Origin: Promethearchaeota archaeon
GTDB taxonomy: Archaea > Asgardarchaeota > Lokiarchaeia > Sigyniarchaeales > SOKP01
Direction: 5' to 3'
DNA: 64,000 bases
Assembly (NCBI GenBank): GCA_048940925.1
Contig: JBHLOC010000001.1
Coordinates: forward strand, 192,001-256,000
Positions 1 through 64,000 of the stretch are shown piece after piece. How positions within the stretch are numbered: position 1 is the first letter of the stretch; each line of letters begins with the position of its first letter. Position numbers and translations under genes: made by a program. The notes beneath the pieces are model-generated. The model made no database searches and had not been told where the DNA came from. It saw nothing but the letters and a program-made list of their open reading frames with translations.

Positions 1-51
1 TTTTAATTTATTTCTGTTATTCAATCATTAAAAAAATGATCAAGTATCTAT

Positions 52-624
52 TTAATAATTATTTGTAAGCTTAAGAAGATCGGCATCTGTAATTATCCCC
101 ACAAAATTATAATTTTCGTCTTTTACTAAAACTGCAGGATAATTTTCAAGTAAATTAGAAATATCTTTAATACCCCAATCTTTATTTACCTCTGGAAAGG
201 GTAATTCTTTTATAAGAGAAACATCTCCATTTATAATTTTAGGATTATCGGTTATCACTTTTTGAATTTTTTTTGAGGTTAAACTTCCTAAATTTTGTTG
301 TTTTTCTAAGATGGGAAGCTGTGATATACCATGTATATTCATGAGATCTGCAGCATCTCTTATTGAAGAAGTAGGTTTAATAGATATGATATTTCTTATC
401 ATGATATCTTCAGCTTGTTTTTTCATTTTTTTACGTGCTTTACGTTCCCCTTCTAAATATTCATATATTAATTTAATTTTAGAATAGGGTGGATCTATAC
501 TTCCATTCTCAATCCTAGAAATTGTTGATTGTGGAATATTTAACTTTTCTCCCAATTTATTTTGTGTTATTCCCAACTTTTTCCTTAAATATCTAATTTC
601 AGTTAAATGTGGGAAATCCTTCAT
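52..624 (-). CDS. XRE-family HTH + CBS-pair transcriptional regulator
   Basis: N-terminal HTH (LRKKLGITQNKLGEKLNIPQSTISRIENG); CBS motifs (ISQLPIL, VGIITDADLL). Confidence 0.9.
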   Translation of the reverse strand: MKDFPHLTEIRYLRKKLGITQNKLGEKLNIPQSTISRIENGSIDPPYSKIKLIYEYLEGERKARKKMKKQAEDIMIRNIISIKPTSSIRDAADLMNIHGISQLPILEKQQNLGSLTSKKIQKVITDNPKIINGDVSLIKELPFPEVNKDWGIKDISNLLENYPAVLVKDENYNFVGIITDADLLKLTNNY

Positions 625-812
625 TTTCTTATGATATTTTTTTATGCATATTAAGCATATTATAATGATAAAATATTTATAAAAATTATTTATTTTTAAC
701 TAATATAAACTATGTTTAAAGTATTTTTCTTTTGATAATGGTTTTAACAAATAGTTAATTTAAAAATATAGACTAGTGAACTTTTTATTAAATTAAGAAG
801 ATGGCATAAAAC

Positions 813-2060
813 ATGTTAAAAATTGAACAATTAGATCTTAAATTCGCTGTTGAAAGTTCTAATTTTCCCGAACTTGTTGAAAGAAAAGGAATCGGTCATC
901 CAGATAGTGTATGCGATGCTGTTGCTGATGCGTGTTCTAGGGCGCTTTGTGCCTATTATTTAAAAAAATTTGATCGTGTTTATCATCATAATGTTGATAA
1001 GGCTGCACTTGTAGGAGGGGTTGCTAAACCAGAGTTTGGTGGGGGATTAATTATCCAACCACAATACTTTTTAATAGTTGGAAGGGCTATTAATCAATTA
1101 TTAACGGAATGCGCTCCTGGAGAGAATAAAATGGAATATATTCCCATTGCAACTATATGTCTTGAAACTTCACGTGAAGTCGTGGGGAAAATATTCCGAA
1201 ATCTTGATCTAAATAGGGATATACAATTTGATACTGCCATAAGACCAGGTTCTACTGATCTAACTGGTTTATTCGATGAATCTCATCACTCTGAAGAAGT
1301 TCCCCTGGCAAATGATACGAGTTTTGGAGTTGGTTACGCCCCTTATTCAGATTCGGAAAAAATAACTCTTGAAGCTGAAAAGTTGATAAATTCCGATAAA
1401 TTTAAGGATAAATGTAGAGCCTCAGGTGAAGATATTAAGGTTATGACTGAAAGAGTTGGTAATAATGTAGGAATAACAGTAGCTGCGGCAATGATTAGCA
1501 AATATATTAGTGATATTGATGAATACGTTAATTACACTAATCAGATTAAAGATGCTGTTTTAGATTTAGCATCAGATATAATTCCAGAACGGGAAGTCAC
1601 TTGTGAAGTAAATGTAGCTGATATACTCCAAAAAAACTTGATCTATTTAACTATGACCGGAACAAGTGCAGAAAGTGGAGATGATGGCGAAGTAGGCCGT
1701 GGTAATAGGTCGAATGGTTTAATTACTCCATGTCGTCCTATGAGCTTAGAAGCTGTGTGTGGCAAAAATCCAATTAATCATGTAGGGAAGATTTATAACA
1801 TTCTTAGCACAAAAATGGCAAGAGAAATTTATAAACGAGGACAAGGGGATATTGTTGAAGTATATGTCAAATTATTAAGTCAAATTGGTCATAAGATTAC
1901 GGAACCATGGGTAAATTCAATAAACCTTATTCCTGCTGAAAATGTAAATTTCTCTAGTGTTAAAAGTATCGCTAAAGAAGTGGCAGAAGAAATGTTGAGT
2001 GTTGATCATTTAATAGAATTAAGAAAACGTCTTATAGCTGGAAAGGAACAGGTTTTTTAA
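813..2060 (+). CDS. mat: Archaeal S-adenosylmethionine synthetase
   Basis: [57 protein letters not shown]. Confidence 0.97.
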
Positions 2061-2198
2061 AAGTTTATTCGGAATACACAAATTTTTATTTTTTTTTCTT
2101 TTTAATTTATTAGATTCTATTTAAAAGAAGATATTATTTATTTATATCCTTTTTAGAATCCTTATTAGTAATAAACTATATTTAAGAAGTGAAATTAA

Positions 2199-2459
2199 AT
2201 GGGTTTAGACAAATGGCTTAAATCAGAAGATCAAGCAAATAAAAAAAGTAAAAATAAACGAGCTCCTGTTCAAGCTAAAAAAAATAAAAACATTAATTAT
2301 CAAAGCGAAATTCCTGAAATCCAAACAATAAAGCTAAAAAAATATATACTTGTGTGCCCAAGAGCAAAATGTAAATATCAAAAAATAATAATGAAAAAAA
2401 AATTAACTGAAACTGATAGAACATGCCCTAAATGTAATGGGGAAATGATAATTAAATGA
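2199..2459 (+). CDS. Small basic zinc-ribbon protein with N-terminal GLDKWL motif
   Basis: CPRAKC...CPKC; Lys-rich linker. Confidence 0.65.
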   Translation: MGLDKWLKSEDQANKKSKNKRAPVQAKKNKNINYQSEIPEIQTIKLKKYILVCPRAKCKYQKIIMKKKLTETDRTCPKCNGEMIIK

Positions 2460-2506
2460 AAAAACTGTTACATTAAAAAAGTTTATTGGTTATACTCCTA
2501 TATTCC

Positions 2507-2719
2507 TCAAGTGCCTAAATCAAATTGTTTTTCACAATTGGGGCAAACCCAAGGTTGAAATAATCTTAAAATAAAGTATATTATAAAACCAAATCCAAGA
2601 GTTAGAAGTACCATGAAGCAAAGCACCTCATGGTAAATATGATCGAAGTTTTTGCGATGTAATACAATTTCTCGTTCGCAGACATCACAATATACTAATT
2701 TTTTTGATTTTTTGATCAT
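2507..2719 (-). CDS. LITAF-like zinc-ribbon membrane protein
   Basis: CDVC, then a ~22-residue hydrophobic segment, then WVCPNC. Confidence 0.6.
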   Translation of the reverse strand: MIKKSKKLVYCDVCEREIVLHRKNFDHIYHEVLCFMVLLTLGFGFIIYFILRLFQPWVCPNCEKQFDLGT

Positions 2720-2805
2720 ATATCACTTCTTTTAGAGATTAATTAACATATGGTAATTAATTGTATTAAATAAAAATTATTTGGTGAGAATTCTTGAAAA
2801 AAAAA

Positions 2806-2964
2806 TTATTTAAATCCCCTAAAAATAGGTTTTTTTTCTGATTCTTTCTTTTTTTTTTCTCCAGAGGTTAAAATATCCCATGTGCTAGTTACACCCATTT
2901 CTTCTAATTTCTTACGTTCAAGCTCTAAATTTTCCTCTTCTTCCTCATTTTCTTCTTCACTCAT
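2806..2964 (-). CDS. Unannotated 52-aa charged protein (MSEEENEEEEENLELERKKLEEMGVTSTWDILTSGEKKKKESEKKPIFRGFK)
   Basis: Manually translated; ATG at 2964, TAA at 2806; purine-rich coding-like composition in an otherwise empty gap; below the ORF-track length cut-off. Confidence 0.6.
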   Translation of the reverse strand: MSEEENEEEEENLELERKKLEEMGVTSTWDILTSGEKKKKESEKKPIFRGFK

Positions 2965-3184
2965 AACAACCACATAAAATATCCTTAATTATACTAAATT
3001 ATTAGTCTTCTTATTAAAATAATTTTCTTAAAATTTTATCAATTAATTTTTAAGAAGGTTGAAATTATTAATTTAAAAAAAGTCAAGAATAACATACTCA
3101 ATAAAATTTTATATCTTTATTTTTATAATTAATTAAAAAACTCTTATTAATAAGTAATTTAAAATTAATCATAGGGTAATTAGA

Positions 3185-4177
3185 ATGGTAAAATGTGCTC
3201 ATTGTGGAGATGATATTATTGGAGAACCATTTTATTGCAGTGATTGTGGACAAAATTATTGTTCATTTCATAAAGAACCTATAAATCATGAGTGTAAATT
3301 TGTAAAGTCAAGATTTAGGACTCAAGAAATGCAATCAACTGTACCTTCTTATATAAACGTTTCACAGATTCCCTATAATTCACAAGAACGAGGAGCTCAA
3401 CAACAACCGTCGACCAGTAATATAAGAGGAACAACTGATGGGACTTACACATGGTATCGTCAGGAAGCTCAAGTCCCTGAAAATGCGTTTGATCCTGATT
3501 CAGGTATCAAATTTAAGGGAATTTTATTCCCTCATACTTCAGAATTTTTGCATTTTATAATTGGGGTTTCTCTGATTTTTACTATAGGCTTTTTAAATTT
3601 TTATCCTAATCTCATTAATACTGGCTATGAGTGGGGAATATTCATGTTAGCAGGTTTTTACGCTACAGCGTTTCTTTTTCATGAATTTGGGCATAGACAG
3701 GTAGCAATTCATTTTGACCTTCAAACTAAATTTCGATTATTAACTTTTGGGATGATTTTAACTGTTTTTGGTATTATAACTGGTTTATATGGTTTAGTGG
3801 TTGGTGGTGCCGCATTACCTACATTAGCTCTTCCCGGTGCTGTTGTAGTTTTAGGGTTAGATAAGGTAGATAGAACAACCGGTTTATGTAAAGCAGCAGG
3901 ACCTACTATCAATCTAGTTTATGGTACTATACTTCTGATAGCATCATTTTTGATTCCAACTCAATTATATCCGCTGAATATGTTTGTTGGGTATGCTGCG
4001 AATTTGAATTATATACTGGGAGCATTCAATATGATTCCATTAGGAATCCTAGACGGTCAAAATATTTGGAAATGGAATAAAAAAGTCTATCTCCTATTGA
4101 TTGGATTACTTTTAATCTTACTGATTGTTACATTTATTTTTATTTACGCTCCAATTGAAAGTAATCCCTATTTGTAA
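3185..4177 (+). CDS. AN1-type zinc finger fused to M50 (site-2) intramembrane metalloprotease
   Basis: CAHC..CSDCGQNYCSFHKEPINHEC (AN1); HEFGH; AAGP; NMIPLGILDG. Confidence 0.9.
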   Translation: MVKCAHCGDDIIGEPFYCSDCGQNYCSFHKEPINHECKFVKSRFRTQEMQSTVPSYINVSQIPYNSQERGAQQQPSTSNIRGTTDGTYTWYRQEAQVPENAFDPDSGIKFKGILFPHTSEFLHFIIGVSLIFTIGFLNFYPNLINTGYEWGIFMLAGFYATAFLFHEFGHRQVAIHFDLQTKFRLLTFGMILTVFGIITGLYGLVVGGAALPTLALPGAVVVLGLDKVDRTTGLCKAAGPTINLVYGTILLIASFLIPTQLYPLNMFVGYAANLNYILGAFNMIPLGILDGQNIWKWNKKVYLLLIGLLLILLIVTFIFIYAPIESNPYL

Positions 4178-4360
4178 ATATGAATTTACATAGTCAATTA
4201 ATTTTTATATATGTTTCTTAGAAAAGAAATCTTACAAGTAGAAGAAAAATAGTGGTAAAAATTATGAAGGATAATAATTTAAAATTATTATATTCTTAAA
4301 TTTTATATAAATTTAATAACAAACTGTTCAACTAATAAAAGCATTATTTGGTGATTTAAA

Positions 4361-5311
4361 GTAACTTATTGTGAATTCTGTGGTGAATTAATCGGTTATC
4401 TTCCGTTCACATGTAAATATTGTGGGGGGACTTTTTGTAAAAAACACAGATTACCTGAGAATCATGATTGTTCTTTTGAATTGAAACATGTCCCAATCTC
4501 AACACCGGGTTCAAAAGAAACTCGTCGACGTTATCAAGATGCAGTTATAGAAAAACCAATTCCTAGAGGATATTTAGAAAAAGGTCCAAAATCATTAAAA
4601 AAGTATTTAAAAAGACAAAATAGACAAAGAAGAGAAGCAACGCGAAGTTATCAAGCTTATAAAAGACCTTATAAAAAAAAGATACAATACCGAGGTACTA
4701 AAACCTTATTTTTGATGATTTCATTATTCTCAATTGTTGCTTTGTTTTTTGCTTCTACCCCATTAGATAATTATATTTATTTAAGTCTTAATGGTCTTAT
4801 TTATGAATATACATTCCATACTCTATTTACAGCACTTTTCATTAGTGCTAAAGATATTTTTGGGATATTCATTTTGTTTATCATGTTGTATATTTTATAT
4901 TTTATGACAAGAACTATCGAATTAAGCCTTGGTACAAAATTTTTAATAAAGTTATACTTAATATCTTGTTTATTTACAGCACTATTTTATTTCTTGTTAA
5001 GAATCTCATTAGTTTCTCTTTATCCGTTAGAAATTTACTCAATTTCAGTAGGATTGGCTTGGGGTGGAATACTTGGTTTGATATCTTATTCTCTCTTTCC
5101 AATAATGAACAAGGAAATTACTGCTTTAATGTATTTTCTTCCAATTAGAATGAAAGGAAGATCTTTTTTGCTAATCATTATATTGTTTAGATTTTTAGGA
5201 TTAATCTTTGTATTTTATTATGGATTATATTATATCCTATATTCTTTGCCAGATTTAGGAGGGATTCTTGGAGCCTATATAATATATAAATACCAATTTA
5301 AACGTCGATGA
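4361..5311 (+). CDS. AN1-type zinc finger fused to rhomboid-like membrane domain, catalytic residues lost (true start upstream of the track's 4481)
   Basis: Frame is open from 4355 and encodes [37 protein letters not shown]; rhomboid-like TM pattern with GASG replaced by GLAWGG and AHLGG replaced by PDLGG; GGTGA SD-like site at 4350-4354. Confidence 0.75.
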
Positions 5312-5411
5312 TACTCTTTTTGATTTATATTAAAATTAATAATAAATATCAAGGATTATAACTTTATTTTCATATCTCTTTAGATTTTAAGAAATAAATT
5401 TAAATTTTAAG

Positions 5412-6068
5412 ATGCCTGAAAAAGAAATTTCAAATATTATAGAGTTAAATGAGGATTTAATTGAAAATAACGAGAGATTGGCAATTCAAAATAGAAATTT
5501 ATTTAAGAAAAAAAATATAAAATCTATAGATTTTGTAGGAGCAATAGGGGCGGGAAAAACTGCAGTTATAGAGAGTATTGTAAAAAGAATTTTAAAAGAT
5601 TATAGGATTCTTGTAATAAATGGTGATGTAACTTCTAGAATAGATGCTGACCGTATTGAAAAACATGGTGTAAAAACAATTCAAGTTAATACTGGTCGTG
5701 AGTGTGCCTTAAATTCATATCATATCTCTCAGGTTATAAAAAATTATGATTTAAATGAAATTGATTTATTACTCATAGAAAATGTTGGAAATTTAATCTG
5801 TCCATCTGATTTCATTTTAGGTGCTGAGAAAAGAGTAGTCATAGTGTCAATAACTGAAGGTCCTTGGGTTATACGCAAACATCCAATGTTATTTAAAATG
5901 TCCCACATAGCTGTGATAAATAAAATTGATTTACAAGATGTTATGGATGTAAATATTGACGATATGATAAAAGATGCTAAATGCATCAATCCAGATCTTA
6001 AAATTTTTACTACAAGCGTTTTGACAGGAGAGAACATCTCGGAGCTTATAAAAGAGATTTTGAATTAA
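5412..6068 (+). CDS. hypB: Hydrogenase nickel incorporation GTPase HypB
   Basis: GAIGAGKT, NTGREC, IENVGNLICP, NKIDL. Confidence 0.93.
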   Translation: MPEKEISNIIELNEDLIENNERLAIQNRNLFKKKNIKSIDFVGAIGAGKTAVIESIVKRILKDYRILVINGDVTSRIDADRIEKHGVKTIQVNTGRECALNSYHISQVIKNYDLNEIDLLLIENVGNLICPSDFILGAEKRVVIVSITEGPWVIRKHPMLFKMSHIAVINKIDLQDVMDVNIDDMIKDAKCINPDLKIFTTSVLTGENISELIKEILN

Positions 6069-6130
6069 TAGACTTAAGATTAAAAAAAATAAGATAAATA
6101 TAATATATAATATAAAATTGCTGATCTATC

Positions 6131-6550
6131 ATGTCACTTAGACAGTATAATACAGAATTAGGAACTTTAATCGATAAAATCGTTAAAGTGTATGTTGATA
6201 AAGATAAATTTTTTGTTGGACAGTTAAAAGGAATTTCAGAAGATTCAAATCTTATTCTAATTAATGCTAAAAACGAAAAAAATAAATCATTTCCCAAATT
6301 GTTTATCAGAAATAATTATTACAATTTTGTGAGTTTAGAAGAGGAGCCTTTTCCTATGCAGGCTCTTTCCGATAGAATAGCAAGCATATTTTCGAAAGGA
6401 CATGTAGATTATATTGAAGACCAGAACATTATATCAATATTAAGTGGTAAAATTATTGTAGATGAAAAAGGAGTAAGAGGAGAAGGACCTTCAGCTGACA
6501 GAGTTAGAAAAATTTATGAACAGTTTAAAATGGATTTAGAAATAGATTAA
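6131..6550 (+). CDS. Sm/Lsm RNA-binding protein with C-terminal extension (SmAP3-like)
   Basis: Sm1/Sm2 motifs (FVGQLKGISEDSNLILINA, LFIRNN) plus ~70-aa C-terminal domain (IIVDEKGVRGEGPSADRV). Confidence 0.8.
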   Translation: MSLRQYNTELGTLIDKIVKVYVDKDKFFVGQLKGISEDSNLILINAKNEKNKSFPKLFIRNNYYNFVSLEEEPFPMQALSDRIASIFSKGHVDYIEDQNIISILSGKIIVDEKGVRGEGPSADRVRKIYEQFKMDLEID

Positions 6551-6582
6551 ATTTTTTTCGTTTTTATAATATTTTAATTATC

Positions 6583-7089
6583 TTATTCTTTAAATATAGA
6601 GATCAAATTTTTCAGCTTTATTTCTTTAATAATATTCTTCATAGTAGCTTTGCCTAGGGGTGCTACTTTTATTATTCCTAAATCTTCAAATTTTCTTAGA
6701 TAATCATTGTCAAGTAAGAATTGTATATCAGTATCCCAAACATTGGCAAAGATTTCTTTTAAATCTTCAATTTTCATATTATCATCAAGTTCTTTACTGA
6801 AAGCAACTATCAAGGCTAAAACACCATATTGAGATGGTGTAACATCATCATCTTTACCCTCGGAAGTTAAAATATAAAAAGTTTGTTCGAGAAATTTAGT
6901 TTTAATTAGTTCAAACCCAATACTTTTCAAATTCACATAGACTTCACTCATTACTTGTTCAAAATTCAATTCTTTACTTAAATTCTTAAGATCTTCTTCT
7001 CTTATAATCTTTTGAGGATTAGTTAAAATCATTTTGGTAATAGTTTTTATAATTTCTTTATTTTCTTTTAACGCCATTATTAGTATCAT
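6583..7089 (-). CDS. KITE-like tandem winged-helix protein (Nse1/Nse3-MAGE/ScpB-like); probable start 7074
   Basis: IIREEDL..FEQVMSEVYVNLKSIGFELI..FYILTS..QYGVLALIV..FLLDNDYL..GIIKVAPLG follows the MAGE/Nse WH-WH pattern; adjacent to an SMC-like gene. Confidence 0.55.
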   Translation of the reverse strand: MILIMALKENKEIIKTITKMILTNPQKIIREEDLKNLSKELNFEQVMSEVYVNLKSIGFELIKTKFLEQTFYILTSEGKDDDVTPSQYGVLALIVAFSKELDDNMKIEDLKEIFANVWDTDIQFLLDNDYLRKFEDLGIIKVAPLGKATMKNIIKEIKLKNLISIFKE

Positions 7090-8726
7090 CCATTTTCTTG
7101 AATCTTTATTATTTTTAAGTATTTTATTTCTTTTTTCATTTCTAGATTTGAAAGAATAAATATTAAATTAACAGTAGAAAGATTTTCATCCTTTTCAAAG
7201 AGAGGTAAGATTTTTCTGATTGTCCTAAAAATCGATCCTGCTTTATTGTAAATACTTGGGATAAATAAATTTGAAAAGATAATATTGTTATTTTTAACTT
7301 GGAGTTCTATTGAAATATAATATGTAATAATAAAAAATATCTTCTCAGGTGTAGTTAATTCATTAAAAGTAATTTTCTCCCGATTATTTCGAACAAATCC
7401 GATTTTTATTAAATAGGTCTTATTATCATTGCTTAAGTGAATTCTAAAATTTGATTTTAAATTAATTTCTTGTAAGAATTTGTTAATTAATGATTCAAGT
7501 TCCTCAATCTTAGATTCTAATCTTTGATAACATTCACATATTTCTGTAATCTGCTCTAAATTTTTTTCTATTTTAATTTCACTCTTATGAATTTTCAAGT
7601 TATTAATAATATCATCTAATTTTTTCTTTATTCTTGATAAATCTTCTGGATTATGAATATCATATAGGTCTTCTGGAATTAGAATTGTTTTCAATTCATC
7701 ATTAGTTTTTTTAATGTCATCTTCGATGTTATGTTTCGATCTTATTGATTTTAAATCAATTCCATCAAAATCTTCATGAAAACTATTCTTATTTGCCAGA
7801 ATATTTTCTTTAAGTTCAAGTTGTAATTTTTCAACTCTCTCTTCATCTGTTTTAATAATACTGTTGAGCTTTTCATAATCTCGTTTATATACTTCATAAA
7901 GAGGGTTAAATTCGTTGTATTTTAATTTAGTTTCGCCTATTTTTTGATTAACATTATTAATTTCACTTTGTATCTCTTTAGCTTTCTTCTGAAAAACCCT
8001 TATTTTTTGAGCATTCGTTAGATTTTCATCAATTTCAGGAATTATATTAGATTCTTCTTGCTCTTTTATAGGAGTTCCAGACATTTCACGTGTTATTCTA
8101 TTAATTTGACTGAAAAATTCTTTTTTTTGATTTGTTAAATCTTTAACTTTTAACTCGTACTTTTTGATATTGTTATTAATCTGGTCAATTTGATTCTTTC
8201 GTTGAAGATAATCTTCTTCAAGATATTTCAAGTTCTTTTTATTCTCATTTATAGAATCATTTAACTTATATAGTAAATCAGAAATTGCAGTTATATCACT
8301 TACTTTTCTATACTCTTCCGTAATTTCTAATTCTTTTAAAAAATTTTCCTTTTTTTTTAAAAGAAAGTTAAATCTGAGAAGCAATATAATTGACTCTATA
8401 ATTTTACTGTACTGTGAGATCATTGCAATGTTTTTTTCCATAAGATCATGAAATTCATTGATAAGGCTTATCAATGTTAAGCCTTTTTCAAATAGTTCAG
8501 AATCTTCTAATCGCTCTACATAGATCTTAGTTAATTTTTTTAATGGGATTAAATCAATGTCCTCAAGGATTTCGGAGAAGACTTCATTTTTGAGATAATC
8601 TACCATGTTCTTTTTAAATCTTCCTTTTATTACTGTATATCTATCTTGAATTGAAATTTCCGTAGAACCAATGGAAAATTTAAAATAATCTTCTGTAATC
8701 TTAAAACCCTTTAATTGATAATTTAG
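7086..8726 (-). CDS. Short SMC-like coiled-coil protein with degenerate ABC-ATPase head halves (frame extends past the track start 8606)
   Basis: In-frame upstream extension LKGFKI..TEISIQDRYTVIKGRFKKNMVDYL resembles an SMC N-head lacking GxxGxGKS; long heptads; C-terminal FNELTTPEKIFFII resembles a degenerate LSGGE signature. Confidence 0.55.
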   Translation of the reverse strand, partial: LNYQLKGFKITEDYFKFSIGSTEISIQDRYTVIKGRFKKNMVDYLKNEVFSEILEDIDLIPLKKLTKIYVERLEDSELFEKGLTLISLINEFHDLMEKNIAMISQYSKIIESIILLLRFNFLLKKKENFLKELEITEEYRKVSDITAISDLLYKLNDSINENKKNLKYLEEDYLQRKNQIDQINNNIKKYELKVKDLTNQKKEFFSQINRITREMSGTPIKEQEESNIIPEIDENLTNAQKIRVFQKKAKEIQSEINNVNQKIGETKLKYNEFNPLYEVYKRDYEKLNSIIKTDEERVEKLQLELKENILANKNSFHEDFDGIDLKSIRSKHNIEDDIKKTNDELKTILIPEDLYDIHNPEDLSRIKKKLDDIINNLKIHKSEIKIEKNLEQITEICECYQRLESKIEELESLINKFLQEINLKSNFRIHLSNDNKTYLIKIGFVRNNREKITFNELTTPEKIFFIITYYISIELQVKNNNIIFSNLFIPSIYNKAGSIFRTIRKILPLFEKDENLSTVNLIFILSNLEMKKEIKYLKIIKIQENG

Positions 8727-9763
8727 TCGTTCTCGAAATGATTTTTGTATTTCTTATACTCTTTTTCTTTTTTGATTTTTCTTTCCCTAATTAAATCGAG
8801 AGGATCTTGTTCATCATCTTTTTGAATTAAATACTTCTCTGCAAAACTTTTGTCTAATTTTGATTTAAATTTCTCTATTTTTTCTGATACTTCATCACTA
8901 ATTTCTATTTTTTTAGTTTTTTTATTTGTAGTTCTTATATTGCTCAATTTCTCTCGAGATTTTTTACGAATTTTTCTCTCAAAATCTTTATCAGATAATT
9001 TTAAATAATCCTTGTAAGCTTCTTTTTGCTCTTCTTGTTTCTTTTTCAATTTTTCTAGTTCTTCTCTTTCTTTTGCTTTTGCTATAAATTCTTTTTTCGT
9101 CTCCAGTTCTTTTTGGGTTAATTTGCTCTTGATATCTTTAAGAAATTCTGGAAACGTGATATTCGGATCATCGAGAAAGGCTACTTCAAAATCTTTTATT
9201 AAAGAGGGATCAGTATCTTTAGGTATTTTACTCAATTCTAATTTGAGTTTATCTTGGATTAAATTTTCATAGTACAAATCAATTTTTTTTATAGTACTTA
9301 AAAATAGTGAGTTTTGTTTTAATGAATCTAAAATTTCTATCCATTGAGTAACTTCTATTGATGGGACAAATGATATCTCATGTATAGCTTTATTAATTTT
9401 TCTTTTTTCAATCAAATATAATCCAATTTCTCTTAGAACTCTTTGATTTAATTTGAGTCTTTTTAATCGCTCTTGGTTTTTTTCTTTAAATTTTTTGATC
9501 AAACTCTCCTGAAGATATAAAAAACTGTTTATATTATCCTTTGATATATATTCTAAGTTCTTTTTTAGATCATTTATCAAATTTATTATATCTTCAATTT
9601 GAGAAAGGAAAACTTTATTCGTAAAATCATGAATTACTGACTGCTTAAAAGTATTAATATTGATATAATCTTCATTTAATTGATAGAATTTTGCTTGAAG
9701 CACATCTATCGAGGATGTTAAATCCTTAATTTTCTCAAGGTTGAACGATTGGTTTCCTATCAT
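8723..9763 (-). CDS. Helical/coiled-coil hypothetical protein
   Basis: 346-aa ORF, heptad and charged helices, operonic spacing. Confidence 0.7.
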   Translation of the reverse strand: MIGNQSFNLEKIKDLTSSIDVLQAKFYQLNEDYININTFKQSVIHDFTNKVFLSQIEDIINLINDLKKNLEYISKDNINSFLYLQESLIKKFKEKNQERLKRLKLNQRVLREIGLYLIEKRKINKAIHEISFVPSIEVTQWIEILDSLKQNSLFLSTIKKIDLYYENLIQDKLKLELSKIPKDTDPSLIKDFEVAFLDDPNITFPEFLKDIKSKLTQKELETKKEFIAKAKEREELEKLKKKQEEQKEAYKDYLKLSDKDFERKIRKKSREKLSNIRTTNKKTKKIEISDEVSEKIEKFKSKLDKSFAEKYLIQKDDEQDPLDLIRERKIKKEKEYKKYKNHFEND

Positions 9764-9800
9764 ATTTGATTAAAAATGATATATTTAGATTTTCCTTCTA

Positions 9801-11021
9801 TTAAATTTCAGGGGGACTAGGTAAATCTTTTCTTCCTTCCTCACTAAAGATAGATCTATTAAAAGTGTTCTTAGTACTACTTAAAACGTCTTGTCTTTCA
9901 ACGTGGGAGGCTGTACCACCAACTAAGCGCAATGAATTAAAAAATTCATCATAAGTAAGTAATTCTGTACTAATAGCTTTTAATAACGCAACTCTAATTC
10001 CCCTTTCAATATCAGAACCAGAATACCCATATGTTAATCTTAATAATCCACTTATCTTACTTTTCTTATTAATTTCTTCCCATAAAATATTATCATCGAA
10101 TTCTGAAATTTTTCGGCCTAATTTGGTTTGTAATTCCTTAGCAATCAGCTGAATTTCTATATATTCATTATTTAAATTCGAAAATATTGAGTTATCAACG
10201 CCTATTTTTGCATTCTTTATTTGATTGACAAATGATTCAATAATTTTTTTGCGTAAATGATAATCAGGGAAATTGAATTCAAAGTGGAATGTGAAGCGAC
10301 GCCAAATCGCGGAATCAAGCTGGTGTTGATGATTAGTTGCACCGAAAACTGCTAATGGGACACCTTCATAATTAATCCTGTCGATAACTTGTAAAAAAGA
10401 AATTACAGCTCTTTTAATTTCTCCAACTTCATGAACATTTGACCTTTCAGAGCCAATAGCATCAATTTCATCGAAAAACAGGATAAAGGCTCCTCTCTCT
10501 TTTGAAATTTCTGCTGCTAATTCAATAACACCTCTAATGTTCTTTATTGTGTCTCCCAATAATGGCGATACAAGTCTATCGGATTCTACAATACATATAG
10601 GTATATCGTATTTTTTAGCAAATCCCCTTGTTAAAGAAGTTTTACCAGTACCAGGAGGACCATATAGAAGTACTGTTAAATTAGGGGTCAATTTTGTATC
10701 CTTTAGTTGTTCTGTAAACTCCTCGTATTTTATCAAAGCTCTAAAAAAATCATCTAAAATTTCCTTTTTTATTTCATTTCCTAAAATATCTTCTACGGAC
10801 TCTTTTATATCTGCTGAAAAATATACAGCTCCATACTTTCCTAATCGCTCTTTTATCACATCGTCGCTATAAATGGTCTTTGCCTCACCATAATCTTTCT
10901 TTTCTGTAGTGATTGAAGATTTGATACTGAATTCTTCTTTTTTGTATTCTAAGTGAGCTTCATATGTTTTTCCTCTAAAGTGTTTTTTTTTACATAATGT
11001 GCAGTAATAAGGTAAAGACAT
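9801..11021 (-). CDS. Classic-clade AAA+ ATPase (IetA/COG1223-like) with N-terminal C2H2-type zinc finger
   Basis: GPPGTGKT, FFDEID, GEIKRAVISFLQ, ATNHQHQLDSAIWRRF, GYSGSDIE; N-terminal CTLC..H..H. Confidence 0.88.
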   Translation of the reverse strand: MSLPYYCTLCKKKHFRGKTYEAHLEYKKEEFSIKSSITTEKKDYGEAKTIYSDDVIKERLGKYGAVYFSADIKESVEDILGNEIKKEILDDFFRALIKYEEFTEQLKDTKLTPNLTVLLYGPPGTGKTSLTRGFAKKYDIPICIVESDRLVSPLLGDTIKNIRGVIELAAEISKERGAFILFFDEIDAIGSERSNVHEVGEIKRAVISFLQVIDRINYEGVPLAVFGATNHQHQLDSAIWRRFTFHFEFNFPDYHLRKKIIESFVNQIKNAKIGVDNSIFSNLNNEYIEIQLIAKELQTKLGRKISEFDDNILWEEINKKSKISGLLRLTYGYSGSDIERGIRVALLKAISTELLTYDEFFNSLRLVGGTASHVERQDVLSSTKNTFNRSIFSEEGRKDLPSPPEI

Positions 11022-11139
11022 AATTTCATCAACTAATTTTTGTTATTTCATTTTTTATTGTTATTATTTTATTCTTAAATTAAAGGATGAGATATAATTT
11101 ATTGTTGAAATAAATTATAATTATCCCATTTTTTGTGTA

Positions 11140-12447
11140 TCATAAATTTTTCCTTTCTTTATCAAATTTTTCACAGTAATTTGCTATTTGATTAATAAAG
11201 TCTTTAAGGTTATCAATTTGAGACCCTATGAAATTAAATATTTCCTTGCGGTATTGAATAGAATCTCTAATTTTCATTTTGTCTATCCCTAGATAATTAG
11301 GAAAGCATATAAGTTTCATTAAATAAGGAAGGATCTTTTCGTTTGTTTGTAAATCTTTAAAGATTGCATAAAAAATATTCTCATCAGACAATTTCCATTT
11401 TAATATACCCATGTAAATCAAAAAAGCAAAATTCATTGATATCCAATTTACTAATTCCCTTGATAGAAATCCCCTTCTTTGAGAAGCGAATGCCAAATAA
11501 TAAGTTATTAATGTTTCATTGCTAAATTGAGGTAATAGTCTTATAGTACCATCAGTTTGCTTAATTTCACGTAAAAAATTATTATCAAGTAGAATATCAA
11601 CAAAATCTTCTTGTGGTGCTAGAAATATACCATCAATTAACCGTAAACCTATACGTTCAACCACCTTTTCTATGGCTTCTTCTTCAGCGTTCGCAATTGA
11701 ATCAATATAGGGTAGAAATACATCATTTTTTAAGATCATTGGAATTTCATAATTCTCTTTTTCAGGAAATTCCCCAAAATTAGGGTCCAAATTATAAAGT
11801 GAGGTTATATTATTAATAATTTGATATACTTTTGGAGAAATAACTGGAATTTCAAAATAATCTGAAATTTCTAATTTTTCTCTATAATAAGTATGGGATT
11901 GTAATATGTGGCGTTGGCATTCATAGAAATCTGGTGAATTTTGTAACAATTTTTCATATATGATTTTTAAACTTGAGCCTCTTGGGAATAATTTTTCTTC
12001 AATGAATTTTACTAATTGGTAGAGATAAGTATTCTCTAAATTTAGTTCATCGGGATTAGTGATATGACGCAAAATGTTTAAAGCATCTACAGATTCATGC
12101 AAAAAATCTATTATATAATCTTTAATATCTATTATTGGAATTTCTTCTCGATATTTTATTATAAAGTCTTTAACAATCTCATATACATTTGATCTATACA
12201 TAGCAGAAAATTCTGAAAGCGCTCTAACTTTACGTATATTTCTTTTTTCTTCTTCCTGTCGAATTTTATCTAAAACCTCAGTATCAAATAGCAGATCAGG
12301 ATCTAAATCAATAATTATTCTTCTTGTTTCTCTTAAAATAGGACGCATATGGCTTATAAATGTTAAATACCTGGGAAGGATATCTGTCCATTTTTCTCTT
12401 TTCCTTCCAGGTTTTATAGTTCTTGTTGATTTTTTTTTATAACTCAT
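11140..12447 (-). CDS. Hypothetical protein with probable winged-helix segment
   Basis: 435-aa ORF; DILLDNNFLREIKQTDGTIRLLP resembles a WH wing. Confidence 0.7.
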   Translation of the reverse strand: MSYKKKSTRTIKPGRKREKWTDILPRYLTFISHMRPILRETRRIIIDLDPDLLFDTEVLDKIRQEEEKRNIRKVRALSEFSAMYRSNVYEIVKDFIIKYREEIPIIDIKDYIIDFLHESVDALNILRHITNPDELNLENTYLYQLVKFIEEKLFPRGSSLKIIYEKLLQNSPDFYECQRHILQSHTYYREKLEISDYFEIPVISPKVYQIINNITSLYNLDPNFGEFPEKENYEIPMILKNDVFLPYIDSIANAEEEAIEKVVERIGLRLIDGIFLAPQEDFVDILLDNNFLREIKQTDGTIRLLPQFSNETLITYYLAFASQRRGFLSRELVNWISMNFAFLIYMGILKWKLSDENIFYAIFKDLQTNEKILPYLMKLICFPNYLGIDKMKIRDSIQYRKEIFNFIGSQIDNLKDFINQIANYCEKFDKERKNL

Positions 12448-12471
12448 TTATGAAATATACAACTCCCTATC

Positions 12472-13611
12472 TTATTCTTCCTCATATCCTACTAAAATTT
12501 CAGTGAAAATATTAGATATTTCAACAAAGATTGGTATTTCAACTCGACATAAATTCCCAAGGATCCATTTATTAACATCTTTAAGGAGAAATCTTATTTG
12601 ATTATGGATTTTTTTATTAATCTCGGAATCCACTATTTTTGAGAGCCATAAACCTCCTCCTACTCTATATGCAACAATTTTAATGAGTGGTTCAAACAAG
12701 GGTTCTAACACTTGTTTTATCATCCATGATTTCGGAATAACACTCATATTCTCCGCTTTAAAAGTGGGGTCGTTTAAAATTGGATTCGTTTCATCAACAG
12801 ATAATTTAGGCATAAAACTTAGCAACAATATTAGAGCAAAAATTGCAGATATACCATTAATTGTAAAAGAACCCCCGATTTTATTGATATCATCCCTATA
12901 AATAGCAACATTAGCAAGAAACATACAAATAAATACGTTTCTATCAAAATCTTCAGAAACATAAGCATAACCTAATTCTTCGTCAATAACCAAGTATTTT
13001 TCTTCAAGAATTTGAATAATATCATCCGGAAAAGTATAAAATGTATATACTTTTTCCTCACTCCTTCTTATATCTTTCTCAATAAGGAGCTCTTTTGAAA
13101 CAAGGCCAAACATACCAACTAATTCTTCAAGCTGCTTTTTTATATAATGTTTGGGTTTATTAGGATCTCCAAACATTGCAAAAAATTGATGATCGACAAT
13201 GTGAAAATCATTTCTTTTACTAAATGCTTCCACCATTCTATCTATTATTGGTCCTTGAGCTCCTGAGGCAATAGCTTTAGCTTTTGATGTTACAAATCCA
13301 TTTAATAATTCATTTATAATGAAATCTTGTTCATGATTTCTTGATTGTAAAATTAACTCGACTGCTTCAGAAAAGCTTTTAGTGTTTGGAAAAAACGCAT
13401 TTTGTATCTTTTCATTTATAGATTTTACAAAAATATCTCCATTATTATTAGGGAAATGAAGTTTCATATTGTTTAATCTTTGGATAAGTGCTTCTTTGGC
13501 TCCTGGAATATTTTCAACATCTCTTTTTTGTAATTCTTCTATTGCTTTTTCAAGTCCATTTTCAAAATCAATCAATAACTTTTTCCACGTTGTATCTTGC
13601 ACTTCTACCAT
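12472..13611 (-). CDS. Hypothetical protein with probable winged-helix segment
   Basis: 379-aa ORF; KKQLEELVGMFGLVSK...VYTFYTF resembles a WH helix-wing. Confidence 0.7.
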   Translation of the reverse strand: MVEVQDTTWKKLLIDFENGLEKAIEELQKRDVENIPGAKEALIQRLNNMKLHFPNNNGDIFVKSINEKIQNAFFPNTKSFSEAVELILQSRNHEQDFIINELLNGFVTSKAKAIASGAQGPIIDRMVEAFSKRNDFHIVDHQFFAMFGDPNKPKHYIKKQLEELVGMFGLVSKELLIEKDIRRSEEKVYTFYTFPDDIIQILEEKYLVIDEELGYAYVSEDFDRNVFICMFLANVAIYRDDINKIGGSFTINGISAIFALILLLSFMPKLSVDETNPILNDPTFKAENMSVIPKSWMIKQVLEPLFEPLIKIVAYRVGGGLWLSKIVDSEINKKIHNQIRFLLKDVNKWILGNLCRVEIPIFVEISNIFTEILVGYEEE

Positions 13612-13640
13612 ATTTACTCCTCTACTATTAAAAATATCTA

Positions 13641-14603
13641 CTAATTAATATTCCAATTTAATTCCGTTGATATTTTTTTTAATGCGCTAATTAAAGGTTT
13701 TATTAGCTTCTTGTCATAAATATTTGGAGAGGATATTCCTCTCTGAGTTTTCCACCCCATTTGGGTACCTTCTCCCATTTCTCTTTGTCCAAATTTTAAA
13801 ATATTGCTAAGATCTCTTACCCACCAGTAAAATCTTAACCATTTTCTGTTTGGATTATCTTTTGAATATATGACTACTAATGCTTTCCATTCACCCATCA
13901 ACCATTTCACTGTTATCCCGCTTATGGGAAGGTAAAAGTTTATTGGAAAATTTCCGTGAAACCGCAAATCGAGATCTGTTGGGGCAATGTTAAAAATCGG
14001 TTGATTATATCCTTCTAATATTACTATTTCTCCACAATGTTGACATTCATAATGTGATTTCATTTTGTCCATTTTATTTGCACATTTTGGGCACGTTCTG
14101 TTTTCAATAATCCTATACTTAATGATTTCTAAATTTTTTTCTTTTTCTAAATCTTCTTCTGATTTAGACCCCTGTTTTCCAAAGCTTCCACCCCAACTCC
14201 AAATATCATCAAATGATTCATCAAATTTTTCTAAAGCAATAATGGTATTATGAAGTACTTCTCTATCATAAATTTTAAACATCCCTGCATGTTGCAGATT
14301 TTTCCACCAAGATAATCTAACGTACTTTTCCTCTTTTAAATAGGCACTATGACAAATTAAAGCCGCAAATATTCGATTTTCGGTTTTAATTATAGTAATT
14401 CCTTTCTCACAAATTTCATATTGTTTATTTAAACTAGCATTTTTATGAAAATATTCACCATCCTGAAATTCACCTTTTTCGATCTTTGCTTTTTCCTCAG
14501 TAGATTCTTTATCTTTCTCTTTTACTATCTTTTTACATTGAGGACATTGAAAAATTCCAGCAACTAAAGGTTCCATCTCTATATTACATACAGGACATTT
14601 CAA
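13641..14603 (-). CDS. Duplicated (zinc ribbon + PC4-like) protein
   Basis: CPVC..CPQC and CPKC..CQHC, each followed by a repeat (KYVRLSWW..KIYDREVLHNTIIALEKF / KWLRFYWW..NIYDKKLIKPLISALKKI). Confidence 0.6.
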   Translation of the reverse strand: MKCPVCNIEMEPLVAGIFQCPQCKKIVKEKDKESTEEKAKIEKGEFQDGEYFHKNASLNKQYEICEKGITIIKTENRIFAALICHSAYLKEEKYVRLSWWKNLQHAGMFKIYDREVLHNTIIALEKFDESFDDIWSWGGSFGKQGSKSEEDLEKEKNLEIIKYRIIENRTCPKCANKMDKMKSHYECQHCGEIVILEGYNQPIFNIAPTDLDLRFHGNFPINFYLPISGITVKWLMGEWKALVVIYSKDNPNRKWLRFYWWVRDLSNILKFGQREMGEGTQMGWKTQRGISSPNIYDKKLIKPLISALKKISTELNWNIN

Positions 14604-14605
14604 AT

Positions 14606-15706
14606 TTATTCTTCACTCATAGATATTATCAATCTTTCATAATCCAAATTCAAGAGCTTTAATTCTTTCTTTGTTAATTTTTTAATTTTCTTGTTAATAT
14701 GAATCAATTCTTTTCTAAGATCGATTAAAGTATTTTGAATATTATTTAAGATATTTTCTTCATTGTATGTAACTTTTTCAATAAATTCAAGATACCTGAA
14801 CTTTTTATTCTTGCCTGAATAAAATTTTTTTAATTCAACTATATTATCTTCAATCTTTTTCATTTGATATCTTAACTTTAGTAATAATAATAACTTCGAT
14901 TTCCATTCTTTAAATAAAGTACTTTCATTATCAACCTTGTCGAACTTAAATTTATCCGAAAGTGGAATCTTCTCATCTTTCAAGTATTTTATTATTTCTT
15001 TATTCTCATCAATAGCTTTATGTATTTTTTTTAGAACAGGTTTAGTGTTTAAAGTAGAGTCGAAAATCTCAACAAATTCGTTAATTTTTTCTTTAATTTC
15101 AATAAATCTTTGATAAAATCCATCAATAGTTACTTCTATTTTAATTAATTGATATATGTTCCCGAATTGATCTAAAATATAGTATAAATCGTCTGATAAA
15201 GCATAATCATGTTCACCAATTTCATAAATTAAACGGTGGATAACACTCGTTTTCTCACATCTTACACCCTTTAATCTTGTTAATGCTAAATTGAAATTTC
15301 TTCGCGTTAATGACTTAAATTTTTTGTTTATTAGTAAGTAAAGAGTATCATCTGGAATAGATATTATATCTTGTTCTATGGTTATTGTTTCTTCTCCTAG
15401 TTTTATTATAAAATCATCATCTTTTTGTTCAAACTCTCTTTTACTGCGAATATTTTTAATTAGTCCTAAGTCAATGTATATTTCAATGAATTCTTCTTCC
15501 CAGGAATTAATAAGATTACTTTTATAAATTTCGTCTAACAATAATATTTTACTATAAGATTCATTGATATTTACTTCGCTCAAATCTTTAAACAAATCAT
15601 TTCTAATGATATATAGAAATAATATAATATACCTCATATCAATATCGTCTAAAATGGTGTTAATTAAATTTACATCATCTTCTAATGTTAAGTCATTATG
15701 TTCCAT
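14606..15706 (-). CDS. Winged-helix + helical-bundle hypothetical protein
   Basis: LTRRNFNLALTRLK..LIYEIGEHDYALSD (WH-like) followed by long helices. Confidence 0.65.
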   Translation of the reverse strand: MEHNDLTLEDDVNLINTILDDIDMRYIILFLYIIRNDLFKDLSEVNINESYSKILLLDEIYKSNLINSWEEEFIEIYIDLGLIKNIRSKREFEQKDDDFIIKLGEETITIEQDIISIPDDTLYLLINKKFKSLTRRNFNLALTRLKGVRCEKTSVIHRLIYEIGEHDYALSDDLYYILDQFGNIYQLIKIEVTIDGFYQRFIEIKEKINEFVEIFDSTLNTKPVLKKIHKAIDENKEIIKYLKDEKIPLSDKFKFDKVDNESTLFKEWKSKLLLLLKLRYQMKKIEDNIVELKKFYSGKNKKFRYLEFIEKVTYNEENILNNIQNTLIDLRKELIHINKKIKKLTKKELKLLNLDYERLIISMSEE

Positions 15707-15918
15707 GCCTAAAATCCACTCAATTATAATTAAACTTTCAAACTATTTCAGCCAAAAAGAGTGATTTAGCTAATTAAGCATCCCTAAAAAATTTTTCTAA
15801 AACCACTTAAAATAATTCTAAATAAAAGCAAAAAATTTTTAGCAAGTGTTTCTAATTAATTAATTAGAAATTAATAACTTATTATTGTAATTAATATCAT
15901 TTTTTGGAGAAAATTAAT

Positions 15919-16497
15919 ATGGGACGTCGAAAAAGAAAACAAGTCAGCCCCAAAAGAGTAAAAAGAGTACCTAAAATTTTCACATGTCCTGAATGCGGTG
16001 AAAAGAGTGTAAAAGTGATTGATATAAAAAAAAAAGGTGCTTTTGCAACTGTGAAATGTGGAAATTGTGGATTAACAAAAGAAGTATTAGTTAATTCGAT
16101 TTCAGAACCTGTTGATGCGTTTGGGGATTTTATTGATATATATTATGCAGATCAGGAGCTCCAAAGGTTAGAACGACGTATTCAAAAATTAAAAGAAGAA
16201 AATGAATGGGGCGAACTAGCATTATCATATTCTATCCTATCAGATCTTTGTAAAACTAAAGCTGCATTATTATTAGAAGAAGAAGATGTTAATTTGGATG
16301 ATGTTAACAAATGGAAAATCAAGGCAGAAGAATATAAACAACTTGAAAAAAACACAATAATAAAACTTGATGCCGATGAATTAGAAAGAGGTGTCCGGAC
16401 TGATGAAGAATCTTTGTTTACTGAAAGCGAAACTAAAATAAAAAAAGAAAGAAAGTTAGATGACATCTTTGATGATCCTGGATTTCTAGAATTTTAA
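15919..16497 (+). CDS. elf1: Transcription elongation factor Elf1 with ~110-aa C-terminal extension
   Basis: MGRRKRK..FTCPECG..VKCGNCG..SEPVDAFGDFID; ATG at 15919 follows GGAG at 15906-15909. Confidence 0.85.
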   Translation: MGRRKRKQVSPKRVKRVPKIFTCPECGEKSVKVIDIKKKGAFATVKCGNCGLTKEVLVNSISEPVDAFGDFIDIYYADQELQRLERRIQKLKEENEWGELALSYSILSDLCKTKAALLLEEEDVNLDDVNKWKIKAEEYKQLEKNTIIKLDADELERGVRTDEESLFTESETKIKKERKLDDIFDDPGFLEF

Positions 16498-16673
16498 AGA
16501 TCGAGTATCTATTTTTTCTAACAAGAATTAACTATAATTGACATATAATTATATTATACTTAACTAGAAAATGAATTAGCATATAAGGAATTCCTAATTT
16601 ATTTTGGAAAACAAAATATAATACTATTTTTTTAATTAATAGAAAAAAGAGTAATTGAGATTGGCTATGTTAT

Positions 16674-17129
16674 TTAACCCGATTGACTCTTTCTTTTAGC
16701 GAACAACTCTTTAAGCTCACCCATAATTGCACCTCTTAGAGATACTGGGCTTGCGGGACGGTTTGGTGCTGGAGCCGACCCTGGACCTCCAGGTGGTGGC
16801 GGTGGGCCTCCAGGAGGGCCTCCTGGTGGACTGCTCAGCGGTGGACCCCCCGGTGGGGCACCTAATGCAGGTGATGATACAGTAGATGTTGCGGAGGTTA
16901 CTGGACCACCTGCTTTAAGTGATGTAAGATCATTATTTATAGTTGTTAATTGATTTTGCAGATTAGTTACCCTTGTATTGACAGTTTGAAGACTTTGATC
17001 GACTAAATCAGAGATTTTTAGCACAATTTGCATTATTTTTTCAACAATATCTCCAAAATCATTGAGTTTTTCCTCTAGCGGAGCTTTTCGAGTAGTCTCT
17101 AAGAAGGAAGCAAATTCTTCTGCACACAT
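16674..17129 (-). CDS. Coiled-coil + polyproline + amphipathic basic helix protein (WASH/WAVE/VASP-like architecture)
   Basis: N-terminal heptads; GPPGGPPPPPGG; C-terminal RGAIMGELKELFAKRKSQSG. Confidence 0.6.
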   Translation of the reverse strand: MCAEEFASFLETTRKAPLEEKLNDFGDIVEKIMQIVLKISDLVDQSLQTVNTRVTNLQNQLTTINNDLTSLKAGGPVTSATSTVSSPALGAPPGGPPLSSPPGGPPGGPPPPPGGPGSAPAPNRPASPVSLRGAIMGELKELFAKRKSQSG

Positions 17130-17259
17130 ATTAATTCTTTTATATATTTTATTTTTAATGCTTTTCTAATAATTTAATAGTTTTTTATTTAATAAATTTA
17201 AGTTTAAACATAATGATTTTATTTAAATAATAACAGAAAAAAAGTAAGTATAATTCTAA

Positions 17260-17895
17260 CTAACTTAACTCATCAATAGAATCTTTTAATTTAAGCCATA
17301 AGGTATTTATTTCATCTCTTACTTCAATAAATTGTGTTATTTTTTTTATTAAGATATCACGGGCACGATCAAAATCTCGTTGAACATCATTTAACTCTTG
17401 GTCAAGAATGTTTAACTTATCTCCATCAATTAATTTATTTTTTGCTTTTTCAACATTTAAAGCTTTTTTTATTATTATTGATCTTTTACTCGCCAAATCA
17501 GATAGAGCATTGATAAATTCCTCTTTTTTTTCTACCAAATATTCTTTTTGAACAGCTATATCCTTAATTGAATTCAAATATTTATTATTAGCTTTAATAA
17601 ATTCATCATTTTTATGAATGATATCTTGATATAATTTAACTTCTTCATCTTTAATATTAGATCTATGTTCACGAGCTAAAGTTTGCATTTGTTTTAAAAC
17701 ATCTCTGAAGGTTCTATTTAGCATTTCTCTTGCATTATTTGTTTTAGTGATATGTTCCGCATATCTTTTTTGAGTACCAATTAAATTGATCTGTTCTTTA
17801 GCCAATTTTTTAAATTGAGACACTAATTCTTTTTCCATTTTAGCTAGTTCTAATTCATCTTCATGAGTAATAATAGGACTCATTATAAACCCCAT
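17260..17895 (-). CDS. All-helical ~210-aa protein, BAR-domain-like
   Basis: Three long amphipathic helices, almost no Pro/Gly; DKL..QEL..QRDFDRARDILIKKITQF resembles the SNX-BAR distal arm. Confidence 0.5.
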   Translation of the reverse strand: MGFIMSPIITHEDELELAKMEKELVSQFKKLAKEQINLIGTQKRYAEHITKTNNAREMLNRTFRDVLKQMQTLAREHRSNIKDEEVKLYQDIIHKNDEFIKANNKYLNSIKDIAVQKEYLVEKKEEFINALSDLASKRSIIIKKALNVEKAKNKLIDGDKLNILDQELNDVQRDFDRARDILIKKITQFIEVRDEINTLWLKLKDSIDELS

Positions 17896-17975
17896 ATTTA
17901 TTAATTTTAAAGTTTTACTACTCTTACTAATATGAATGCTTATTTTGATTTAAATAAATTTATTAATATTTAAGT

Positions 17976-19010
17976 TTATACAGAGAAAAGTGAAGTTAAA
18001 ATATTATCTCTATAATTTGCTTTTATAATTTTAACCTTGATGTTTTTTCCAATTAATCTATTAGGATTAGATATTGATTTACTTAAAAGTATTTTCACCC
18101 CAAAATTATCATTTATTTTTCCAATAAATTCATTTTTCCAACGTCCTTTTGAGATCACAGTTAAATTTATCATTTCATTTTTTTCTAATTTTGTAGAAAT
18201 ATCACTTTTACGTCTATGAATACCAAAATCCTTTGGACCAAGTTTCAGTTTTATATTATATTTTTTTTCTAAATTGGTTAATTGAGTATAGAAATAAGCC
18301 CAACTTTTAGGTTGTATTTTTTTCAATTTTCTACCAGTTTTATAAATTAAATATTTTTGTATACCAATTTGAATTTTATTATCAGAATAACCTTTCTTTC
18401 TTAAATTAATTATAAACTTAATTACATCTTCGATATCTTGATCATTTTCTCCAGGAAACCAGACTGGAGCAATAAGTAAATCAATATTAGTATTCAATAG
18501 AAAATGTAAATTTTCTATGAGATTATTAATATTATAATCATGACAATTACTTAAATAACTGGATTTTTCTTGATTTAAAGAATTAAGACTAACATTTATT
18601 CGAGTTAAATGAACTCTTTCAAGATTTTCAATAACTTCTTTTTTTAGTAATAATCCATTTGTTTGCATTGAAATAATTTCAATTCCTTTTATTTTCCAGA
18701 GATAATCGATCAATTCAAACAATTTAGGATAAAGGAGAATTTCACCATAAGGAGCTAAATGAATTTCAATCTTGTATTTTCCTTTAATTTTAACTATTTC
18801 TTTTACTTTTTCTATTATATACTCTGGATCAACAATAAAATTAGTGAGATAATCTCCAGCTCTCACAAAACAGTATTTACATTTCAAATTACATAAAGTT
18901 AGAGGTTTGAGTTCAATAACATTTGTACCCCTATCAATAACGCCAATAAAATCTATGCCATATAAAGGGATTTGTGACTTTTTATCCACATAAATTATTT
19001 CAGGTTTCAT
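17976..19010 (-). CDS. Radical SAM protein with C-terminal TRAM-like domain (COG2100-like)
   Basis: GVIDRGTNVIE, CNLKCKYC, QTNG, DFGIH. Confidence 0.88.
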   Translation of the reverse strand: MKPEIIYVDKKSQIPLYGIDFIGVIDRGTNVIELKPLTLCNLKCKYCFVRAGDYLTNFIVDPEYIIEKVKEIVKIKGKYKIEIHLAPYGEILLYPKLFELIDYLWKIKGIEIISMQTNGLLLKKEVIENLERVHLTRINVSLNSLNQEKSSYLSNCHDYNINNLIENLHFLLNTNIDLLIAPVWFPGENDQDIEDVIKFIINLRKKGYSDNKIQIGIQKYLIYKTGRKLKKIQPKSWAYFYTQLTNLEKKYNIKLKLGPKDFGIHRRKSDISTKLEKNEMINLTVISKGRWKNEFIGKINDNFGVKILLSKSISNPNRLIGKNIKVKIIKANYRDNILTSLFSV

Positions 19011-20089
19011 ATCCTATCAAGCTTATATCGTAATATTCCTACTATTGATCCCAGATTTACTAATTGTTCTCCAGGGATATTTTCTGTACTCATGATGTTT
19101 ACTGAACCTCCAGAATTTTCCACATTGGTTATAATTTCTTCGATTTTCAGCTTTTGTTCCTTATCTGTACCTCGAATCAATATATCTGCTATTAAAAGAT
19201 GTTTAATTGCGCCTCGTTCTGATGCTTTTGAAACTTCGTTAAAACCAATAACCACTAAATCAGCGTCTTCCCCAAACTGAGAAAGAACCTTTTCAACTAG
19301 GTGTGCTTCTTGTAAAATTTTTGCTCTTTTTTTAATGGTAGCTAATTCTTTTGATTTTAAAGTCTCTATTATAGCACTTTCTGTTCCCGAACTTGCATGA
19401 AAAATTTTTATTTTGTTCTTATAAGTTGTAGTGGCTGAATTTTTTATATAATTAATAAAATGGTTTTTTGTATTTCCAGGTCCACATATTATTATCAAAT
19501 TTATATCATAAGTCTCTAATTTTTCTTTTAAAATTCTCTCTATATCTCTAAAAAACTCGATTAATGCCTTATTTCTATAGGTTTGTTTGTATCTTTTACC
19601 AGGAATATTCTTTTTTATAGTTGCAACCCTTTCATGTCGAAAGTTAGTTATAAGAGCTAATGTTGCTAACCCAGTTTCAATGGCAATAATAAAAATAATA
19701 AAATTGCTTTCAAATTTTGAGCTTTCTTTCAATCGTCTTATCTCATGATTTAACCACTTTTCTTTTATTATAGAAATTATATGGTTTGTTTCTATATTAA
19801 ATGTGTGATAAGTGCCGTAACTAACAAAATCTTCAGGACCTTCTAATATTCTTCCTTTTATTCTTAACCGATTTGAGAACTCATGAAAAGAAGTACTTTC
19901 AACTTTTAATTTTAATCTCATTATTTTACGATCTCCCTTAGTACCTTCTTTAAGAACAACTCTTCTTTGAGTTATAGATGAGACTTCGTCATCTTTACTA
20001 ATTACATTATATAGCGTCCACAAGTCGTTAAGACTTTCAGTTTGAACTGTAATTTCACTCCGTTTTTGATTGATACTTAAAATTTTCAA
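19007..20089 (-). CDS. pelA: mRNA surveillance protein pelota
   Basis: DLWTLYNVI, RLRIKGRI, YHTFNI, IPGKRY, GPGNTK, LGSIVGILRY. Confidence 0.95.
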   Translation of the reverse strand: MKILSINQKRSEITVQTESLNDLWTLYNVISKDDEVSSITQRRVVLKEGTKGDRKIMRLKLKVESTSFHEFSNRLRIKGRILEGPEDFVSYGTYHTFNIETNHIISIIKEKWLNHEIRRLKESSKFESNFIIFIIAIETGLATLALITNFRHERVATIKKNIPGKRYKQTYRNKALIEFFRDIERILKEKLETYDINLIIICGPGNTKNHFINYIKNSATTTYKNKIKIFHASSGTESAIIETLKSKELATIKKRAKILQEAHLVEKVLSQFGEDADLVVIGFNEVSKASERGAIKHLLIADILIRGTDKEQKLKIEEIITNVENSGGSVNIMSTENIPGEQLVNLGSIVGILRYKLDRI

Positions 20090-20230
20090 AACTTGAATCT
20101 AACTCTTAAGGAGATACTTTTACTTAAAATTAATATACAGTATAAGATAAGCTTAATTTTATATTAAATCCATAAAAAATAAATTAAAATAAATAAAAAA
20201 AGAGAAACATAATCATTAAAAACAAAATTT

Positions 20231-20386
20231 TTAGTCTTTTGCCCCTAAAGCTTCTTTAACTTTCTCTAATTCTTCCATGCGTTTCTTCTTCTCTTCCTCT
20301 CTCTTTCTTAGCTCTTCTTCATCAACTTTCTGAAGTGAAACACCTTTTTTAATTTCATCTTGAAGTTCTTTATCTATTGGAGTCAT
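20231..20386 (-). CDS. Unannotated 51-aa WH2-motif protein (MTPIDKELQDEIKKGVSLQKVDEEELRKREEEKKKRMEELEKVKEALGAKD)
   Basis: Manually translated; ATG 20386, TAA 20231, GGTG SD-like site 10 nt upstream; LQDEIKKGVSLQKV fits the WH2 consensus LLxxIRxGxxLKKV. Confidence 0.7.
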   Translation of the reverse strand: MTPIDKELQDEIKKGVSLQKVDEEELRKREEEKKKRMEELEKVKEALGAKD

Positions 20387-20460
20387 TTTAATTTAACACC
20401 ATTTCTTTTATATTAATGTAAAAAAATTAATTTTAATACTTACAGTTATTATAATAGAAT

Positions 20461-20937
20461 TTATTTATAAGTTTTAGTTTGTAGAGAGACCATATTCAAT
20501 TCCATTAAAAATGCAGATTCTCCCGATTGATAATAATTTTCTAATATTTCTGGATTTTTTTTGAATTTAAATTTTTCATACAATTTAATCGCAATGTTAT
20601 TATTAACTTGAACGTTTAAAATTACTTTTGTTATTTCATTTAATTTTCTTATATATTCTATTGCTTTTTGTAGAAGCAATGTCCCGTATCCTCTTTTTTG
20701 AAAATCTGGATTAATGAGAAAGTTAACTATATTCGCTTTGTCTTTATTTTCTTTTATAACAACAATAAAACCGACTATTTTCTTTCTAAATTTACCGATC
20801 ACTAATTTTAGAAACAAAAAATTATTAGATATCAAATTGCTCAATAAATCCTTAGAAAAGGCATTTACTCCAAACACACTTTGTTCAAGCTGATATATCT
20901 TCTTTAAATCCCGAAATTTCACCTTTCTAATTTTCAT
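20461..20937 (-). CDS. RimI/Ard1-like GNAT N-acetyltransferase
   Basis: FQKRGYGTLLL, LNVQVNNNIAIKLYEKF, NYYQSGESAFLM. Confidence 0.9.
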   Translation of the reverse strand: MKIRKVKFRDLKKIYQLEQSVFGVNAFSKDLLSNLISNNFLFLKLVIGKFRKKIVGFIVVIKENKDKANIVNFLINPDFQKRGYGTLLLQKAIEYIRKLNEITKVILNVQVNNNIAIKLYEKFKFKKNPEILENYYQSGESAFLMELNMVSLQTKTYK

Positions 20938-22079
20938 TAAATCCCAAATTCTTTTTTAAAAAGTTTTATTGGAGTTTTTTCTGTTATTTGTTGATAAATT
21001 GGATTTCGAAAAGGAGTCATTTCTATAATAAAACCCTTTAATTGAAACTTATCAATTAAGGATGTTATTTTCCTATTGATTGAAACATATAAGGGAATTT
21101 TTATAATATCACCTGTAAAGTTTATTAAATCCTTTTTAATTTTAAATTCTGATAACAAAATGTTATAAAATTCGTTTAATTTTTCATTTTCACCCTCAAT
21201 TTGAGCAAATAATAACAATCCTTCATTACTAATCACTTCAAGGGGCAATTTAATGTTTTTAGCTCTTTTGATATATCTATTTTTTAATTGATAATAGTCT
21301 TTTGCTCTGATTGAGCAGTAATGTATTTTTAAAGAGACTTTTGAACTTAACTTATTCAGAATATTAAGAGCAGTTTCATTGCTATTAACTACAGATGCTA
21401 TTGTTCCTTCTTTTAAAGTAAAACCTCGAGCTTTTAATGACCAACTGTTAGGAAAACAATATTCAAATTCATTTAAATTAATGAAGCTAACACCAATATT
21501 ATCTAAATAAAGTACAAATTCTTCGAGATTTTTTATGTTATCTTCACTTGGAATAACAGGAACTTCTGCACCAACAGATATACCTCTATCTAATGCTTTT
21601 TCTATTTTTGACCATCGATCTTTAGGGGGATGGAATCTTATTTCATCTAAACCTGCAGCAACGAGAAGTTCGACAATTTTATCATTGAAATTAATCCCGT
21701 TTGTATAGAGATGAATATGAAATTTCTTGCCAAATTCAGATTTAGTAAATTTAATATAGTTAAGGGTTTTATCTATATTCGAATCTAAAAGTGGTTCACC
21801 CCCAGTAATACTCATCCCTTTAGCATCGACCTTGTAAACTTCTTCTAATAAATCCTCTTTAGAATTAATCTTTACTTCATTGATAAAAGTTATATCCATA
21901 TCTCTCCTTTCTCTCGAAATAGGACAATACCATGAACAATGATCTGGTTTTTGACAAATACCATTTAGAAATAATACTGCTTTTGCACCTTGTAAGCAAT
22001 ATTTACAACCTTTAGGTATTCCTCTTCCCTTAATGAAAAATGTCTTTTCTTTAGATTCTATAATTTTGGATTTTCTCAT
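20937..22079 (-). CDS. Radical SAM protein (COG2108-like)
   Basis: CQKPDHCSWYCP, ITGGEP, HIHLYT, LDEIRFHP, NLNEFE. Confidence 0.88.
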   Translation of the reverse strand: MRKSKIIESKEKTFFIKGRGIPKGCKYCLQGAKAVLFLNGICQKPDHCSWYCPISRERRDMDITFINEVKINSKEDLLEEVYKVDAKGMSITGGEPLLDSNIDKTLNYIKFTKSEFGKKFHIHLYTNGINFNDKIVELLVAAGLDEIRFHPPKDRWSKIEKALDRGISVGAEVPVIPSEDNIKNLEEFVLYLDNIGVSFINLNEFEYCFPNSWSLKARGFTLKEGTIASVVNSNETALNILNKLSSKVSLKIHYCSIRAKDYYQLKNRYIKRAKNIKLPLEVISNEGLLLFAQIEGENEKLNEFYNILLSEFKIKKDLINFTGDIIKIPLYVSINRKITSLIDKFQLKGFIIEMTPFRNPIYQQITEKTPIKLFKKEFGI

Positions 22080-22783
22080 ATTTTAAATAATTTTTTTCTT
22101 ACAATAGATTTCTGTTTAGCTAGTTTTTTAATCGCATCTTCAGTTGACTCATTTATTTGGATCTGCCTTTTTAAAAAAACTCCTGTTCTCCCATGCTTAT
22201 TTCTTCTAACTAATACTTTTTTACGCTCATTTATAGTATTAATACTGATTCCCACTTCTTTTGCCGCAAGGGCTTCATTTCCAATGATAGAAATTTCCTC
22301 ATGTCCTTTAATGCTTGGTTTGATTAAAACTAATCTCTTATCTATACCTGGGACTCTGATATCTAATTTAAGTTGATTAAAATTTATCTTCCCTCCAAAA
22401 TCATAAAATTCTATGTAATTTTTGTCCGGTTTAGACAACGGAATAGTTATAGACTCTAACTCGCTTAAATGAATATACAATTTTATTGTATCGAGAGGGG
22501 TTGCCATGATTATTTCTTTAAAATACTTTTCATAACCATATTTATTCAAAAGAATTTCAATTTTAAAAGATGGGATCTTTCGAAGAAAAATTACATCAAA
22601 ATCACTTGATTCATTTACATCTCCACGTGCAATACTTCCATGAATAAATGGATTGAAGCCTTCTTTAACAAAAATTTCTAATAAAGATATTGCTTCAGTT
22701 CTTTTTCTTTTTAATACAGACCAGTCATCATTCGTATATATTATATCACTGTAATGTTCTCTTAAGATTTTCTTGCTTGTCAT
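22076..22783 (-). CDS. Pol-beta-like nucleotidyltransferase (COG2413-like)
   Basis: HGSIARGDVNESSDFD, RVPGIDKRL, GRTGVF. Confidence 0.88.
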   Translation of the reverse strand: MTSKKILREHYSDIIYTNDDWSVLKRKRTEAISLLEIFVKEGFNPFIHGSIARGDVNESSDFDVIFLRKIPSFKIEILLNKYGYEKYFKEIIMATPLDTIKLYIHLSELESITIPLSKPDKNYIEFYDFGGKINFNQLKLDIRVPGIDKRLVLIKPSIKGHEEISIIGNEALAAKEVGISINTINERKKVLVRRNKHGRTGVFLKRQIQINESTEDAIKKLAKQKSIVRKKLFKI

Positions 22784-22793
22784 TAATGAATAT

Positions 22794-23630
22794 TCAATTT
22801 TTATAATTGTTTAAATTATCTTCTATTAAATCTATAATTATACCTAAAAGAAGAGTTTCATAATATTTAAAAGATCTATTGGCTTTCTCTAATATTATTA
22901 CTTTTGGTTTATCTGTTCTTCTTTTTTTAAGTTCTCGCTGAAAAATCTTTAGATTTTTGTTTTTAAAAAGAAAAATAGAATTTTTACTAAAAACAATAGA
23001 TAATTGGTGATTGGGAGTTGATCGATCAAACAAATTTTGATAATGATTGATATTAAAGATATTCACTTTTGGATTGATCAATATTATTCCTAAGTTTTTT
23101 ACATCAGCGAGAAAACGATGATAAGAAAATGAAGAATTATAGTAATTTAGCATAATAAAATTAGATTGAGTTATAAGATTCTTATTTTGAAAGTAATTGA
23201 TAATTTTGATTATAAATGAATTCATTTCCTCAGATATGATATTATTTAAAAGATTGTACTTTTTATTACGTTTAATTTTTATTTCTATATTAATTACATT
23301 GAATCCATAGCTACATAAGCCTTCATTCAAGATATTGACAAGCTTTTTTTTAAAATTAGTTCTTAAAATTAAGATAAGAGGAAGTTTGCTAGTTTCTTTC
23401 CTTCTAGAACAATTTTTAATTAAATAGCTATATTTCCTTTTAATTAACTGATTTTTGTTATTCTCAATTACTTCTGGAAAAGCATAGTATTCTAATGCTT
23501 CATTAGAGAAACTTAAACGCCATCGATGAGTTGATTTGAATATTTTTACACCTATTAGAAGTAAGAATAATAAAACAATTATAACTGTATCAATAAAAAT
23601 CCAATCTATTTGAAAAACATCACTTACCAT
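22794..23630 (-). CDS. Membrane-anchored degenerate alpha/beta-hydrolase-fold protein
   Basis: N-terminal TM; PLILIL..GLCSYGFNVINI hydrolase-like pattern; no GxSxG. Confidence 0.45.
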   Translation of the reverse strand: MVSDVFQIDWIFIDTVIIVLLFLLLIGVKIFKSTHRWRLSFSNEALEYYAFPEVIENNKNQLIKRKYSYLIKNCSRRKETSKLPLILILRTNFKKKLVNILNEGLCSYGFNVINIEIKIKRNKKYNLLNNIISEEMNSFIIKIINYFQNKNLITQSNFIMLNYYNSSFSYHRFLADVKNLGIILINPKVNIFNINHYQNLFDRSTPNHQLSIVFSKNSIFLFKNKNLKIFQRELKKRRTDKPKVIILEKANRSFKYYETLLLGIIIDLIEDNLNNYKN

Positions 23631-23654
23631 GATTATAAATAAATAATTTTTAAT

Positions 23655-23969
23655 TCAATCAACAACATCTTTAATCCAATTTAAATATTTCAACGATCCT
23701 TTTTCAATTTTTAGACCAATGCATTCAGGATTCTCATAGGAATGAATTTTGGTAATTTTTTGAATTAATAAGTCACTCTTCTCTTCTGTGGTTTTAATCA
23801 GTAATAAATGCTCATTATCCTCCTCAATTTCTCCCTTCCATCTATATATTGAATATATGTTTTTAATAATGTTTACACAAGCCACAAGTTTGCTTTCTAC
23901 TAATTTCCTTGCAATTTTCTGCCCTTCATCAATATTTGGAACAGTTACTAAGAAAAGATAATATATCAT
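23655..23969 (-). CDS. cutA: Divalent-cation tolerance protein CutA
   Basis: LVACVNI, SIYRWKGEI, HSYENPE. Confidence 0.95.
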   Translation of the reverse strand: MIYYLFLVTVPNIDEGQKIARKLVESKLVACVNIIKNIYSIYRWKGEIEEDNEHLLLIKTTEEKSDLLIQKITKIHSYENPECIGLKIEKGSLKYLNWIKDVVD

Positions 23970-24061
23970 GGTAGATTTTTATTATATTTTTAGTTCAGAT
24001 TAATACATTAGTTGATGTCAATTTATATAAAAGTTATTTCATTTTAAACTTAAAAATTCTT

Positions 24062-26728
24062 TTGTATTTTTATTCTACTTTTTTAGTTTTGGTGAGAAAA
24101 TTGGTAAAAGTCGAAAAAATTTCATTAGCTGGATATTGGGAACTAAAAAATTCTGAAAAAACAGTTAAAATAGATGCTCAAGTACCTGGAACTGTTTTTG
24201 AAGCATTACTTGAAAATAATATAATAGAAGATCCTTTTTATGGTGAGAATGAGCATGAGATGAGATGGGTTTATGAATCTAATTGGATATATGAAAAAGA
24301 ATTCAACTTAGATCCAGAATTTTTAGAATATAAGCATATCATATTACGGTTCAATGGTTTAGACACTATAGCAGAGGTGAAGTTAAATGGTGAATCTATT
24401 GGTTCTGTTAATAACATGTTTGTCAGATATGATTTTGAGGTGAAATCTAAATTAATACAATCAGTAAATAAAATACTAATCAATTTTATGAGTCCTACTG
24501 TAATAAGTCGTGAATATATAGATAAAAATAAGATAAAATTAAACACAGGTTACGCAACAATCCCAGGAATTCCTTATTTGAGGAAAGCGCAGTATTCTTT
24601 TGGTTGGGACTGGGGACCGAAATTACCAGATATCGGAATATGGAAAACAGTTGACTTAATAGCATTTGATGATATTAAAATCAATTCAGTTTTTCCCTAT
24701 GCACATCTCGAATATAATAAAGATCCATTGAATATTAGTGATCCTGCTGAATTTTCTAAGATTCAAGTAAAATCGGCAAAATTATTCATAGAAATTAATT
24801 TAGCAACAAATGTTGAATCTATTCGCGGAATTGGGTGTAAAATTAAGGCAAAATTAATCACACCAAAGGATGAAATTATTGTAAAGGAAATCCCTCTGAG
24901 TGAGAAAAAGGAAACACTCAGCTTTGAAATTAAAAATCCTTTCCTATGGTGGACACACGATCTTGGTATTCCAAATCTTTATATACTGGAAGTTTCAATC
25001 TTAAAAAATGGAGTTTTAGAAAAGATAACTCAAAAGATAGGATTACGAGATGTTCAACTTATTAGAAAATCTGATAAGTGGGGAGAAACTTTCTATTTTC
25101 TTCTAAACGGAATTCCTGTCTTTGCGAAGGGTGCAAATTGGATTCCTATAGATAGTTTTATCCCAAGAGGTAAAAAGCTAAAGCTTTATTCTATGAATTT
25201 AAATTTTGCTAAGAAAGTTAATATGAACATGATTCGTGTTTGGGGTGGGGGAATTTATGAGGATGAGTCTTTTTATGACTTGTGCGATGAATTGGGTATT
25301 TTAGTATGGCAAGATTTCCCATTTGCTTGTGCGATTTATCCATTTAATGAGGACTTTATTGAGAACGTTGAAAATGAGTTAATTCAAAATATAAAGAGGC
25401 TAAGAAGACATCCTAGTATTGCTTTATGGTGTGGTAATAATGAGATTGAATGGGGTTGGAGACGATATATAAAGAATTCAGGGCTTGCAAAAAATAAAAG
25501 AGAAAAAACTCATTTTTTAAAAAATTTTTATTTAAGAATATTTGAAGAGATTTTACCTCAATTAATTAAGAAATTTGACCCAACTCGCCCTTATTGGCCT
25601 AGTTCACCATCAAGTGGGTTCAACACTGAAAATTTTTTATTAAGGAATTCAAATAATCCCAATGCCGGAGATTCACACTACTGGGCAGTATGGCATGGAA
25701 ATATGCCATTCTCTGCATATAGAGAGTTTAACTCTCGTTTTATGTCCGAATTTGGCTTTGAATCTTTTCCTTCTTTGAAAACTATTCAAAAATTTTGTCC
25801 ATTTGATCAATATGATTTTGACTCCCCAATTATGGAGAACCATCAGAAAAACTCAGCTGGCAATCAGAAAATAATGGATTATATGGATAAGCGTTTTTCT
25901 ATCCCACAAGAATTTGAACATCAAATAATCTTGTCACAAATTACTCAAGCAGAAGCAATAGAATATGGTGTTGAACATTGGAGACAAAATCGTACTGACT
26001 ATCATTGTATGGGATCTCTTTATTGGCAACTTAATGATTGTTGGCCTGTTGTTAGTTGGTCCTCACTTGATTATTATGGGAGATGGAAAGCTCTTCAATA
26101 TTTTGCAAAAAGGTTTTATCAACCAATTTTCGCTAGTGTAAAAGAGTCTCCTCATGAAATTGAATTTTGGGTGACAAATGATTTAAGAAGGTCTTACGAT
26201 ATTCAGTTAGACTGGAAAATTCTTAATTCGGAGGGAAATACACTTATGAAAGGAATTTATGATTCTAAAATTTCTCCTTGTACTTCTTTAAAACTAGGAT
26301 TAGAGGATGTTAGTAATATTAACAAAGATCAATTTAGCATGCAAAATAATATTATCTTCTATAAATTATATTCTATGAATGGAAAGAAAATATTAATATA
26401 CAGAGGATTTCGTTTATTTGATGCACCGAAATTCTTTATTTTAAGAGATCCAGAAATATCAATGACTTTTAAATATATTAAAGAAGAAAAGAATAAGAAA
26501 CTTCAATTTAAAATAAAATTAAAAGTTAAGTGTATTGCTTTATATGTCTATATTGACTCTGATTTAGTTGATTTTATAGCCTCTGATAACTTTTTTTCTA
26601 TGGAACCTAATGAAACTAGAGATATAGATGTTGAAATCGTAAGTGGTCTTGAAACAGTTAGTAATCATTCGAAACAGGATATTATAAAATCTTTCAAGAT
26701 TCAATCTCTTTATGATATTATTAAATAA
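24062..26728 (+). CDS. Beta-mannosidase, glycoside hydrolase family 2 (start probably a few codons downstream)
   Basis: RKAQYSFGWDWGP, KGANWIP, RVWGGGIYE, WCGNNE, SEFG, YWQLNDCWP. Confidence 0.95.
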   Translation: MYFYSTFLVLVRKLVKVEKISLAGYWELKNSEKTVKIDAQVPGTVFEALLENNIIEDPFYGENEHEMRWVYESNWIYEKEFNLDPEFLEYKHIILRFNGLDTIAEVKLNGESIGSVNNMFVRYDFEVKSKLIQSVNKILINFMSPTVISREYIDKNKIKLNTGYATIPGIPYLRKAQYSFGWDWGPKLPDIGIWKTVDLIAFDDIKINSVFPYAHLEYNKDPLNISDPAEFSKIQVKSAKLFIEINLATNVESIRGIGCKIKAKLITPKDEIIVKEIPLSEKKETLSFEIKNPFLWWTHDLGIPNLYILEVSILKNGVLEKITQKIGLRDVQLIRKSDKWGETFYFLLNGIPVFAKGANWIPIDSFIPRGKKLKLYSMNLNFAKKVNMNMIRVWGGGIYEDESFYDLCDELGILVWQDFPFACAIYPFNEDFIENVENELIQNIKRLRRHPSIALWCGNNEIEWGWRRYIKNSGLAKNKREKTHFLKNFYLRIFEEILPQLIKKFDPTRPYWPSSPSSGFNTENFLLRNSNNPNAGDSHYWAVWHGNMPFSAYREFNSRFMSEFGFESFPSLKTIQKFCPFDQYDFDSPIMENHQKNSAGNQKIMDYMDKRFSIPQEFEHQIILSQITQAEAIEYGVEHWRQNRTDYHCMGSLYWQLNDCWPVVSWSSLDYYGRWKALQYFAKRFYQPIFASVKESPHEIEFWVTNDLRRSYDIQLDWKILNSEGNTLMKGIYDSKISPCTSLKLGLEDVSNINKDQFSMQNNIIFYKLYSMNGKKILIYRGFRLFDAPKFFILRDPEISMTFKYIKEEKNKKLQFKIKLKVKCIALYVYIDSDLVDFIASDNFFSMEPNETRDIDVEIVSGLETVSNHSKQDIIKSFKIQSLYDIIK

Positions 26729-26828
26729 ATTTCATTTTTTTAGTGTTCATGAAGAGATTTAAATTATCATAATCTTATTAAATATACATTAAGAATAAAG
26801 TTATAAAATTAGTGTCGAGGTTTTATAT

Positions 26829-27554
26829 TTGTTACACAATTTTTACTTGATTCATCAACACACAGGAATCTGTCTCATTCATAGGAAATATGGGACAATT
26901 GAGTTTAACCAAGACTTAGTAAGCGGTTTTCTAACTGCACTTAAAGATTTTTCAGTTGAATTCTCCAAGGGTTCAGGAGAATTAAAAGTTATAGATATGC
27001 AAGTATTTTATCTTCTGCTTGTTTTTAAGGAAGGTGTTTTATGTACAGCTGCAGCAGATAAAAATGATGATGCGAAGATCACTCATAAAGCTTTAACAGA
27101 CATAATTGACAAATTCATCGTTAAATTTGGAGATACTCTTAAGGAATGGTCTGGTGATGTTCGCATCTTTCGTGAATTCGAACAGGTGATTGATAATGTT
27201 TTAATTAATGGAAAGGTTGCTGAAATTAAGCTTACAATTCCAATTCTTAAAATATTCAAAAAAGACTTTCTTAAATCTCAGAAAAGGATTGCTAAAAAAG
27301 GTCTAGTTTTATCAGAGGAAGACTTGCGAGTAGTAAGTGAAAAGAAACCAGAATGGACATTAAAGAGATTACCAAAGCAGGTTATTACACAAGGATTTTT
27401 AGATGAAATAGAATATAAAATTGCCCATCTAGCTGATGGATTTCACACTATCCCTGAGATTGCTGAAGAGTCTGGTAAACCAGAATCACAAATTCAGAGA
27501 ATTATAAAAAATTTGGATGATTTAGATTTGATTTCTTATATTGAAATTAAATGA
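26829..27554 (+). CDS. Longin-like domain protein with C-terminal winged HTH
   Basis: GICLIHRKYG..DLVSGFLTALKDFS..W.GD...F (longin pattern); DGFHTIPEIAEE..IIKNLDDLDLI (wHTH). Confidence 0.75.
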   Translation: MLHNFYLIHQHTGICLIHRKYGTIEFNQDLVSGFLTALKDFSVEFSKGSGELKVIDMQVFYLLLVFKEGVLCTAAADKNDDAKITHKALTDIIDKFIVKFGDTLKEWSGDVRIFREFEQVIDNVLINGKVAEIKLTIPILKIFKKDFLKSQKRIAKKGLVLSEEDLRVVSEKKPEWTLKRLPKQVITQGFLDEIEYKIAHLADGFHTIPEIAEESGKPESQIQRIIKNLDDLDLISYIEIK

Positions 27555-27713
27555 TAGTGAACTTATTCTTTAGGTTATAATTAATTTCAAAATTAGTTTT
27601 AAGTTGTTAATCAATTTTCCTTGTTCAAATAATTATAGCAAATAATTTAATAGTAAAACATTATAGAATTAAATAAAAATATTTTTGAGAGTAGGTTTAC
27701 TAAATAAATTAGG

Positions 27714-29186
27714 ATGAATGTTATTAAAATTGATGAAAATATATACGAGATTCCCCCAAAAGCTTTGATGACACGGATTCACGGCAACATTGAAAAATTT
27801 CAAATGAGAGTACCAGTAAGGATTTATGCTAATGACTATATTTTAGAAAAAATTAAGTTAGATCGTACTCTTGATCAAATTTGTAATGTTGCTTGTTTAG
27901 AAGGAATAAAAAAACATGCTATTGCATTATCAGATGCACATCAAGGGTATGGTTTTTGTATTGGAGGTGTTTGTGGTACAGAGGCAGGATCTGGTATGAT
28001 ATCACCTGGAGGTGTAGGATATGATATTAATTGTGGAGTTCGCCTTTTACGTACTAGTTTAATGTTTAAAGATATTAAAAATAACCTTCCAACCTTGATT
28101 AATACGATTTTTAAGAATATCCCTTCAGGTTTAGGATCTAAAGGTAAATTAAATATAAGCTATTCAGATTTAGATAAAGTTTTAAACGCGGGAGTTAACT
28201 GGGCATTAGATAATGACTATGCAATCGAAGAAGATATTAAATTTTTAGAAGAAAATGGATGTTTGAAAGATGCAGATGCTAGTTTAGTCTCCCAAAAAGC
28301 AAAACAACGCGCTATTAAACAATTAGGTTCCTTAGGAAGTGGGAATCATTTCATTGAAATTCAAAAAGTAGATAAGATTTATAATAATAATGTTGCCAAA
28401 AAGCTAGGAATCCTTGAGAACAATCAGATAACATTAATGGTTCATACAGGGAGTAGAGCTCTAGGTCATCAAGTTTGTACTGATAGTTTACGGAATATTG
28501 AGCAAGCAATGAAAAAGTATAAGATTAAAGTTCCAGATAGAGAACTAGCTTGTGTTCCAGCAGATACACCTGAGGCTCAGAGCTATTTAAAACAAATGGC
28601 TTGTGCTGCCAATTTTGGTTTTACTAATCGTCAGTTGATAACTCATTGGATAAGAGAATCATTTCAACGAATATTTAGTAATGATATTGATGCTTTAGGA
28701 CTTCATTTAATATATGGTGTTTGCCATAATATTTTAAAAATAGAGGAACACGAAATTGATGGCCAAAAGATGAAATTAAACATTCATCGTAAGGGTGCAA
28801 CTAGAGCTTTTCCGCCAGGTCATCCAGTACTACCCCCAGATTATAAAGAGATTGGTCAACCTGCTCTGATTCCTGGAACAATGGGCTCAGCCTCTTATTT
28901 ATGTGTAGGAAAACCAAAAGCAATGGATTTATCCTTTGGATCTACTGCGCATGGATCTGGTCGTTTAATGTCTAGAACAAAAGCAACTAAAAGATATTGG
29001 GGAGCTAAAGTAAAGGAAGATTTAGGAAATAAAGGCATTTTAATTAAAAGCGCATCAATGAAAGTTTTGGCCGAAGAGAGTCCTGGAGCTTATAAAGATA
29101 TTGATCAGGTAGTTCAGGTTAGTCATGATCTTGGAATTGTTGAAAAAATAGTAAAATTAGTACCTATCGGAGTTGTGAAAGGATAG
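27714..29186 (+). CDS. rtcB: tRNA-splicing ligase RtcB
   Basis: DAHQGYGF, GVGYDINCGVRL, GSGNHF, HTGSR, HRKGATR, HGSGR. Confidence 0.97.
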   Translation: MNVIKIDENIYEIPPKALMTRIHGNIEKFQMRVPVRIYANDYILEKIKLDRTLDQICNVACLEGIKKHAIALSDAHQGYGFCIGGVCGTEAGSGMISPGGVGYDINCGVRLLRTSLMFKDIKNNLPTLINTIFKNIPSGLGSKGKLNISYSDLDKVLNAGVNWALDNDYAIEEDIKFLEENGCLKDADASLVSQKAKQRAIKQLGSLGSGNHFIEIQKVDKIYNNNVAKKLGILENNQITLMVHTGSRALGHQVCTDSLRNIEQAMKKYKIKVPDRELACVPADTPEAQSYLKQMACAANFGFTNRQLITHWIRESFQRIFSNDIDALGLHLIYGVCHNILKIEEHEIDGQKMKLNIHRKGATRAFPPGHPVLPPDYKEIGQPALIPGTMGSASYLCVGKPKAMDLSFGSTAHGSGRLMSRTKATKRYWGAKVKEDLGNKGILIKSASMKVLAEESPGAYKDIDQVVQVSHDLGIVEKIVKLVPIGVVKG

Positions 29187-29193
29187 CTAAATT

Positions 29194-29631
29194 TTAAATA
29201 TCAAAAACAACATCTATTTCAATTTTATTCTTTTTTTCTTCAATTTTCATCATATTATATGTGATAGCTTTTACTTCTGTCCCAACTTCATGCTTTTCAA
29301 TATTAAAGACTTCACCTTTGGCAATAGCTTCTAACTTATAATTATCATTTTTTTTATTAATTCTTTTTACTTTAACTGAACTAAATACTAATTCTTCTAC
29401 ATCAAAGATATAAAGAAATTCTGAGAGAAAATCAAAGAGTAATGCCTCCATGTCTTCTGATACAATTTCTATAATTTTTTTTTTTTTAGGAAGTATTAAT
29501 TTTAAATTAGGACTTATGGTTGTCATTAAACTATAAACTACTTGCTCAAAAGCTCCTTCTAAAGTTTTTGAATATGCCTTTATGTAAATATCCGCTGTAT
29601 GATCTAAGAATTTAAAGCCTTCTTCTTTCAT
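29194..29631 (-). CDS. Archease
   Basis: DHTADI, EVKAITY, VVFDI; convergent with rtcB. Confidence 0.95.
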   Translation of the reverse strand: MKEEGFKFLDHTADIYIKAYSKTLEGAFEQVVYSLMTTISPNLKLILPKKKKIIEIVSEDMEALLFDFLSEFLYIFDVEELVFSSVKVKRINKKNDNYKLEAIAKGEVFNIEKHEVGTEVKAITYNMMKIEEKKNKIEIDVVFDI

Positions 29632-29748
29632 CTTTTAAAAATATCATAATTAAAATTATTCTATATAGATGTTTATTAATTAATAATAAATTTATCAAAT
29701 TTTATAAATTCGGGGGAGTTTAAAAAAGAAAAATAAGATTAGTAGTTA

Positions 29749-30258
29749 ATGATTTACACCATTTATAGCGACTTTGTGTTTTATCAAGTTATTTCTTTTA
29801 TAAAAAAATATAAAAATGAGCAAATTTATCTATATTCTTATTTTTATGAACTGACTAAACGGAAACCAACTTTGATTATCTGTTTAAAAGATTTTATCTT
29901 TTTTTTTGTGAAACCCAAAGATTATTTCAAGTGTATAGACGTAAAAGATAAGATTAGACGGGAAACTAATTATAGGAGGAAGATTCAAATAATTAGTGAA
30001 GAGAAGGTATTTATTAAATTAATATTCAGATTATTTCCAGATTTGTATATTCATGATATAAAATTAGAATTAGATAAGGATTCAGGACGGAGAGAAATAA
30101 CCTTATATTTTTTAACATATAAAGAGAGAGGCGTAGCAATTGGAAGAGGTGGATCATATATTCGAATTATTAATGAATTGATTGAAAGATATATTATGTT
30201 TGAAAATGATAAAAAACCAATTGAAATTAAATGTAAAGCGATAAAAGCAGAGATTTGA
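29749..30258 (+). CDS. Divergent archaeal NusA-like KH-domain protein
   Basis: RGVAIGRGGSYI (intact second KH); first KH lacks GxxG. Confidence 0.65.
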   Translation: MIYTIYSDFVFYQVISFIKKYKNEQIYLYSYFYELTKRKPTLIICLKDFIFFFVKPKDYFKCIDVKDKIRRETNYRRKIQIISEEKVFIKLIFRLFPDLYIHDIKLELDKDSGRREITLYFLTYKERGVAIGRGGSYIRIINELIERYIMFENDKKPIEIKCKAIKAEI

Positions 30259-30420
30259 AAGAATAAAATATTTCGTTGCTAAAACGAATTTATTATTTTT
30301 TAAAATTTACAAGATTCTAATTTTTTTTAATTTGATTATTTTTAATTTTTGAATTGAAGGAATTATCTTTAAATTAATTTAATATTAATAATTTTTGCTA
30401 AGATAACCTATTTAAATAAC

Positions 30421-31191
30421 TTACCAAGGAACATCTTTTAAATGAATCATATACGCTATAGTATTCGCGATAATACTTACTGCTGGAGTTAAAATTATTA
30501 AAAATGTTATAATAAAAAAATCAGGAAGTAGGAAAAGATATGGAGAAATAAATCCAGGGATTGAAATGAATAATAATGCACCCAAAGCAAAATCAAGCTG
30601 ATCCACAATCCAAAATGGAGCACCACTTTTGATATCAAATCTCCGTTTCAGAAAAGAACCAAATAAATCTCCCACTACTGCTCCATATGAAGAAAAAACT
30701 ATTCTAATAAACAAAACAAGGAAATTAAATGGGAAACTGCCTCCTATGAAATAATATTGAAAAATTTTGATATTGTCATAAAGGATATATTCACCTTGAT
30801 TAGATGCTAAAATAATAAGTTCTTTAATAGGGAGCCAACTAATAATGAAGAGAAAAAATATAAAAAATGATATTGGAATACCAATGTATAACGGACCCTT
30901 TAATCCGTTCCATGTTTTATGATCCCCCAAAATTCTCCTGCCATCTCTAAAATATCTTCCACCATCTATAGGTTTACCCCCACCAGTAATAACCATAGAA
31001 GCATTTGAAATATAAGCTGGAAAAATGGTTAAAAGACTAAATATTAAAAGAGATATCCAATCTGCCCATGAGAAAATAATTGAAATTATAATAAAATTTA
31101 TCAGAATTAAACAAGCAAAAATAATTGTTAAAACTATAGCAATTTTCTTGCTATTTTTTTCAGCTTTCAATACAGTATTACTAATTTTCAA
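30421..31191 (-). CDS. carS: CDP-archaeol synthase
   Basis: PAYISNA, PIDGG..DGRRILGDHKTW, GDLFGSFLKRR, DQLDF, KDVPW. Confidence 0.93.
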   Translation of the reverse strand: MKISNTVLKAEKNSKKIAIVLTIIFACLILINFIIISIIFSWADWISLLIFSLLTIFPAYISNASMVITGGGKPIDGGRYFRDGRRILGDHKTWNGLKGPLYIGIPISFFIFFLFIISWLPIKELIILASNQGEYILYDNIKIFQYYFIGGSFPFNFLVLFIRIVFSSYGAVVGDLFGSFLKRRFDIKSGAPFWIVDQLDFALGALLFISIPGFISPYLFLLPDFFIITFLIILTPAVSIIANTIAYMIHLKDVPW

Positions 31192-31500
31192 TTTAATATA
31201 ATTCCATGTTACCAGTTTTTAAGATTAGAAAATTGAACAATTACCAAAATTTATAATTAAATTAATTCTTTTTTAATTGAAAATTTATTTAATAAGAAAT
31301 TAATAAATATTGCTTCATAAATAATATTCTTTTAAAATACCGACAATAATAATATAAATTATTGAAAAGATTTATCAAAATTAAATATTAAAGCTTTAAC
31401 ATTTTTTTAAGGATTAATAATTAATTTTATAAATCCGGTAGAAATAATACACATATTTCGATATTTCAATGTCAAGACTTTCTATAACAAATTCGTATCG

Positions 31501-32820
31501 TTGGTGTTATATTCGTTGAAAAATCATAATAACGACAATCAATTTAACATAGATAAATTTTATAAGAATTACCTCAAAGGACCACGAATATTTAGTAACC
31601 GGGACGCATTGGAATCATCTTATATTCCTGATACGTTACCTCATCGGGATGTTCAAATAAAGAATATTGCTGAAAAAACAGCCTGCGCTTTATTAGGAGA
31701 TACGCCACCATCATTTCTATGCTATGGACAGACAGGAACTGGGAAGACTGCAACCATACGATATGTAAGCCAAAAGCTAGCATATCAAAATGCAACGATT
31801 AAGCCATGGTGGATATATATTAACTGTAACATTGTATCAACTCCTTATCGTATTTTAGCTCATATTTACAATACTATCTCAAGATGTGAGAAGATTCCTC
31901 CTACAGGGCTTCCTAAAGATATAATATTCAAAAAATTATTAGGATTATTAGACTCCATTATTGGAAAATCAATTTGCTTTTTAGTTTTGGATGAAATTGA
32001 TATTTTAGTAAATAGGAAAGGTGGAAATGAAATTCTATATAACTTATTAAGGTTAAATGAGAATTTAGATAATTGCAAAACAAGTCTAATTGGTATTTCT
32101 AATAAGTTAAAATTTCGCGAATATCTCGATCCAAGAATACTCTCGAGTTTAGGAGAAGAACATATAGTCTTTCCATCTTATGATGCTAGTGAGTTACGAG
32201 ATATTTTAAAAGAAAGGTCGAAAATTGCATTTCTTGATGGTGTTTTAAAGGAGGATATTATACCATTATGTGCGGCTTTAGCAGCAAAAGAACATGGAGA
32301 TGCTAGAAAAGCACTTCAATTACTTAGAAAGGCGGGTGAAATTGCTGAAAGAGACCAAAATAAATTTGTTACTTCAAAACATCTTGAAAAAGCCCAAGAA
32401 GACTTAGAAAGCGATCATATTAAGGAATATATTAAAGGTATGCCACTTCAAGCGCAATTGGTTTTAACATCAATTTATCTAATATCTAAATTCAGCCCTG
32501 ATCATATTATTATATCAGGAGATATATATGATGTCCATTCTGAAATTAGAACTTTAATTCCAGGAGTCAGAGAATTAACGAAGAGAAGAATAAGTGATTA
32601 CATTAATGAGTTAGCATTAGCAGGAATAATATCAGCATATATCAAATCCATGGGACATTATGGAAGGACTAAAATAATTAAATTAGATATCACAAATGAA
32701 TTTTTGGATAAAATTTTGCGGGGAATTGAAAAAATTCAACTAATTTTAAACCATAAACCAATTTTACTGCAAAAAGATAAAGTTAAACTCAAAAATAATA
32801 TCTTTAAGAAATTAATTTAG
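31501..32820 (+). CDS. cdc6: Cdc6/Orc1 replication initiator
   Basis: LPHRD, GQTGTGKT, VLDEID, LDPRILSSL, HGDARKAL, GHYGRT. Confidence 0.95.
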   Translation: MVLYSLKNHNNDNQFNIDKFYKNYLKGPRIFSNRDALESSYIPDTLPHRDVQIKNIAEKTACALLGDTPPSFLCYGQTGTGKTATIRYVSQKLAYQNATIKPWWIYINCNIVSTPYRILAHIYNTISRCEKIPPTGLPKDIIFKKLLGLLDSIIGKSICFLVLDEIDILVNRKGGNEILYNLLRLNENLDNCKTSLIGISNKLKFREYLDPRILSSLGEEHIVFPSYDASELRDILKERSKIAFLDGVLKEDIIPLCAALAAKEHGDARKALQLLRKAGEIAERDQNKFVTSKHLEKAQEDLESDHIKEYIKGMPLQAQLVLTSIYLISKFSPDHIIISGDIYDVHSEIRTLIPGVRELTKRRISDYINELALAGIISAYIKSMGHYGRTKIIKLDITNEFLDKILRGIEKIQLILNHKPILLQKDKVKLKNNIFKKLI

Positions 32821-33500
32821 ATCATAAAATCCCAATCATCAATATTTTCTACAAGATCATTAAGGAAAAAAAGCGCAATATCTTCATTTTTATCTTTTAA
32901 TAATAAGAATAATTTAATTAAATGCTTACAAAATTTTTTGTCAGTGGCTCTTCTTGAGGCAAAATCATGACAGTTATGACGTATAAATTTATTATTCATA
33001 TCAATTTCAATTATATATGATTCTTCTTTTGTTCCTGCAACTTTTGATTTAATAATACCTTTTTTGGTATCTATTTCATTTAACTTATAAGAAGAATTTG
33101 AAATTGCTGCTGCTCTATTGAGTGTCCCTGCATCAATAAAGCGTTTAATTAGATTATTAAAATTTGTAGAAAGTCCAGTTTTAATTTCATTTTGTAGATG
33201 AATAATACTTTTATAATCATTAAATTTGTTAATAATATCATTTTTTCTTTTTTTTTGCCAATTTTTTAAACGATTTTCTAATAATAATGATAATTTGAGA
33301 TTGTTTTCATTATCAATAATTAAAAGTTGGTTCTTAATACATGATTTTATCAAAGATCTGGCTTTTTTAGGAGGGAATAAAAATAATTCATATGAAATTG
33401 TAAATAACAGATCATATAATGATATAGATGGCAAATCAATTATTTTCCAAAGGTACACTAGCATTTCAGAGTTATTATTGCGAGGAATTTTTATATTCAT
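32817..33500 (-). CDS. SWIM-type zinc finger protein
   Basis: SYIIEID..HNCHDF..FCKHL. Confidence 0.75.
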   Translation of the reverse strand: MNIKIPRNNNSEMLVYLWKIIDLPSISLYDLLFTISYELFLFPPKKARSLIKSCIKNQLLIIDNENNLKLSLLLENRLKNWQKKRKNDIINKFNDYKSIIHLQNEIKTGLSTNFNNLIKRFIDAGTLNRAAAISNSSYKLNEIDTKKGIIKSKVAGTKEESYIIEIDMNNKFIRHNCHDFASRRATDKKFCKHLIKLFLLLKDKNEDIALFFLNDLVENIDDWDFMI

Positions 33501-33539
33501 AAGCTACTTTTAATATAGGTTTTGTTTTATAATTAATAT

Positions 33540-35336
33540 TTAAATACTAATTTTTAAGTCTAATTGAGTTCCTTTTAATGTATCTAGTTCAATTATTGAT
33601 AAAATTCCTGGAGTTGGATGTATACCTAAAGAATTCATGAATTCCGTTTGGCTTTGGAAACATCCTGAATTGACTAAGGCAATATTATTATAAAATCCAA
33701 TACCATTGATATGAATATGTCCAGTATGAAATATGTCAGGGATTTTATCAATAACAAGCCAATCCTTTTTAGTTGGAGCTATTTGTGTTTTTCCTCCATA
33801 TACTGGAGCTAAATGCCGACATTTTAATAACTCTTTCATTGTATCTATTGGTTTATTATTATCTAATCCAGGTATTAATTGATTCAAATCAAGTATACTA
33901 TCACCATGATAAACTATTGTATTAACATTATGAGTTTGTACAACTGAAGGATTACCGATACAAATTACATCAATATTTAAAAGAGATTCAGAATATTTTT
34001 TTGGTACTGCTGGTCTTGGTAAAGCATTACGAACAGGTTCATGATTCCCAGGACTGTATATTATTTTTATATGATCTGGAATTTCAGAAAGAATTTCTTT
34101 TGCCTTTTCGAATTGATCATAAATATCAGATATTACTAGATCACTTATTTGGTTAGGATAAACTCCTATACCATCAACTAAATCTCCATTTATTATTATA
34201 TATTTAATTCTACCTGATTTTTCCCTTTGATACTTGTTCCCTATTTTTCCTTTTAAGAAAGAAATAAACCTATTCCATAGTTTTTCTTCAAATTCTTTAC
34301 TACCAATATGAGTATCAGAAACTAGGACGATTGATAAGGGATCGGGTGATGTATTTGGTGTGTAATCTTTTGGGATATCAATTTTTGATATATAATTACA
34401 ATAGATTATCCCTTTTTTACCTTTTTCCCCTGGATTATAGGTCCCCTCTATATAAACTACCTGATCGTTAAGTGTTCGTTCAGCAATTTTAATATTTTCT
34501 TGATTTTCTGAATCTTTTCTAATTATAACGTTCACTAAACCTGTGAGATCTTCTAATACGAGTATAAAATTATTGTTTTTAGTTTTTCTAATTTCATTTA
34601 CGATACCTATTAATGACACCGTAACTTTGCTTGATAATCGTAATATATTATTTATATTATCAGCAGAACGAGCTTCAGTCTTCCTTCTCATTAATTTTTT
34701 TAATCTATTAAATTTATCCAATGTTAAATCATAAAAATCCTCATATTCTCCATTCGTATGTATTTTTCTAGTTGGATCTTTTAAGATTTTAATTTGAGCA
34801 CTATACTCTTTTGCGATTGGTTTAAAATTAAATGATGATTTTGCACTTTCTATTAATTTTACTCTTTCCTTATTTTTCGAGTTTTTCTCAAAATATTTAT
34901 TTTCATGATCCTCAAATAAAGAAGTTTTTCTTGTAAATTCAAAATTTCTTTCTTGAGTTTTTTTATCCTTTTCTAAAGAAGTTGTAGTTTTTTTCTTAAT
35001 ATCGTTTAAACTAACTGATTGATTTTGGTTGACTATATTTTTTATATTTGATTCATCTTCAATTAAATAGCCCTCTTTTTTGAATAATATTCGCTCTAAT
35101 GATTTTTTAATCTCGTTATTTGGGATCTTCTTCAAAAAATTCTCTGTTAGATGGCTTTTAAAGCTTGGAATAAAACTGGTCTCTTTAATGATTTGATTTA
35201 TTATATCCATAGGATTATCTAACATTAAAATATAATCTAATAGTTGTGGAGTTATATTTATTCCTGAATTAATTAACTTTCTTAAGATATTTTTCTTGTT
35301 TTCAAAATTATCTATATTCAATGTCTTATTTTCCAA
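33540..35336 (-). CDS. DNA polymerase D small (exonuclease) subunit DP1
   Basis: OB fold; SDTHIGS, GDLVDGIGVYP, PGNHE, YHG, RHLAP, GHIH. Confidence 0.96.
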   Translation of the reverse strand: MENKTLNIDNFENKKNILRKLINSGINITPQLLDYILMLDNPMDIINQIIKETSFIPSFKSHLTENFLKKIPNNEIKKSLERILFKKEGYLIEDESNIKNIVNQNQSVSLNDIKKKTTTSLEKDKKTQERNFEFTRKTSLFEDHENKYFEKNSKNKERVKLIESAKSSFNFKPIAKEYSAQIKILKDPTRKIHTNGEYEDFYDLTLDKFNRLKKLMRRKTEARSADNINNILRLSSKVTVSLIGIVNEIRKTKNNNFILVLEDLTGLVNVIIRKDSENQENIKIAERTLNDQVVYIEGTYNPGEKGKKGIIYCNYISKIDIPKDYTPNTSPDPLSIVLVSDTHIGSKEFEEKLWNRFISFLKGKIGNKYQREKSGRIKYIIINGDLVDGIGVYPNQISDLVISDIYDQFEKAKEILSEIPDHIKIIYSPGNHEPVRNALPRPAVPKKYSESLLNIDVICIGNPSVVQTHNVNTIVYHGDSILDLNQLIPGLDNNKPIDTMKELLKCRHLAPVYGGKTQIAPTKKDWLVIDKIPDIFHTGHIHINGIGFYNNIALVNSGCFQSQTEFMNSLGIHPTPGILSIIELDTLKGTQLDLKISI

Positions 35337-35562
35337 GGTAGAATTACTATAATTATTGTAGGTTAAAATTAAATTATTTATTATTAAAGGAAAAACATCT
35401 TTTTTTTTATATTAAGAGACCGTAATAAATTAGCAATGTCTACAAATTTATAAGGTAAATAGCAGATTAATAATTGAATTTATTTTAAGTTAGGAGATAA
35501 ATATATCAATATTTGGTTTTTCTTCTATATATACTGTAAAAAAAATTGAAATCTGAGAAAAA

Positions 35563-38500
35563 ATGGTAGAAATGAATAAGGAAATGGAAGAATACTTTAC
35601 ATTAATTCAACAAAAAGTTGATCAATGTTATATAATTGCAGAAAAAGCACGCAAGAAAGGACTTGATCCAGAATTATCAATAGAATGTCCTCAAGCAAAA
35701 GATTTAGCTGGAAGGGTTGAGAAGTTAGTTGGACCAGAAGGGGTTGCTAAAGCTATAAGAGGTTTAAAGGAACAAGGATGTAATGAAGATGAGATTGTAT
35801 TTAAAGTCGTCACATATATATTAGATAAGAAAATAGGAAACATTGAATCTTTAGAGGAGAGAGTTGAAAGAGCTATAAGAGTAGGTTTAGCAATAAAAAC
35901 AATGGGTGTTGTGAGTGCACCACTCGAAGGGATCTCTAAAATACTTATACGAAAAGATCAACATAGCAAAGAATATTTATCTCTATATTTTGCAGGTCCA
36001 ATTAGAGCTGCAGGAGGTACAACTGCTGCACTTAGTGTTTTGATAGCAGATTATGTTCGAAGGAAATCAAACATCCCTAGATATGAAGCAACTGAAGCAG
36101 AGATTGGCAGATATGTTGAGGAAGTAAAACTTTATGATAGAGTAGTTCATTTACAATACCCATCTTCAAATCGCGAAATTAGATATGCAGTTAAGAATTT
36201 ACCAGTAGAAATAAATGGTGATTCAACTGAAAATGAAGAAGTGTCAGCGTTTAGAGATTTACCTAGAATTGAGACAAATAAGATAAGAGGGGGCGCTTGT
36301 CTTGTTTTAAATGATGGTATCCTACTTAAAGCTCCAAAGCTTCTAAAAATAGCTCAAAATATGAATTTGGAAGGTTGGGAATGGTTAGGTAAATTAAAGA
36401 AAATTATACAGAGAGAGGAGGGTCAAAAAAATGATGAGAAAAAAGATTTATTTGATGATGGAGAGACAATTGTACCTAATTCTAAGTATGTTGCTGATAT
36501 TATTGCAGGAAGACCTGTGTTTAGCCATCCTTCTGAAATTGGAGGTCATAGGATTCGATATGGTAGATCTCGAAATACAGGTTTAGCTGCTAGCGGTCTT
36601 CATCCAGCTACAATGGGTATATTAGATAGCTTTATTGCTGTAGGAACTCAATTAAGAACAGAGAGACCTGGAAAAAGTACAAGTATATGCCCTGTAAATA
36701 ATTTAGAACCGCCTATTATAAAATTGATTAATGGAGATGTAATAAAAGTTAAAAGTTATAAATATGCTAAAGAAATTTTTCCAGATATTGAAAAAGTTCT
36801 ATTCTTAGGTGATATTCTTTTCGGATTCGGTGAGTTTACTGAAAATAATCATAAACTTATTCCATCTGGTTACGTAGAAGAGTGGTGGGCATTAGAATTA
36901 GAGAAAGCTGTGAATGGAGTTGAAAATATTACTCAGAAATTACGTAAATTAATAGATAATCCTTTTAAAAATAAACCTTCAGCAGAAGAAGCTATTAAAA
37001 TATGCCAAAATTATAAAATTCCTCTTCATCCATCATACACTGATTTTTGGGGGAATTTGTCAATTGAAGAGTTAAAATTTCTAAGAAGCACGTTGTTGAA
37101 GAGTTATAAAGAACATGAAAATAAAATAATATTGCCTAATACAAAGGAAATAAAAAATGTTTTAGAAAAAGCTTTTGTAATTCATAAAGTTAGAGATAAT
37201 AAAATAATTTTCAGTAAAGCTATGAACTATATTTATAAGGTAATTTTTAAACTTGAAAATAATGAATATGAAGAAAACCTGAATGATGATGATGTTTTTA
37301 ATTTCTTTTATAATATTTCTTCCATAAAAATCAAAAATAAGGCTCCCTACTTTATGGGTACACGCATGGGAAGACCAGAAAAATCAGAGAGAAAGAGTAT
37401 GAAGGGTATTCATTCTTTATTTCCCCTGAGTGATAAAGTAGGAAGTTCACGATTGGTCTTAAAAGCAATTGATTTAGAGAAAATAAAAATTGATGTATGT
37501 AGAAAAAAGTGTCAGAATTGTGGAAAAGTAAGTATATTTAATATTTGTCCAAATTGTAAAAATCATACAGAATTAATGAAAGTGTGTGAAAATTGTAAAA
37601 AAATATATGATAAAAATGAAAAGAAATGTATGCTATGTGGTCAACAATTAAAATTTTCTAGTGAAGCAATGTTCAATATAAAACAACACATAAATTCAGT
37701 GCTAAAGGAGATGAAAATTTCGTTACCATCTAAATTAAAAGGAATTTATGGTTTAACAAACAAATTTAAAATACCCGAACCTATTGAAAAAGGTATTCTT
37801 AGAGCAAAGAATGATGTATTAGTTTACAAAACAGCCGAAATTAGGTATGATGCAACTGATATCCCCCTAACTCATTTTAAACCTGAAGAAATAGGGATTT
37901 CAACTACAAATTTGAAAAACCTAGGATATTTCCATGATTTTCAAGGAAATCCTATTACTAACGATAGTCAAATAATTGAGTTAAAAGTCCAAGATATTAT
38001 ACTATCTGATGATTGTGCCCATTATTTTATGAAAATTGCAAATTTTTTAGATGATGAGTTAGACTGTTTTTATAAGATGGAACACTTCTATAATATTTCT
38101 AAGAAAGAAGATTTAGTCGGACAACTTGTTGTAGGATTAGCTCCTCATACTAGTGCTGGTATTATCGGAAGAATAATTGGATTTAGCCCAGTAAGATCAA
38201 TCTATGCCCATCCATTCTGGCATAATGCAAAAAGGAGAAATTGTGATGGTGATGAAGATGGTATTATGCTTCTATTGGATCCTTTATTGAATTTTTCTCG
38301 ATATTACTTACCAAGCAAAATAGGTGGAAGGATGGATGCGACTTTAGTTATTGGAACATTATTAGATCCCAATGAAATTGAAGCAGAAGCTCACAATATT
38401 GATACTTCCTTTCAATATCCCTTAGAATTTTATGAGGCTGCCGAAAAGTATATTTCTCCTTCAAAAATAGAAAATATAATGAATTTAGTAAAAAATAGGT

Positions 38501-39000
38501 TAGGGACACCTGAACAATATGAAAATATCGGTTTTAACATTCCAACTGATAATATAAATGAAGGTCCAAAAATGACATCATATAAAAAATATGAAACAAT
38601 GGATGAAAAAATAGAAGCTCAACTATATCTTGGAAAAATAATAAAAGCAGTAAATGTAAAAAAAGTAGCAGAAAAAATCTTATCAACACATTTTAATCCA
38701 GATATATTAGGAAATTTAAGAAAATTTAGTGTGCAAAAATTTAGGTGTGTGAAATGTAACTCTAAATACAGAAGAGTTCCTATTTCAAATGCAGGGAAAT
38801 GTCCTAAATGTGGAAACAAAGTAATTTTAACTGTTAATAGTGGGGGTATTGAAAAATATATCCCTAGTGCTTTTAAATTATGTAAAGAATTCAATTTAGA
38901 CAACTATACTATTCAAAGAATGGAGCTGATTGAAGAATATGTACAAAGCTTAACGAACAATCCTAAAATAAAACAACATAAATTAGCTGATTTTTTTTAA
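35563..39000 (+). CDS. DNA polymerase D large subunit DP2
   Basis: YFAGPIR, RYGRSRNTG, KRRNCDGDED, zinc modules, C-terminal PIP-like QHKLADFF; no intein evident. Confidence 0.98.
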   Translation: MVEMNKEMEEYFTLIQQKVDQCYIIAEKARKKGLDPELSIECPQAKDLAGRVEKLVGPEGVAKAIRGLKEQGCNEDEIVFKVVTYILDKKIGNIESLEERVERAIRVGLAIKTMGVVSAPLEGISKILIRKDQHSKEYLSLYFAGPIRAAGGTTAALSVLIADYVRRKSNIPRYEATEAEIGRYVEEVKLYDRVVHLQYPSSNREIRYAVKNLPVEINGDSTENEEVSAFRDLPRIETNKIRGGACLVLNDGILLKAPKLLKIAQNMNLEGWEWLGKLKKIIQREEGQKNDEKKDLFDDGETIVPNSKYVADIIAGRPVFSHPSEIGGHRIRYGRSRNTGLAASGLHPATMGILDSFIAVGTQLRTERPGKSTSICPVNNLEPPIIKLINGDVIKVKSYKYAKEIFPDIEKVLFLGDILFGFGEFTENNHKLIPSGYVEEWWALELEKAVNGVENITQKLRKLIDNPFKNKPSAEEAIKICQNYKIPLHPSYTDFWGNLSIEELKFLRSTLLKSYKEHENKIILPNTKEIKNVLEKAFVIHKVRDNKIIFSKAMNYIYKVIFKLENNEYEENLNDDDVFNFFYNISSIKIKNKAPYFMGTRMGRPEKSERKSMKGIHSLFPLSDKVGSSRLVLKAIDLEKIKIDVCRKKCQNCGKVSIFNICPNCKNHTELMKVCENCKKIYDKNEKKCMLCGQQLKFSSEAMFNIKQHINSVLKEMKISLPSKLKGIYGLTNKFKIPEPIEKGILRAKNDVLVYKTAEIRYDATDIPLTHFKPEEIGISTTNLKNLGYFHDFQGNPITNDSQIIELKVQDIILSDDCAHYFMKIANFLDDELDCFYKMEHFYNISKKEDLVGQLVVGLAPHTSAGIIGRIIGFSPVRSIYAHPFWHNAKRRNCDGDEDGIMLLLDPLLNFSRYYLPSKIGGRMDATLVIGTLLDPNEIEAEAHNIDTSFQYPLEFYEAAEKYISPSKIENIMNLVKNRLGTPEQYENIGFNIPTDNINEGPKMTSYKKYETMDEKIEAQLYLGKIIKAVNVKKVAEKILSTHFNPDILGNLRKFSVQKFRCVKCNSKYRRVPISNAGKCPKCGNKVILTVNSGGIEKYIPSAFKLCKEFNLDNYTIQRMELIEEYVQSLTNNPKIKQHKLADFF

Positions 39001-40202
39001 ATTGAAGGAATCTCCGCATCTATGCTTTTCAAGGCATGATAACATATTTCTAGGCACCCATTTAAATTTTCTGGTGAACATTTATCTGGAGTATCTCTTA
39101 AAGAATGAATATATTTAGTATCTTTATCTGAATGAAAATAAACTATTTGTAATTTCTTCTTAAGTTTTTTAGCACACTTTCTAAAGGCTTTATGATCACT
39201 TTTTGGCTCAAAAATTTTATTATATGTAGTAATAGGTATTTTTAATTCATTAGCTGTTGTTTGGAAAATATTGTTTATTCTATTATTTAATTTATTTCTT
39301 CTTACAAGACCAACTTTATTTAGTAGACCGATATAAGTACCAACCATATCTATGTTGATATTTATAGAATTATTGAGATCATATTTTTGATTTAAATCTT
39401 CAAAATAGGCCTCACAGAACTTTTTTGATCCTTTCAAACCCCATTCTTCTGCTCCAGGCCATATAAATAGTAAATCCATGGTATTAAGTGGATCCTTTTT
39501 AAACAATTTAGCTAATTCAATCAAAATTGCTACTCCACTTGCATTATCAATCGAATTAGCTGATGGTTTTTCATTAAACACAAGATATAATATCGGTATT
39601 GAAATAATAATTCCACTTAATGATAATAATGCTATAAGGATAACAATATTTTGTGGTAGAGAATAAAAATCTAGTAAATCAAGAGTAAGCCAAATTGATA
39701 AGATTACTATAATAATACTATAAAATACTATTATTAGTCGGTACGTAAAAAAAATTATAACTTGAATTCTATAAGGAATGTTTGCTGAAATAGAATCATA
39801 ATGTGCTGAAAAGATTACAATTGATCTATCTTTTATGGTTTTTTTCGCCGGAATTTGTGCAAAAATATTTTTTGATGACTCTTTTTTTATTAATGTCATA
39901 TTACGAGTTTTTTCAAACATATATTTTATTACAAAATAAGCTGCTATAACTAAAATTAAACGTGAAAGTAGAAGATAGGTTAGAATAATCAAATAACTAG
40001 TTCTTATTAATATTCTTATAGGTCCCGACCAAGAAAAGTATTCAAATTCAGATAAAATATTACTTTTAGCTAACTCCCTTTCAATGTAATCTGTTGCTTT
40101 TGTTTCTCCTATTGATGATGCTGATCGTTTAAAAGCTAGAGATTTAATATGTTCTATTGTAGAGAATTCATTAGTTAATACTAGATTTGAAATAGAAACC
40201 AC
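38997..40202 (-). CDS. Membrane M28-family metallopeptidase
   Basis: AHYDS, DNASG, GAEEWG, NIDMVG, SDH, IHS. Confidence 0.88.
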   Translation of the reverse strand: MVSISNLVLTNEFSTIEHIKSLAFKRSASSIGETKATDYIERELAKSNILSEFEYFSWSGPIRILIRTSYLIILTYLLLSRLILVIAAYFVIKYMFEKTRNMTLIKKESSKNIFAQIPAKKTIKDRSIVIFSAHYDSISANIPYRIQVIIFFTYRLIIVFYSIIIVILSIWLTLDLLDFYSLPQNIVILIALLSLSGIIISIPILYLVFNEKPSANSIDNASGVAILIELAKLFKKDPLNTMDLLFIWPGAEEWGLKGSKKFCEAYFEDLNQKYDLNNSININIDMVGTYIGLLNKVGLVRRNKLNNRINNIFQTTANELKIPITTYNKIFEPKSDHKAFRKCAKKLKKKLQIVYFHSDKDTKYIHSLRDTPDKCSPENLNGCLEICYHALKSIDAEIPSI

Positions 40203-40303
40203 TCTGATTTTTATTCATTTTAATCTTAACTATTAATTATACTTATTAAATACAGATAATATAATTAATACTTATCTCAATATCTTAATAATTCAATTAT
40301 TAA

Positions 40304-40453
40304 TGCAGGAGGTGGGATATTCCATTGATTTCGTAGAGATTTTAATCAATTTTTGAACCCACGAAGACCTATGTCACTAGAGCCTCAGTTACGCCATATC
40401 ATTATAATATATACAATATTCTAGCGCCGTAGACCAGGCTTGGCAACTCCTGC
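40304..40453 (-). tRNA. tRNA-Leu(GAG) with two non-canonical introns (30/31: 40390-40420; 59/60: 40318-40351)
   Basis: Acceptor GCAGGAG/CTCCTGC, anticodon arm CTAGA-CTGAGGC-TCTAG, long variable arm and T-arm GTGGG-TTCAAAT-CCCAC reconstitute after removing two BHB-flanked AT-rich inserts. Confidence 0.9.
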
Positions 40454-40755
40454 ATCAATAAGAGATTTTCATTTAGTTTCTGATCTTAAACTTTCGATTT
40501 AGATAGTAATATAAAGGTTTAAAATTTTTTTTTTTAATATTTTCAACGAATAAGGATAACAAAAGCTCGGATCTTCAAATTTATAAATCAAATATAAAGG
40601 TTATTGAATCAAATTTTATAAATTTATATTATTTTTTAGAATAATAAAAGATTATCGTTTTATATAAATTTTTAAGCTATATTTATTATAGAAAATAATA
40701 AATTTTAGTTATTTTATATTGTATATGAAAATATATCTCAAAGGTTTTCAAATTC

Positions 40756-41769
40756 ATGGCTGTCGATCGGAAAAAATTAGATGCATTGCTTCAATGGTAT
40801 AGACAGGAGATTGGAAAAAATTTGATTGCTGCTCTTATAGTAAATAGAGAAGGATTAGTGATGGCTGCATTAAAAGGTAGCTCTGAAGTGGAGGTAGAAG
40901 AGGATGTAATTGGTGGAGTTAGTGCATTAGTTGAACCTGTTTTAACAAGAATTACTGAAGAATTTAGTTCAGGTTCTTTTGGAACTGGAACATTTGATAC
41001 AGAAGATCACAGATTTATTTTTTGTGAGGCTGGCCCAGAAGCTATTTTTGTAACTGTTTTAAATTCAATTGCTATGGTAGATCCTGTCTTTCCATATGCT
41101 TACTTAGCTGCAGAAAAAATCTCTCGAATATTTGATGGAAGACCTGTAAGTCCTGTAATACCTAAACTTATTTCTGACAATATTAAGCCAAACATAGAAA
41201 GAAAGATAGATAAAATTCAAAAAATTAAGATAAAATCAGGAGAATATGCCTATAAATTAATCTTAGGGGGGGAGGGAGGTGTTGGGAAAACTAGCATGGT
41301 TCATCGGTTTGTTGAAGATTCCTTTCAAACAGATTATAAATCCACAATTGGTACATCAATTATGAAAAAAGAATGCGATTTTCAAGGCTTAGAATCAAGA
41401 GTTCGTTTTGTTATATGGGATTTAGCAGGTCAAGCACAATTTAAGAGGGTTAGACAAACTTATTTGGGAAATGCTGAAGCAGGTATATTAGTATATGATG
41501 TAACGCGTCAGGATACTTTTGAAAATATTGAAAATTGGTTTAATGAAATTAAAATTGTATCACCTAAGATCTCATTAATACTAGTTGGAAATAAAATTGA
41601 TTTAAAAAATAATAGAATTATATCTGCAGAAAAAGGCGAAGAACTTTCAAAAAAATTAAATTTGTCATATATAGAAACTTCAGCTAAAACTGGAGAAAAT
41701 ATTAATGACGCTTTCAAAATGCTTGCATTACAAATGATAAAACGATTTGCTTTTGCAGAAGAAGTATAG
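40756..41769 (+). CDS. Roadblock/LC7 domain fused to Rab-like small GTPase
   Basis: Roadblock N-terminus (LIVNREGLVMA); GEGGVGKT, YKSTIG, WDLAGQ, GNKID, ETSAK. Confidence 0.9.
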   Translation: MAVDRKKLDALLQWYRQEIGKNLIAALIVNREGLVMAALKGSSEVEVEEDVIGGVSALVEPVLTRITEEFSSGSFGTGTFDTEDHRFIFCEAGPEAIFVTVLNSIAMVDPVFPYAYLAAEKISRIFDGRPVSPVIPKLISDNIKPNIERKIDKIQKIKIKSGEYAYKLILGGEGGVGKTSMVHRFVEDSFQTDYKSTIGTSIMKKECDFQGLESRVRFVIWDLAGQAQFKRVRQTYLGNAEAGILVYDVTRQDTFENIENWFNEIKIVSPKISLILVGNKIDLKNNRIISAEKGEELSKKLNLSYIETSAKTGENINDAFKMLALQMIKRFAFAEEV

Positions 41770-41773
41770 TAGA

Positions 41774-41876
41774 AGCCTCTGGGGGGAATTGAACCCCCGA
41801 TCTACAGATTACGAATCTGTTGCTCTCAGCATAAAATATCTTATAGTATAATATTATACCACTAAGCCACAGAGGC
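41774..41876 (-). tRNA. tRNA-Thr(CGT) with D-arm intron (about 21/22; about 41826-41854)
   Basis: GCCTCTG/CAGAGGC acceptor; ACAGA-TTCGTAA-TCTGT anticodon arm; GGGGG-TTCAATT-CCCCC T-arm; ~29-nt AT-rich insert before GAGC. Confidence 0.9.
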
Positions 41877-41929
41877 AATTAAATTAATTATTGAATACTA
41901 ATTATTAAAAAATTATAAATTTTTTTCCA

Positions 41930-42970
41930 ATGAGGAGTAAAGAAAGGTTACAAGATCTTGGAGAAATAGAAATTATTAAAATATTAGAACGATTACTTTT
42001 TGAAAAAACTGGAAAAAAGCTGATTAGAGATGATTCCTTTTTCTATACGCTCAAAGATCAAATTTGTACCAAAATCGGACCATTAGATAAAATAATTTTT
42101 AATTCTGATATGTTAGTTTCATCAACAGATGTGCCACCTCATATGAATTATTATCAAATAGGGCGTAAATCAATTCTAATGAATATTAGTGATTTAATTG
42201 TTAAAGGAGTAATACCTAAGGGATTAATTATTTCTTTAGGTCTTCCTCGAGAGATGAATCTCACAAAATTTAAGAAATTGATAAATGGTATTATTGATTA
42301 TAGCCTAAAATGGAAATTAGATTATATTGGAGGAGATCTTAACGAAACTAAGGAGTTGATTATTAATCCGATCGTGTTTGGATTTCAGAATAATTCACAA
42401 ATTATTTATAGAAAGGGTATGAAAGCAGGAGATCTTTTAATATCTAATGGAAAATTTGGATTAACAGGAGTAGGATTTGATATATTAATAAATAAAAGAG
42501 GAACTTTAAATGAATATCCAGAATTTAAAAGATCTATTGAATCTGTTATTGAAATTAAGGATTTAGGTAAAGAAGGCATTGTTCTAGCAAAGAATCACTT
42601 CGCTTCAGCAAGTATTGATTCTTCCGACGGTCTTTTTAAATCTTTGAAAGATTTAATGTTATCTAATCCAAATTTGGGATTTGAAATAGATTTTAATCAA
42701 GATTTAATTGATTCTGAAGCATTAAAATACTCTCAAGATTTTAAAATTCCCTTAGAGAAACTAGTCTTTAGTGGTGGTGAGGAATTTATTCATTTATTTA
42801 CAATAAATCCTAAATTACTGAGTAAAGTCCAAGCTATTATTCAAGCCAATGGTGGGAAAATCTTTAAAATTGGGAGAGTTATATCAAAGAATAGTATTCT
42901 TATGATAAAGGATAATAAGGAAATAGCGCTTAAATATTATGGTTTTGAACATTTTAGAAAAATGGATTAA
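41930..42970 (+). CDS. thiL: Thiamine-monophosphate kinase
   Basis: LGEIEII, NISDL, GGDL, IDSSDGL, GGEEF. Confidence 0.92.
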   Translation: MRSKERLQDLGEIEIIKILERLLFEKTGKKLIRDDSFFYTLKDQICTKIGPLDKIIFNSDMLVSSTDVPPHMNYYQIGRKSILMNISDLIVKGVIPKGLIISLGLPREMNLTKFKKLINGIIDYSLKWKLDYIGGDLNETKELIINPIVFGFQNNSQIIYRKGMKAGDLLISNGKFGLTGVGFDILINKRGTLNEYPEFKRSIESVIEIKDLGKEGIVLAKNHFASASIDSSDGLFKSLKDLMLSNPNLGFEIDFNQDLIDSEALKYSQDFKIPLEKLVFSGGEEFIHLFTINPKLLSKVQAIIQANGGKIFKIGRVISKNSILMIKDNKEIALKYYGFEHFRKMD

Positions 42971-43094
42971 ACTTCTATATCCATAAATACATAACTGATA
43001 AGTGAAGGATAGGATCTTCCATAAAATAAAATTTTTATATTATTGCGAATTTATTCTAATGCTAAAGGCGTTTAGGTGCTTAAAATTTTTTTTA

Positions 43095-43198
43095 GGGCTA
43101 TTGGCGCAGGCAGGTAGCGCAGCAGGCTTTTAACCTGACTTTTATGGCAATCTCTTCCATAAAAAGAAAGGTCAGGGGTTCAATTCCCCTATAGCCCG
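43095..43198 (+). tRNA. tRNA-Lys(TTT) with ~30-nt intron at the anticodon-stem/variable-loop junction (about 43140-43169)
   Basis: GGGCTAT/ATAGCCC acceptor, GCGC/GCGC D-stem, CAGG-CTTTTAA-CCTG anticodon arm, AGGGG-TTCAATT-CCCCT T-arm; hairpin insert TTTATGG..CCATAAA. Confidence 0.88.
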
Positions 43199-43310
43199 TT
43201 TTTTATTATTTTTCTTTTCCCAAATATCCCAAAAAATTAATTTTTAAGGAAAAATTTATGATATTCTTAAATTTATAATAATATAAATATCTCTCAAAAT
43301 ATTAAGTGAC

Positions 43311-44315
43311 ATGCACAAATTAGAATTTAGATTACCATCTGATGAACCTGAGCAATTATTAGTAAAAAGCCAAGATAGCACTAATCCAAATCATGGATGT
43401 GAACCGGAAAAAAGAAATCTCGAAGCACTTCTACGCTATGGTGTTATAAATTTAGATAAACCAAGTGGTCCTACTAGCCATGAAGTAGTTTCTTGGGTTC
43501 GAAAGATATTAGGTATTCCCAATGTAGGACACGGTGGAACATTGGATCCTCGTGTTACAGGTATTTTACCTTGTGCACTTGGAAAAGCAACAAGAGCTTT
43601 ATCTTCTTTATTAAGCGCAGGGAAAGAATATATTGGAGTACTATACCTACATTCTCCAGAAAACCGAAAAAGAATAGAAAAGGTATTTAAACTATTTACC
43701 GGGAAAATATATCAAAGACCACCATTAAAATCGTCTGTTGTAAGAAGATTGAGAGTGAGGGAAATTTATTATACTAAAATCCTTGAAATTGAAAATAATC
43801 ACATTTTATTTAGAATAGGATGTGAAGCAGGAACTTACATACGAAAGTTTTGTTATGATATTGGGGAAGCTCTTTGTTCTGGTGCCCATATGCTCGAATT
43901 GAGGAGAACACGAGTAGGAAATTTTGATGAAAATAGTAATTTATTAACATTACAAAATTTAAAAGACGCCATTACAATTTTTCATATTGAAGGTAATAGT
44001 GATTATTTACGAAAATTGATTTTTCCTATGGAAAAGATGGTGTCGCATATGCCTAAAATTTTTATTAGAGATACAGCAGTTGATGCTATAACTCATGGAG
44101 CAGATTTAGCTTCAGCGGGAATCTGTTATATTGATGCTAGAATAAAAGCTAATATGAATGTTGCAATAATGACATTGAAAAAAGAGTTAATTGCATTTGG
44201 TACTTCATTAAAAAATGCAATGCAAATATACAAGGCAAAAAAGGGGATATTAGTTAAGACGGAAAAAGTTTTTATGGAAAGGGGAATCTATCCGAGATGG
44301 AATCAGAGAAAATAA
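43311..44315 (+). CDS. cbf5: H/ACA pseudouridine synthase Cbf5
   Basis: LDKPSGPTSHEV, GHGGTLDP, QRPP, GTYIR, PUA domain. Confidence 0.97.
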   Translation: MHKLEFRLPSDEPEQLLVKSQDSTNPNHGCEPEKRNLEALLRYGVINLDKPSGPTSHEVVSWVRKILGIPNVGHGGTLDPRVTGILPCALGKATRALSSLLSAGKEYIGVLYLHSPENRKRIEKVFKLFTGKIYQRPPLKSSVVRRLRVREIYYTKILEIENNHILFRIGCEAGTYIRKFCYDIGEALCSGAHMLELRRTRVGNFDENSNLLTLQNLKDAITIFHIEGNSDYLRKLIFPMEKMVSHMPKIFIRDTAVDAITHGADLASAGICYIDARIKANMNVAIMTLKKELIAFGTSLKNAMQIYKAKKGILVKTEKVFMERGIYPRWNQRK

Positions 44316-44321
44316 ACTTTT

Positions 44322-44966
44322 ATGGTTTCAATGAGAAAAAAAGAACAACATTATTATACTAAATTTCCTGATGTAAATCTTAAGATTTATACCTTTTCAG
44401 AAAGTTTAAGAAGACATCTTTATATTTTTAAGACTACTACAGGAGTTTTTTCATTTAACAAGTTAGATTTAGGAACTAAAGTTTTGATTGAGAATATGAT
44501 TATTCCGGAGGAGGCAAAATTTTTGTTAGATTTAGGTTGTGGTTATGGGCCTATTGGAATTGTATTAGGTTATGAATCATCAAAAAGTATTATTTATTTG
44601 ATAGATATTAACAAGAGAGCTATTTGGTGTGCAAGAGAAAACATTAAGATAAATTTACCAAATAATAGAAAAAATATAATTATATTATCAGGAAGTTATT
44701 TTGAACCATTGAAAAACAAAAATTTAAAATTCGATGGAATCTATATGAATCCTCCACTTCGACAAGGAAGAAAAGAGTTTCTACAATTGATAAAGGAAAT
44801 TCCTAAATATCTAACTGAAAATGGTTCATTTCAATTTGTGATTAAAAAAAAGATGGGTGCTCAATATATAATGAAGTTCCTTAATGAATCTTTTCTAAAT
44901 GGAAAAATAGATATATTATGTAAAAGAAGTGGTTATTGGGTCTTTAGGTGTTTTAATATCAATTAA
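44322..44966 (+). CDS. RsmC-like small SAM-dependent methyltransferase
   Basis: GVFS..LDLGT, LDLGCGYGPIG, NPP. Confidence 0.9.
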   Translation: MVSMRKKEQHYYTKFPDVNLKIYTFSESLRRHLYIFKTTTGVFSFNKLDLGTKVLIENMIIPEEAKFLLDLGCGYGPIGIVLGYESSKSIIYLIDINKRAIWCARENIKINLPNNRKNIIILSGSYFEPLKNKNLKFDGIYMNPPLRQGRKEFLQLIKEIPKYLTENGSFQFVIKKKMGAQYIMKFLNESFLNGKIDILCKRSGYWVFRCFNIN

Positions 44967-45057
44967 GCAAATTCACGGTTTCTATGAAATTAATAGAAAG
45001 AATCTAAAAACAATAAAATTTTTTAGAAAGTCAAGATTTTTTTAATCATAAATCAAA

Positions 45058-45333
45058 GTGAAAGTGGATTTTCCCTTGACTAAGAAGAAAAAAATTGATG
45101 TCTTACTTCATAAATTTGTTCCACAGCATATTCTTTTAACTAAAGAAGAGTCTCAAGATCTTTTAAATAAATATAAAATAGATGTAAATGATCTTCCTCA
45201 AATGTTTGAAAAAGATCCAGTTGCTATTGCGATAGGAGCAAAAGAAGGGGATATCGTGAAAATTATTCGTAATTCAAATACAACAGTTAGAACTGTAGAG
45301 TATTTTCGTTATGTAAAAAAGGAGAAAGTTTAA
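45058..45333 (+). CDS. rpoH: RNA polymerase subunit Rpo5 (RpoH)
   Basis: HKFVPQH, LPQM..DPVA, GDIVKIIR. Confidence 0.96.
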   Translation: MKVDFPLTKKKKIDVLLHKFVPQHILLTKEESQDLLNKYKIDVNDLPQMFEKDPVAIAIGAKEGDIVKIIRNSNTTVRTVEYFRYVKKEKV

Positions 45334-45372
45334 ATTTAAATTTATAATAAAATTTAGGAAGGTTTAATATTT

Positions 45373-48300
45373 TTGAGTTCTGAAAAATTATCAAAAGAAG
45401 ATAAGTGGATAATATTAAAAAGTTTATTTGACGAAAAAGGTTTAGTTCGACAGCACTTAGATTCTTACAATAATTTCATTGAATATGAAATGCAAACAAT
45501 CGTTGATGAATCTGGAGAAGTCATACCTGATATTCCGGGGTTTAAAATAAAATTTGGAAAAATTAAAGTAGGCGTTCCAAAAGTGAGAGAAGCTGATGGA
45601 GCTACTATGGAAATTACCCCTATAGAAGCAAGGATTAGGGAATTGAGCTACGCTGCGGATATCACTTTAGAAATGACCCCAATTACTATAGATGAACGTA
45701 CACAAAGAGAAGAAGCTGAAGAAACTCTTGATATATATATTGGTAAAATTCCAATTATGCTTAAAAGCTGTCGATGCCCATTAGAAAGCTTATCTGAACA
45801 AGAATTAATTAACCGAGGGGAAGACCCATTAGATCCAGGGGGTTATTTTATAATTAATGGAACAGAGCGGGTTCTTGTTACCCAAGAAGACTTAGCTCCT
45901 AACAGAATATTGGCAGAAGAAGCTAGTAGAAGTTCTAGCGCTACTCATCAAGCAAAAGTATTTTCAACTAGAAGTGGATTCAGAGCACCAGTAACAATAG
46001 AAAGAAAAAAAGATGGTAATTTAAGAGTTTCATTTCCTTCAGTTCCAGGTAAAATACCTTTAGCAATTTTAATGAGAGCATTAGGTTTACACTCTGATAG
46101 AGAGATATTTGAAGCTATATCTGAAAATGAAGAAATTCAAAAGGAGTTAATCCCAGTAATAGATGTAGCTTCTGAAATTCAAGTATTAAAAGATCCAGAA
46201 AAATCTCAGCAAAATGCTCTTGATTATATCGGTAAAAGAGTTGCCATTGGGCAGACAAAAGATTATAGAATTAGAAGAGCTCTCCAAGTGCTAGATAGAT
46301 ACCTTTTACCTCATATTGGTAATGCAGAAGAAGATCGCATTAAAAAAGCATATTATTTGGGCCAGATGGCCCAAAAAGTAATGGAACTTGCATTAGGGTT
46401 GAGAGAACAGGATGATAAAGATCATTATGCCAACAAAAGATTAAAATTAGCTGGAGAATTATTCACCTCTTTATTTAGAGTGGCATTTTTAAATCTTGTT
46501 AAAGATATTAAATATCAATTAGAGAGAACTGCCGTTCGCGGAAGGGCGCCAAACATAAAAACTGCTGTTAGAGCAGATGTTATCACAGAAAGAATAAGAC
46601 ATGCATTGGCTACAGGCAATTGGGTGGGAGGAAAAGCAGGTGTAAGTCAATTATTAAATAGAAATAATCATGTTGGAACATTAAGTCATTTAAGAAGAGT
46701 TATATCACCTTTAAGTCGAAGCCAACCGCATTTTGAGGCTAGAGATCTGCATCCAACTCAATGGGGCAAAATCTGTCCAGCAGAAACTCCTGAAGGACCA
46801 AATTGTGGTTTAGTTAAAAATCTTGGACTAGCATCAATTATTTCTATTGGTGCTGATGAAAAAATAATTGAAAATATCTTAATTGATTTGGGAGTAATCC
46901 CTATAAATGAAGTTCAAAATATCAAAGGGGATAAAGTTAAAGTTTTTCTAAACGGTAAACTAGTAGGGATTCATCAGCAACATAATCCATTTATTCGTCA
47001 ACTTAGGGAAAAAAGAAAAAAAGGAGAAATTGGTCAGCATGTTAATATTGGATATTATCATGATTCTAAAGAAATTCAAATTAACTGTGATGCAGGGAGA
47101 GCAACCCGACCCCTTTTTGTATTGAAGAATAAAAGATTACAAATTACGAAAGAAGATATTGAAAAATTGAAGCAAAATAAATATATTTGGTCAGATTTAG
47201 TCCAAAAAGGAGTGATTGAATATTTAGATGCTGAAGAAGAGGAAAATGCATACATAGCTATGTTTGAAGACGATATAACTGAAGAACATACTCATTTAGA
47301 GATTTCACCTGCAGCAATTCTAGGGATTTGTGCTTCTATTATTCCATTTCCAGAACATAATCAATCTCCAAGAAATACTTACGAAGCAGGTATGGTAAAG
47401 CAGGCATTAGGTTTATGGGCTGCAAATATGCATTTACGCCTTGACACAAGAGGTCACACCTTACATTATCCTCAACAACCTTTAGTAAAAACTAGTCCAA
47501 TGGAGATAATAGGGATTAATAAACGCCCCGCTGGACAAAATTTTATTGTAGCTATGATGAGTTTTGAGGGTTTCAATATTGAAGATGCTATAATTATCAA
47601 TAAAGCATCAATTGAGAGGGGTCTTGCTCGGAGTCATTTCTTTAGAACATATGATGCGGAAGAGAGGAAATATCCTGGGGGAGAAGTTGATAAGTTTGAA
47701 ATCCCAGAGAGAGGAGTTCGCGGCTTCAAATCTGCTGAATCATATCGTTTACTTTCTGAAGAAGATGGTATTATTGAACCTGAAACCCAAGTTAATGGAG
47801 GAGATGTATTAATTGGTAGAACTTCTCCGCCAAGATTCATAAAATCATATGAAGAATTCGAATTAATGCAACCAAATCGGCGTGAAACTTCAAAGAACAT
47901 GCGACATAATGAAAAAGGAATTGTAGACACTGTCATTATTTCAGAAACTGTCGATGGAAATAAACTTGTAAAAATTAAAGTACGAGACTTAAGGATTCCT
48001 GAATTAGGAGATAAATTTTCATCTCGTCATGGCCAAAAAGGAGTACTTGGATTAATTGTAGAGCAATCTGATATGCCTTTTACCTCATCTGGAGTTATTC
48101 CCGACATAATAGTAAATCCCCACGCCATGCCTTCAAGAATGACTTTAGGACAACTTTTTGAGGGAATAAGTGGTAAAATAGCATGTACTACAGGAAAATT
48201 GGGAGATGCTACAGCATTTGAATGGACAAATATTACTAAACTCCAAGAACAGTTAGTTGAAGTCGGATTTGAATTTAATGGTAGGGAAATAATGTATAAT

Positions 48301-48744
48301 GGGATTACTGGAGAAAAATATGAAGCAGGTATATACTGCGCTCCAATATACTACCAAAAGTTATATCACTTAGTTGCAGACAAACTTCACGCTAGAGCAC
48401 GTGGACCTGTCCAGATTTTAACAAGACAGCCTACAGAAGGTAGAGCTAGAGAAGGAGGATTGCGATTTGGAGAAATGGAACGTGATTGCCTTGTTGGTCA
48501 CGGATCTGCTCTTTTATTAAAAGAAAGATTATTAGATGAATCAGATAGAACCGTAATTCTTGTTTGTGAGAAATGTGGGCTTTTAGCAGTTTATGATCGA
48601 AATCGGGATAAACGCTATTGTCCAGTATGCGGAGAAGGAACAATAATATCGAAAGTTGTTTGTTCTTATGCATTTAAATTGCTATTGCAAGAAATGATGA
48701 GTTTGGGACTGGCACCTCGTTTAAAATTAAAAGAAAAAATATAA
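45373..48744 (+). CDS. rpoB: RNA polymerase subunit Rpo2 (RpoB), unsplit
   Basis: GGYFIINGTER, ETPEGPNCGL, GDKFSSRHGQKG, GGLRFGEMERD, C-terminal zinc site. Confidence 0.99.
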   Translation: MSSEKLSKEDKWIILKSLFDEKGLVRQHLDSYNNFIEYEMQTIVDESGEVIPDIPGFKIKFGKIKVGVPKVREADGATMEITPIEARIRELSYAADITLEMTPITIDERTQREEAEETLDIYIGKIPIMLKSCRCPLESLSEQELINRGEDPLDPGGYFIINGTERVLVTQEDLAPNRILAEEASRSSSATHQAKVFSTRSGFRAPVTIERKKDGNLRVSFPSVPGKIPLAILMRALGLHSDREIFEAISENEEIQKELIPVIDVASEIQVLKDPEKSQQNALDYIGKRVAIGQTKDYRIRRALQVLDRYLLPHIGNAEEDRIKKAYYLGQMAQKVMELALGLREQDDKDHYANKRLKLAGELFTSLFRVAFLNLVKDIKYQLERTAVRGRAPNIKTAVRADVITERIRHALATGNWVGGKAGVSQLLNRNNHVGTLSHLRRVISPLSRSQPHFEARDLHPTQWGKICPAETPEGPNCGLVKNLGLASIISIGADEKIIENILIDLGVIPINEVQNIKGDKVKVFLNGKLVGIHQQHNPFIRQLREKRKKGEIGQHVNIGYYHDSKEIQINCDAGRATRPLFVLKNKRLQITKEDIEKLKQNKYIWSDLVQKGVIEYLDAEEEENAYIAMFEDDITEEHTHLEISPAAILGICASIIPFPEHNQSPRNTYEAGMVKQALGLWAANMHLRLDTRGHTLHYPQQPLVKTSPMEIIGINKRPAGQNFIVAMMSFEGFNIEDAIIINKASIERGLARSHFFRTYDAEERKYPGGEVDKFEIPERGVRGFKSAESYRLLSEEDGIIEPETQVNGGDVLIGRTSPPRFIKSYEEFELMQPNRRETSKNMRHNEKGIVDTVIISETVDGNKLVKIKVRDLRIPELGDKFSSRHGQKGVLGLIVEQSDMPFTSSGVIPDIIVNPHAMPSRMTLGQLFEGISGKIACTTGKLGDATAFEWTNITKLQEQLVEVGFEFNGREIMYNGITGEKYEAGIYCAPIYYQKLYHLVADKLHARARGPVQILTRQPTEGRAREGGLRFGEMERDCLVGHGSALLLKERLLDESDRTVILVCEKCGLLAVYDRNRDKRYCPVCGEGTIISKVVCSYAFKLLLQEMMSLGLAPRLKLKEKI

Positions 48745-48878
48745 AAAATAAAAAATTTTTTTAAGATTCTTTTTAATAATTCTGTATTATTTTTAATTTC
48801 TTAGAAGATTCTATTATTTCTAATAATTATTAATAATCGATTGATTTACAGGAAAAAAAAAGTATAGAATTAAATTAG

Positions 48879-49295
48879 TTATATTGTGAATCCAAGAAAG
48901 GAAGCAAATCCTGGTATTAAAGTATACAGAAGGAATAGAATAAACAATGTTAATAAAGCTATCCAAACAGCATTATCCCATGGAACATCTAATAGAAATT
49001 TGACTAAAAGCAATATTATTAAAAATCCTATTATGGGTATTAAAAGTGTTAAATAATTACCATCGCTCCAAGGAATTTCACTAAAAATTCCTAATACAAT
49101 ACCAACTGCGCCTAAAACTATCGGAATTACAAGTACACATATGAATGCTAACAGGATAATTAAAAATTTTTTGTCTGAGGCTTTAGTCTTTGATACAATA
49201 AGTATTACAGCAATGTAAATAATCAATGTTACTATTATGGTTCCTAAAATAAGCCATATTACGAACCACAGAGTACTATTCATTTGAAATAACAT
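48879..49295 (-). CDS. Four-TM hypothetical membrane protein
   Basis: Four hydrophobic segments. Confidence 0.75.
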   Translation of the reverse strand: MLFQMNSTLWFVIWLILGTIIVTLIIYIAVILIVSKTKASDKKFLIILLAFICVLVIPIVLGAVGIVLGIFSEIPWSDGNYLTLLIPIIGFLIILLLVKFLLDVPWDNAVWIALLTLFILFLLYTLIPGFASFLGFTI

Positions 49296-49472
49296 CTTGT
49301 TCTCCTTTTTTTATATAAGATAGAGTAAGTTTTAATTAATTGAGGAAAACTTTTCTTCTTTTTTAAATATTAACCAAAAAATTGACAAACTGAGAGATCT
49401 TACGATTTAAAAAGGTAAATCTTCAAATAAAACAAGTGTAAGATCATGAGAAAATTAGGATATAACAGTCCT

Positions 49473-49673
49473 TTATAATCCCCAATTTAATAAAAAAAAG
49501 TGGAAAGAAAATCCTAAGAAAATAGACACAGTTAAGATACTTAATATAGATAATCGAACTGATTTCTCTCTACCATACTTTGTGTATATTATAAGGATAG
49601 CTAATGCTAGTAATCCGAGAATAAGGAAAATCCATGCTAAAATCCATAATGATAATGAAGGAACCATTGCCAT
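49473..49673 (-). CDS. TMEM258/OST5-like two-TM protein
   Basis: P..L.WIFLILGL..IYTKYGR..SIFLGF..FFLL.WG pattern; size and topology match TMEM258. Confidence 0.6.
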   Translation of the reverse strand: MAMVPSLSLWILAWIFLILGLLALAILIIYTKYGREKSVRLSILSILTVSIFLGFSFHFFLLNWGL

Positions 49674-49816
49674 TTTTAATTGATTTTTTTATATTCAGTA
49701 TTTTAACATATGTTTTATTTTTTTTTAAGTTTATTAATGAATAAAATTTAAAACTATATTCTCTTGATAATTAATTGATATTATTTATTTCATTTTCTTA
49801 GAAAAATATGTGAAAA

Positions 49817-50599
49817 TTGAAAATGCATTTTCTTAAAGAATTAATTGAAACCCCTATTTTAAAGGATCCTGCTAAATCAAATACTGATATCCATCGTCAT
49901 TTTTATCGGTATTCAAGAGGTAAATTTCTAGGACCTGCTCTAAAAATATTAAAATCAAATACTCGTATTACACTTAAGGGTACTCATGAATATGAAGATC
50001 TAATAGCGGAAATCGTAGCTAATACAATCCCAGAAGAAAAACTTGAGATTAAGGGTTCTTTAATAGCTGGGAGTGATGTAAGTAGGACAATAAGTGATCT
50101 CGGATTTGATTGGGATTTGAAAAAATCAACGGGAAAAACGACAAATTATAAGGCAACAATTCTTAGTAATATGAATAAAAGTTCTTTGCTTAAAAGTATT
50201 GAAGAATTCAGGAAAAATAGTTATTTTTTAATTTCTTTCAATGTGAATTCTACGTGTAAATTAACAACTAAAAAAAATATCCCCCAACCTTCAAAGAAGA
50301 AAGTTGACGAAGATGACGTAAATAAAAGAATTCAATTCTGTACTGGAGTCATTGATAATTCAGAAAGTAATATCAAGTTAATTTTAGACTTAGCTCTACC
50401 TGATTTCAAAATAGATATTAGTAGAAAATGGAAAAACATTATAATTACTAATAATTATAAAATATCTGAATTAATTTTACCTGAGCATGTAAATGATTGG
50501 GGTCTAAAGCGAATTTTAGCAATAAGAAAGGGAATATTATTTAGATCTATTGATATAGATGGTGAAATTACAGAAAAACAATATTCCATTGTTGTGTAA
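49817..50599 (+). CDS. Conserved-looking archaeal hypothetical protein
   Basis: 260-aa ORF with IHRHFYRYSRGKF and RKG motifs; upstream of tfe. Confidence 0.7.
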   Translation: MKMHFLKELIETPILKDPAKSNTDIHRHFYRYSRGKFLGPALKILKSNTRITLKGTHEYEDLIAEIVANTIPEEKLEIKGSLIAGSDVSRTISDLGFDWDLKKSTGKTTNYKATILSNMNKSSLLKSIEEFRKNSYFLISFNVNSTCKLTTKKNIPQPSKKKVDEDDVNKRIQFCTGVIDNSESNIKLILDLALPDFKIDISRKWKNIIITNNYKISELILPEHVNDWGLKRILAIRKGILFRSIDIDGEITEKQYSIVV

Positions 50600-50674
50600 T
50601 AATTAAGAATTTAGATTACTATTTTGAAAAAATTTAATTTTTATAAAAGTTTTTAAATATCAATTTGAAATTAC

Positions 50675-51277
50675 TTGAGAAAGAGGCATAATCATATTAA
50701 AGAACTAAATCCCGTCTTACAGTCTTTTCTATACATTATTGGTGGTGAAATTGCAATATATGTTGGAGAGGAACTTTTAAATTCGGAATCTGAGGATATA
50801 ACTGATGAGGATATTACTGAGAATATCAAAGAACGTATCAATGGAACAGATATAGATTTTGAACCAGAAGATAATGAGACTTTAAAGTTAAATACTGTAC
50901 GAAAAACATTATATAAATTATACTCAGAAAAATTAGCTCAATTTAGACGCATAAGAGATAAATCTACAGGATGGTTTATATATTATTGGTGGCATGAGTT
51001 TGATTTACTTGAAGAATTACTACTTGAGAAAAAGAAATTAATCGATAGCAAATTGAGGGACAGGTTAAGGTTTGAACAGAATAATTATTTTTTTATTTGT
51101 AAAAATTGTAAAACCACCAATATTAAATATAATTTCGATGACGCTTTTGAGCTTAATTTTAGATGCCCTGATTGTGGAAATCATTTAGAAGCTCAAGATA
51201 ATCAGAAAATTATCGAATTTCTTAAAAATAAAATAGCTTTAAATCAAAAAACAAAGATTAATATTAATGGAAAGTAA
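50675..51277 (+). CDS. tfe: Transcription factor E (TFIIE alpha)
   Basis: TDEDI..LNTVRKTLYKL..RIRDKSTGWFIYYW; CKNC..FRCPDCG. Confidence 0.93.
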   Translation: MRKRHNHIKELNPVLQSFLYIIGGEIAIYVGEELLNSESEDITDEDITENIKERINGTDIDFEPEDNETLKLNTVRKTLYKLYSEKLAQFRRIRDKSTGWFIYYWWHEFDLLEELLLEKKKLIDSKLRDRLRFEQNNYFFICKNCKTTNIKYNFDDAFELNFRCPDCGNHLEAQDNQKIIEFLKNKIALNQKTKININGK

Positions 51278-51336
51278 TAAGAAGTCATTTTAATAAATCT
51301 TTAATCAACAATTAAGTTAAATTTTCATTTTTTCTT

Positions 51337-51870
51337 CTATTTTTTCTTTTTAATAAATGCAATATCTCCTAAAGATGATCCTTTAGATTTTTTAATGAAT
51401 TTGTTCTGCTGAGTAATAGATTCAAAATCATTAATTTTCTCCAATAGGTTTATATTAAATACTTTTCCTATTTTTTTAGCTAATTTAATCGTCGGTTTAA
51501 CTTTTCTGGATTCAATTCTTCTTATTAAAGAAGGTTTCTCATTCATTTTATGAGCAAATTGATCTTGATTTAGTCGAAGTTTAAGTCTAATTTCTCTTAT
51601 TTTTTTATCGTAGTCTTGAATAATTTCTAAATTGTCAATATTATTTTTTTTATAGTTTATTTTTCTCGAAATTTGTGTTGACTTTTGGTGATATGAACTT
51701 CTAGCTTTTATTGGCGTTGTTGATTTATGAATTTTTGTCCCATGTTGGGCACAATTATGACATACAGTAATTTTAGCACCTTCTAGTAATACTCTTTGCC
51801 CTTTTCCCCAAATTATGCTACCACATATAGGGCATTCCTTATCTATTTCATTATATTTAGATTTTGGCAT
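51337..51870 (-). CDS. mbf1: Archaeal MBF1 (zinc ribbon + HTH)
   Basis: CPICG..EGAKITVCHNC; IREIR..NEKPSLIRRIE; SLGD. Confidence 0.92.
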   Translation of the reverse strand: MPKSKYNEIDKECPICGSIIWGKGQRVLLEGAKITVCHNCAQHGTKIHKSTTPIKARSSYHQKSTQISRKINYKKNNIDNLEIIQDYDKKIREIRLKLRLNQDQFAHKMNEKPSLIRRIESRKVKPTIKLAKKIGKVFNINLLEKINDFESITQQNKFIKKSKGSSLGDIAFIKKKK

Positions 51871-52116
51871 AAAGTTCTTTTTTTTGTTTTCAAATGAAAG
51901 AATCTTATTATATGTAAAAATTTTATTGAAGAACTCAAATAATTTACGGTTAGATCAATGTTATATTTTATAATCTATAAATTTTTTAAAAAACGAGATT
52001 TTTAAGTAGGTGTAAACTACTAACCTTAAATTTAAATGATTAAAAGTTTATTATTAAATTAAAACATTTTCTTGAATAATTAAAAAATAAGTAAGAGAAG
52101 AAGGGGTATAATCTTA

Positions 52117-53325
52117 TTGACTACGACAAAGGATAAGAGGAAAAGAGAAGAAGGTAAAGATGGAGAGTATTTAATAACATATACCAGACATCTCGAAAAA
52201 AGACTTCGAAACTTAGAAACTGAAAAACAATTATTAGATGCTGAAAGGTTAAGATTAGAACAAGAATTACACAGCTTAAGAAATGAGATTGATAGATTAA
52301 GAGAACCACCTTTAGTTTCAGCTACTATTATAGATTTCCTAGATGATAAGGGAAGAGCAATTGTAAAAAGTTCAACTGGCCCTAGTTTTGTGGTAAATGC
52401 TAGCCGAAAGGTAAAGAATGAAAAATTATCTCCAGGGATGAGAGTTGCATTAAATCAGAGAACATTTGCAATTATGGAAGTTTTACCAACCAAATTAGAT
52501 CCTTTTGTTAAAGGTATGGAAGTAATTGATTCTATTCCAGATATTTCATATGCTGATGTGGGGGGTCTTGAAGATCAAATGCAAGAAGTTAGAGAAACAG
52601 TAGAACTTCCATTAAAAAAACCACACTTATTTATAAAAATCGGAATTGAACCCCCTAAAGGTGTTTTGCTTTTTGGTGCTCCTGGTACCGGAAAAACTTT
52701 ATTAGCAAAAGCCGTAGCCCATGAAACAGAAGCAACGTTTATAAGAATTATTGGATCTGAACTAGTTCAGAAATTCATTGGTGAAGGTGCTCGTCTAGTG
52801 AGGGAAATATTTAATTTGGCAAAAGAAAAAGCCCCTACTATTTTATTTATTGATGAATTAGATGCAATAGGCTCTCAAAGATTGAAAATTGCTACTTCGG
52901 GAGATAGAGAAGTCCAAAGAACACTCATGCAATTACTGAGCGAACTAGATGGTTTTGAACAAAGAGGAGATGTCAAAATAATTGGGGCAACGAATAGAAT
53001 TGATATCTTAGATCCAGCATTATTAAGACCTGGAAGATTTGATCGTATGATAGATTTCCCAATTCCAGATGAAGATGCACGAAAAGCGATATTTAAAATT
53101 CATACAAGAAAACTTAATATTGAGGAAAATTTAGAATTTAATAAATTAGTGGGTTTAACAGAAGGAGCAACTGGAGCTGATATAAAGGCAATTTGCACAG
53201 AAGCAGGAATGTTTGCCATTAGGAAAGAAGCAGAAGTAATTGAACATAAAGACTTTTATGATGCCATAAATAAAGTAATGAATAAAGTTAAAGATAAATG
53301 TATAGAATCTCGACTATATTCATAA
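52117..53325 (+). CDS. pan: Proteasome-activating nucleotidase PAN
   Basis: Coiled coil, OB fold, [29 protein letters not shown]-terminal HbYX (LYS). Confidence 0.97.
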
Positions 53326-53383
53326 TCTTTTTTTGGATATTATTTTTTAATTCAGTTTTTTTAATTAAAAAATAGTTTGTTTT

Positions 53384-53875
53384 ATGGAAAGTAAAAAATT
53401 ATTAGATTTACGAACAGTTAAGGCAATTTCAGATTATCAATTTGGAAAAGATATAACAGATATACTTATAAATGATATTAAAAATATTCATATAGAAAAA
53501 TCTCCTAATACAAATAAGATTAGATATATTTATGACAAAAACAATTTAATTCTTATTTTAAGACCCACAAATGGTTTGTTTTCATTAACATTAGTTTCTG
53601 CTATAAAAATTATTGATAAAGCTCCTACTCCAAAATTAAGAGCTATTGTGTTAAATGATATTTCTGATTTTATAAAAAAAGGGAGAAATGTCTTCTGTAA
53701 ACATGTGGTTGAAATTGATGACAATTTGAGACCTTTAGATGAAATTATAGTAGTTAATCAAAATGAAGAGTTATTAGCTATTGGAAAATTAAAATTACCA
53801 GTATCTTTTGTTAAATCTTTTTCAAGTGGGGTTGCTATAAGGATTCGAAAGGGAATTTATAAATCAAAAATTTAA
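53384..53875 (+). CDS. PUA-domain protein (archaeosine TGT C-terminal-like)
   Basis: ISDYQFG, TNKIRYI, GRNVFCKHV, GVAIRIRKG. Confidence 0.85.
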   Translation: MESKKLLDLRTVKAISDYQFGKDITDILINDIKNIHIEKSPNTNKIRYIYDKNNLILILRPTNGLFSLTLVSAIKIIDKAPTPKLRAIVLNDISDFIKKGRNVFCKHVVEIDDNLRPLDEIIVVNQNEELLAIGKLKLPVSFVKSFSSGVAIRIRKGIYKSKI

Positions 53876-53917
53876 AATTCTACTTCATTTATTAGTATAT
53901 ATAAAATTTTTTCAAGA

Positions 53918-54406
53918 GTGAAAAATTTGGTGAAACTTCCAAAAGAAATGCGGGATAAGGTAAAGAGTAAACCGAAACGACCTACATCAGTTGTAAAACG
54001 GGATAGTTCTCAGTTTGGAAGCAGACAGATGCGTAGAAAAATGCAGCAACAAGGAATAGATATGGATCAAGTGAATGCCACACGAGTAATTATTGAATGC
54101 ACTGAGAAAACATTAGTATTAGATCAGCCAGAAGTTATTTTAATGAAACAGGGTGGTCAGGAGATATATCAAGTGATAGGACAAGCTGAAGAATATACTC
54201 CAGACAACTTTACAATTGCTTCTAGAGAAGAAATTGAAGATCAGGAGCCCTTAGAGGATTCTGAATTAAAACCTACAATAACAGAAAATGATATCATGTT
54301 GGTTGCTGCCCAAGCAAATGTAGCTAAAGAAGAAGCAGAAGCTGTATTAAAAGAATGTAATGGTGATATTGCTAAAGCAATTCTGTATCTAAAAAATAGA
54401 CCTTAA
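53918..54406 (+). CDS. nac: Nascent polypeptide-associated complex protein
   Basis: RQMRRKMQQQGI, YQVIG, C-terminal UBA (DIMLVAAQA..NGDIAKAI). Confidence 0.93.
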   Translation: MKNLVKLPKEMRDKVKSKPKRPTSVVKRDSSQFGSRQMRRKMQQQGIDMDQVNATRVIIECTEKTLVLDQPEVILMKQGGQEIYQVIGQAEEYTPDNFTIASREEIEDQEPLEDSELKPTITENDIMLVAAQANVAKEEAEAVLKECNGDIAKAILYLKNRP

Positions 54407-54482
54407 TTGTGTATTAAAAAAATAATAAAAATTAAGAATTATCCAATTTTTAATATTCAAAAGTAATAATTTTCAAATAATT

Positions 54483-54836
54483 ATGTCAAAAGTAAAGAAG
54501 AAACGTATTGAACGATCAACCACTATTTCAGATTTAGATGTTAAATTTGAAAAAATTATTCAATTTTCTGGTTGGATATTCTTACTTGTTCTTGGATGTT
54601 TCGTGGGTGGTTGGGTAATTTTTGATTATATTTTGAATATTATTGATTTAAGTATAAATGCTATGACATTTACCACAATTATTTTTATGGCTACTAATTC
54701 GGCAATTAGTTTTGGGGTTGCTGCCAAAATAAAAAGTAATCGAGCTAACAAAAAATCATATTTTCATGATTGGTTACTAGGAGAATTCTTATTTTGTGTG
54801 TTTGCTATTTTTGCTGTAGCAGCATACCAATGGTAA
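54483..54836 (+). CDS. Three-TM membrane protein (possibly DAD1/OST2-like)
   Basis: 117 aa, three TM segments. Confidence 0.65.
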   Translation: MSKVKKKRIERSTTISDLDVKFEKIIQFSGWIFLLVLGCFVGGWVIFDYILNIIDLSINAMTFTTIIFMATNSAISFGVAAKIKSNRANKKSYFHDWLLGEFLFCVFAIFAVAAYQW

Positions 54837-54869
54837 TTCTTTCTCTTATTTTTGTAGTTTAGAAAAGAA

Positions 54870-55199
54870 TTATTTATAATCTTCCCTCGCTGGATTAAAA
54901 ATATCAATTACTTCTGAATCTTCTAATATCGATGCTCCGTGTTTTACATTAGAATCAAAAATATAACTATCTCCCTCTTTAACTACAAATTCACCCTTTT
55001 CTGTAAAGAATTTTAATTTACCTCTAATTACATATCCGACTTGATGTTCCTTATGATTATGTAATGGCACTTCTGTATCTTTTTTAAGGTAAAAGTGGCA
55101 TAACATAATATTACGGTTATATGCTAAAGTTCTTCTATAAATTCCCTTGAAAACTTGTATAGGGTCGACACATTTCTTACTTACATGATTTTTATTCAT
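54870..55199 (-). CDS. Cupin-domain protein
   Basis: PLHNHKEHQVGYV..G, HG, DIFNPAREDY. Confidence 0.9.
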   Translation of the reverse strand: MNKNHVSKKCVDPIQVFKGIYRRTLAYNRNIMLCHFYLKKDTEVPLHNHKEHQVGYVIRGKLKFFTEKGEFVVKEGDSYIFDSNVKHGASILEDSEVIDIFNPAREDYK

Positions 55200-55636
55200 T
55201 TTTCACTTTACCTTTTTACTTATTTATCATACCCTAGTTATTTTTTATTTAAAAATACTCAATATTAATACAATTTAAAATATAAATAAAAAGGATTTTT
55301 GAAAATAAACATTTTTTACGACAATTTTAGAAGGTTGAAACTATTATTGAAGAAGATTTCTTTATTCATCTATAATTCTGAAAAATTCTCAAATAACTCA
55401 TGAATAAAATTAACCATCAACTAAAAATCAAATAAGGAGTTAATAAATTAAGTTTAAATTGGAAAAATGAATAAATTTTTATATCAAAAGAGGTAAAATA
55501 TTAACGATAATAAAGAAATAATAATTTTCTCAGTTCAGATCACGTCACCGACAAAATTCTATATTTTCAAGAATCGTAAATTATTGTTCTTTATTGTTAA
55601 AGATAGTTTGAAATTGAAAAAAGAGATGTTAAAACA

Positions 55637-57772
55637 TTGGTATTGTTATCAGATCCTAAAACTATAAGGGAAAAAGACAGTGAAAAAATAAAACGGAATT
55701 ATTTAACAAAATTATTACCAAAAGTTTTTAGAACTGAGGGTGATATTGTACCTTTTGAACCAGTCAAGATTGAAGACAGTCTTATTAGAGAAACTGGTTT
55801 AGACCAAAAGTCTGCTGATAGGATTACTGAACTTGTTGTCAGAAGAATAATTTCTTCAGGTATTAAATTTTTATCAGGTCCGCATATTAGAGAAATTGTT
55901 TGCTCAATTTTATCAGAACAACATTTTGAAGAGGAACGTAAAATATACACTAGAATTGGAATGCCTTTAATGGATTATGAAGCTATTTTAGAATATGGGA
56001 TAGATGAAAATGCAAATCAAGATATGAACCCTGAAAGCATTCATCATTGGGCAGCAAATCGGATCTCTGATGAATATGCATTATTAAGAATTTTAGATTC
56101 AGAAGAAGCACAAGCTCATTTATTTGGTGACCTTCATGTTCACATGCTTCGGTATTTTGATTTGAGACCATTCTGTCAAGAATGGGATCCCCGGATGATT
56201 CTTGAAAATGGATTACCACCTGTAGAGAGTTGGGCTCATTGTAGTAAGTCTGGTCCCGCGGGGAGTTTACGTGTGGCTGTTACTCATCTAGCAAAATGGT
56301 TAGGGATCATTCAAGGTGAATTTAGTGGCGGTCAGGGATATGATTATATAACCACATTTTTAGCTCCTTATGCATGTGGTATTTCTGATAGAGAAATAGA
56401 ACAATCAATGCAATGTTTAATTTTTGAAACTAATCAAATTTTCGCAGCAAGAGGAGGACAAGTTCCATTTACATCAATCTCTTGTACTCCAACAATACCA
56501 GATGGTTTATTAAATATACCTGCAGTTGGACCTCATGGAAAAATAAAAGGAACTTATGGAGATTATAAAGATGAATGTCTTAAACTTTTTGATGCTTTAA
56601 CTGACATATATATTCAAGGTGACCATAATGGAAAACTTTTTGCTTTCCCAAAACATGAGATTAAAATTAAAAAAGAATGGTTAAGTGAATTTGAACCCTC
56701 CTATTTAAAACTAATGGAAGAAGTCGCAACAATGGGAACTCCATATTTCCTTAATATGTGTCCAGATTGGATGCCTGACGAAATTCATAGTCAATGTTGT
56801 AGAAAGTTTTTAAGTGGAAATCAAATAATAGAACAATGTATCTTGGATCCAGAAAAAAGAAAAAATGCTAATATATGGGAAAATTATGTTACAATTGGTT
56901 CATTACAAAGTGTTAGTGTAAATTTACCTCGGTATGCTTATCTTTCCAAAGATATAGATGATTATTTTACATTGTTAGATGAGAAAATAGAACTTTCAGC
57001 TAGAATTCTTAGAAAAAAGTGGAATTTAATGGAAAAAAGATTAAAAACAGGTCATTTACCTTTATGCAGTGGAAAAATTCATGGCAAACCGATTTTCAAT
57101 ATTAATGATCAAAATCTTTCAATAGGTTTTACAGGATTAAATGAAGCGGTGAAAAGTCTTTGTGGATATGAATTACATGAAAATGATACTGCTTATGAAT
57201 TAGGGAAAAAAATATTAAGTTATATGGTTGCTAAATGTAATAGTATGACAGAAAGAGATAATAAATATTATTCTCTTTGGGAACAACCAAGTGAATCTAG
57301 CTCTGGACGATTTGCTAGATTGGATTTGAAACACTTTCCAAAAAAAGCGATTCCTCAATCACAAGGTAATACAGCATATTATACAAATTCTGATCATTTT
57401 AGATATGATGCAAATATTTCTTTATCAGAAAGAATTAAAAAACAGGGTGAATTTCACCCGATAGTAAATGGAGGAGTTATAACTCACATTTGGCTTGGTG
57501 AGCAAAAGCCAGATATTAATGCTTTATGGGAACTCACTAAGAATATCTGCCTTAATACGAATACTGCATACTTTGCTTATACAATTGATTTCATTTATTG
57601 CCCCTCATGTAGAAAGATGATTAAAGGTACTCAATTTAGTTGTCCAATATGCTATTCTGAAGAGGTAAAAGTATATTCCCGAGTCACAGGATATTACAGC
57701 GAAGTGAATAGATATAATCCCGGTAAAAAAGCCGAATGGCACGCTCGTAAACGAGAATATCTTATTCATTAA
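55637..57772 (+). CDS. nrdD: Anaerobic (class III) ribonucleoside-triphosphate reductase with ATP cone
   Basis: ATP cone; SGGQG; SQCCR; YYTNS; CPSC..CPIC; glycyl-radical RVTGYY. Confidence 0.96.
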   Translation: MVLLSDPKTIREKDSEKIKRNYLTKLLPKVFRTEGDIVPFEPVKIEDSLIRETGLDQKSADRITELVVRRIISSGIKFLSGPHIREIVCSILSEQHFEEERKIYTRIGMPLMDYEAILEYGIDENANQDMNPESIHHWAANRISDEYALLRILDSEEAQAHLFGDLHVHMLRYFDLRPFCQEWDPRMILENGLPPVESWAHCSKSGPAGSLRVAVTHLAKWLGIIQGEFSGGQGYDYITTFLAPYACGISDREIEQSMQCLIFETNQIFAARGGQVPFTSISCTPTIPDGLLNIPAVGPHGKIKGTYGDYKDECLKLFDALTDIYIQGDHNGKLFAFPKHEIKIKKEWLSEFEPSYLKLMEEVATMGTPYFLNMCPDWMPDEIHSQCCRKFLSGNQIIEQCILDPEKRKNANIWENYVTIGSLQSVSVNLPRYAYLSKDIDDYFTLLDEKIELSARILRKKWNLMEKRLKTGHLPLCSGKIHGKPIFNINDQNLSIGFTGLNEAVKSLCGYELHENDTAYELGKKILSYMVAKCNSMTERDNKYYSLWEQPSESSSGRFARLDLKHFPKKAIPQSQGNTAYYTNSDHFRYDANISLSERIKKQGEFHPIVNGGVITHIWLGEQKPDINALWELTKNICLNTNTAYFAYTIDFIYCPSCRKMIKGTQFSCPICYSEEVKVYSRVTGYYSEVNRYNPGKKAEWHARKREYLIH

Positions 57773-57818
57773 TTAATAATTTTTTATTTTTTATATATTA
57801 TCGTATATTATTCTATAT

Positions 57819-58145
57819 ATGGTAAAAGAGAATTCTTTAATTGAAATTCAAAATTCAGTTGATCAATGGATTCGCCAATATGGTGGATATTGGTCTCCAT
57901 CATCAATGATATGTGCCATTATGGAAGAGCTAGGAGAAGTAGCTAGGGAAGTTAATTCTCTTGAAGGATATAAACCAAAAAAGTCGAATCAATTGAATTC
58001 AAATTTAGGGGAGGAATTAGCTGATCTTCTTTTTTCTATAATTTGCATCGCTAATTATTACAAAGTCGATTTAGGGAAAGAATTGAATAAAGTGATTAAT
58101 AAATACTCCAAGAGAGATTCTAAACGATTTCTAGATTTAAAATAG
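57819..58145 (+). CDS. MazG-like NTP pyrophosphohydrolase (YpjD-like)
   Basis: GGYW, EELGEVAREVN, EELAD, RD..R. Confidence 0.9.
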   Translation: MVKENSLIEIQNSVDQWIRQYGGYWSPSSMICAIMEELGEVAREVNSLEGYKPKKSNQLNSNLGEELADLLFSIICIANYYKVDLGKELNKVINKYSKRDSKRFLDLK

Positions 58146-58206
58146 TATTCTATTATTGAATAGAATAAGCTATTAGGAATGGATAATTAATTTATCATTA
58201 TAGCTT

Positions 58207-59385
58207 ATGTTAAAAGATGGATTAAATAAACAGGAAATTCTTCATATACTAGAAGAAAAATTAGAATTAGATAAATCATATGATTCAGGATCAATTTTAG
58301 GTTCTATGTGCACAGAACCAATTAAACTAGGTATAGAAATATATATGAAATATGTATCTAAAAATTTAGGTGATCCTGGACTATTTTTAGGTACACATTC
58401 TCTAGAACAAGAATTAATCTCAGAGATAGGTGAACTTTTTGGTGGAAAAAACATAATAGGTACTTTTACAACTGGTGGTTCTGAAGCAAATCTAATTGCA
58501 ATGAGGATTGCTAAGAAGTTGAGACCTGATATAATTAATCCGGAGGTTGTTTTACCTAAATCTGCACACATTTCATTCGATAAAGCGGCTGATTTACTTG
58601 ATATAAAACTTCGTAAAGCAGATTTAAACAAAGATTTTACATTAAATATGAATCATTTTGAGTCTTTAATAAATCAAAAAACATGTGGGGTTGTAGGAAT
58701 TGCGGGTACTTCATCTTTAGGTTTAGTTGACCCAATTGAAGAGATTGGTAAACTTACAGAGGGGAGAGATATCTTCTTTCATATAGATGCAGCATTTGGA
58801 GGATTTGTACTACCTTTTTTAAAAAATTTAAACCTTCCAAGCCCTCTTTGGGATTTTTCAGTTAAATTTGTTGATTCAATTACAGCAGATCCTCATAAGA
58901 TGGGAATGGGAATAATTCCTACTGGGGGAATTTTTTTAAGAGATAAATCAATCTTACAAAAAGTCGGATATGAAATCCCTTATTTAGCCGGTGGAAATTT
59001 CAAACATCTTCATATTGTTGGAACAAGATCAGGTGGAACAGTAATTGCATTTTGGGCAATTCTAAAATCTCTAGGAATAAATGGATTTAACAAAATTGTC
59101 GAGAAATGTATGGGAAATACAAATTATTTAGTGAAAAGAATTAGTGAGATTAAAGGAATTAGAGTCGCAACCAACCCAGTTATGAATGTTGTAGGTATTA
59201 CTACTGAAAATGGACAGAGTATATGTAAAATTGATGAAGAACTGAGAAAAAAGAATTGGATGTTAGGAAAATTCGAAGAATTCAATTTAATTAGAGTTGT
59301 GGTAATGCCACACGTTCAAAAAAACCATTTAATTAATTTTATTGAGGATTTAAGGAGTATTCTTAATAAATTACAAATTTCTTAA
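58207..59385 (+). CDS. mfnA: PLP-dependent tyrosine/aspartate decarboxylase MfnA
   Basis: GSMCT, NLGDPGL, GGSEAN, HIDAAFGG, DPHKMG, GTRSG, RVVVMPH. Confidence 0.92.
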   Translation: MLKDGLNKQEILHILEEKLELDKSYDSGSILGSMCTEPIKLGIEIYMKYVSKNLGDPGLFLGTHSLEQELISEIGELFGGKNIIGTFTTGGSEANLIAMRIAKKLRPDIINPEVVLPKSAHISFDKAADLLDIKLRKADLNKDFTLNMNHFESLINQKTCGVVGIAGTSSLGLVDPIEEIGKLTEGRDIFFHIDAAFGGFVLPFLKNLNLPSPLWDFSVKFVDSITADPHKMGMGIIPTGGIFLRDKSILQKVGYEIPYLAGGNFKHLHIVGTRSGGTVIAFWAILKSLGINGFNKIVEKCMGNTNYLVKRISEIKGIRVATNPVMNVVGITTENGQSICKIDEELRKKNWMLGKFEEFNLIRVVVMPHVQKNHLINFIEDLRSILNKLQIS

Positions 59386-59590
59386 ATGGATTCTCTTTTA
59401 TTGTTAGAAGCACTTTCTTAAAACTATTCAATTATTAAAGATTTTCCTTATATTATGGGGATTCTGATAAGGTAATTTCTTAAAATTAAACTCCTCAAAT
59501 TTATATAAAAGTATATTTAAAACAAATTATTATTTAATATTTAGTAGATAATCACTTGGGAGTTAAAAATCAAATTAAATTTTTATTATA

Positions 59591-60361
59591 ATGGGGAAAG
59601 AAAAAAAATCGCTAGGAATAAAAACAACACGATATTTCACGAAAAATTGTGCTAAGTGTGGTTTTGAATATCCCAATTGGTTTACTAATTGTCCTAAATG
59701 TGGAGCAGCTTGGGATGAATCAGCGGCAGAAACATTCGCAGAGCCTACAGAAACCCATAAAAAAACAATTAAAATTGTAGTTAAAATTACAGAAGAAGAC
59801 TTTAATAAAGCTATTAAAAGTGTAAATTTAATTTTTAGTGCTGATAAGGGAAAAACATGGTATCAAATGAAGATGGATAAAAAAATAGATTATTATCTTG
59901 TTGAACTTGCTGAAATTCCCATCGGATCTGTTGTTATTTACTACATTGAAGTATATTTAGAAGATGGAGAAAGGATTATAGAAAATAACAACAACAAATA
60001 TTTTTATTATAAGGTTGGAATTACTGTTGAAGAAGCTGAAGAAAAACCTTCAGAAACAGAAAGGAAGAAGATCGAAGAAGAAATTAAAAAATCTCCAATA
60101 AAACCCCAAAAATATTTTAAAGAACCAAAAGAACCAAAATCTTATGTAACAAAAAATATGATTGAGCAATCTACTAAAATTCCTGAAGACACGACTCAAT
60201 CCGCACATTTAATCGATGTTGAAACTCCATTGTCAAATACTAATACAATTTTTGGTAAACCACAAACTAAAATTGATCCTGAATTAAAGATTTGCTCTCA
60301 TTGTAATTCAAAAATTAAAAAAATGTGGAGCATTTGTCCTATTTGTGGGAAATCCCTTTAA
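59591..60361 (+). CDS. Zinc ribbon / beta-sandwich / linker / zinc ribbon protein
   Basis: CAKC..CPKC; V.L..S.D.GKTW..M..Y..IP.GS.V.YYIE (Ig-like); CSHC..CPIC. Confidence 0.75.
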   Translation: MGKEKKSLGIKTTRYFTKNCAKCGFEYPNWFTNCPKCGAAWDESAAETFAEPTETHKKTIKIVVKITEEDFNKAIKSVNLIFSADKGKTWYQMKMDKKIDYYLVELAEIPIGSVVIYYIEVYLEDGERIIENNNNKYFYYKVGITVEEAEEKPSETERKKIEEEIKKSPIKPQKYFKEPKEPKSYVTKNMIEQSTKIPEDTTQSAHLIDVETPLSNTNTIFGKPQTKIDPELKICSHCNSKIKKMWSICPICGKSL

Positions 60362-60454
60362 TGTTAATCTCAATTTTTAATCAAAAAACCTTTATTTTCA
60401 AGTTAAATTAATTATTTAATATTTTACAGAATTGTGATTTCAGATTAAAAATAA

Positions 60455-62131
60455 TTATAGTTTATTCCCACATTTATTACAAAAAGCGTAATCAGCTGAT
60501 AATATTGCACCACATTGTTTACATACTATTATCTCTTTTTTTGAAGGTTTTTGTTGAGTTTTTTGAGTTGCTGGGGCAGATTGAATTGGAGTAAAACCAC
60601 TAGCTTGACTTTCTAAGTTAGTTACATTAGGTATGATTCTCAATTTACTAGGTTCTTGAATTTTTAATTCTTCCCCTGCTGAAAATGGAACGAATGGAGA
60701 AGTAGAAGCTTCTTCTGATTTTTGAGTTAAAGCTTGAAAAAGAGTAGACTGTTCAGATGTTTCAGTTTGAGCTGTAGGGATGCGCTCTGATACAGAAGGT
60801 TGAGATTCAACATGATTTAAATTTTCTTTCTTATCTTTCTTTGGTTTCTCTTTCTTTTCTTTCTTAGCTTTTTTCATATCATCAATTAATTTTTGTTGTT
60901 TTTCTTTCTCTGCCTGAATTCTTTTCTCTTTTTCTTCTTTCTTTTTCTGTTTTTCAATTTTTTTTTTCTCTTTCTTAGATAAAATAGGCTCAGGCATATA
61001 ATCCACTAATGATTGAGATTTGGATTTATTAGTATCTTGCGCTACAAGAAAAGGAGTAGTTTTTTCAGAGGATTTCTCTATTGATGTTAAATTCTGATTT
61101 GATTGAAATTCCTTGGGTGCTGGTGCGGGAACAGGAACATTTGATGTGAAAGGAGCAGCTCTTGGTTTATATGTTTCACCACTTGTAGCTGCTTGGAAAG
61201 AAGTGATTCTAGATGTCGTTTGTTCTCGTAGTTTTTCTTCAGCTAATATTTCTTCTGGGGTTTTAAATTCAAAATCAGTTGGTGTTTTTTCCATTTCCAT
61301 TATAGGTTCTGGAATTGGGATTTCAGGTTCAAACTCAGATTCAAATGTAGATTTAGATTCGGAAGACTTCACAGAAATAGGTTCAGGAACTGGGGGAGCC
61401 GAATAATCAAACTCTGGTTCTGGTTCAAACTTACTACTAGAATGTTGTTTTTCATCTATCATAGGTTCAGGAACTGGGGGAGCCGAATAATCAAATTCCG
61501 ATTTTATTTGAGGTATTGATGGTATAGAAGTCGCCGAAGTCGTGATAGGAACATGACCAGGTTGATAAACAACACCACTCGAGATAAGTTGATCTGGAAC
61601 CCCAGAACCTATCATTAAGCAAGCAAGTATGTAAAAACAGTCCCCAACCCCTTCACCAGTTTTGGCTGAAGTTTCCATATAATATAAGTTAAAATTATTA
61701 GTAAACTTATTGATCTCCTCTAAAGAGATAGCTCTTTGATCAAATAAATCACTTTTATTTCCTACAAGTAAGAGTGGAATCTCAGTTTTCACATTTACTC
61801 TAATTTCTTCTATCCATCCAGGTAAATGCTCAAAACTTGCTGAATTTGTTAAGTCAAAAATTAATAATGCTCCTAAGGAACCCCTATAATACATAGGTCT
61901 TATCGAACTGAAACGTTCTTGACCTCCAGTATCCCATATCTGTAATTTTGCACGTATAGGTCCCTCATCAGTATCGATTGTAATTGTTTTTACATGAAAA
62001 TCGACTCCAATAGTCATTTTGTAGTCTTCAGTGAAAAATCCTTTTGAAAATCGTAAAGTTAGTGCTGTCTTTCCTACCCCTCCATCTCCTACAACAATCG
62101 ATTTGAAAAGATAATCATATTCTTCAGCCAT
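60455..62131 (-). CDS. Rab-like small GTPase with long Pro/Glu-rich tail and C-terminal zinc ribbon
   Basis: YDYLFK, GDGGVGKT, TIGVDF, WDTGGQERF, GNKSD, ETSAK; tail ending CKQC..CNKC. Confidence 0.93.
   Translation of the reverse strand: MAEEYDYLFKSIVVGDGGVGKTALTLRFSKGFFTEDYKMTIGVDFHVKTITIDTDEGPIRAKLQIWDTGGQERFSSIRPMYYRGSLGALLIFDLTNSASFEHLPGWIEEIRVNVKTEIPLLLVGNKSDLFDQRAISLEEINKFTNNFNLYYMETSAKTGEGVGDCFYILACLMIGSGVPDQLISSGVVYQPGHVPITTSATSIPSIPQIKSEFDYSAPPVPEPMIDEKQHSSSKFEPEPEFDYSAPPVPEPISVKSSESKSTFESEFEPEIPIPEPIMEMEKTPTDFEFKTPEEILAEEKLREQTTSRITSFQAATSGETYKPRAAPFTSNVPVPAPAPKEFQSNQNLTSIEKSSEKTTPFLVAQDTNKSKSQSLVDYMPEPILSKKEKKKIEKQKKKEEKEKRIQAEKEKQQKLIDDMKKAKKEKKEKPKKDKKENLNHVESQPSVSERIPTAQTETSEQSTLFQALTQKSEEASTSPFVPFSAGEELKIQEPSKLRIIPNVTNLESQASGFTPIQSAPATQKTQQKPSKKEIIVCKQCGAILSADYAFCNKCGNKL
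61377..61495. repeat. 35-bp perfect direct repeat (61377-61411 and 61461-61495) encoding FDYSAPPVPEP twice
   Basis: ATAGGTTCAGGAACTGGGGGAGCCGAATAATCAAA occurs twice, 84 nt apart. Confidence 0.92.
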
Positions 62132-62459
62132 TACATGCTCACTGCTTCCAAATTAAATTAACATATTTATGAAATTTTTCTAAAAAGTTATATCTTATTT
62201 ATATTATAACTATAAATACAAATTTATAATTTTATTTATATGCTTTCAACGATATTCCGTGATTTTGCTAATAATAAATTAAGATATCTTTATATTATTT
62301 CCTTTTAAAATCTACGAGAAAGTTTTGCCCTAATATTAAGCAAATGAAAAATTTAGCTCAAATTAACCAAATATAACTCCTTTGATTTCAAATATAATTA
62401 CTTCCTTTATAATAAGGTTTTTTATTTAAGGTTCATATTCTTTTTTTACATGTTTAGAT

Positions 62460-63503
62460 TTGAGGTTAATTTCAATGGTAGAGCCCAAAGATATTGATTT
62501 TTATTCATTAGGTTTCAATTTTATTGAAACAAAGACTATGTTTGTTTCTAATTATAAGAATGGTAAATGGGATGAGGGCAAACTAGAACCCTTTGGAAAC
62601 TTTGAAATATCACCTGCTTCATGCGTTCTAAATTATGGACAAGGGATATTCGAGGGAATGAAAGCCCTAAAAGCTAAAAACGGAGAAATCACGTTGTTTC
62701 GACCGGAAGAAAATGGAAAAAGGTTTAATTTCAGCGCTAAGAGAATGCTGATGCCGGAATATGACTTAAATAAATTCTTAGATGCCATTAAAAAAGTTGT
62801 TAAAGTTAATGAAGATTATATTCCTCCATATGATAGTGGTGGTGCTCTATATATAAGACCTATATTATTTGGTTCTGGTCCAATCTTAGGAGTATCTTCA
62901 GCAAATGAGTTTAAACTAATTATTTATACCGTTCCTGTCGGGCCTTACTTCCCTGAAGGATTTAAAGGTATTGATCTAGAAATATCAAAAAAATATACGA
63001 GAGCTGCTCCAGGAGGAACTGGCTCAGCTAAAACAATTTGTAATTATGCTGGTACAATGCTGCCCGCAAAAGAAACAAAACAGAGAGGATATGCTCAGAT
63101 TTTATATTTAGATGCTATTATGATGGAATACATTGAAGAAGTCGGGACTGCCAATTTTTTTGGATTAATAAATAACAAATTGGCTACTCCAAGAAAAACT
63201 GGAACAATTCTTGAAGGAATAACGAGAGAATCAATTTTATTACTTACTTCAAAAAAACTTAGTTTTAAAGTTGAAGAGCGAGATATTTCATATAATGAAT
63301 TATTCGAAGATGGCTGCACCGAAGCTTTTTGTACTGGAACTGCAGCTGTTATAACACCAATTGCTTCAGTTACTTTAGAAGGAAAACAACGAGTGTTTAA
63401 TAATAGAGAACCTGGAGAGTTAACAAAAAAATTGTACAAAATTTTGACAGGAATTCAACGTCTAGATATTGAAGATGAATTTGGATGGATTGTTAAAGTC
63501 TGA
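62460..63503 (+). CDS. ilvE: Branched-chain amino-acid aminotransferase (start possibly ATG 62475)
   Basis: NYGQGIFEGMKA, LYIRP, KTICNY, EVGTAN, ILEGITR, GTAAVITP. Confidence 0.95.
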   Translation: MRLISMVEPKDIDFYSLGFNFIETKTMFVSNYKNGKWDEGKLEPFGNFEISPASCVLNYGQGIFEGMKALKAKNGEITLFRPEENGKRFNFSAKRMLMPEYDLNKFLDAIKKVVKVNEDYIPPYDSGGALYIRPILFGSGPILGVSSANEFKLIIYTVPVGPYFPEGFKGIDLEISKKYTRAAPGGTGSAKTICNYAGTMLPAKETKQRGYAQILYLDAIMMEYIEEVGTANFFGLINNKLATPRKTGTILEGITRESILLLTSKKLSFKVEERDISYNELFEDGCTEAFCTGTAAVITPIASVTLEGKQRVFNNREPGELTKKLYKILTGIQRLDIEDEFGWIVKV

Positions 63504-63529
63504 GGTAATTTATTCTTTTCATCCCAATA

Positions 63530-64000
63530 TTAATTTGAGAGCTTTCTAATAAACTCATCAAAAGCACGTTTTACATTATGTCCTGTCTTCGATGATATCC
63601 TCAAGTATCCAATAATATTATTATATTTTTTTGTTAATTCTAACACATAATCATCAAAAATTTTATAATTATCATCATCCATTTGGTCACTTTTATTACC
63701 TAAAATAAAAGCAGGAATACTTCCATAAACTTTTAACTTTTTTATCCATTCTTCAATATTTACAAGTGTCTTGAATCTTGAAAAATCAAACAATACAAAA
63801 GCAGCGAGTGAACCATCAACAAAATTGGATAATAACCGTTTAAAATGATTTTGCCCGGCAAAATCCCACATGATGAATTTATATTCATGTCCGTTTATTT
63901 GAATATCTTTTGAGAAAAAGTCAACACCTATCGTTAATTCGCTATTCGCATCAAATTTATCATGAATTAATCGATTAAGAAATGAAGTTTTACCTACTCC
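63530..64000 (-). CDS. Rab-like small GTPase, 5' end outside the window
   Basis: Frame open to the window edge: GVGKTS..LTIGVDF..WDFAGQ..GNKSD..SSKTG. Confidence 0.9.
   Translation of the reverse strand, partial: GVGKTSFLNRLIHDKFDANSELTIGVDFFSKDIQINGHEYKFIMWDFAGQNHFKRLLSNFVDGSLAAFVLFDFSRFKTLVNIEEWIKKLKVYGSIPAFILGNKSDQMDDDNYKIFDDYVLELTKKYNNIIGYLRISSKTGHNVKRAFDEFIRKLSN

Follow-up and report, generated by a model that had tools for sequence, protein, structure and literature searches.

A likely BAR-fold protein family found across the archaeal order Promethearchaeales (Loki)

Research on eukaryogenesis has yet to explain how Asgard archaea form their long, dynamic protrusions. Eukaryotes employ BAR domains in membrane bending. 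Monomers of the BAR superfamily (AH/BAR) consist of three long antiparallel helices in about 200-250 aa, and they pair as antiparallel dimers with a central bundle and free helix 2-helix 3 tips. Pil1 and Lsp1 are very abundant, lattice-forming BARs without PX or SH3 domains, and arfaptin binds the GTPases Arl1, Arf and Rac. BAR domains are already known from Asgard archaea: the first Lokiarchaeum genome was reported to encode a putative BAR protein (PMC4917890), Vps5-BAR domains were reported from Asgard genomes (PMC10307638), and two BAR proteins were recovered in a Lokiactin co-immunoprecipitation (co-IP; PMC13716822; preprint 10.1101/2025.11.30.690169). The Loki BARs named so far are patchy in distribution and moderately expressed, whereas the family described here is near-universal in its order and its orthologue in the cultured Lokiarchaeum ossiferum is as abundant as Lokiactin, providing a testable candidate for shaping Loki membrane protrusions. 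A family that spans an order without a label and reaches the abundance of actin seems to be new within the literature searched, in which no paper naming its accessions was found; an earlier listing in survey supplements is possible.

The gene lies in a 64,000-nucleotide stretch of Promethearchaeota DNA (hereafter, the window; Table 1), and the names of its homologues likewise assign the window to Promethearchaeota, the Loki group of Asgard archaea. The initial annotation had reported a protein at 17260-17895, and we found a 211-aa ORF there on the minus strand, with both of the quoted protein segments matching letter for letter. The likely start is Met5 (ATG at 17883), since the database record is 207 aa long and most homologues start at this position; the other possible start, an ATG at 17895, gives the 211-aa form. 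The presence of 520 homologues (E<=0.001; 37 representatives at 50% identity), with conservation down to 15-35% identity, marks the ORF as a real gene. A promoter scan returned chance-level signals only. Databases label the family ‘hypothetical’, ‘uncharacterized’ or, automatically, ‘Smc’. As had been noted from the sequence, the protein is nearly free of Pro and Gly (1 Pro and 2 Gly in the 207-aa form). Its description as stand-alone also fits nearly all members seen. The exception, and the only fused form seen, is P0138, a 344-aa homologue with a CxxC-containing N-terminal extension ahead of the BAR-fold domain; a dedicated search for fused forms of greater length was negative, though as evidence this is weak.

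Table 1 Features of the BAR-fold gene, its product and the adjacent polyproline gene, in window coordinates.
Feature	Coordinates	Strand	Basis
Gene for the 207-aa protein with likely BAR fold	17260..17883	-	ORF, database record, homologue starts
Helix 1 (residues 7-70), predicted main dimer helix, antiparallel to the partner copy	17674..17865	-	AlphaFold2, dimer prediction
Stripe of conserved basic residues (R57/R60/K64/R71), not part of the predicted dimer interface	17671..17715	-	72-85% K/R, dimer prediction
Helix 2 (residues 79-149)	17437..17649	-	AlphaFold2
Basic helix 2-helix 3 tip (K146, K148, K150, K156), within interface-free residues 138-170	17416..17448	-	Model, dimer prediction, alignment
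Helix 3 (residues 154-202), with conserved R169/R173/K180/K181 and near-invariant W196 in the predicted dimer interface	17278..17424	-	AlphaFold2, alignment, dimer prediction
Co-oriented downstream gene: coiled coil, polyproline and conserved C-terminal helix (LRGAIMGELKELFAKRK)	16674..17129	-	ORF, alignment

We searched for the family with a profile and found it in 86/91 genomes of the order, with members in each of the four sampled families (f1 to f4, with f1 being the family of the window), and in none of the 225 other Asgard genomes searched (E<=1e-5). Outside the order, a broader profile added nothing but weak partial matches (E 1e-4 to 9e-4), which we took for coiled-coil noise. Since the family is seemingly confined to one order, it need not be ancestral to eukaryotic BARs. 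The window genome carries one copy, and many f2 genomes carry two. In the tree, a 31-row clade (support 100/99) unites the window protein with UYP46261.1 of L. ossiferum and QEE14721.1 of P. syntrophicum, while UYP46633.1 and QEE15058.1 fall into a separate paralogue clade. Being small, soluble and encoded in these two cultured organisms (UYP46261.1; QEE14721.1), the protein is testable at once. In one paralogue subgroup (L034:1-1722, L035:93-4633), the gene adjoins or lies close to an AAA ATPase with an N-terminus that looks MIT-like (Vps4-type) by eye, and a small longin/roadblock-like gene; these neighbours hint at an ESCRT link.

The AlphaFold2 model of the window protein has three long helices (pLDDT 93), and the model of the L. 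ossiferum orthologue, which is 35% identical, has the same fold (pLDDT 94). When 48,161 chains were searched with both models, ranks 1-8 were all BAR domains in each case. With the first model, the top eight comprised arfaptin (Z 13.7, 186 aligned, rmsd 4.8), SNX1 (Z 11.8) and Lsp1 (Z 11.7), together with further BAR domains including SNX5, ACAP, APPL and an I-BAR, all aligned over 165-192 residues; the best non-BAR chain was SipB, with Z 10.9 over 135 residues. The best 18 rows in a re-alignment were also all from the BAR superfamily, with Z values of 13.7 for arfaptin, 13.1 for FAM92A, 12.6 for SNX1, 12.1 for Lsp1 and 11.8 for Vps5. Foldseek placed BAR-superfamily domains in 46 of its best 50 rows with the first model, none with E <0.001, and a non-BAR bundle in the top row with the orthologue model. 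The rmsd of the model to BARs was ~3-8 Å, and the best non-BAR structural matches reached Z 10.9-11.3. Atlas structure rows were mixed and ESM Atlas feature searches were uninformative. The best Z values for BAR domains, 13.1-13.7, are borderline for helical bundles, as the structure-search tool warns that values under about 13 in helical proteins may reflect a mere common arrangement. The case therefore rests on the consistent, full-length enrichment of BAR domains and not on any single score. The predicted monomers, with their three long antiparallel helices, superpose on BAR domains over their full length. Of the two outcomes named beforehand as refuting this fold, the model does not show a straight coiled coil, and a PspA/ESCRT-III fold seems unlikely, as Vipp1 and PspA match the two-helix hairpin only and rank far below the BAR domains.

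A homodimer prediction had also been proposed, and it yielded an antiparallel homodimer with a central bundle and free tips. The two-copy prediction scored 0.79, compared to 0.00 for the best of three controls; in a benchmark this mark was reached by 20/30 solved pairs and 1/23 single chains, and resemblance to BAR dimers of solved structure may account for part of this result. The runs shared at least 91% of their contacts, with a partner pLDDT of at least 85. The closest contacts run from helix 1 to helix 1′ in antiparallel orientation, about a two-fold axis near residues 39-40 (mean i+j = 79). Helix 3 (171-207, including W196) and residues 76-91 make up the rest of the predicted interface, and the hairpin tip at residues 138-170 is free of it, although the free arms would be rather short judging from the model. 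The BAR fold is thus likely for the window protein, because BAR domains fill the first eight ranks of the structural matches and the predicted homodimer stands apart from its controls. On the strength of these models, we hold it to be highly probable that the three-helix BAR-like fold and its antiparallel dimer are real.

The basic segment pointed out in the initial annotation maps to the hairpin tip between helices 2 and 3 in the model. Its four lysines are basic in 70-82% of 40 diverse members, and the net charge over residues 132-160 is +5. The conserved basic sets on helix 1, at the tip and on helix 3 all lie outside the predicted interface, and the helix-1 stripe provides candidate membrane-facing residues. 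The net charge of the whole protein is near zero, so the conserved Lys/Arg could be salt bridges. An N-terminal amphipathic helix H0, a trait of N-BARs, is absent, with just 6 non-helical residues preceding helix 1, and no conserved Pro/Gly kinks within the helices were seen in the member alignment.

The abundance of the protein's orthologue was read from a published proteome of L. ossiferum. This orthologue, UYP46261.1, corresponds to GNAMCCOK_02568, with a listed mass of 23.9 kDa and a computed mass of 23.92 (29.26 listed and 29.28 computed for the next gene). Among about 3061 expressed proteins in the preprint proteome table, it ranks 46th (mean log2 22.0), above Lokiactin in 59th place (21.7), with Bar1 at 19.1 and Bar2 at 18.5; these ranks are rows of the sorted table, which leaves LFQ vs iBAQ unstated. 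In the Lokiactin co-IP, UYP46261.1 was detected with 20 peptides, at a log2FC of 0.71 and an adjusted p of 0.053. This enrichment is below the authors’ threshold and below that of Elf1 (log2FC 1.36), and therefore does not demonstrate actin binding.

The two L. ossiferum members of the family were considered as the published Bar1 and Bar2, and this was rejected as the accessions differ (Bar1/Bar2 are UYP45610.1 and UYP47554.1, Bar2 being retrieved by accession and Bar1 by mass and position rather than accession). The family of Bar1 and Bar2 matches human FAM92A at E=4e-19 and is FAM92/CIBAR-like, a likeness that we found stated in no paper; the same search, for which this match serves as the positive control, gave no FAM92A match for the family of the window protein. 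Profile comparison of the two families reached an hhalign probability of 47% over 52 columns, covering the tip and helix 3. A search with Bar1 as a single-protein query matched 30/91 genomes of the order, the window genome not among them. The Bar1/Bar2 family is found in L. ossiferum at L074:6671-7324 and L079:4207-5562, and Bar2 is a tandem duplication with two BAR domains. By sequence, the family of the window protein is separate from this FAM92-like family, which points to the existence of two or more different BAR-fold families in Loki archaea.

Our combined findings lead us to propose, as the probable reading of these models, that the protein is a stand-alone BAR-superfamily scaffold, forming a family of its own in Promethearchaeales, that coats the cell membrane. 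Each chain is predicted to fold into three long helices and two chains to pair antiparallel along helix 1, as supported by the control predictions. Helix 3 and the first part of helix 2 would complete a central bundle, from which the basic hairpin tips project, as they do in BAR dimers. From the conserved basic residues and from what is known of BAR proteins, the helix-1 stripe and the tips would engage anionic headgroups at the inner surface of the cell membrane. At actin-level abundance, the dimers could then form a structural coat or lattice, comparable to that of fungal Pil1/Lsp1, that stabilises curved membrane, for example at protrusions, necks or furrows. Scaffolding with modest curvature seems more likely than wedge insertion, since there is no N-terminal amphipathic helix, PX domain or conserved Pro/Gly kink.

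The initial annotation had termed the protein SNX/Vps5-type BAR-like. The BAR-like part of this name stands, in that the models predict three helices, antiparallel pairing of two copies and a basic tip, but the SNX/Vps5 subtype is not supported. There is no PX domain, the 207 aa being all three-helix; Vps5 (PF09325) is not among the Pfam matches listed for 47 members; and the Vps5 profile passed its cut-off in 0/301 Asgard genomes, with no match at the BAR-fold gene locus, where the Arfaptin profile run on the genome gave none either. The likeness to an SNX1/2 segment suggested in the initial annotation was not recovered, as residues 130-207 found no SNX among PDB sequences at E values of up to 10. 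In the absence of a PX domain, a Pfam Vps5 match and an SNX1 sequence match, the label is unsupported. An SNX-BAR/Vps5 orthologue working in a retromer-like coat would be in keeping with the presence of SNX1, SNX5 and Vps5 among the top structural matches (Z 11.7-12.6) and with the Asgard Vps5-BAR domains on record (PMC10307638). Yet these matches are not ranked above arfaptin or FAM92A, which score at least as high as SNX1 and Vps5 in the re-alignment, and no retromer genes are among the neighbours examined. Membership in this family is largely refuted, and such a role is extremely unlikely. A helical bundle that resembles BAR domains by convergence, and forms a filament, tether or chaperone in the cytoplasm that has nothing to do with membranes, would explain why neither the Pfam scans nor the profile searches of PDB sequences revealed reliable sequence homology to any BAR profile. 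Pfam listed no BAR, Vps5, Arfaptin or IMD family for the window protein and the 47 members; FCH reached E=0.012 at best, in 2/47 members. Matches of the profile to designed coiled coils and to PACSIN F-BAR sequences in the PDB were rejected as composition effects, the PACSIN match being out of register and scoring below a designed coiled coil. The borderline Z values, the non-significant Foldseek E values and the three-helix bundles of SipB, PcsB, PPE and HpHbR at Z 10-11 also favour convergence. Nonetheless, every type of BAR subfamily appears in the top ranks and aligns over the full length, whereas most other matches are partial, and the predicted dimer is antiparallel via helix 1 with free basic tips; we therefore consider convergence unlikely. 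It is less probable still that the fold is chiefly a platform for binding other proteins and does little to sculpt membranes itself. Arfaptin as the top structural match in both wide searches, the re-alignment and the Foldseek search with the first model, the many small GTPases encoded in Loki genomes (PMC4917890) and the neutral net charge agree with such a platform, but fold rank does not reveal a partner, the basic tip is conserved, and actin-level abundance is more in keeping with a structural role than with that of an adaptor.

A more restricted form of the stand-alone scaffold reading places the BAR protein in a two-gene module with its polyproline neighbour, akin to a split IRSp53/MIM or BAR-VASP, that couples membrane shape to Lokiactin assembly. 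The neighbour is 151 aa long, is present in 84/91 genomes of the order and is expressed in L. ossiferum (GNAMCCOK_02219). Its strongly conserved C-terminal helix recalls the F-actin-binding helix of Ena/VASP, making it a candidate minimal actin elongation factor, but it has no WH2 or VASP match. The two genes adjoin in 64/65 f1 genomes holding both, with the remaining pair split at contig ends, and they are also paired in 1/1 f3 (convergent), 3/3 f4 (one gene between) and 2/13 f2 (order swapped) genomes. However, the distance from the BAR gene to archease, used as a control, is at most 3 kb in f3, f4 and nine f2 genomes and typically 8-12 kb in f1, which argues for an old conserved neighbourhood. 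Because this linkage is conserved as well, the BAR-polyproline linkage is no proof of actin coupling, and synteny was dropped as proof of an actin link; the pairing may be inherited gene order. In addition, about 390 kb separates the two genes in L. ossiferum, they are also far apart in P. syntrophicum, the polyproline protein is about 11-fold less abundant than the BAR-fold orthologue in L. ossiferum, and the co-IP enrichment of the latter was below threshold and below Elf1. We thus regard the two-gene module as rather unlikely. The most far-reaching extension, in which an actin-level BAR lattice would be the main Loki membrane coat, shaping protrusions and coupled to Lokiactin by the polyproline neighbour as a prokaryotic counterpart of a split IRSp53/MIM-VASP, is in our judgement quite improbable.

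RtcB, a longin-wHTH gene and Elf1 recur close to the BAR gene. In the window, a longin-like and winged-helix gene, RtcB and archease at 26829-29631 are part of this order-wide conserved neighbourhood. The Elf1 homologue (15904-16497, plus strand; 197 aa, with a long C-terminal extension) adjoins the polyproline gene both here and in L. ossiferum. On the minus strand, positions 20231-20386 encode a 51-aa peptide with a WH2-like pattern, an amphipathic helix followed by an LQKV motif, and no Pfam WH2 match, and positions 9801-15706 are occupied by five consecutive genes in the same orientation. They encode an AAA ATPase that bears a C2H2-like finger at its N-terminus, a double zinc-ribbon protein and three proteins lacking significant Pfam matches.

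Compared with known systems, the window protein shares a long helical hairpin with PspA, Vipp1 and ESCRT-III, of which the first two helices alone align (Z 9.1-9.3, ranks 46-50). It shares the BAR fold and a basic tip before helix 3 with SNX-BAR/Vps5 proteins (SNX1, SNX5 and the Asgard Vps5-BAR proteins; PMC10307638), but unlike them has no PX domain, Vps5 profile match or Vps28 fusion. Bar1 and Bar2 have the lineage, a similar size and the BAR fold in common with it, and differ in an invariant Pro, an N-terminal extension and an abundance about 8-11 times lower than that of its L. ossiferum orthologue. The best structural match, the AH/BAR domain of arfaptin-2 (PDB 1I49, 4DCN; Foldseek TM 0.59-0.63), likewise has three helices and an antiparallel dimer, which is predicted for the window protein; the latter is only 9-11% identical to it, has no Pfam Arfaptin match and is without the N-terminal extension. 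The fungal eisosome BARs Pil1 and Lsp1 have no sequence homology to the window protein, for which a lattice is a proposal, but they are among its lowest-rmsd BAR matches (2.9-3.8 Å over about 166 residues) and, by analogy, may be the proteins that work most like it.

What the first reader, a model, noticed from the sequence alone, without database searches (positions are those of the whole stretch)
20231..20386. Hidden 51-aa ORF with a WH2 actin-binding motif
Seen: an ORF absent from the track, with ATG, a GGTG SD-like site and TAA, encoding DKELQDEIKKGVSLQKVDEEE followed by an E/K/R single helix and an amphipathic MEELEKVKEALG. Established: WH2 is a short helix plus LKK[TV]; WAVE-type WH2 reads roughly LLEAIRKGIQLRKVEE (recalled, needs checking). 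Inference: a stand-alone, thymosin-beta-sized G-actin sequestering or delivery peptide that gene callers would miss because of its size.
Basis: partly seen in the sequence, partly recalled or inferred. Interest (0 to 1): 0.9.

Follow-up and report, generated by a model that had tools for sequence, protein, structure and literature searches.

The report
Conserved Lokiarchaeal WH2-like micro-protein gene
A real, strongly conserved 51-residue gene of one order of Loki-type Asgard archaea carries a motif resembling the eukaryotic WH2/beta-thymosin actin-binding peptide, and the same module is fused to archaeal profilin or repeated ten times in relatives, which makes it a good but unproven candidate actin regulator.

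Summary
The ORF is present exactly as described, on the minus strand (20386 to 20231). It is a real gene. More than 226 homologues of 49-51 aa are 75-96% identical. It stays 84-92% identical where its neighbours fall to 56-85%, and codon differences are concentrated at third positions. Conserved TATA-like, GGTG and T-tract signals flank it.

It is not really hidden: NCBI annotates homologues as hypothetical proteins, including those of the cultured Promethearchaeum syntrophicum and Lokiarchaeum ossiferum.

The WH2 likeness is real but weak.
- Pfam WH2 does not hit this protein, though one relative just passes Pfam's cut-off.
- Family profiles rank WH2 or thymosin peptides solved with actin first in the PDB, at marginal E-values.
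- The bare motif occurs at chance frequency in this genome.

The strongest functional clue is domain architecture. The roughly 46-aa unit occurs alone, as about 10 tandem copies, and fused to a bona fide Asgard profilin. It is also fused to LRR, RHH and small-GTPase domains.

The family is confined to one order (142 of 153 genomes sampled), so an origin before eukaryotes is not supported.

Earlier runs of this scan found homologues on other DNA and reached the same reading.

The parts
20231..20386 (-). Coding sequence of the 51-aa protein P0001. Residues 3-14 form an amphipathic helix (I4, L8, I12). G15 is followed by L18-x-K20-V21. Residues 22-36 are a charged helix, and residues 36-48 are an amphipathic stretch (R36, M37, L40, V43, L47, G48).
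   Evidence: conservation; coding signature
20397..20400 (-). GGTG Shine-Dalgarno-like site, 10 nt upstream of the ATG. Same-genus genomes keep AAGGTG or AAGGGG at the same spacing.
20448..20470 (-). Conserved A/T-rich TATA-like element about 62-84 nt upstream of the start. It overlaps the 3' end of the upstream GNAT gene and is a candidate own promoter.
   Evidence: sequence conservation only; no transcript data
20170..20210 (-). T-rich tract downstream of the stop codon, conserved in same-genus genomes. It looks like an archaeal oligo-T terminator.
20461..20937 (-). Upstream neighbour, a GNAT (RimI-like) acetyltransferase. It is a syntenic partner in families f1 and f2.
19007..20089 (-). Downstream neighbour, pelota. 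It is a syntenic partner in families f1 and f2, separated from the small gene by 141 nt that include the T tract.

Best explanation
The ORF encodes a stand-alone copy of a roughly 46-residue, lineage-specific module. I read this module as a WH2/beta-thymosin-like actin-binding peptide.

Inferred mechanism:
- The G15-x-x-L18-x-K20-V21 stretch lies extended on subdomain 1, as LKKT/V does.
- The conserved charged and amphipathic C-terminal helix makes a second contact, in the way the C-terminal helix of thymosin beta-4 does.
- The free 51-aa form would therefore hold or deliver actin monomers.
- The ten-fold tandem form would line up several monomers or run along a filament.
- The profilin-fused form would grip one monomer at two sites.

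Shown: a real, constrained gene; a conserved motif; weak but consistent sequence likeness to WH2/thymosin; fusion to true profilin.

Inferred: everything about actin contact.
For: 1. The gene is under strong purifying selection, stronger than on its housekeeping neighbours.

2. Family profiles searched against 177,635 PDB sequences rank WH2 peptides solved with actin first.
- Profile A1: N-WASP 3m3n_W at E 6.4e-4, 2vcp_D at 0.12, MIM 2d1k_C at 0.28.
- Profile A5: 3m3n_W at 9.5e-4, Spire 3mn7_S at 0.034, 2vcp_D at 0.1.
- Profile A7, the MK-D1-type subfamily: the thymosin-beta4/cordon-bleu hybrid 4pl8_H ranks first, at a non-significant E of 0.2.

3. Pfam WH2 gives several weak hits. It scores relative P0271 at 23.7 bits against a cut-off of 23.1 (E 3.6e-5). 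It hits 5 of 45 cluster representatives at E<=1. It is the only hit of the 492-aa tandem protein (E 0.07).

4. The language-model search gives a beta-thymosin cluster as the first named neighbour (score 0.86; a lead only).

5. The module is fused C-terminally to a domain that is an Asgard profilin.
- By sequence: 5zza_P at E 3.9e-14, plus 5yed, 5zzb and 7pbh.
- By predicted fold: Foldseek top hit is the OdinProfilin/actin complex, E 1e-8, TM 0.87.
- The fusion occurs in several genomes and with 1, 2 or 4 units.
- A profilin carrying a WH2-like helix that binds the same actin monomer is documented in Leishmania (PMC10907219).

6. The host's Lokiactin keeps the WH2-contact residues as I recall them from rabbit actin (from memory): YASGRTTG, L346/L349/T351/M355 and the acidic pair at positions 24-25 (sequence).

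7. AlphaFold models give helix, a 9-residue loop at G..L.K[VI]D, then helix, with no confident globular fold. This is compatible with a peptide that folds on binding.
Against: - Pfam WH2 gives no hit on P0001 or anywhere in its genome at E<=10. Pfam Thymosin hits no member.
- Single WH2 matches score only 6-14 bits. The best PDB E-value sums three near-identical repeats of an engineered construct.
- Other Pfam families score similarly on the family, so composition can produce such values: DUF3006 in 13 of 45 (best 4e-4) and the H-NS N-terminal domain in 7 of 45 (best 1.3e-4).
- The most conserved residues across the family (E32, K33, K35, R36, E39, L40) lie in the C-terminal helix, which has no WH2 counterpart.
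- The N-terminal helix varies between families, and G15 is lost in the MK-D1 and L. ossiferum versions.
- The unit is also fused to RHH, LRR and Ras-like GTPase domains.
- Conserved linkage is with pelota and a GNAT gene, not with actin genes.
- The bare motif occurs at chance frequency.
Confidence: 0.45

Rival explanations
1. The unit is a generic charged helix-loop-helix module for protein-protein contact or oligomerisation that does not touch actin. It would act as an adaptor or spacer in LRR, GTPase, RHH and profilin proteins, and the free form would be a regulator or competitor of those. Its likeness to WH2 would be convergent or accidental.
For: - The best conserved part is the E/K/R helix.
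- Pfam hits to coiled-coil-like families are as strong as those to WH2.
- The fusion partners are diverse.
- The bare motif occurs at chance rate.
- Pfam WH2 misses P0001.
Against: - The hydrophobic a/d pattern in the C-terminal helix covers only about 1.5 heptads (M37, L40, V43/K44, L47), too short for a stable coiled coil (sequence).
- AlphaFold gives no confident packing.
- The top PDB hits of three different family profiles are all WH2/thymosin-actin peptides.
- The fusion to true profilin is recurrent.
Confidence: 0.3
2. It is a small translation- or ribosome-associated factor that works with pelota (ribosome rescue) and the RimI-like acetyltransferase.
For: - The GNAT - small ORF - pelota order is kept in two families of the order.
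- The protein is very charged, as many ribosome-associated mini-proteins are.
Against: - It has its own conserved promoter-like and T-tract signals, and a 141-nt gap separates it from pelota.
- The linkage is lost in family f4.
- It is restricted to one order, whereas pelota and ribosomes are universal.
- No fusion to any translation domain was seen, while fusions to profilin were.
Confidence: 0.08
3. It is a nucleic-acid- or chromatin-associated mini-protein, as hinted by fusions to ribbon-helix-helix domains and weak H-NS-like hits.
For: - RHH+unit and LRR+unit+RHH architectures exist.
- Histone_HNS_N hits occur in 7 of 45 representatives.
Against: - The protein is net acidic to neutral, with alternating charge and no basic patch typical of DNA binders (sequence).
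- The H-NS hits fall on a coiled-coil region.
- The RHH domain supplies DNA binding by itself. RHH plus an actin-binding helix is the known ParR/ParM layout (from memory), so these fusions fit the actin reading as well.
Confidence: 0.05

Closest known systems
WH2 (WASP-homology 2) domain, Pfam PF02205 (WASP/N-WASP, WAVE, WIP, MIM, Spire, Cordon-bleu)
   Same: - A three-turn amphipathic helix is followed by G-x-x-L-x-K-V at the WAVE/N-WASP spacing.
- These positions are conserved in the family.
- WH2-actin structures are the best PDB matches.
- One relative passes Pfam's cut-off.
- The module occurs singly and in tandem arrays, as WH2 does.
   Different: - This protein itself does not reach any Pfam WH2 score.
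- The usual LL pair is E-L here.
- An obligatory, highly conserved 27-residue charged or amphipathic helix follows the motif.
- The repeat period is about 46 aa.
- It is found only in one archaeal order.
- No binding data exist.
Beta-thymosins and beta-thymosin repeats (thymosin beta-4, ciboulot, actobindin; Pfam PF01290)
   Same: - It is a free peptide of about 50 aa: N-terminal helix, LKKT-like motif, then a second helix.
- The MK-D1-type relatives read EIEEHDKSKMAKV. Thymosin beta-4 reads EIEKFDKSKLKKT, as printed for 4pl8_H.
- The first named language-model neighbour is a thymosin cluster.
   Different: - Pfam Thymosin hits no member.
- The PDB match has E 0.2, which is not significant.
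- The C-terminal helix is longer and far more charged.
WH2-like LKKT-type linkers inside Asgard gelsolins (Thor, Heimdall and Loki 2DGel; PMC7444086, PMC9433394)
   Same: It is an Asgard protein with an L-x-x-V/T motif that contacts actin subdomain 1.
   Different: Those are four-residue linkers between gelsolin domains, with no amphipathic helix of their own. They are not free peptides or repeats.
Leishmania profilin with an inserted WH2-like helix (PMC10907219)
   Same: Profilin and a WH2-like element sit in one chain, as in the profilin+unit relatives found here.
   Different: There the helix is an internal insertion. Here one to four complete units follow the profilin domain, with a further small C-terminal domain.
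Arcadin-2 of Crenarchaea (PMC5173319)
   Same: It is a short archaeal helix that sequesters an actin homologue by binding its hydrophobic groove, and it serves as an archaeal precedent.
   Different: No sequence likeness was found, the partner is crenactin, and the lineage is different.

Membership tests
WH2 domain (PF02205) | Score at or above Pfam's gathering cut-off (23.1 bits) | tested here: not met
   There is no hit on P0001 at E<=10 and none anywhere in its genome. Relative P0271 scores 23.7 bits. Five of 45 representatives hit at E<=1.
WH2 domain (PF02205) | N-terminal amphipathic helix of 2-3 turns with conserved hydrophobic face | tested here: met
   P3 is invariant within the close family. 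Position 4 is I/L/V/F, position 8 is L/M and position 12 is I. The segment is predicted helical in relatives. The helix is less conserved between families.
WH2 domain (PF02205) | LKKT/V-type motif 5-7 residues after the helix | tested here: met
   L18-Q-K-V21 follows the helix. L18 is invariant in all 45 cluster representatives. K20 is nearly invariant and V21 invariant in the closer alignments A1 and A3. Several members read LKKV.
WH2 domain (PF02205) | [quoted passage not shown] | not testable with these tools
Beta-thymosin (PF01290) | Match to the Pfam Thymosin model | tested here: not met
   There is no hit at E<=10 for P0001 or for 20 relatives.
Beta-thymosin (PF01290) | Free peptide of about 40-50 aa with a second helix after the LKKT motif | tested here: met
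   The stand-alone protein is 51 aa. The second helix is predicted in relatives. Whether that helix contacts actin is unknown.
Profilin (PF00235), for the fusion partner in relatives only | Profilin sequence and fold | tested here: met
   - Pfam Profilin gives E 2.5e-4 and 1.5e-3, below the cut-off.
- The profile against the PDB gives 5zza_P at 3.9e-14.
- The AlphaFold model against the PDB gives the OdinProfilin/actin complex at E 1e-8, TM 0.87, followed by Loki and eukaryotic profilins.

The most novel reading that the evidence does not exclude
The module is a true WH2/beta-thymosin-type actin-monomer binder of Lokiarchaeia.
- The free 51-55-aa form buffers or delivers Lokiactin monomers.
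- The ten-repeat 480-500-aa form is the missing filament nucleator or filament ruler of these cells.
- The profilin-fused form is a two-site monomer clamp.

This would be the first WH2-class regulator outside eukaryotes and their pathogens. It would be either homologous to the eukaryotic motif or a striking convergence on the same actin cleft.
Probability: 0.3. Interest if true: 0.88.

Novelty: new variant of a known kind. Interest (0 to 1): 0.66.

Why it matters
Known Asgard actin regulators are profilins and gelsolin/cofilin-like proteins. How Lokiactin filaments are nucleated and how the monomer pool is held is still open (10.1101/2025.11.30.690169).

A WH2/thymosin-like module that occurs free, in ten-fold arrays and on profilin would fill that gap. 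It is directly testable with a 51-residue synthetic peptide.

Both cultured Lokiarchaeia carry it:
- MK-D1: DSAG12_00453.
- L. ossiferum: WP_371806818.1, plus a 488-aa tandem protein.

The family is confined to one order, so it says little about the ancestor of eukaryotes. Its value lies in Asgard cell biology and in showing how actin's target cleft is exploited.

Tried and rejected
No complex prediction exists.
- The look-up of sequencing runs listed no RNA holder.
- The word-based search for longer fused forms found none. The exhaustive profile search later found them.
- NCBIfam gave nothing. Pfam Thymosin gave nothing.
- A single-sequence PDB search with the Harpocratesius homologue returned only coiled-coil noise.
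- The AlphaFold model of the 492-aa tandem protein had low confidence (pLDDT 56, pTM 0.16). The unit in the profilin fusion was also of low confidence. These models neither support nor exclude a folded hairpin.
- The L. ossiferum proteome and Lokiactin Co-IP table use GNAMCCOK tags that I could not map to WP_371806818.1.
- DUF3006 has no literature in the library. I treat these hits and the H-NS-like hits as compositional.
- The context of the RHH+unit gene in G006 shows no actin-like neighbour.
- The apparent absence of the gene in G006 and G020 is explained by the whole pelota region being missing from those assemblies.
- I did not build an hhalign test against WH2 sequences, because the only WH2 sequences available were those already picked by the family profile, which would be circular.

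Full report
**Observation.** Window 20231-20386 holds a 51-codon ORF on the minus strand. The ATG is at 20386-20384 and the TAA at 20233-20231. GGTG lies at 20400-20397, ten bases before the start.

The window is AT-rich (25-34% G+C) and belongs to a Loki-type Asgard genome (G000, contig C40). That genome carries a Lokiactin of 381 aa that is about 60% identical to eukaryotic actins.

**It is a real gene.**
- The word-indexed search returned 226 proteins of 49-51 aa at 75-96% identity. All were unnamed or 'hypothetical' and came from Asgard metagenome bins.
- 39 of 41 related genomes have a match.
- In seven same-genus genomes the order radical-SAM, GNAT, small ORF, pelota, radical-SAM is kept. 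The small ORF is 84-92% identical, against 56-75% for GNAT, 70-85% for pelota and 62-82% for the radical-SAM gene.
- Pairwise codon differences fall 148:60:367 on positions 1:2:3. Synonymous codon differences number 318 against 163 non-synonymous.
- Three flanking signals are conserved: an A/T-rich TATA-like element, an AAGGTG/AAGGGG site 9-10 nt before the ATG or GTG start, and a T-rich tract after the stop. The gene therefore looks like its own transcription unit.
- Two same-genus genomes without the gene also lack pelota, so that region is simply missing from those assemblies.
- The gene is not hidden in general. NCBI records carry it as a hypothetical protein, including in Promethearchaeum syntrophicum MK-D1 (DSAG12_00453, WP_162306523.1), Ca. 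Lokiarchaeum ossiferum (WP_371806818.1) and Ca. Harpocratesius repetitus.

**Distribution.** A profile search of 400 genomes of the phylum found the family in 142 of 153 genomes of the window's own order: f1 124/134, f2 13/14, f3 1/1, f4 4/4. It found none in 7 genomes of other families of the class. Elsewhere it found 3 of about 240. Those three are internal AELKASILSGVSLKKV motifs in an unrelated 270-310-aa helical protein, and they match the N-terminal half only. The family is therefore an order-level feature, not an Asgard-wide one.

**The module and its architectures.** The exhaustive profile search of 1.84 billion representatives gave 60 hits at E<=1e-3. Together with genome loci, these show one unit of about 46 aa. 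Its consensus is D.ELK..I..G..L.KVD..EL..REEEKKKR.EEL.K.K.AL. The unit occurs in these forms:
- Free proteins of 47-77 aa.
- About ten tandem copies in proteins of 479-497 aa, found in MK-D1, L. ossiferum, Harpocratesius and others.
- One, two or four units after a profilin domain, with a small C-terminal domain (P0284, P0300, L064-L068).
- A unit after LRR repeats and before an RHH-like segment. This includes the window genome's own protein at C78:75975-77243.
- A unit after a Ras-like GTPase (L071).
- A unit after an RHH domain (P0293 and G006).

In G000 only the window ORF and the LRR protein carry the unit.

**How WH2-like is it?** Evidence in favour:
- Profiles of the close family (A1), of 45 cluster representatives (A5) and of the MK-D1-type subfamily (A7) were each searched against all PDB sequences.
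  - A1: the best hits are N-WASP 3m3n_W (E 6.4e-4), a de novo TIM protein, N-WASP 2vcp_D (0.12) and MIM 2d1k_C (0.28).
  - A5: 3m3n_W (9.5e-4), Spire 3mn7_S (0.034) and 2vcp_D (0.1).
  - A7: the thymosin-beta4/cordon-bleu hybrid 4pl8_H ranks first, but at E 0.2.
- Pfam WH2 scores relative P0271 at 23.7 bits against its cut-off of 23.1. It hits P0256 at E 0.007. It hits 5 of 45 representatives at E<=1. It is the only hit of the 492-aa tandem protein, at E 0.07.
- The language-model search gives three unnamed look-alike clusters and then a 53-aa cluster in which 52% of members carry Pfam Thymosin. The score of 0.86 makes this a lead only.

Evidence against:
- Pfam WH2 does not hit P0001 or anything in G000 at E<=10.
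- Pfam Thymosin hits nothing.
- Single WH2 matches are worth only 6-14 bits. The best E-value sums three copies in an engineered construct.
- DUF3006 (13 of 45, best 4e-4) and the H-NS N-terminal domain (7 of 45, best 1.3e-4) score comparably on this charged family.
- A loose WH2 regex occurs in the genome's six-frame ORFs no more often than in shuffled ORFs.

The likeness is thus consistent across methods but sits in the twilight zone. It rests on about 17 residues.

**What is not WH2-like.** Across the 45 representatives the invariant or nearly invariant residues are G15, L18, E32, K33, K35, R36, E39 and L40. Most of the constraint therefore sits in the helix that follows the motif (KREEEKKKRMEELEKVK in the window protein). 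This helix has no WH2 counterpart, although beta-thymosins do have a second actin-contacting helix. The N-terminal helix varies between families, and G15 is absent from the MK-D1 and L. ossiferum versions.

**The profilin link.**
- The N-terminal 120 residues of the fusion proteins match Asgard profilin chains in the PDB at E 3.9e-14 to 8.4e-11 (5zza_P, 5yed/5yee, 5zzb, 7pbh).
- An AlphaFold model has pLDDT 70-86 over residues 1-122.
- Foldseek then finds the OdinProfilin/rabbit actin complex (E 1e-8, TM 0.87), LokiProfilin 1 and 2, and then yeast, plant and human profilins.
- This is the strongest functional evidence, because profilin's known job is to bind actin monomers.
- In Leishmania a profilin with an inserted WH2-like helix binds one monomer at both sites (PMC10907219).
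- The unit itself is modelled as helix, a 9-residue loop, then helix, at low confidence. This holds both in the fusion (pLDDT 27-63) and in the tandem protein (pLDDT 56, pTM 0.16). There is therefore no evidence for a stable fold of its own.

**Target site.** The Lokiactin of G000 keeps the residues I recall as WH2 contacts in rabbit actin: YASGRTTG, Y169 as F, L346, L349, T351, M355, and an acidic pair (E-D) at positions 24-25. This comparison is made from memory, not by a tool. Lokiactin is 88-100% identical across the order, which would fit a tightly constrained partner peptide.

I put direct actin binding at about 0.45. The alternatives are a non-actin helical adaptor at 0.3, a translation-linked role suggested by the conserved pelota/GNAT neighbourhood at 0.08, and nucleic-acid association at 0.05.

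**Literature.** In the held library, WH2-like motifs in Asgards are described only as four-residue linkers in gelsolins (PMC7444086, PMC9433394, 10.1101/2025.11.30.690169). The only archaeal peptide sequesterer of an actin homologue is arcadin-2 (PMC5173319).

**Earlier findings of this scan.** Homologues on other DNA were found before and read the same way. A later check there cut the spread to one order and priced direct binding at about one in three. My own distribution search, run before I read that note, gives the same restriction.

Noticed in passing
window 16674-17129 (-): A 151-aa protein with three parts: an N-terminal coiled-coil-like region, a proline-rich stretch (GGPPGGPPPPPGGP), and a C-terminal helix SLRGAIMGELKELF followed by KRK. 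The same I-M-x-E-L-K helix precedes the unit in the LRR, RHH and GTPase fusion proteins. Polyproline plus such a helix recalls WASP/VASP-type layouts. Pfam gives only coiled-coil noise.
   Followed up: partly
G000:C78:75975-77243 (L011:476-1747:+): The window genome's second carrier of the unit. It is a 423-aa protein with LRR repeats, one degenerate unit (aa 291-340) and an RHH-like C-terminal segment. Relatives replace the RHH with a zinc-ribbon (P0298). LRR plus a WH2-like element recalls leiomodin, but only by layout.
   Followed up: partly
G000:C7:31527-34200 (L018, L061): An actin paralogue that is 82% identical to Lokiactin. It is followed directly by a 419-aa gene with a profilin-like N-terminal domain and a winged-helix (TrmB-like) region. 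G000 has at least four profilin-like genes.
   Followed up: no
P0293; L074:4712-5116:- (G006); L071:577-1644:+: Two more architectures: RHH domain + unit, and Ras-like GTPase + unit + RHH. An RHH DNA-binding domain followed by a helix that binds an actin-like filament is the ParR/ParM layout (from memory). These proteins might therefore tether DNA or signalling proteins to Lokiactin. No actin-like neighbour was seen in G006.
   Followed up: partly
L079:1171-1971:+, L080, L081 (family f31, genus g79): In a distant Asgard family, a 270-310-aa all-helical protein carries an internal AELKASILSGVSLKKVDEE segment. This segment matches only the N-terminal half of the family profile. Pfam WH2 does not hit it.
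   Followed up: partly
P0283 (762 aa) and P0294 (169 aa), from the representative library: Two eukaryote-looking proteins retrieved by the N-terminal half of the profile only. P0283 has FHA, PP1-binding and SAP domains, plus more than ten repeats of TP.RN.IKAG..L..V (Pfam WH2 E 0.0021). P0294 has three repeats ending LKKT/LKRT followed by SVDKS.P (Pfam WH2 E 0.2). Their origin was not traced.
   Followed up: partly
L055:3-1358:+ (G024:C7): A 452-aa protein with an Arf/Ras-like GTPase domain, a basic stretch, PPPPPP, and a terminal IISELKELFIRRG helix like that of the window's 151-aa polyproline protein.
   Followed up: no
window 17976-22783 (-): A co-oriented run of genes: nucleotidyltransferase, radical-SAM, GNAT, the small ORF, pelota, radical-SAM. 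The GNAT - small ORF - pelota core is conserved across two families. In family f4 the small gene sits next to a MoxR-like AAA gene instead.
   Followed up: partly
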